This document shows, in pieces, positions 1-35,519 of a stretch of 35,519 bases of DNA. Made by a program: the position numbers and the translations under genes. The notes under the pieces were generated by a model. That model saw nothing but the letters and a program-made list of their open reading frames with translations. It was not told where the DNA came from and made no database searches. Origin of the DNA: Pseudogymnoascus verrucosus (Eukaryota); the NCBI GenBank assembly GCA_001662655.1, contig KV460229.1. One strand, written 5' to 3'. The stretch's first letter is position 1, and each line of letters starts with the position of its first letter.

Positions 1-206
1 CATGTGCGACGTACCTAGGTAAGGACCTAGGCTGTCAACTAAGCAGTCGTCTTTAAGTCTTCTAAAGCAGTAGTGATTATGGCTGCTAATGTTAAGTGCT
101 TAACTTTTTCTACAAACGTCAAGTACCATCTTGGTTTTTCTTGCGCCAGATCAACAAACCTCGCACATTGCCTACGAAGAGCTTTACATAGCTGTGCAAT
201 ATCGAA

Positions 207-1370
207 ATGGGAAGCATTCTTCCTTTGTACTAGATAGGCGTTGATGTTGGCGGAACAAACATAGACGCTGTCATTCTCGACCCTAACGGTGCGCTTTAGG
301 AAAACCGAGGAGTTGTTGCATTCCACAAGACCTCGACAACTAGCCCTAATGTTACAAACGGCATTAAGTTGGCCGTAAGAGCTGTGATTGAGCAATTAGG
401 GATTAGCTTAGGAGAAATATCTTCTATCTGCATTGGAACAACGCATTTCATTAACGCTGTCGTTAAGCATGATGCGAAACAGCTATCTAAGGTCGCTGTC
501 ATTTGCCTTTTGAAAAGCTACACGCGCGATATACCACCTTTCTCTAACTTCCTGCCTGCCCTAGCTAAGCTTATGAACGGTTACTATGGATATGTGAATG
601 GTGGCCTCTATATTGATGGCTCTTAAGAAAGTCTAGTACTTAAAGACTAGGTGATCTAGTAGTGTAATATCATTAAAGAAAAGGGACTTAACACGATCGT
701 CATCTACGGGGTGTTTTCCCCAATCGATACACACTTTCGTTAGGAACACCAAGTTCGGAAGATAGTGCTTTAGCAACTGCCTAGTGCAGATGTGGTTTGC
801 TCGTCTAAAGTTGCAAACATAGGGTTCTTAGAGCGAGAAAATGCGTCTATCCTCAACGCATCCATCTTGAAATTTGCGCGAAGAACGATTATAGGCTTTA
901 AAGCGGCTATGTAGAGGCTTCAACTAGAGTGCCCTCTATATCTAACACAAAACGATGGGACACTAATTGATGCTGCAGCCGCTACTAGGCTCCCTATTCG
1001 GACTTTCTCCTTAGGGGCTACTAATTCGACGAGAGGTGCGGCTTACCTAGGATTATCTTCTTCTTAGGGTACGCAAAACACATCTACAATAGTCATTGAC
1101 ATTAGCGGGACAACTAGTGACGTTGGAGTTCTGTTACCTTCTAGTTACCTAAGATAGGCATCGGCATTCGTCACTGTTGTAGGAATTAGAATCAACTATA
1201 ACATGCCTCATGTCGAATCAATCGGTTTAGGTGGTGGCTCGATTATTAAAGTTAACGAACATGGTGATGTTACCGTTAGACCCACATTAGTTAGGTATTA
1301 ATTAACTACAAAGGCGAAGATATTCCACGGCGATGTTCTTACTGCTATAGACATCGCTGTAGCCCATGAC
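207..1370 (+). pseudogene. Hydantoinase/oxoprolinase family protein, nonsense-mutated and 3'-truncated
   Basis: One frame from ATG 207 reads MGSILPLY*IGVDVGGTNIDAV, then IGTTHFINAV, GFLERENASILNASI, LTQNDGTL, DISGTTSDVG, HVESIGLGGGS and DIAVAHD. It has many TAG/TAA stops. Homology ends abruptly at about 1370. Confidence 0.9.
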
Positions 1371-1371
1371 C

Positions 1372-3731
1372 TAGGTACCTTGCAAGAGCTGTGTACGGTC
1401 GAACTGTGTGGATCATTGTCGCAAGCATCCTGCCCCTGTCAGAAGGAATGGGGCGCCTAGGCTCACTGCACGAAGAGCAGCTGCCATGTACCGCTCTAGC
1501 AGTGCGCAGTCACCTCAATGTTAGGATTAGGATCAGAATTAGGATCAGGGCCAAACTTAGAGCCAAAATCAGGACGAGAATATAGACTAGCGCATCGCTC
1601 GGAACTAAACTCTTCCATCTCTAACTTCTAGCTACTAAGAAAATTCCTTGGACGCTGCAAGAAGCAGCGCCTCAAGTAGCTATGGCTAGCAACCTGTCGA
1701 TGCTAGATATCAGAATACCTCTTTACCTAGAACTACGCTTAATTAGACCTTACAGTATCCCGTTGAGAGAGTTAGCACTGTCTATATGACTAACATCTAC
1801 GATTTGCTAAAGGGTTAAAACCCCCCTTCTCATTTTCGCTCAAGTACTAGAGCAAGCATCCCGTTCGATCACCTTTCATTTCGGCCTATCTAACATTGCT
1901 GCTGGGTGTTTTAGATTCTATAAGTCGTGGAATATCGGATGAAGATGACTAAGAATCGATCTGGAAACGCCATCTTTGTAGTTTCCTACCTATATAGAGC
2001 TAGTGCGATTTATTGACTTGCTACTATTATGAAAATATTAATTGGATTTTTTAGTCGATTCACATCCTATCCTTTTGTAAGGACTATGCCTAATTCTAGA
2101 ACAGCGATGTGGACGACGTGGACCTTATTTAGATGTCTCTACTATACACTATTCTGTCTATAAGTGGACTGTATATTCCCCTAGAGACAGCTAAGGTTGT
2201 TGCTTTTAAGTTGTCTAAAGTGCAGTCTCTTGCGCATAAGTGGCATTCTGCCTTAAGACAAGCCTTACACGCTAGTGGATTTGAGGGAAGACTATGCATT
2301 ACACAACTACAAACTTTCTCAATAACCTAATTGTATTGGTATGCAACGAATAACATTGAAGTTTTAAACTTGTAAGTCTCCGACCCACCGCTTAGCTGTT
2401 TTGCTTCCTGATATAAACTCTAAATGACTATTAGTGCTATGGCGCAAGCTGTCCGAAGCGCTTAAGCCATAGGACTTAACAAAGATATTGTAGTCTCTAC
2501 CTCCTTAGAAAGGGAAATGCAGCACTGTGTTTGGTAGGACTTATGTGATTCGGACACGTAAGTTCATAAGTTTGCTCTGTTGTTCTAAATTGAGTCCCGC
2601 TTAACCTTGCATAGATTTCAATCTATGTGTCTTAACAGACCGCCTCTAATACAAGCACGACTATCTAAAGTTCCATTTCCGCTTAACTGCAATGATCTTG
2701 ATATTACGGAAACATCAATTTTTGTTAGGCCGATTGATTAGCTAATAGAAATGAGTATGCATTACTTTAGAGCCAAGGTGTTTAAGATCTTAAACCGACT
2801 CTATCTTGATGATAGTGCCCACGTCCTATTATATGATTTCGTGAGCGGCATCGATGCTAAGATCATGTCTGTTGTTGATGAGTTTCCATGGTACATGAAG
2901 ATTGAAAATGGATCTTGTGCTAACTTACTGCCTTCCCTTGAGTTTATCCTGTGGCAATTTCATATTCTTTATACTTGTATTTGTACTTAGCGGATTCGTA
3001 TGTATCGATCATTCCTCTACCTACGCGTGGGCGACTCTTGGTTAAAGTGCATTAGAGCAGCAGAGGATTTATTCATCGTGTATCGCAACATCTGAGACGG
3101 AGCCGGTGACGAATTTACAAAGTCTTAAAAATTCCTTGGACAAGCCTACTAAGTCTTCTCTGTCGCTGTTGCTATAGCTGCACTGTTGATTGTGGAACGA
3201 TCTGCATAGAATCCGAATTTACGTAGCGATATAGAGATGGCCATCGTTGATCTTAGAACTCTAGACAGTAGCGAGACTACAGTTTCTCTCGCCTTAGATG
3301 GGAGAAAGGTCCTTATACGAATGCTGGCCATTCATGACTAGCGGGGTGCAGCATCTCTAGCAGAATTAGAAGATCTCGTGATAGGGATCTCTAAAGTTTT
3401 CGGCAGCGAGCAGACTGCTCGATCATATTTGAGGAGGTGCAAGATACGAACACTCTAGGAAAACAACTCTAAAGCATCTTCTTAGTCCACAAACCTTATC
3501 CATCGATAGGGCGGTAGGGGGTTCATACATTCGTAGGAGAATGCCGTAGGAATAGATGTGACGAACTAAGATGGATTTTTTAGTAATGCTGAAATGGCAC
3601 GGCAACAACTGCTAGTGGAAGATGCCGGCAATGCGTATAATTTCTAGTAGATGGGTTTGGATATTCCCCTAGAGTTTTTCAACTAGTAGCCTACTGAGTC
3701 TCTTGTACCTTATTTGGAGTATCCTCTATAA
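1372..3731 (+). pseudogene. Zn(II)2Cys6 transcription factor with fungal-specific TF domain, nonsense-mutated and 5'-truncated
   Basis: 1372-1422 reads *VPCKSCVRSNCVDHC, the second half of a binuclear cluster. A decayed Q/D repeat follows at 1522-1580. 2508-2557 reads EREMQHCVW*DLCDSDT (cf. E..RRRxWW), followed by a GTAAGT...AG intron, FPLNCND and EMSMHYFRAK. The 3' end is approximate. Confidence 0.8.
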
Positions 3732-3942
3732 GCGCTGTTAGGAATGTAAATATGAATTGAATAATTACTAAGAGGGAAAGTCCGAGACGCGTGAGAATTG
3801 GCTTTCGACCGTTCGTTCATTAGTCTGAGAGTGCACGGACCATGATATTTAACCCCGACGCTAATTACTATATAATAGCTACATTCGGAATCCTGCATGT
3901 TTTACTATCTTAACCTCTGAGTAACTCTGAACGCAAAAGGAA

Positions 3943-6028
3943 ATGTCGTTAGCAGTTTAAATAGCGGATTACAGAAAATGGGAAAGTCCCATTACAGCTG
4001 AACTATTATCTAGGTTTTCTATTACTCTAAACGAAGTGCAGACTAATGTGCGTTGTTTTAGTGATGTTGCGTATTCTATTGCTGGACCTTCGCTGGCGAG
4101 ATGACTCTGCTAATATTAGAAAAAGCCTAAGACAGGTGCTATATATGTGATTAAAGGACGACCTGCAGAAAACGGTCGCTGTTGCATCGTTGAGTACCTT
4201 GGCTTAGAGACTATAGATATACTACTGGAAGGCTATAATGCTAGAAGTAGAATTCATGAATACGGAGGAGGGGCTTTTGTAATAGGTCCTAATGGAACCC
4301 TAATCTTTACTGACTAGGAGACTAATGGCATCTTTGCGCTTTCGCCTTCCTTAAGGGATCCCCAACCTCTTATACACGCTAAATCCCACCTCTACTTCGC
4401 AGATTTTAGCGTATACCCCATTTATGAGCAATGGATTCTAGCAGTCTAAGAAGATTGCTCTCTTTCCCCAATTCAAAACTTAATCGTTGTAATTGAGACA
4501 ACTACTAAGGAAACATTCATTGTTATATAGGGCGCTGATTTCTACTCGCACCCTCGTTTCAATCACGACGGGACAGAAATATGCTAGACTTAATGGAATC
4601 ACCCTAACATGGCATGGAACGGCATAGAACTGTTTAGAGCTACATAGCATCTAGGGACTGTAGCATCGGGCACAAAGATTGCTAGAGCAGCTGGTACTGA
4701 GAGTATTTGCTAACTAAGGTGGGGTCTAGATGGAACGCTCTTCTTTGTTAGTGATTGATTAGGTTATTGGCAACTTTACCGCATGGATCTAGGCGTAGAG
4801 ACTTCAGAACATGTATGCTTAAAGGGATTGGAGACTTCTGATTTTAGCGAGCGGGAATTTTAGCTAGGTAAGTAAGTTGATGGTTAATACAAGAGTAATC
4901 TATGGTGGCTTATACTAACGATAAATAAGCTGTACTTATGTCTTATTGACTAGTAGTACGATTATTTCAAGCTACACTAAGGACGCAACAAGTTATCTTG
5001 TAGTTATCAACTTAGACACGAATAAGTACACTAACCTTCTACTTAGTTTCGTTGATATTTAGCACAGTGCAATTAAAAGACTCTCTGATTCATCTTTCGC
5101 AGTGATAGGTGCATCTTTAAAAGCCTTAAGATCACTTTATCTCGTTAAGATAACAGAACCTACATTTAAGAAGCTCATTAAGCCATCTATAGAAGTGGAA
5201 CTACTAGAAGTACTATATTCTACACTATAGATGATTCAATATCTGAGGGTATATGGCGAATTTCGTTCAGGCTCTAGCCATGCTATTTATCTACCTCCTA
5301 ATAATCTAGCATATTAGGCACCTATAGGGGATTAGCCGCCACTCATTGTGTCCCTTTATAGTGGACCCACATTGCATGTCTCTCCTAGTCTGCAATTAGA
5401 AACACAATATTAGACCTCGTAAGGCTACGCATATGTTCATGTAAACTATGCTAGGTCTACGGGGTACGGCCGAGCTTACTAGGATCTGTTAAAGTAACGA
5501 TGGGGAGTCATAGATAATGCTGATGCCGTAAGCTATGTTGCACATTTAATATCACTTTCATACGTCAATCTAGCGAAAATTGGTATCGTTGGAGCTAGCG
5601 CTAGCGGATACACTGTCCTTTAAGCACTCTATGTCTATCCTGATATTTAGGCTAGTGGTGTGAGCTATTTTAGAATTGGCAATTTGAAAGCTCTTGCTGT
5701 GATGATGCATAAGTTTGAAAGCTACTATGTTAATTAGCTTCTCTTCCTAACAGGAACGTCTCTAGAAGGTTAAGCTCGGATTTTTGAAGAAAGAAGCCCT
5801 TATTACAAGGCTGGTAATATCGCTTCCCCGATCTTACTCTTGCAAGGCACGGAAGACACGGTGGTTCCGCTAAGTTAGGCAATTGGTATGGAACGGATGA
5901 TTAAAGAGACGGGCGGGACAGTGAAGCTTGTCCTTTTTGAAGGAGAAGGACACGGATTTCGACAGATGTATAGCTTGAAGACGGCTATTTTACTAGAGGA
6001 AGAATGGTGGAGGAAGACTTTGCTGTAA
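3943..6028 (+). pseudogene. Peptidase S9 (dipeptidyl/acylaminoacyl peptidase-like), nonsense-mutated
   Basis: Motifs YRKWESPITAE, RIHEYGGG, GADFYSHPRF, WNHPNM, nucleophile elbow GASASGYT (cf. GxSAGGY), HKFES, LLLQGTEDTVVP and FEGEGHGFR. Ends EEWWRKTLL*. Many in-frame TAG/TAA stops. Confidence 0.9.
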
Positions 6029-6314
6029 CTAAGCTTTAGTATTGACTGAAGGTTTGCAAGGTTCACTAAATAGAAACGAGAATACAGTTATTAATTGCAG
6101 TTATCGATTATAAGCCCATAACAATAGGTCCATTATCTGGGTATATTCGAAGTCGAGCTCTCTTAGTCCTGACAGAAACTGTAAATCGGGAGTGTTAAAT
6201 ATTAACCTAAAGACCTAGTCTTTTACGATGATGCTTCTATCACTTGCTAGCCACCATAATACAAGTACAGCAATTTATTCATCCTTATTTCCTCTAAATA
6301 TAATGCTGAAGCAC

Positions 6315-7466
6315 CTACGTGACCAAGTAGCCACCGTCGACAATAATATCTGTGCTGGTTGCAAAGCTAGAGGCATTAGATGCAAGATAAAGGTAAGCAC
6401 CTTTCATCTCTTCTAGAAGAGCCAACCGACTGAGAAAATGCTACCATTAGCACGAGATAACAGCATAAATGGCAAGGGCATCTCGAACTAGGGAGTAATG
6501 AGGAAAATAATAGGACACATACCCTATAGGAGTCTTGTTTTTGAAATGGGTTAAGAGTTCTTCTAGAACTTGATGCATGACTTCTAAGGCCACATAACCT
6601 GGAGAGACAGTATTATAGTGCGTAAACCCAACCCATTCTACTGCGAGAGATTTGCCTATAAAGTAATGGTGAGATGTCTGCTTAAGGAGTGCCGAGCCTA
6701 GTGGGCATGATCTCGACTCACAAAGATGTATGACAGCCGCCTTAGAAGCGTTGTAAGGCGCCTGCTTTAATGGGATATTTACGACATGTCTACACATGCT
6801 TGCCGTAGCGATGAAACTGCCCTGCTTAAACCCTGCAAGATTGTGGCCACCCGTTGTCGTGCCTTCTGCTGCCTGTCTTCGCTAGTGCTTTCCTGCGGCC
6901 TAGGCGTAGAAGAAGACGCCGTCGAGATTCGTGGCCATTACTTTGCAGTAGTGCGAAGTGTCACCGTCAACCGCATCGCCTTAAAGCCATGGCACGCTGC
7001 TATTGGCAACGAATACGTCGAGACGGCCGTTGAATTCTCAGACGATTTAATTAATTATTTCTTTAATATCCAGCTCCGCTGTCACGTCTAGCTTGTATGC
7101 TCGGCCTAGAAATATCAGATGAACTGATAGCAATGGCGGTCTTTCACTAGTTTGAGAAGAAAGCAAAACGTAGGCGAGGGGAATAGAGGACTCTAACACT
7201 TAAATAAACTCACATTGCACTTTGTATGTTTTCTCAATCACCTTTGCGCCCTCGATGGATTTGTCCTTGTTACTATTATAGGTAAAAGCGACGTTAGCAC
7301 CTGATTCTACAAGGGCTTGAACGACTGCATGGCTAATTCCTAAAGCGGCTCCTGTTACGATGGCTGTCCTTCCTTTGAGCGAAAATAAGGGCAAGATTCG
7401 ATCGGCCACTAGTGCTATAGTATTATTATGTACAAAGTCGCCTCCATTGAATATTAGGCGTGACAT
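6315..7466 (-). pseudogene. Short-chain dehydrogenase/reductase of the mannitol dehydrogenase / L-xylulose reductase / sorbose reductase type
   Basis: LFSLKGRTAIVTGA, catalytic YNASK, NTVSPGY, YLYLAS and DIIVDGGY. Several introns. In-frame stops in FFYA*AAGKH*RRQ (about 6880-6905). Confidence 0.88.
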
Positions 7467-7532
7467 GGTTATTTACTAGGGACGTGAAGAGCAGCGATTC
7501 GAATGCAGGTAAAGGCAACGAGTTGACGGTTG

Positions 7533-7718
7533 TGTAAGGACACAGGGCACCGTATCACGAGAAGTTGCATATGGGAGTGCGAGTCGGATATAAGTCGGTA
7601 CAATCCTATAGGTCTACTACGAAGGTGGAGGAGGAGGGGGTGACCGTCGACCTTGGGTGATAGGCCCTGTGTCGGAGGGAACTCGGGCGTGGTCTTTCGC
7701 GTGGGGTCACTTCGACCC
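7533..7718 (+). repeat. Left terminal inverted repeat (186 bp)
   Basis: Reverse complement of 8837-9022; I found one mismatch by manual comparison (C/T at 8881). Confidence 0.95.
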
Positions 7719-8848
7719 AGTCGATCATTAGTGATCGCGGACCCCAATTCATATCAGCTTTCTGGCGAGAGTTCTGCCGAATCATAGGGGTCAAGATTAA
7801 GCTGTCGACAGCCTATCACAAGCAGACCGACGGGTAGACGGAAATCATGAATCGGTATATCGATCAGAGACTGAGGCCTTTCGTATCACATTACCAGGAT
7901 AACTGGAGCGAGCTCATTCCCATCATGGATCGGGTGCAAATGACCCTTCCCCATGCCTCGATCGGAATGACCCCCTACCGACTCAAGTACGGAACTGATC
8001 CGCGCACTAGTTGGGACTAGGAAACCCCGAAAGCCACGACCCCTAGGGAAGTCATGAACCAGAAGGAAGCCAAAGCAGTAGCAAACCGCATGCACTCCGC
8101 ATGGATTTACGCAAAGGAGAACATGGCTAAAGCACAAGAGGATATGTCTAAATACGCGAATTGACGCCGACGAGCCATTGACTGGGACGTAGGAGACAAG
8201 GTTTACCTATCGACTAAGAATCTGAAAAACCACCGCCCTAGCCGTAAGCTGGGGCAACAATGGGTCGGACCCTATACGGTACTGGAACAAATCGGACACG
8301 CCTTCCGACTAGACCTACCAAAGGGTTCCCAAATACACGACGTCTTCTCTCTAGACGTACTCATCAAGGCTCCGAATAACCCGCTGCCCGGTTAAGCAGC
8401 GCCTGAGCCAAGCAGCGAAGTCGTAGACGGCCTAGAGGAGTGGGAGGTCGAAAAGATCCTTGCCGTAAGGATCTGGCGAAAACAACTTCAATACTAGGTA
8501 TCCTGGGTCGGATACGATCCGGACCCGGAATGGTACCCCGCCTCAAACTTTAAGAACTCCCCCTACAAAATCCGGGAGTTCCACGCGGAGTACCTAAACC
8601 TGCCAGGACCGCCGCAGGACCTACCCGGCTGGATCACGGAATGGGAGACAGGCAAACCAAGCTACGATCACGAGAGGCACGGCAAAGCAGAGGAAAACAG
8701 CGTCGTTGCTACCTACGACACTAAACTAAACACCCTCTAAGCCAGGGCACCCTCAGAGCCGTAGCCCTTGCGGAAGCCACCCTTCCCAAACGTCTCACCG
8801 GCGTCGCAACAAGCGGCTACCACCATGAGAGACGAAGGGTCGAAGTGA
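7718..8848 (+). pseudogene. Ty3/Gypsy (chromovirus) integrase C-terminal half, Tf2-like SH3/GPY region and chromodomain
   Basis: One frame reads QSIISDRGPQFISAFW...STAYHKQTDG*TEIMN (second D and the E of DDE), GDKVYLSTKNL..RPSRKL..WVGPY, IHDVF and EWEVEKIL...Y*VSWVGYD..EWYPASNF. All stops are single-transition derivatives of CAG/CAA/CGA/TGG. The native stop is either 8740 or 8848. Confidence 0.92.
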
Positions 8849-9022
8849 CCCCACGCGAAAGACCACGCCCGAGTTCCCTCTGACACAGGGCCTATCACCC
8901 AAGGTCGACGGTCACCCCCTCCTCCTCCACCTTCGTAGTAGACCTATAGGATTGTACCGACTTATATCCGACTCGCACTCCCATATGCAACTTCTCGTGA
9001 TACGGTGCCCTGTGTCCTTACA
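8837..9022 (-). repeat. Right terminal inverted repeat (186 bp)
   Basis: Reverse complement of 7533-7718. Confidence 0.95.
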
Positions 9023-10406
9023 GGTTGTAAGATGAACAGAGAGGATGATATGGAAAACCTGCAGTGAACAGAGTTGTAGCGCCTGTCCTTCCGAATCCGG
9101 ACGTGAGCACTAGTAGAAAATTCAGGTACTTGGCTAGTACCTAAGCTTTGCACGGTTTATCTAGATGATGTCAAGTGCAGAGGTTGGAGACTAATGGCCT
9201 GGACCAAATATCTCGGAGCTTCGTGACAAGGTGTGTTAATTGCATCCTTAAGAGCATGTGAGGATAAGCTAGCTGTAGGTATCGTATCTGTAATCTAAGA
9301 GCTATGTCCGACGCCTCTTACCCTATGGAATGGCTAGTATCCATTCGTGGAGATTAGTTCTGTCCTAATGCCGGACTTCAAACATCGGTAGACATAGATT
9401 GCGGGTTGACGAGTAGCCGGCTTTCCGTAGTGCCAAACTCCGGGCTTTGGTAAATCCGCCTCTAGCTACCATTGCCACTGTAATTGCGTATTCACTCTGT
9501 TTTACGTATTGGATTTCCCCTTAGCTGACTGGGGAGTATGCAAGAACTCCACTTAGGCTTATTAATTATTCTTCCAACTTTGCTTATCTCTAGCGACATC
9601 TTCCTGTCCGGTTTACGAAGGCTTTCATTAAAACTAAGATATTCCCGAACTTTGCATATCAACCTTAGAATCAACTAGACACCTATAATATAGCTTGAAC
9701 TATGTCTTCTACGACAGAATCAACGATATACAAACTTATTTTCTCGGTACCGGTCTTGCATTTTGCGGCTGTTAAAACTGCTATCTACACTTCTAGTGCC
9801 GGCAATTTCCTAGGTTACACTAGCGTGAGCTTTTAGACTTAAGGCATGAGTGTGTTCTTGCTGAGTGGTGCGACAGAGCTAAACGAAATGGCTGAAACGA
9901 AGGTAGAGGTCTTTTGTTCTAGAAGAGTTTAAGCGGTTGCAGCCGTGGAGGCAATGAAGAAGTAAGTGATATCTTTGCTTAACGACTAGGGTTTAGGGGG
10001 ATGGCATGGAAAATGGTAACTAATGTTCTATTAAGGTCACATCTGTATAAGGCTGTCTCTTATGCTGTCTTTAAGGCGGAGAATATCTAGGGACTTAGAG
10101 AAGGAAACAGCGATACTTTGAAACCATCTTCGCCTGTGACGACGGCTTGTAAGGATACCCTCATCTAAATTACGGACGCACATTCTATACTTAATAAAGA
10201 GAAAATTTGTTTTCGACTTTAGGAAACCAACTAAACTTCCTTTTTTATTTGATTCATTATGACATACCTTGCTCTCATTGTCAAGTTTAAGAAGGTCATG
10301 TAGGCGGGTTTAAATAAGATAGATAAAACCCAATCTTTAAGTCTATCTCGACAGCCTACACACTGTCTTATAGTTTATAATACATTCATTTGAGTTTGAG
10401 TACTAT

Positions 10407-11333
10407 TTATTTCAAAAAGTCCCCTCCGGTCTCCTTTAGGAGTAGATTATACTCCGGCTAAAATTGTGCGTACATGACCTCTGAATTACTTGTAGTCTTG
10501 CTTGTATATTTTGCAGCTTCGTCGGACACGTACCTCTTCTGTAATCCACTTGCTACAGCAGCATCCGTGACAAGTTGTGTGTGATAGGCACGTTCTAGTG
10601 TAATGAAAAAGGCAGCAGCCTCGGCAACAGTACCTCTAGTAGTTAGGACGCTATGATTCTGTAAGATAATGTTCTTCTTAGTTGGGCCTAGGGCATGTAC
10701 AACTCTCCTGCCTTCATCTGCAGCGAGGACTGGACTACCGAATCCCTGATATACAGCAAGGCTGTTATAAAACATACAGGAGTCTAGATTGCTAGAATTA
10801 ACCACAGAATATTGAGATGTTGTAGACTATTACACACCTTGATTAAGCATTTCTAGTGGCTTTCCGAAAGTCGACCATGCCCTACCATAGGGGCTATGAC
10901 AGTGGCATGCTGCATTTATATTAGGTCGAGCCTTGTGAATCTCTGAATGAATAATAAAGCTGGCTGTATTGACTTTGTGGGATGTCTTAGACAAGCAGTT
11001 CCCGTCCTTATCGACATGCATAAGATCGGAAACGTTAATCGCACCGAAGTGAACCGCGTATGGATTAATCTAAAACGTTTTTAGGTCGGTTGGATCTAGA
11101 AAAGTAAGGATGTGAAACCCTAAGAATGAAGCATGCCTATAGGATTAAATACCTCGAAGGCTGATATGACTACTTGCACCATCTGCAAACCCCATCTTTG
11201 CGAATATCCGAAACGCTGCCGCTATGTGCTCTTTCTCACGCTTTAAGAGCTCTACAACACTTGATACTTTCGAAATATCATTGAGTCGCACCATCGTGCC
11301 ATCGGCAGCAGTCTTCTGTATTTCTGAACGCAT
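10407..11333 (-). pseudogene. Class II aldolase/adducin family protein, nonsense-mutated
   Basis: AAAFRIFAKMGFADGASSHISLR / DP..F*INPY.VHF, IHSEIHKARP, HCHSPYG and ILQNHS. Two introns. Stops at about 11070 (W>*) and 10458 (Q>*). Confidence 0.9.
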
Positions 11334-11815
11334 TGTCGCTTTAGTTTCTTTGTTAGATTGGGTATTTCAGTGTTTTGTAAACTGTTTATTAACTTTCCTG
11401 AACCTTCTGCGCTGCTATGTGTCTCTTTTATGCTACAGATATGCAAGGCCGACTTTGGCCTTAGAACCGAAATGCCAGATGCCGCATATCCTAGCAACAT
11501 GCGTCCGACTTTCTCTCATTCTCCCGTGTAATTGGAGCTTCCTTCGCACTCGTACTAGAGTTACTTCACGACTACTAGCAAATAATAGTCTGTCTAAGAG
11601 CTCGGCCTAGCTCCTTGTTAGCCTTTGTTATCCAATCGTTAATTGCAAGATCTAGCATGCCGTCTGACTAAGAGCGGGTTCATAATGATTAACCAAAGGC
11701 GGCTCTTAATAGCCGTAACCCCAACATGAACAACGTCGATCATACCCGTCCATAGCATCTGATATTATTTGAAACCCATAATTGCTCCCGGAAATTTGTT
11801 AGACGAGATGTGTAG

Positions 11816-11913
11816 CTGCAACTCCGAACCGCCAGATTCGGACTTCTCATCTGCTATCTGTAACTCCGAGAAACTATTTCCGGACTTCTTACCCTTAGGC
11901 GGCTACAACTCCG
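11816..11913. promoter_or_regulatory. Tandem candidate Zn2Cys6 binding sites (CCG-N12-CGG x2 plus a half site) upstream of the aldolase
   Basis: CTG(C/T)AACTCCG-N12-CGGACTTCT at 11816-11847 and 11858-11889, with different spacers. Half site CTACAACTCCG at 11903-11913. Confidence 0.55.
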
Positions 11914-12273
11914 GGCCTATGTTTGAGATCCGCTTTTAATAAGTCCGCTTCGAGAATTGTGCCAATAACAACTTAGTTGAATGATGATGCATTACTATAA
12001 TAGTGTGAAGGCTGACTCTACGTTCCCAAACCCACGATTTGCTGTTCTAGAGAGCGAGGCCTCTCGGGACCGTGTCAAGTGGATCAACCCATTCGTGAAT
12101 GGGATATAGTCGTGAGTGGGTCGGAACATATGCAATCGAAGGACTCCTCACCATCTCCCCTGCCTTTAAGTGAAACTCCCATTTAAGGGCAAGGCGTGCA
12201 TTTTTCGGACACGTAGATCACTGGTGAGACAACACTCAAATTTAGCCGTATTTCTATTCTCATCCAATCTCAC

Positions 12274-12646
12274 TTGCGCTGACGCAACTCTCAATTCCAA
12301 GCCGACAATACTTTGTCTACGCCATACTAGCCCCAAGCAGGCATTAGATGATTTTTGCGAAGCAAAACTGATACAAAGTACATCGTATACACCGTGAATA
12401 AGTAGACGAACTACTCTCTCGTTGCCCGAAACGCAAGGGATCTTCGGCAGATCAATTGCCTATTTCGGGGGTAGTAGTAGTTAGTTCTCAGTAAGCGCTA
12501 TACTACTCTAAAAGAGCTGCTTAGCCTGAGTTGTGAGGAGTAAGGTCATCGTAATGATAAATTGCAAATTGTCTGGTTTCGAAAGACGATTAAACTAGAC
12601 TCAAGGTAGGGTAACAAAATGTTCTTCGCCTGTGGCGTGCTGACGT
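12274..12646 (+). repeat. Dispersed repeat copy A (upstream of the acyltransferase)
   Basis: 12369-12646 is the diverged reverse complement of 23236-23516. 12391-12502 and 12274-12339 match copy C (31587-31773). Confidence 0.92.
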
Positions 12647-12747
12647 AAAAGTTGCTATAAAAGGCAGTTTTCGTTGCCATTTTACGCAGCTGTCTTTGTA
12701 TCAGAGTCACCTTTCTAGACAGGTAATCCTTCTAGAATCTTATAAAC

Positions 12748-14283
12748 ATGTCCAATGCAACCCTGCTACAAAAGTCCCGTCTATTCCCTTCGCCACGACT
12801 AACAGCGCAAGTGTCAACGCCGCTGTCGATTCTCGATGCAACAGTCGCTCGGTTTCCACCAACTGGTGCTGTCTGGCTCTTTTGCGCCCCACGTCCGCTA
12901 GACACCATTCTTCAACCGTCATTCGTAGCTACGCTGAACTCCTTCCCGCAATGGGCAGGCCAGCTGCAATGGTCCCTAGTCCGCGATGGCGGCCTCCACA
13001 CAGAGCGTTTTGGGCGCCCGATGCTAGTCCACGGCTGTGACTCTGATCCCGGAGTTGAATGGGTGATCTCAAAGGCGGCGGAGACCCTCGATTCCATCGT
13101 TCCGAGTGCGCTTGAGCGGGTAGTGGAGAAGGCAACCTGGATTTCCACAGACTTCCCAGAGCGGATATTCTTGTCTGACACGCCATTAGCACTCCACAAC
13201 CTCGTCGATTATGCCGGCCTACCAGGGATGTCAGTGCAGATCACAGATTTTGCCTGTGGCGGCTATGCCATCGCTGTCAAGATAGCCCATCCACTAGCTG
13301 ATGCACAGGCGCTGATGGTCTTTATGCACCAATGGGCGGCAACCTGCCGAGGATCCGCCAAATCTCCCATGGACCCTCCCATATTCAACCCAGGGTTGCT
13401 CGACTCTTATGCAGCAGGGAACATTGACGGAGACTCAGCAGACGTGGCCTTAGTTAACACAGCGCGCCTCCTGCCGCTCCATCGCTTTGACTGGTGGAAC
13501 GATGCCAAGGACCCCGCCTTTCCTTCGTTCCTCGCTCCTACAGGCGAAAATTTAAAGCCTCCACTCCTAGGCGAGAATTCAAAGTCTCTTCCTCTCTCAC
13601 CATCAACGTCTGCGCCATGGACCACCTGGGACTTGACACGCCCTGTGTCGCATGCTATGCTACACTTTACTGAAGAACAAATTAGTAACCTCCGTGCTAT
13701 CGCCCGCGAGTCACCGGGCTGCCGTCCTAACATATCCCGCCTCGACGCCCTCCTCGCGCATATCTGGTCTTCCATCAATCGTGCACGTAACCACTCTGAC
13801 TCTGCCTGCGACGTCTTCCTCAACGTAACCTTGAGTGCGCGAACTCGTGTGCAGCCTCCTCTGTCAGACTCATTCATTGGATCCCCAATTTTCCTCACGC
13901 ACATTCGTGCAAGTGGCAGAGAAGCTAGTGCGTTATGTCCAGGGCCGACGGCAAGCTTAATCCGCGAGACACTCACACTATTCACTCCGGAGAAGATAGG
14001 AGCGATGCTACACGATGCTGCGTATGAGATGTCGCCACAGCGGCTGTGGCAGGCATTCTTGGGCGACCGCCATACGATTGTGACGTCGTGGCTGAGGCTG
14101 AACGTATACGACATTGATTTCAGTGGTAGCATACCGAGATATGTGCACGCTGTGATGCCAAAAATGGATGGATGCGTACAAGTCATGGACTCGAGCCATG
14201 AAATTGGGGGAGTAGATATTACCTTATATTTAGACAGCCTAGCAATGGCGAGGCTAATTCAAGAGCGGGAGAACTCTTTTTAG
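12748..14283 (+). CDS. CoA-dependent acyltransferase (transferase/BAHD-like, HXXXD)
   Basis: Intact 511-aa ORF with LSILD, FPQWAGQL, VQITDFACGG, HPLADA (HXXXD) and DIDFSG (DFGxG-like). TATAAAAG at about 12656. Confidence 0.92.
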   Translation: MSNATLLQKSRLFPSPRLTAQVSTPLSILDATVARFPPTGAVWLFCAPRPLDTILQPSFVATLNSFPQWAGQLQWSLVRDGGLHTERFGRPMLVHGCDSDPGVEWVISKAAETLDSIVPSALERVVEKATWISTDFPERIFLSDTPLALHNLVDYAGLPGMSVQITDFACGGYAIAVKIAHPLADAQALMVFMHQWAATCRGSAKSPMDPPIFNPGLLDSYAAGNIDGDSADVALVNTARLLPLHRFDWWNDAKDPAFPSFLAPTGENLKPPLLGENSKSLPLSPSTSAPWTTWDLTRPVSHAMLHFTEEQISNLRAIARESPGCRPNISRLDALLAHIWSSINRARNHSDSACDVFLNVTLSARTRVQPPLSDSFIGSPIFLTHIRASGREASALCPGPTASLIRETLTLFTPEKIGAMLHDAAYEMSPQRLWQAFLGDRHTIVTSWLRLNVYDIDFSGSIPRYVHAVMPKMDGCVQVMDSSHEIGGVDITLYLDSLAMARLIQERENSF

Positions 14284-14985
14284 GCACGGAAATACAAGAC
14301 AAACTCAATAGGCACAACGGGTGCCGGGCATTAGGGTTCTGGCTTTGCCACCTCCCCCAACTCTTTATTCTACCTCCGCCCTCCGCCCCCCGCTATTCAT
14401 CACTCGTCTCCTGTCTTCTACTATCAGTGTGGTCTGTGATTAAACTTTTCCCACCTCTTCGGCAGATTGAATAACTGCCCTTATGGTTGTTATGTCTCGT
14501 TTCCACTTGTCCTTATTTCATCTTTTCCCCCTACCTAACTTTCATACCTTACCCATAGCAAATACTATGTTATCGACAGGGTCCTGAATTTCAAATTTCT
14601 TGCTGGCATCCTCAATATTCTCATTAGGCTGCGCTGCTGCCTAAGTAACTCCATCTACATATATTTATCACAGAACTCAGTGACTGATACTCGACGACGC
14701 ATGAAGCTCATGAGCGGCTACCGCTAACAGTTCATCTTGTTGCTGCTAGTTTCCAGTACGCTAAACACTGTTGCGATCCCTTATGCTGGACTGGAGTCGG
14801 GACCAGGGCACTGTACGGTTAAGTTAGATATTGACAAGAGAACATATCCTAAGAAGGGCTTCGTATTTCAACACCGCCCATCACAGCAAATATGAGAAGC
14901 AAATAACCATATTACAACTTACTCACGCCCCCCGTCTCCAAGTAGTCCGTCATAGATCCTCCCATCTTTGCTTCGTCCCTACTCC

Positions 14986-15938
14986 TCACAGCGTATTCGC
15001 CGCTCCCGGTTCCCTCATCATAAGCGGAATATCGACCTTCCCCTCAGCTCTAAACTCTGTAAAATTAAGACTAATCGTATCCCCTGTCTCCACCCAGCCA
15101 AGTCGTCGATATAGCTTCTCGCCCGCCTCCGAAGCCTCAATATACGTCTTCTTTCCCTCTCTATCGGCAAGCTTTAGCACTGGCGCTAGTAGCGCCGCGC
15201 TGAGACCGAGACGCTGGTACGTGGGAAGGACAGCGAGAATATTCATCACTAAACTTCCCGTTAGCTGCTATCCCGTTTATCTGGTAAGTGCTAGGCGCGG
15301 TCCTTATTAAGGAAACTAAGGTAAGGGAATGAGAACGCACAATACATATCATCCTTTTTCAACCACTTGTCCCGCATCTCGAACAGCTGCGTCTTAAACG
15401 CCTCCTGTGCCTTACTATTAGTCCCTAGAATCGGTTCTGGCTTTGGCGCTTTCTTAGCTTCCTCCGCTGCAGCCTCCTCTTTAGGTGTCAAGACGTGCGG
15501 GAACTACCAATGGGAAATAGCTGCGATTTTGCTAGTCGCGCGTTAGACATAGTTTCCTCCCTCCCGTATATGTCATCTCTAGCGTAGAAGAGCGAACGGA
15601 TTGATGAAGTTAATACTGCTGAAAGGGGGACAGCAGAACAAGGGAATGTGACAGAACAGAGAGTGAGCGGAATAAAAAACGCACCTAGTCCCCTCATTAA
15701 CAACCTTAAAATGTCTGCGCCCACTTATAACCCCCTGCTTCTTCTAAAACGCGATATTCTCTTCTCTTAGCGCAGCGCGGTCACTGGTCCCGCTCATGGT
15801 GTTGAAGAGAAGGTTACTAGCAAAGGCAATGTCGAAGACATCACAGAATTCGGGGATGTCACTCTCCCCGCCTTCAGAGATTGTGAATGTATAAGTCCCG
15901 ACGCTCAGGGTTTGTGGTGGAAGGTTGGATGTCGCCAT
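14986..15938 (-). pseudogene. GNAT N-acetyltransferase (3 exons) with two nonsense mutations
   Basis: The last exon has LAVLPTYQRLGLS (acetyl-CoA motif) and YIEASEAGEKLYRRLGW. Stops at ENIAF* (15744) and ISHW*FPH (about 15506). Confidence 0.8.
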
Positions 15939-16207
15939 GGTAGGTGGGGTGACGCAGGCAGAGTAAAAGCTACAGTTCACGGACGTCTAAAATGCTCAAA
16001 GAAATCACCCAGCCCAAAGCTTAAACAGCACAAAATAGCAATGAAAGCGATTTAAATGGCGGAACCGTACATATATATATGCCCCCCTAATCCCACTTCC
16101 GGCCTAGCCGCTTGGTTACTAAGAGGATTTCGCCACTCCGGTCCAGCCCCGTGGTCGCTAAGACAATCTCGCCATCCGCACTAAAAGTATGACTCTTGGC
16201 CAACGCG

Positions 16208-17693
16208 CTAAGGCTTCCCCACTTCCTTTTTGGCATCACCTCGCCGCTGTCTCGATTCGCTCGCCGCGATAAGCTTCAAAAATTTACCTTCTACACCTAA
16301 AGTTCCCTTTTCAACCTCGCCTTTCTTCTCCTTCTCTTCTGAATACTCGATCCGCTTCAGTAATGTCTACCATCGAACCCTTCGTGATCCCCAGTGCCTA
16401 ATTAGGCATATTCTTCGCATGCATCAGTTTCTCTTCCAAATCTCGTTTACCTTGTTTGATAGGCTCGCGGCTTTGGTATTTTAGGCCACCGCTTCTCTTG
16501 AGTATACTTGTATAAAGATCCTTAGAGTCTTATTCTTTACTCTATAATATTCCCTATACAAAGAACTGCCGATGAGCAAGTGAAGCAAGCTACCTAGAAA
16601 GAACTGCAAGAGTCATCGGCAATTAGTCTGTGCTCAATCTCCCATCTCTCTGTAATAATTTTATAAATGTAGCATACAGCGCAGGTGCGTTAGCAATCAA
16701 ACAAGCACACGGCAGTTCGATAGCAGCCCAGAATGCGCGGCCGTTCTGAGACGTTAAGTTTGGGCCGATCTTAGCGAGACGCAGGCAAGTGGTGATAATG
16801 ACGAAGAAGCCGAGGGTAAAGAGGAGGCTAAGCGATAGTTTCCTACAAGTTTGGCGTGTTAGTAGCGCTCAAAGACGACACAAAGAAGTCGCAGACGCTA
16901 AGAAGGGAGAGCTACTTTACCCACGGGAGATGGACTTGAAAGAGGACAGGAAGCGGGAGCACAATGAGGATGATTTGTGTGAAGAGGTTAAATGCACCTA
17001 TTATTGTAACCAATCAGCAGACTAGACTACAATATGGCATATAATCGTTTTCTTACCTTCAATGAAGAGTAGTTTCATCGCGCGAACGCACTGCGCTATT
17101 GTTTGCCAGCAGATCTAGGTTAGTAGTGTACGGCAGAGACGAGAGAGGAATACACGACGAACCGGGATCGTGCAAGACCCTCCAGTATAGAGATATTGGG
17201 TGACATTCCACAAAGACCATAATGACACTAACACAATAGGTGAGAGCCAAGATAACTATAACAATGTAGATCATTGTATGGCCGTACCATAATTCCACGA
17301 CGATTTTGGAGTAGAAGTCGAGCAAGATAGATTTGAGTAGCCAGTTGCTATGTAGTATATTTGTTAGCCCACTACAGTAAGAAAAAGTTGAGGTAGAACG
17401 CACGTCGAGATATACATAACCCGCGCAACAAGCACACATTTGCCTCCGACCGTCCGGCGGCGGATGTCCTCCGGGGTAAAGGCAGTGCCTGGTTCGATGT
17501 TAGGGGTGCCCCAGATGATAGATATGTAGACCGTAGGGATATAGATAATCAAGGTAAGCATAGCTAAGGCAGCAAGATAGTCGCCGAGGTCCAGGCGATA
17601 GAAATAGACCTTGCGCAGGACTAGACGCAAAGACAAAATCACGACTCCAGAGATGCAGCAGCCTAGCATGGCAGCTATAATTGTGCGGTCCAT
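16208..17693 (-). pseudogene. PTH11-like integral membrane protein (fungal rhodopsin-type domain, no CFEM), probably damaged in the C-terminal tail
   Basis: LRLVLR..DLGDYL, NWLLKSILL.FY, ECHPISLYW, LPLPVL, LFTLGFFVII..LR and WAAIE..ACLIANAPAL across several exons. Stops appear after TM7. The 3' end is approximate. Confidence 0.75.
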
Positions 17694-18239
17694 AATAGAA
17701 GCAGAGAGGTGGCAGGGTGTATATGCTCAAGTTCATTATGTTTCTGCTAGAGCTAGGGTCGTGGCGACGAGGTAAGAGACAAGAACTGACGCTACTGTAT
17801 AAAACGGAATGACGTGCAATAAGAATACTGGGAGCCCCAGCTAATCTATGCTCTAACCTTGTTCCGGAGTATTTACCGAGTGCATACGTACTGTATATGT
17901 GAGCGGCGCATATAAGCGAGCGGCGCACTCTGCGAAGTCGAATCCGGCTTCGCTTTGCTCACAGTCGGAGGAAGCGATGAACATCGTCGACAAATAACGC
18001 TTCAGTCTCAATATCTACCCTAGCGCATTACCTTTTAAACAGAATATAATTCATCACTCCCACTTTCGTATTTCTGATTATTTTGTGTTACGATCGCAGC
18101 TCACAGCCGCTAGCGACTATGGGAACAGGCAGCCATAGTACCCACTAAGGATTACAAGGAACCGTTAAGCGCACAACTGTATATAATGAGGAGTAGCCTC
18201 GCGTCTTTTCTTATTCTCTCTTTAGATTCAATCTAGCTT

Positions 18240-20160
18240 ACTTTTTGACTGCATCTTGACCTCCGTGGCCATCGTAACATTTTGAGCTCTGCTGCTCTCG
18301 CTCTCACCCGCACTCTCACTCTCTGATCGTCTTGCCGAACAGTGAGAGAGCATTTATCTAACGGTTAATATAGAATTGCCACCCGCTACATGTGATTATC
18401 GTCGAGGCTCTATAACAACGCTATCTTGCCCATCAACCTGCTGCCCTTCCCCATCACTGTGATCCTTTGTATGCCACCAACCTGGCCTAACCAAGATGCT
18501 GACACAACTATGTCATCGTATATAGATGCTAGCTGCTCGTCAATCTCCGTTTAGAGCTGACGATGATGTGCCCTACGTGTTGCATGGTTTCTCACACTCT
18601 GGTTTGCATCCTGGTCCGCTTTTTGGCTCTCACTTTGCGTTGCCTCAGTGTGAGTACCACAAGGTTAACAGTACGCTTATAACTACTGTCTGGTATTTGT
18701 ACTTGATATATGACATTCCTAGACTCGTAGGCTCAATATCGGCGAGACTGCTTCAGGCTATCGAGGAATCTACCCCATAGTACGTCTGCAATAGCTGTTG
18801 TGCCTTTCTAAGGACGGATTTCGCAGTTATGCATAGTCTTCATAAGAAACGACCATATTGCGCCCATCATCTTTAATGGTTAGAGCTTGCGATACCACGC
18901 CATATGCTATTTAAAGACTCTGCAATATTCGATGCATCATGGCCACAGCGAGGCTATGGGTAGTGAACGTATGTCCAAAGCTTAAACGGGATGTCTTGTA
19001 GGTAGCAGCTTACTTCATTACTTAGCTCTTCCATTGCTTTCCATTCCTCCTATAACGATAATTAGGCATGTAGTATATAGTGAATAGTAACTTACTTTAA
19101 ACGCCTTCTTATTCGTTGCTTGAGCTACCTTCCAAAATGGTTCCGGCACATAAGTCCATACCTCGTCTATATATTAAGTACTATATACTAGCAGCAATTA
19201 GCTTGATTCCCATTTGAAAAGTTAACATTAATAGCTGACGCAGTTCCCTTATCTCTATCACTTATAAAGATCATTTGGTTGCTTCTCGCCCATTCAAAAT
19301 GTTTATTAACGAAGCATAAAAACTCCGTCTACCACTCTGCGTTTTTTGTGGGGATTAAAACCCACGCAAGTGGCAATAGATTATCACTTGCATCGATAGT
19401 TGTAGCTATTAAAAGCATCATTCGATATTTTGACTTCGTACGTGTTGCATCGAGGGCAATAAAACCACGGCAGATGCGGCTAGCATGTATTAAGCCTGCA
19501 GGCGCAAATTCGATTGCTTGAAACGTATGCAAGTTGTTACCTCCATCTATAGCCTGTATAGCCTATAAGACTTTATTGTTCGTATCCAATGATTCGCTGT
19601 ATATATTGTGGGAATAGAGCAAAGTAGTCTCGCAGCCATCGATTTCAAGGAGAATGGCTTGTCTAACTCGATATGCTTGCAAGTACGTAATAGAGTTATG
19701 AAACTGTAGCCCTTCCGTAGCCTAAATTTGGCCTATATAACTAGTTAGCATTTATATAATAGATTACAAGTGTACGTAACTCGTAGTAATGTTCCAGCTG
19801 TCAGTCACAGATCGACGGTGATGATCCGCTAAATACCGGATACCATTCCGAGCCCAGCTATTACGCTGTGTAGTTAGGCTGCAAGTATGTTCAACGATGA
19901 TTGTAATAGCGAAACGGGGGTCTTTGCATGTTCTCGATGCTCGTATTTTAAAGCCGCAAGCCTCATCCCGACAGTGAACAATGTACCGTGTAGAGTCACT
20001 CTTATAACCTCGTTATGAGTGCCTACTGTTGAGCACCTAACGATTGACGGCATTACGAGCTCGAGCGATAGTCTCAAACGAAGCACTGAGCTTTAAATCC
20101 ATTGCGTTGTACAATTATTTCATAGGTACCTGGTTGGAGAAGAGAATTTAAGGCGGTGAG
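18240..20160 (-). mobile_element. Mutator-like (MULE) transposase remnant
   Basis: RGFIALDATRTKSKYRMMLLIATTIDASDNLLPLAW...ISDREKG...CRNHF is the MULE DDE core. Many stops. Boundaries are approximate and no TIRs were found. Confidence 0.8.
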
Positions 20161-20837
20161 CATAGGGTGGCAATTCTGATATTAACCGTTTATCTAATTG
20201 CGGGAATGAACTAGATTCTTGTCAGATCAATGGGCCGACACTAACATACATTTTAAGGGTGACCTGGTAGACGACGCTGACAGTATCCTTTATAATTTCA
20301 CGTCATATAATTTTTAACGGACATATTTTATTCGATTGAAGATGGTTTAATAAAAGAGGAAGATATTTACAGGGAGAATATAATATTTACCAGGATTAAG
20401 GTCAATAATAAGGGCGGGGCCAGCATAGATCATCAGGCCGGAGGTAGCACAGGCAGAGAGTGGGAGGGGGAGAGGGTTAAGGTAATAAGGCTGTAAGAAG
20501 AGGATGGCAAGCACATGCAGGGCGATTGAAATAGATTATGCTTCAAGGTCAATGCACCATTCTAGAAAAGCAACTAAGCCTTAATTTGGGTTCCTCTCAT
20601 TCACATCTCTTAAGTCCATCGCCTATCTAGATGCACATACTTATATACTTTCCATCGCCAGTTATCTCAACCGTACTAGCTGCCTAAATATAAAGGTAGT
20701 TGCCGAGGCATGAGGACCTAGCTCTTTAGGGGTTCGCCAACAATAAAAAACCCGTACTGTGCTTGGCCAATCTTGAGGCAGTAGCCATGGTCCATTGAAA
20801 ATGCTTGATTGAGGTATCCAATCCTATTCTGATTTTA

Positions 20838-22743
20838 CTACCAATCCCTATGGGCCTTACATTGACCTAATCTTCCAAACTGGTGACTACAAGTTGGATT
20901 ATAGGTGGCATTACCATAGGCGTCGCCCCCATAATCTAGATACCCTCGACTATGATCGAGAGGAATTTTCTGAATATCTGCTGCGGTACCAACAACCCAG
21001 GCTGTCTGCATACCTGAAAGAGCAGGGTTAGCGTTTGTACCACCTCTATGAACAGATCACTCACCCATGATCATATGCTCCAATGTATGGCAGTGGATCA
21101 ACCACACCCCCGGCTCGTCCACCCGGATCCGCCACGCCCGCCAACCAGCTGCAGCTCCTGCGTCTGTGACCGTTGAATACCGATATAGCATTGTTGTGTC
21201 TCTTCTCAAAGCCTTGTATCCCATATGGACAAGTTTCTCTTCGTTTGCCTCAGCGTTGTAAGAACCACTCCCGCTACCAATATCGTAGAAGTGTTGGCCA
21301 TGAGCATGGAGCGGATGCACGTCTAGGGCACCTCCGCTGTTCACCAACGACCCGGTATTCTGAAAGACAATCTCAAGCACCTCGCCCACCTTTGCCGGAA
21401 ATGCTCGAGTGTTGGGATCCCAGCCATGGTTACCCATCGCAGAGTCGTAATCAGGGACAGCAGTCTCGCCGCGCTGGTAGATATCCACCAGCAAAGGCTT
21501 TTGTACTGTACGCTCTGTCCAGGACTGATTCGCCAGCCGCCATATGATCTGATTGGTGGTGGGGTTGATCATCTGGACTGCATCAATAGTCACACGGCGG
21601 GTAACCTCTGCGAGGGTGGGATGGCCTATATGCTCTGGATATAAGGGCTGCAGCTTGTACTCAAGCCAGTCATAGGTGGCGTTTGGAAGGCTAAGCACTG
21701 CTTCCACTGGAGGACTAGGCAATGGAGCCCGCTTTGAATAGCGGAGTACTGCATAGCCGCGATAGATTGCTGGTCGGTCGCGAGTCTCAAACTGGAGGAA
21801 ATATGTGGTTTTTCCTTCGGCGTGCAACTCGTCCGCTGTCTTGGCTACGAAGAGTGCATCGAAGCGTTGGCCGGATCCTAGCTGTATGCGATTAACTGAG
21901 ACCGGTTGTGTCCACTCGCTACCGTCGACCTGGATAATGGTGAGGTTGTCGTGCCCTTCAAATGACATGCTGACAAGTGACAACCCTGTCGATCCGATGA
22001 AGCGAAAGCGGTAAGTTTTGCCAGGGTCAACTTCGATAACGGGCAGTGCGCCACAAGTCCCTGTAGAGGCGGCATGACCAACACCGATACCCTTGCCATT
22101 AAGTAAGACGGCGTGGGTCTCGCCTCCCCAGTCAAATGGCACTGCTTCCAAGCCAGCCTGGAACTCTTCATCCTTCTGGGGGAAGTAGTCACTCCAATGC
22201 AGTGTGCGCTCCTCGTCATACTTGTAAGGCGGCCTCCCACAGTCCTCGACAATTAGTGGCCCGGTGACAGTAATCGCCTGCATGCCGACATGGGAGTGGT
22301 AGAAATAAGTACCCGAGTCGTTCAGGTGTGTCTGCAGTTCATAGTCGAAGAAATGCCCAGGTGGGATTGGCCATTGGGATCCTTGTGGGCTGCCGTCTGA
22401 AAACTCCGCCATACGCTGGGATAGACCATGCCAGTGCTGTCGCTGATTAGAGCCTCTACTTATAATGATTTTGAGGACACTCCAGTCGTACCATGGTTAA
22501 ATTGCTATCTGTCATGCCATTGTGGACTCTGATCCACGTTGCTTTGCCTGGCTTGATCCGGAGCTCTGGTCCGGGAAACATCCCATTCACGATCGCCGAG
22601 AATCTCGTCTCGCAGGCTACTGAAATGTTGCCGGTTGTGACTCGCAGAATGTAATCTGGGACGAAGCTCGTGTCGTGTATTACTGTTGTCACTGCGGGAA
22701 TGAGCCATTGTGACCATAGTGCGTAGAGAATAATTGCGGCCAT
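20838..22743 (-). CDS. Secreted multicopper oxidase (fungal ascorbate oxidase-like, AA1), 3 exons
   Basis: All four Cu boxes are present: HWHG (22426-22437), YHSH, HPLHAHG and HCHTLEHMIMGM. Introns at about 22438-22490 and 21014-21063. Hydrophobic N-terminus. An alternative upstream ATG is at 22806. Confidence 0.92.
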
Positions 22744-22792
22744 TCTCGCAGCTTTGATGGATTTCAAAATTCCGGAAACAACATGCAGGAAC

Positions 22793-23026
22793 CTAGTCAT
22801 TTCCATGTCTTATAATCGATGGGTTCAGAGCCAGGTAAAGGTGATACTTACTCTATTCCGTTGAACACTCGTCAGTAACAACAAATCTGAGGCGATATAT
22901 CTATTTAACACTTACTCTTTCCTCAATTGCTTTAATAACCACTCCTTCGCCTGCTGTACCTAGCGCTGCGAACGTCATTGCTGCAAATAAAACAGAAACC
23001 ATAATAACAAAGTTAGGGAAATACAT
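22793..23026 (-). CDS. Candidate small secreted peptide (about 56 aa, 2 exons), absent from the ORF track
   Basis: Exon 1 (23026-22916) reads MYFPNFVIMVSVLFAAMTFAALGTAGEGVVIKAIEER. Intron GTAAGT..TACTGAC..TAG at 22915-22853. CA-rich leader and CATATAAG at about 23130. Exon 2 is uncertain. Confidence 0.45.
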
Positions 23027-23235
23027 AATGAAGACGAAAAATTGATTTTAAGTGTGGTGTTGTTGCTTGGACTTTCGGATTCTAGAATTGTTGTGATCTA
23101 TAAAGCGTTAGACAGGAATACACTCTATCTTATATGCATTGGAAGTATATGCCAAAACTATCTAGGAGAGTAAGGGCTAAAAAGAACACTACAATCCTTT
23201 TTAGTAAGATATATCACAAACCTAGAGGTTAGCCC

Positions 23236-23665
23236 ACGTCAGCACGCCACAGGCGAATAACATTTTGTTATCCTACCTCGAGTCCAGATTAATCGTCTTT
23301 TGAAACCAGACAATTACTAATTTATCATCACGATAGCCTCACTCCTCACAATTTAGGCTAAGCGGCTCTTTTAAAGCAGTATAGCGCTTACTGAGAACTA
23401 ACTACTATCTCCCCCCCTAAAATAGGCAATTGATCCGCTGAAGATCCCTTGCGTTTCAGGCAACGAGGGAGTAGTTTGTCTTCATATTCACGGTGTATTC
23501 GATGTACTTCATATCATTCGAGCTTAGCGAAGCGAGAAGTTCTACTCCTACTTTATTAATCTTAAATAAAATCACGAATTCATTAACTAGAACATTCGAT
23601 TACAATATCACGACAATACAGATCTACAGGGTCTCACGCATCCCCCGTTGCAAATCCTATTTCCT
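23236..23665 (-). repeat. Dispersed repeat copy B
   Basis: 23236-23516 matches copy A inverted. 23380-23494 and about 23561-23665 match copy C directly. Confidence 0.92.
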
Positions 23666-24169
23666 GTCATCACGCGGTGCAGACCCAGGTCACATTCCTG
23701 AAGGTATGGACGGATTTGGCCCTTGATGGAAAATTCTGGTTGACTAGCATATTGACAAAGACGCCAGCCACTTCTTGCCTCTTGCTCACTTGCTTGACCA
23801 AGGCAAACCATCCTGCACACTATGGAGCGCTTACATGTAGTTGCAGACTTTCGAGACAATTCTGTGAAACCTCTCTGCATGGTTTTGGAAATGCATTCGA
23901 TGCTCGAGCCGGACGTCACATATACGACAATCAGTTAACTGATTAACTCCAATCCTTCTAACATGCTTTTTACCTGTAGCATTCGCCGTATTTAGGGCAT
24001 ACGTATTTTTCTGCCGCCCGGACGGATCCCTGTCAGGGGGAACCCCACGGGCCATTCTTTTATAAGTATTCTTTCATAAATGTAGAAATCCGCCCATGAG
24101 GGCGTGCGCCCTCCCGCAGCCCCTATAGCCCTACATACAGCCTTACAGGTGGGCTATTAGGAGTGCTAG

Positions 24170-25575
24170 AATGGCCCCTAGTAGGAGCCATGGCAGGTGG
24201 CTTTTGCTATCTCTAAGCCTATTGCGTTGTGCTCTGCGTCGAGTGCCGGACGTGCCTCCTGCTCACCCGCGCCAGCCAGGAACGACACGTCAGAGAGCCA
24301 CCCTACCACATGAAGGGGCCTCAGCTGCGAACCCTGCCCAACCTCTTTGCGAAGTATGAGCTGCGGACGCCGAGCCAGGTCAAGCTACCCGACGCTCCTT
24401 GCGCGGCCATAGACGCCTTGCGCTCCTATCCGACCTTCGCGTGCTGCCTCTGCGGCAGCTGCCTCATCCGGTCGGACCACGCCCGGGAAATGCACATGTC
24501 TAGGGAGCACAAGCAGAAGCCGGCGCAGCAAATCGGGGGGGGGCTCGTGGCGGCGGTGCCCCGTGTAGACCTTCTTCGCCGAGAAGCAGCATATTCGGTA
24601 CTTCGTAGTAGTAGAAGTGGGATCCGACCACGACCAGGCGAGCGGCGATGGCAAAGCCAGTGCTCTAGAACCTAGGGAGCAGGAGTTCTTTGAGCTGCTC
24701 GATGAGGACACGGCCGTAGCAGAGCTAGATGGGAAGGCAGAGGCCAACATCGTCCATGGCTTCGGCAGCCACAGGTTCGCTGTAGAGCCGTGGCTCAGGC
24801 GAACGGGCATAGAGGAGCACACGCGGGGCTTGAGGAAGAACGAGATCCACGCCTTGATCGCAGTGCCGAAGAGCCCGTGCTCGAGGGCATGGACGAGATC
24901 CTGTCCGAGGCGCACGGGTGGTGCTTCGACGGGCCGGAGTGCATGCTGACCTGGCTACGGCAGCTGGCGTTGAGCCGCTTCCACACCGCCTCTACGGACA
25001 AGGCGCGGGGGTTCGACCTCTCAAGAAGAGCCCGTGACGCTCAAGACCAACTTTGGATACTGGAAGCAGTTTCTGACCTACTTCTACCGCATCACATATT
25101 GTGGTGGCCACTTTACCAGAGAAGGCGAGCACTGGCGGACGCCTGAAGATTGCATCTAGCTCACGGATTTGCAGACGAGGCATGGAAGGCAACCTTGCGG
25201 AGTTCTGTCGACAAAGACCGGCCTGCGCCGAAAGACGCCCTGTCAGTCCTTTCGATGGCGCTGGTCTGCCACGAACCTGGGGGCAACCGCTCCAGCTCTC
25301 CGCTCTTGAGCTTGATCGCGATGCTGAGCATTAAGCCTCGCACCAAGACGTGGAAGGAGCCGGGGAACTTGAACAGCTGCCTGTCCGGTCTGATCTGGGT
25401 TGTACAGCTGCTGATCTTCGCTGCAAGCGTCTACCTTGAGAAGTCGGACGCGGGAGGAACCCTAGAGTGGATCGAGGGGTTCTGTGAGAAGTTCCCAAGG
25501 CCAGACACAGAGACTCCCATGGGCGAGATCCTAGGCTAGCACCTGCTGCTGTTCACGGTGTCGAAGAAGGCCGTT
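24170..25575 (+). mobile_element. DUF3505 (OrsD-like) / RecQ-helicase-associated repetitive gene fragment, frameshifted and truncated
   Basis: LLCVECRTCL..RHVREPPYH, CCLC..HMSREH, TFFAEKQHIRYFVV, PWLRRTG and SPLLSLIAML..W.EPGN..SCLSGLIW..QLL. GC-rich island with several frameshifts. No helicase domain in the window. Confidence 0.65.
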
Positions 25576-25772
25576 GGGTTGCAGAATTGTCTGATTTAAC
25601 AGCTCCCAATACGATCGAGATCAAATAGTACTGTTATAATGGTAAAGTTGTAGATATCTCGTGGAAGTGGTGGGAAATGGCCATCTCGGTGTTAAAGTCT
25701 TAGCTTAGTATTGAAGCAAAATAGTGATGACGGCACACACTTTCTTCTACATAGCTCACATGATGTTAACAT

Positions 25773-26822
25773 CTAGAAGCCCCACTCTATCTCCATGAAG
25801 GCACCTGAACCCTTTCCCATCCACATTATTCCCTGCTTAGAATTGCTTTCATCCTGGAGCCACGTCTTCCAATAATCTACATCACGCGGAATAATATCTG
25901 TCCTTCGAAACGTCCCGTATAACTGGTCCCAGCCGCGGAAGAATAGGGCATAATTGCATCTGCGATGAGAGTGACTAGAACATTGGTTAGATAAGACATA
26001 GCATTATACAGAAGTAGGATATTAATAATAGGGAGAACATACTGTGTTTGGTGGTTGCTCGCCGTTAACATGTGTTTTCCCAGAACCAAAACGAGTGGTA
26101 CAATGAGAGGATGAAAGTAAGCGATATAGGGGCTCGACTTGTACCCTCCGTGCCCCACAAGAGTAGTGTATCCGGTCAATGTGAATGGTAATAGCCAATT
26201 CCACACGTTCCCCCCGGCAAACCAAGTCCAGCATACCCAAGGTAAGCCGACCTGAATAAAATTTTCCGATATCTCGGCATATGTAACTGCAAAGACGTTC
26301 ATGGCGTGGGTGTAGTCATGATGCATGACATGAAAGGTTTCATATAAACGATGCGACTTGTGGAACCGTAGGTGGACGTGAAAAAAGTACGCACCGTGAC
26401 AAAACATATAGAGTAAGATATTGCCATATATCGCGAGGGGATTGAAACTCCAGCTCCTCTCTATATCTTCTTGAAAGTATGTAGCATAGAATGCAACTGG
26501 ACCAGTAAAAGAAAGTGTGTTGAGGAAAGCCCTAGATCGGATTAATGAATACGGTGGCTAGATACAGTAAGGAGGTTAAGATATTACCATGAAATATTGC
26601 GGTTCCTAGGCAATGGAAAATATCGTAACAACTTTCCCCTCAGGTACAGCCATTTAGTCCACTGGAATAAGCTCTCGGAATATAGAATCGCGGCCACTGA
26701 TGCTAGATTTGCAATCTAGATCTTTCATTTAGCCTAACCGAGAGCGAAAGACGGATCAAGCGTTAACATACCCCAATTGCTCGAAGGAATGGCGACCAAA
26801 TCAATAGACCTTGTAGCTCCAT
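25773..26822 (-). CDS. Fatty acid hydroxylase / sterol desaturase superfamily di-iron enzyme, 4 exons
   Basis: Spliced model MELQGLLIWSPFLRAIG|IANLAS...NISW|AFLNT... has His boxes HLRFH, HVMHH, GHGG and HQTHH (across the last intron), then NY..FF..WD.LYGT. No internal stops seen. Confidence 0.88.
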
Positions 26823-27783
26823 GAGAAGCTTCACTAAGGCCGGCCACATTCAACGTAAGGTTATACAGAGATATCGGAGAATTGGAAGATATTTTAGGCC
26901 TCAGAAAACTTCTGGTGCTGGTTAGACTTCAATAGCTAAATTGATGCTCTCGAGAAGTAGTATTTATTCATAATAGAATAGCTAAAAATAAAGTGCGAGG
27001 AACGGATGTACCGAGATCAGAATACGAGTACAGTTTACGATACGTCTCATCTCAACCGTAATCTCACGAGGTTTGTTGCCAGCAGGATAAGGGTCCACAT
27101 ATCTGCCAAAAACAAAAGGGGGGAGGAGCTCTAGGCTCAAATCCGTCGCATTTAATAAGCAACGATAGGTTGACCCCATTTTATCAGCGCGTTGTCATCG
27201 CATCATGATCTTATTTGGTATTTCATGGAAATTTTGCAGCCCGGACTAGCGTGCCTCGTATTTATGGAGGCAGTTCTCGCATTTCATCCCGAAACGGGAA
27301 GTTTTCGCGGCCATCTCATTAGACACCGCTCGACCCTCTACTCGGCCTCAGATCTTCAACTTCATTGATGCGACATCCAAACCCATCGATGCGACCATCC
27401 ATCCCCGAAAGGGATATGACTTCGCAAGGGTGCTTCTCGCTTTCATAGTTCAACGAGTACAATACCAAATACAGACTCTGTCCCGCTCAGCTTACTGTAC
27501 CTCCCGGCCCACTCACGCATTCTGCTGTACGATTACCTTCTAGCGAGGCTGATCGTGGCTAAGTATTAGTAATTTCTCAATTGTAGAGGGCACAGCATAT
27601 TTTATTTTTGTGCATAGGTGTAGCAGTAGGTTTAATAGGCTTTTCTCAGACGAACTCATTGTTCTTGTGTTCCCAATATCCTTATTTCTAGAACTACATG
27701 TCCTCTCTAGTGTTAAAACGGAGCTCAGCAACAACAAATACCCTTCAACATTTTCACCACTTTCGGTGTCCCACCAGTACACA

Positions 27784-29612
27784 ATGACGCTCGGAGAAGA
27801 AGACAAAATTAGTCACGCATTGATTTCTTCTCAAAGAGGTATCTGCTACACGGAAGACGAGGCACCCGAAATTGAAACAACCACCAAAACCACCAGATTC
27901 TACATCTCTATTGCCGCTATCGTTGTCGCTTTATTTCTTGTTACCCTCGATCTTGTCATACTACCTGCATCCCTCCCTGCCATTGCCCAAGACCTCAAAG
28001 CAACAAGTAGCCAAGCATACTGGTGCGGGACTGGATATATCATCGCGCAAGCAGCGTCACAGCCCATCTTCGGCACCATCTCTGTAATAAGTGGCCGGAA
28101 GCTAATGCTCCAGATATCTCTACTAATATTCATGGTTGCGAGCATTATGTGTGCGAGGGCACAGAGCATAGAGTGGCTTATTGGCACAAGGGTTGTGAGT
28201 AAAGCGACAGGTCCAACGAAATGAAATATACTAACTTGACAGATGCAAGGCCTCGGTGGTGGAGGCATAACGACACTGACAATTATGGTCGTCACTGATC
28301 TGACAAGTTTGCAAGAACGATCAAAATGGATGTCTATTCTGTCCCTATCATATGCATTTGGGAACGTTGGGCTTGTGCTGGGGGCGGCCATTACGGAGTT
28401 CACGACATGGAGGTGGTACGTCAACTCCTCAGTGCTTGTTTACCTAATCCAGGGTGTGGAACATGACTGACAAGTAACACAGGGTATACTACATCAACAT
28501 CCCAGTCTGTGTGATCCTTCTTGCGGTGCTGCAGTTATCGTTGCATCTCCAACCCAAAATTGAAAACCATCATAATGGGCTATTAAAATTCGATTGGGCT
28601 GGCATCGCTATTTTGGGTGGCTCAGCTTCAACCCTTCTATTAGGTCTGTTGAGTGGAGGAGTATCACATCCGTGGTCTTCTGCCGCCATCATCGCTCCCC
28701 TAGTTATTGGCGTGATTGGCCTGGTATGCTTTGCCATCGTGGAATATTTCGCGCCAATGCCAATGTTCCCACGTGAACTGCTCAAAAGTCGAACTTTTAA
28801 TGCGACTTCCTTGATATCCTTCGTTGGTGGCTACGCAGTGACCTCTTTGGCCTTTTTCCTCATCGTTTACGTGAGTCTTCTGTTATGAATACCTCCGGCG
28901 AACCGTACAGATATCTGTTTGATGTGGCGTTCTAATATCAATATAGTTTCATGGCGCAGCTGGATATGGCGTAATCCACTCTGCTGTTGCAGTGCTCCCA
29001 ACGATCATCCTTGTCCCAGCGGGTGGCATCATCGGCGGCGTCATAATAACAAAATCAGGAGATTATCGAGGCCCATTATATTTTGGATGTGCTGCAGTGA
29101 CTGCAGGAATGAGTTCATTGACTGTATTAAGTCCTCTATCTTCTGTGGGCCTCCAAACGGGCCTCCAGATTCCTATTGGCATTGGGCTCGGTTTTATTTA
29201 TATCGCGTCCAATATTGCGCCACAAGCAACTCTACCAAGCCATCTACATGCTGTGAGCGTGAATCAAATCACATTCACACGAGTGATGGGCCAGGCATTT
29301 GGCATTGCCATCGGTGGAGCCATCTTCCAGAATCAATTCGATAACTACGTTAACAACCACGTACGAGACGGGTCCCTGTCAGACGGGTTTAGAGTCCGAG
29401 GCAAAGATGCGGAGCTGGCTTTTACACGCATAGACCAGTTTCCGCAGCAAGTTTCTGACGTATATAGTGCTATCTATTGCGATTCCCTACGAGCTGTTTG
29501 GTTTACAGGAATGGCGCTATCTGCCGTTGCACTTCTGTGCTGTTTCTCAACCCAGAAAGCCTCGCTCGGGAGGGACCTGACGGCTAATCGGAGATTGCCT
29601 TCGAGTAAATAG
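27784..29612 (+). CDS. MFS drug:H+ antiporter (14-TMS, DHA2 type), 4 exons
   Basis: LFLVTLD..I...LPAIAQDL, W.GTGY, GRK, RV|MQGLGGGG, DLTSLQER, WRW|VYYINIP, DWAG and R.MGQAFGIAIGGAIFQN. Confidence 0.92.
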
Positions 29613-29846
29613 CTGCTGAAAGCCTTCGACGTATATTTGCCCTGTCTTATGCACAGGAGTATGGTGTTTCAGCCAAGAGTTTGTGTTAATAGAACATAGA
29701 CATAGACAATACCTATTAACTGCATAAGCAAGGCTCAACGAATTCTGTTGCATATTATCACTTTTCAACCTAGACGGGGCGTATTAAACTAAGGTATTAA
29801 ACTGGAATCCATTATTCTCAGAAAGCTTCTCAAGCCCCTAAAGAGG

Positions 29847-31384
29847 CTAAATTTTACTATTGATAGCATAGAGCTTCTTCTGGGTAGGATTGTATCTAAA
29901 TAAACCCAGAAATATATCACCAGAAGTTTCCTCAGTAGCAGGTGACCAGCATCGATTCGCATTATCTGCCATAGCGTTCAAAAATGCAGACATCTTCATG
30001 CAATGAGTGTTAGCGAATGTTAACTTCTAATCCTTTTATTCCGGTTAACAAGAGCGTACCTGTTTTGTAACCCATTGGGTGCCGCTAGTCTCATGCCAGC
30101 CTATATGGCCACCCATCGTTGTTGTACAGAGAACAGCGAATGGGTTGACCTCAAATGCGTCGAATGGGATGCATTCAGGAGGGACAATCTGTTTCATGTC
30201 GGCCGTCAGTTGAAGTGGAACCCGGCGCTATTTCATCTTTAATCAACTTACAGGGTCATCCAACGCATTCAATGCAAGTAATGGCGTCTTTACAGCCAGC
30301 AAGGCATCACAGCAAGACCCGTCACGATAGTATGCACCTGGAGTCGGATATCCAGATGCTGGGGCAAGGAACAGCTTGTCAAATTCGCGTATATCAGCCG
30401 CATTTTTTACTCTCTCGACATCAATGTCGGTATATTTAGAGATTTCAGCAAGGTGCCTGCTAACCGTTATCATGCAATCTCTACAACGTAGACGAGATAC
30501 GAAATCATACTCTTTCACATATTTCTTATATCCAGTAACAACGGCACGAGAATATACTTCTCTGCCCATGCATCCGCGCCTCATAGCCATCGAGGATAAT
30601 TCAAGGGTCCAAGGATTTGAAAAGACAATGGCAGCCTTAAATGGAGAATTAGAACCCTCCTCGGCGAGATACTGCAGAAGTCATGTTAGCAGTCGTCCCT
30701 ACTGGCTAAGTAGACGGCACACTTTTACATTTGTTAAGAGATTAGCGCCCAACGAAATTCCCGCTGCGAAGAGTGGCCTGTTGGGGAACTTCTCCCCTAG
30801 CCAATTGGCAGTCTGTCGCAGGTCCCATGTCGCGCGGCCATTGTACATGAGTTGACTTGAGATTTTGGATCTAGCACAACCTCTCGAGTTAACCACGCAA
30901 GCCTCCCAGTTTCTCTCGCCCTTGCCATTTTGGGCGATAAGAGTCGCGATCATCTCTCGGATAAAGGACTCGTGCGAGCCTCCGGACACTCCATGCAGAA
31001 CAACAAGCATTGGCCTGTGATCTGTGGATGTTAACTTATCCAGTTCAACATCGGTTAGGAGGGTTGTCCTCTTGGGCAGCGCGGATCTCCCTCGTCGACG
31101 TTTCTGTCTGCCACAAAATCTACGGCAAAACTTCCATTGTCGTCTTCCCCATCTGCAATAAAGATCTTACGCTTGTAGTATATTGGAAAATCATTTCGCA
31201 TAGCGTTAGTCCAAATTGTTTGCATGTGACCGTTAAACAGAAACGGATTAAGAGTGCATCGCTGTGTGACGGACTTGCAGAGATCGGGAAATGAGATAGA
31301 AGTCCGAGCCGAGCCGTCCTGTGTCGCTATGAGAGATGTAGAGGAGTGATGGAAAACAGTTTTGGCATAGCCGAACCACTCCAT
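29847..31384 (-). pseudogene. Eht1/Eeb1-like alpha/beta hydrolase (acyl-CoA:alcohol acyltransferase/esterase) with one apparent frameshift
   Basis: LNPFLFNGHMQT, LHGVSGGSHE, NSRGCA, GISLG (Ser), ALDDP (Asp) and GGHIGW (His). One base is missing at about 31081 (DP-x-LPKRT); otherwise the frame is open. Confidence 0.85.
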
Positions 31385-31586
31385 TTTTGGAGACTCGAGG
31401 ATAATGGGGGCTATTGTCGTGGCGGAAGGGGAAGTCAAGGCTGATGTAATTAATGAGTTAAATGCAATATGCGATTCAAAGGATATCCCATAGGTAATAT
31501 TCAAGACGACCCTAATAGCAAGTAAAGAACCTCTAGATTCGGTTCAAATTGCGAGGCGATTCGATTTGGCAGCACCGAGGTAAAAT

Positions 31587-31885
31587 TATAGCGCTTACTG
31601 AGAACTAACTACTCCCCCCCCCCCCCCCTTTTGAAATAGGCAATTGATCTGCTGAAGATCAATTGCGTTTTGGGCAACGAGGGAGTAGTTCGTCTTCATA
31701 TTCACAGTGCTTAGGGCTAGTATCGCGTAGACTAAGTATTGTCAGCATGGAATTAAGAGTTGCGTCAGCGCAATCTCCTTATTAAATAAGATCACAATTT
31801 CATTAAGTAGAACATTCGATTACAATATCACGACGATACAGATTTACAGGGTCTCGCGCATCCCCCATTGCAAATCATTTTTCCT
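31587..31885 (-). repeat. Dispersed repeat copy C (upstream of the hydrolase)
   Basis: Shares the core TATAGCGCTTACTGAGAACTAACTACT..AAATAGGCAATTGATC..ATTCAC with A and B, a 66-bp block with A only, and a ~105-bp block with B only. Confidence 0.92.
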
Positions 31886-31886
31886 A

Positions 31887-32645
31887 CACAGTGGCTTAAT
31901 AGTTTCCCAACCTTTGACCCTCGTCTCTCCGGCCAAGACCAATCTAATTTAGATGAACTATTTGATTTAGATGGTTTGGACAACTTGATTTGGATGTCTT
32001 ATATGTTACTATTTTCGGAGACTACACGGGCTTTATACACACCGAGATGTCATCGGCACCACGGCGAACGATCCAGAGTTCTCACGTCTAAAAGATCTGC
32101 CAGTCCAATGTGAAAGTGATGGTCTTACCAATCTTTTTCTCTACTATCGCACTGTAGCTGAAACACCTCTGTCATCCCTTTATCACACGCAAGCATTATG
32201 ACAGCTTGATGCGAAGTAATTGAAAGGATAGAGGTCTCCGTTTTCGCCAAAACCTGACAAGTAACCTTAGTACATCCACCACGAAGTGTGTCGCAAGTGA
32301 AGGCAATATAAATCAATTCTCTACACGCAAAACTTGCGTGAGATGCCGAGTCGACCGAGCTGGGGGGAAGGCTTCGCGCGAGCCACAGGCTGGCACCAAA
32401 GCCGGATGACAATCAATCCGGACAGTTGTTAAAAGTCGCGAGGACCGTGGATTCTATGAACACCATGGACTCTTCACCACCACTAGAGAATGGCGACTGG
32501 CCTACGCCATCAAGAGGCACGTTGCGTACACTCCGAAAGCATACTGACTACTCAATACGACAAATTGCGCAACGGTGGTATCCCAAAGTCGACTGTCTTC
32601 GACTATCTCTCTGTGCATACCTCACGAAGAGCTACGAAACATGAA
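31887..32645 (+). mobile_element. Probable Tc1/mariner-like 5' remnant (HTH fragment)
   Basis: Begins after a TA exactly where repeat C stops (TA|CACAGTGG). 32465-32645 reads TPSR..RTLRKHTDYSIRQIA, then after a frameshift GIPKSTVFDYL...SRR, a transposase N-terminal HTH. No DDE domain. Confidence 0.5.
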
Positions 32646-32703
32646 ACCGTTGCAAGCTGAGAGACACATTACAAATACTGCGGTTCATGGACTTTGAATA
32701 GAC

Positions 32704-32991
32704 TTGAAGAAGCGATTTTGGGATCCACCATGGCCAAGCCCAATAAAGTTGTCGTCCTCCGATTGGAGGGAGAGTTGTTTTAACCAAATCTGTGCTATTG
32801 TAGGCGAGGTCTTCAAAGGCGCCGCGCGAACACATTTTCAAATGCTTCCGAATACTTTTGAACTATACGGCCTAGACTTCTTGATTAATAGTAACGGGGG
32901 CGCCTGGTTATTAGAAGTAAACGGCAGCCCCTCCTTCGAACGACATAGCTACACATTAGATAAATTAGTAGAAGAGCTTTTTTGCAAATAA
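32704..32991 (+). pseudogene. C-terminal fragment of a tubulin-tyrosine-ligase-like ATP-grasp domain
   Basis: HFQMLPNTFELYGLDFLINSNGGAWLLEVNGSPSF matches the TTL FE..G.DF...WLLEVN..P motif. The N-terminal part is missing. Confidence 0.75.
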
Positions 32992-33267
32992 TGTTGTTCT
33001 CTACCACGCGCTAATCCCGGAGCCGAGGCATGATTTGCGATTTGTTGCCCTAGTTCTTTAAAACAGATATCAATTACGTAGAGACTTCGAAAGCGCATCT
33101 GCGGGTCCGAACTGTTATATCCCCAATCATCCCTGCACTGCTAACCAACGGACTACATATGTGCCATTGAAAGAGAGAACCTGCTGTATATAAGGACCTG
33201 GCCCTTGGTGCATTACAGACAAAATTAATCAATAATCCGAAAATCAAATTTCGTCATCAAAAGCAAC

Positions 33268-34602
33268 ATGGGTCAATCAACCTACCAGTCCGTCGTCCTT
33301 GCCAAACGTCCCACATCTCTCATCGTCCCCGGCGAGACGTTTACTATGAAGGAGCATGAAATTGTAAAGGCCGAAGATCTGAAGGATGGCGAAGTCCTCG
33401 TTGACACGCTATACCTTAGCGTCGACCCCGCCATGAGGGGCTGGTTGAACGGTAACCACCCACTACGTGACACTTCCCGTTTTTAATCATGCCTCTAACA
33501 TTCTTCGCAGACACACGATCCTACGTCCCTCCGTTGAAAATTGGCGAAACAATGCGCGGCGCCGTGATCGCGAAGGTGGTTGTCTCGAAGTCCTCAAAGT
33601 TCTCCGCAGGCGACTACGTGACGTGCTACACAGGCTGGAGGGAGCAGGCGGTCGCAAAGGAGAAGGACCTCATGCCGCTTGAGGTCCCGGCTAACGGACA
33701 GCTCACTGATGCGTTAGGAGCTCTAGGCACGACTGGCCTAACGGCGTACTTTGGCATCATCAATATTGGGAAGGTCAAGGCTGGCGACTTTGTCGTTGTC
33801 TCAGGCGCGGCAGGAGCGACGGGGAGTGTTGTGTGCCAGATTGCAAAGTTGAAGGGAGCTAAGGTCCTAGGTCTTGTAGGGAGCGATGATAAGGTAGAGT
33901 GGCTAAAGGAGCTTGGCTGTGATAGGGCGCTTAACTACAAGGACCCGAACTTCCCCACTCAGTTCAAGGAGGCAACGAAGGACTTGATCGACGTTTTCTT
34001 CGACAACGTAGGAGGAGAGATCCTTGAATTAGCTCTGTCCAGAGCTAAGGCTCACTCTAGATTTGTTATGTGTGGTTGTAAGTGTTCCACCGTTCTGCGA
34101 GGGGAGGGAGGGATTTTCTAACATTGTGACAGCTATCAGCCAGTACAACAGCGCAAATCCGACAGGACCAAAGGTTGTTTTGCGAAATCATAACTCTCCC
34201 AACCTTCCTTCAAGACTAACCCACCCGTAGAATATCTCCATGATCATCGTGATGCGCATCCGGTGGGTACCCTCCTATTCTCACAGATAAAGTCACAGCT
34301 AACTGTTCCCCATAGAATGGAAGGGTTCATCGTCTACGACTATGCTAATGAGTTCCCGGCTGCGCGTAAGGAACTCGCACAGTGGCTCTCAGAGGGCAAC
34401 TTGCAGCGCAAGGAGACAATCATCAAGGGAGGACTTGGCGCCGCTGAGAAGGCGCTACTTGCTTTATACGAGGGACTCAACACCGGTACGTGCATCCTGT
34501 TTATATTCAAGCTTGAACTATGCAGCTAACTTCTGTGTCTGTGTAGGGAAATTACTCGTTGAAGTTAAGGCAGTGAACGCTAGTGCTGGGTTGAGGCTGT
34601 AA
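33268..34602 (+). CDS. NADP-dependent oxidoreductase / ene-reductase (MDR, prostaglandin reductase-like), multi-exon
   Basis: YLSVDPAMRGWLN|DTRSYVPP, GLTAYFG, VSGAAGATGSVVCQIAKLKGA, FFDNVGG, ISQYN, MEGFIV, L..G.NTG|KLLVEV. TATATAAG at about 33187. Confidence 0.92.
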
Positions 34603-35329
34603 GCAGGACTCCTGGCTATGGCATTAATTGCACAGGATGCTGAGATATCGCTGTAGGGGAACTGTCTGAGGTCAAAGAAGGCAACCGGCGAGGGAAATCG
34701 TCGCAGGAGAATGAATGGACGACAGCAGGGCGAGCTAGATCAGTGAGAAGGGTAAGCAGACGCAAGACATAAAAAGCAAAACTGTCCCTTTCATATTACA
34801 CGGTTATCCATTTATAACATGGAAAGCTCTTGTGAAAGTGAGTGCTCCTAACTTAATTAAAAGTACAATAGTTAACTAAGTTATCTTATTTCTTTATGTG
34901 AAAGCTTTATAAAAACCACACTATAGAGTACGATTTAGTCTCTCTTCCAAGCGCTCAACGCCGCATGCCACGTTATAACCATATCAATGTGGAAAACCAA
35001 GTTATATTCTCTAGTATAACTATTCCGTACAAGGCGTACTATTTGTTTCAGCCAGGACATAAAATTAACTTGGTACAGGCCCCTCCAATATAACAAAGCT
35101 CAAAAGCTAATATTAGCAACAGCGGCTAGCCGCATACCCCTAGCGGATGATACAGAGCACTGTTTAGCTAGTATATCGTCCTTAGGTATCGTCCCCCGCT
35201 CTCGTTGGCATAGCAGTTGAGCGGCTCAGCACCCGCACCACAACTTCCACGCTGCGTCGAGGCATACGCAAATCCACAACAATCCGAAGCCTTCGAATTC
35301 CCAATACAAACATTGCCGTCGCCCGAAGG

Positions 35330-35519
35330 CGCCACTCTTAACTACGCTATTCCACAGTATTTAAAAATGATTAACAAGCTTAATCATATGCTAAAGGAAG
35401 TGGGTGAGCAGTCTACAATTAGGATTGCATGCAACGTAGCGCTTTACAAGCTAAATGAGTATTATACTCTTACAGCAAACTAGCAGTATAGCCACCTAAG
35501 TGTAGCTACAATTTGTGAT
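35330..35519 (+). mobile_element. hAT-type transposase fragment running off the window
   Basis: TLNYAIPQY...AC.VA..KLNEYY...*QYSHLSVATICD resembles the hAT 'KL..YY...A.I.DPR' segment. Confidence 0.55.

Follow-up and report, generated by a model that had tools for sequence, protein, structure and literature searches.

A chromovirus-derived insertion bounded by two inverted LTR ends and one 5-bp target-site duplication

The window, that is the whole stretch of 35,519 nucleotides of Pseudogymnoascus verrucosus DNA analysed in this study, carries between two copies of GGTTG a 1490-bp insert which shows two inverted 186-nt arms around a truncated pol fragment. Our data point to a single dead insertion, probably originating from the 3' end of an ordinary ascomycete Ty3/gypsy chromovirus with Tf1/sushi-like relatives (PR-RT-RNaseH-IN-chromodomain). 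The likely event behind it is that integrase inserted, as a one-off, either an aberrant cDNA carrying U5 at both ends or two cDNA pieces that had been joined. The insert is not a new transposon class, it is a real, unusual and explainable structure. Its features are listed below with the evidence used for each.

7528..7532, no strand: target-site duplication, left copy GGTTG (read directly; present as a single copy in the empty-site contig, X2 record 10)
7533..7718, minus strand: left arm, a reverse-complement LTR with about 3-9 nt of polypurine tract (186-nt inverted repeat, 185/186)
7719..8740, plus strand: 3' pol fragment (translation, Pfam, BLASTP and tblastn; the blastn match to locus L001 begins at 7719)
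8741..8826, plus strand: noncoding stretch from the pol stop to the polypurine tract (alignments with the relatives L001 and L002)
8827..8845, plus strand: plus-strand primer site resembling a polypurine tract, GAGAGACGAAGGG, which may extend through TCGAAG (12/13 purines; comparison of L001, L002 and L003)
8837..9022, plus strand: right arm, the 3' LTR in normal orientation (inverted repeat; TATA-like TATAT at 8963; ends with CCTTACA)
9023..9027, no strand: target-site duplication, right copy GGTTG (read directly; empty-site contig)

Arms, interior and polypurine tract of the insert

The two arms (7533-7718 and 8837-9022) measure 186 nt each, are separated by 1118 nt and are complementary at 185 of the 186 positions (99%, blastn), the sole mismatch being a G at 7674 against a T at 8881. 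The original prediction had described 186-bp inverted termini with exactly this identity, and the blastn alignment reproduced it. GGTTG stands directly outside both arms (7528-7532 and 9023-9027) and the outer tips read TGTAAGG on the left and CCTTACA on the right. Tips of the TG..CA type together with a 5-bp duplication are found in the insert, as in chromoviruses; two direct LTRs, another chromovirus feature, are absent. As the prediction had also stated, there is no second direct LTR, the only LTR repeat within the window being the inverted one, and neither blastn nor tblastn revealed a further copy of the arm or of the interior in these 35.5 kb. The sense direction of the LTR in the left arm is leftward, toward an SDR gene, and the insertion lies 66 bp upstream of this gene. 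Elsewhere in the window, a host ORF resembles Ascomycota transferases.

The region 7718-8740 forms a single frame, with five in-frame stops and the natural stop TAA at 8738-8740, and corresponds to the last ~340 codons of a chromovirus Pol, from the end of the integrase core through a GPY/F-SH3 module (Pfam SH3_Tf2-1, ~8192-8362) to the chromodomain (Chromo, ~8441-8584). In BLASTP, residues 19-343 matched the polyprotein P0002 (1283 aa) over its residues 947-1271, with 82% identity, and 7718-8692 was the only match of the full Pol in the window by tblastn. The integrase DE, GPY and chromodomain announced from the sequence were all matched by Pfam, rve being matched only along the final 35 positions of the core (67-101 of the 102 in the profile). 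The integrase remnant retains the second Asp and the Glu of the DDE triad and has neither the H2C2 zinc finger nor the first catalytic Asp. The integrase frame had also been expected to run into the right arm up to a TGA at 8846-8848, which turned out to be wrong: this TGA belongs to another frame and pol ends at the TAA, 96 nt before the arm. The insert is devoid of 5' LTR, PBS, gag, PR, RT and RNase H, and its left arm abuts integrase codon ~947. Beyond the stop, the noncoding stretch 8741-8826 is better conserved than the coding part with respect to the closest DNA relative, a metagenome locus (L001) which shows 82% nucleotide identity from 7719 onward (blastn).

This stretch leads to GAGAGACGAAGGG at 8827-8839, the most purine-rich 13-mer of the 8690-8850 region (12/13 purines), which is identical in L001, recognisable in L002, and whose last 3 nt are the first 3 nt of the right arm (start 8837). 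A polypurine tract had been reported as missing, a statement that no longer holds given the content and the conservation of this one. The inner end of the arm falls at the polypurine/LTR border, where the plus-strand primer site meets U3. In a more distant relative (L003, 55% protein identity), the purine tract directly precedes an LTR starting with TGTGACGG, ending with CCGTCACA and read as 192 bp long; a length of ~180 bp is thus usual for LTRs of the clade. The TG at 8846 is not conserved, being CG in L001 and TT in L002, which hold one LTR each. U3 could thus start somewhere in 8840-8846 and the arm may include 3-9 nt of the tract; the arm is taken as a complete LTR with 3-9 additional nt on the strength of the purine tract and by analogy with L003. 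The arm was also considered as a minus-strand strong-stop product, i.e. the R-U5 part of a longer LTR. This reading was rejected in view of the TATA-like motif inside the arm at 8963, of the lack of a TATA upstream of 8837 and of the 192-bp LTR of L003.

Empty site and junctions

Logan contigs of four coded runs were aligned to positions 6500-10000 of the window, X1 being from organism A and X2 from organism B; such contigs can demonstrate the presence of a sequence, not its absence. X1 is possibly the sample behind the window, so its matches count as non-independent support. One X2 contig (record 10, 1065 nt) joins 7074-7527 to 9023-9633, skipping 1495 nt, with 18 other letters in total relative to the window and with only one GGTTG. 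This is a precise empty site, and the 1490 bp therefore entered the genome as a single unit, as had been proposed from the duplication at both ends. The 5-bp GGTTG target-site duplication of the original prediction is likewise secured, the single GGTTG of the empty site ruling out a chance repeat, and the search for empty sites in other strains that it had suggested was answered by this contig of organism B. A second haplotype, ~7% divergent (X1 record 4, X2 record 11), is also without the element. In X1, record 3 (7074-7561) crosses the flank/left-arm junction and record 6 (8997-9633) the right-arm/flank junction, both with 0 differences, and these two records rule out scaffolding errors at the outer junctions. 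Taken together, the X2 empty site, the X1 outer junctions and the element-free second sequence demonstrate that the insertion is real, recent and polymorphic among close relatives.

The contigs also define the nature of the tips. Other copies of the family lose their homology at 9022-9026, and from there four contigs of X1 and three of X2 pass into unlike flanks; CCTTACA is therefore the U5 tip of the LTR. The left-arm tip TGTAAGG is the complement of this U5 end, and both tips of the insert are thus the same end of the LTR, whereas a normal element would show the start of U3 at one side.

If the two outer U5 junctions are real, the content between them could still be mis-assembled or collapsed, for example from a larger head-to-head composite. 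The family is indeed multi-copy (236 X1 contigs aligned, with varied identities), and no contig piece among those listed from the four runs bridges the inner junction 7718/7719. Furthermore, at several interior places (e.g. 8060, 8162, 8230) the whole X1 depth carries another letter than the window, so that an independent match to the interior of this copy is lacking. Against such an artefact, a graph assembler requires reads or k-mers over the junction between the reversed LTR and the integrase sequence, whose two sides share at most 3-5 nt, and the end of the arm falls precisely on the purine tract, a position that makes biological sense and that a mis-join would not be expected to produce. 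Two outward U5 ends around one 5-bp duplication would moreover be aberrant even if the content between them were wrong. We consequently regard an assembly artefact as unlikely.

A second rival is a normal direct-LTR element that was rearranged after its insertion, whether through an inversion with a deletion or because a further element inserted into it and recombination followed. Illegitimate recombination frequently rearranges LTR elements, and the RIP-like transitions described below indicate that the family has passed through genome-defence cycles. A later rearrangement would nevertheless have to set a U5 tip at the left flank to the exact base with GGTTG intact on both sides, and after a nested insertion one would expect the U3 start of the outer element at the left flank as well as another duplication, of integrase sequence; neither is present. 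This explanation is hardly credible.

In an X3 contig, an apparent joint on opposite strands (7697/8851) was examined as a possible inverted junction and rejected as such; it was read as a contig of ordinary LTR and purine-tract sequence that has a gap of 6 nt and maps to both arms.

Relatives and decay of the pol fragment

Among the best 120 listed homologues of the whole query, the RNase H linked to RT (PF17917/PF17919) is found in 120 of 120 and the RT itself (PF00078) in 106; the remaining 14 are shorter, at 648-833 aa, and with one exception lie on contigs of ~2.3-4 kb. The metagenome locus L001 carries RNase H, H2C2 finger, full rve core, SH3 and chromodomain in one open frame, and the breakpoint of the present copy lies inside its rve core. 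Upstream of 7719, two X2 contigs and one X6 contig, thus from two other organisms, carry on with ordinary integrase sequence matching P0002. From the RT-bearing homologues, the domains of L001 and the upstream integrase of these contigs, it follows that the family is an ordinary gag-pol Ty3/gypsy chromovirus, of which the present copy is the 3' tail. The features of a Ty3/gypsy chromovirus derivation are all found: a Pol with integrase core, GPY/F and C-terminal chromodomain, and RT with RNase H in the relatives.

One of the two readings offered by the original prediction was a chromovirus-derived cut-and-paste family, bounded by TIRs and driven by its integrase; the present copy would then be an internally deleted, non-autonomous member that a full-length partner mobilises. 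The 186-bp TIRs, the TGTAA termini and the 5-bp duplication match the Ginger/TDD pattern as described (PMC2836005). The GPY/F module is also known from Ginger1, and the homology search spanned proteins of 630-2000 aa, a range above that of integrase-only relatives (197-629 aa). Nevertheless, the arms are the ordinary LTR of the family, forming the end of ordinary copies in the contigs; the interior is 82% identical to a Pol with RT, whose best listed relatives all carry the linked RNase H; L001 and the three X2/X6 contigs run upstream into normal integrase; and the fragment itself lacks H2C2 and the first Asp. We know of no excision of integrated DNA by retroviral-type integrases. No second copy of the inverted junction was seen either, in the contigs of the four runs, which show presence rather than absence, or in predicted proteins: the junction peptide was covered by no protein among 5.8 billion, the near-length search with it (region 1-40) gave 8 candidates, none significant, thus 0 hits, and the shorter-length search (region 1-57) gave 13 matches, none above 72% of the query and all to the integrase part only. 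These negatives at the junction are weak. The cut-and-paste reading found no support, and we consider it very unlikely.

The five in-frame stops, at 7835, 8018, 8162, 8393 and 8495, were not mentioned in the first description of this DNA. Each of them is one transition away from a sense codon of P0002 (Q, W, R, Q and Q, respectively). The sense letter accounts for 220/1441 of the X1 depth at 7835, 0/5243 at 8019, 246/785 at 8393 and 0/5177 at 8495, the stop letter being in most or all of the X1 depth at these four of the five stop places; at 8162, the sense letter is in 524/524. One X2 contig (record 12, 1176 nt) shows the sense letter at all five places. The differences from copy to copy are mainly transitions (206/234 in X1), a RIP-like pattern. 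The source copy was probably already defective and copied in trans, the alternative being repeated RIP at the same sites. The near identity of the arms (1 difference seen versus ~3.7 expected at the rate of the interior; P ~0.12 by a rough Poisson estimate) does not decide the order of the stops and the insertion. In any case the element cannot move again as a retroelement, because it has no gag, PR, RT or PBS, both LTR promoters face outward, and the integrase remnant is broken and carries five stops.

Proposed origin and comparison with known systems

The second reading of the original prediction, an aberrant cDNA with two identical LTR ends which the integrase still inserted, fits the U5 tips, the 5-bp duplication, the empty site, the arm end and the gag-pol family. 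In such a cDNA, the right part would be a normal 5'-truncated product running from Pol codon ~947 through the chromodomain and the polypurine tract to the LTR. The left part would be a second, inverted copy of the LTR, whose inner stop at the polypurine/U3 border would correspond to the extent of an LTR-length "strong-stop" intermediate. The integrase of the element, supplied in trans, would then have inserted both U5 ends at a cut with a 5-bp stagger, giving rise to the GGTTG duplication.

Starting from what the data establish, namely the structure of the insert, its entry as one unit, its RT-bearing ancestry and the arm end at the purine tract, we infer how the inverted LTR could have become joined to integrase codon ~947 by two routes, which we rate about equal. 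The first would operate during reverse transcription, the nascent minus strand switching template: a minus strand extended past U3 into the purine tract and a minus strand halted in the integrase gene would prime on each other, or, as a variant, one strand would fold back. The second would operate at integration: two incomplete cDNAs, a strong-stop duplex of LTR length and a 5'-truncated cDNA, would share one intasome at their U5 ends, and their concerted integration would be followed by host end-joining sealing the inner ends. No clean microhomology marks the junction: AGTCG is preceded by CCCCAG in native copies and by GACCC in the element, and a CCC overlap would require an extra loss of 2 nt. 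Autointegration was also considered and rejected, its products being circles without free ends.

If the aberrant-cDNA origin is true, the locus would be a natural chromosomal record of a chromoviral integrase inserting two U5 ends in concert, and reverse transcription or cDNA end-joining would be able to build an LTR-bounded palindromic unit. Such units are possible raw material for integrase-based TIR transposons such as Ginger. For annotation, the case is a warning that TIRs, a target duplication and an integrase are insufficient as proof of a DNA transposon. Locally, an LTR promoter faces outward 66 bp upstream of the SDR gene, and a long hairpin could potentially act against its own family. 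For a single dead copy, the general importance is modest.

A bolder proposal is that the locus represents either the first captured step from an LTR element to a TIR transposon, mobilisable in trans, or a hairpin locus which silences its family and rewires the SDR gene. For the first, two identical integrase-competent ends flank a chromodomain-integrase remnant. For the second, a perfect 186-bp LTR stem would form in read-through transcripts and fuel RNA silencing of the whole family, as with Mu killer of maize, and the two outward LTR promoters would rewire the neighbouring SDR gene. We take this proposal as a long shot.

In the open-access literature, no text on concerted U5/U5 integration was found. 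Nor was an inverted-LTR insertion of this type described in the open-access texts searched, where the matches for an inverted-LTR retrotransposon with an integrase concerned DIRS-1. DIRS elements are like the insert in being retroelements with inverted terminal repeats. Their recombinase is of the tyrosine type and they insert without a target duplication, unlike the present insert with its DDE integrase remnant and its 5-bp duplication. The "twin priming" of L1, which yields a 5'-truncated insert with an inverted 5' part and one target duplication, is broadly similar: when reverse transcription is primed a second time or switches template, the result is a truncated insert with an inverted segment and one duplication. 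L1 moves by target-primed reverse transcription, with neither LTRs nor integrase, whereas the inverted part of the present insert is an LTR-length unit and its ends are integrase substrates.

The definition of the Ginger group combines TIRs with TGTNR tips and requires a transposase that has a full DDE and an H2C2 finger, RT and RNase H being absent from its families (PMC2836005). Ginger1 and Ginger2-TDD have TIRs of 40-297 bp and duplications mostly of 4 bp, with 5 bp in TDD-4 and TDD-5, and Ginger1 has a gypsy-like integrase with GPY/F and added OTU/Ulp1 domains (PMC2836005). The 186-nt arms with their TGTAA tips show the TIRs and the TGTNR tips of the group (PMC2836005), yet these first two features are simply those of LTR ends. 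Unlike in a Ginger element, the protein of the insert is the broken C-terminal part of a Pol that bears RT, and its TIR is the LTR of the family.

The Tf1/sushi-type fungal chromoviruses (Metaviridae) resemble the insert in both protein and DNA features. Its Pol remnant, 82% identical to a full Pol, comprises the same integrase core, GPY/F-SH3 module and chromodomain; its tips are of the TG..CA type with a duplication of 5 bp, its 3' LTR is probably preceded by a purine tract, and LTRs in the clade are short, at ~180-190 bp. The insert differs from them in that its LTRs are inverted rather than direct, both of its tips are U5, and the 5' LTR, PBS, gag, PR, RT, RNase H and the N-terminus of the integrase are missing. 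In vitro, retroviral integrases can insert two like U5 donor ends in concert, with the normal stagger, when synthetic donors are supplied; in contrast to these reactions, the present case would be a natural chromosomal product.

Versions of the locus and target site

Comparison of the locus (6500-10000) with the contig sets X1 (organism A) and X2 (the related organism B) shows two versions in each organism, approximately 7% apart. The depth of the two versions is similar (e.g., 226.8 of 443.6 in X1), as would fit a genome that is hybrid, diploid or duplicated. Among these contigs, the insertion is present only in the window-like version of organism A.

At the target (9023-9034), GGTTG is followed by TAAG, so that TGTAAG spans the insertion point of the empty site and corresponds to 6 of the 7 letters of the element tip TGTAAGG. 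A small palindrome is formed by this target TGTAAG and the CTTACA of the element. The tip-like sequence at the target may be due either to chance or to a target preference.

The neighbouring dehydrogenase gene

On the minus strand, a short-chain dehydrogenase gene (Pfam match adh_short; regions 7464-7532 and 7200-7472) has its ATG at 7466-7464, and the element was inserted 66 bp upstream of this start codon. The LTR sense direction of the left arm runs into this gene in sense orientation, and the presumed promoter of this arm (mirror of TATAT at 8963) would therefore likewise be directed into it in sense.

Transitions in the family and another dispersed repeat

In organism A, the stop-creating transitions of the window copy (7835, 8019, 8393 and 8495) recur in most or all of the contig depth of the element's family. 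One family copy of organism B is devoid of them. These transitions follow a RIP-like pattern that is common to different copies.

The window also contains three occurrences of a dispersed repeat of approximately 280 nt, unrelated to the element, in both orientations and with 76-91% identity. The intervals concerned are 12369-12646, 23236-23516, 31587-31885 and 12274-12502.

Non-coding conservation and possible self-priming

When the window is compared with L001, the closest DNA relative of the element, a non-coding stretch (8741-8893 in the window, 2200-2352 in L001) is better conserved than the coding region. It follows the pol stop and reaches ~57 nt into the arm, and no alignment with L001 is obtained for the remainder of the LTR and its U5 tip. 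This suggests a putative cis-acting signal around the purine tract.

In the more distant relative L003 (55% protein identity; regions 1-210 and 5760-5902), the LTR measures 192 bp. Ten bases within it (128-137) were found by eye to be complementary to 195-204, a stretch starting two bases past the LTR end. This complementarity looks like Tf1-type self-priming, in place of a tRNA primer site.
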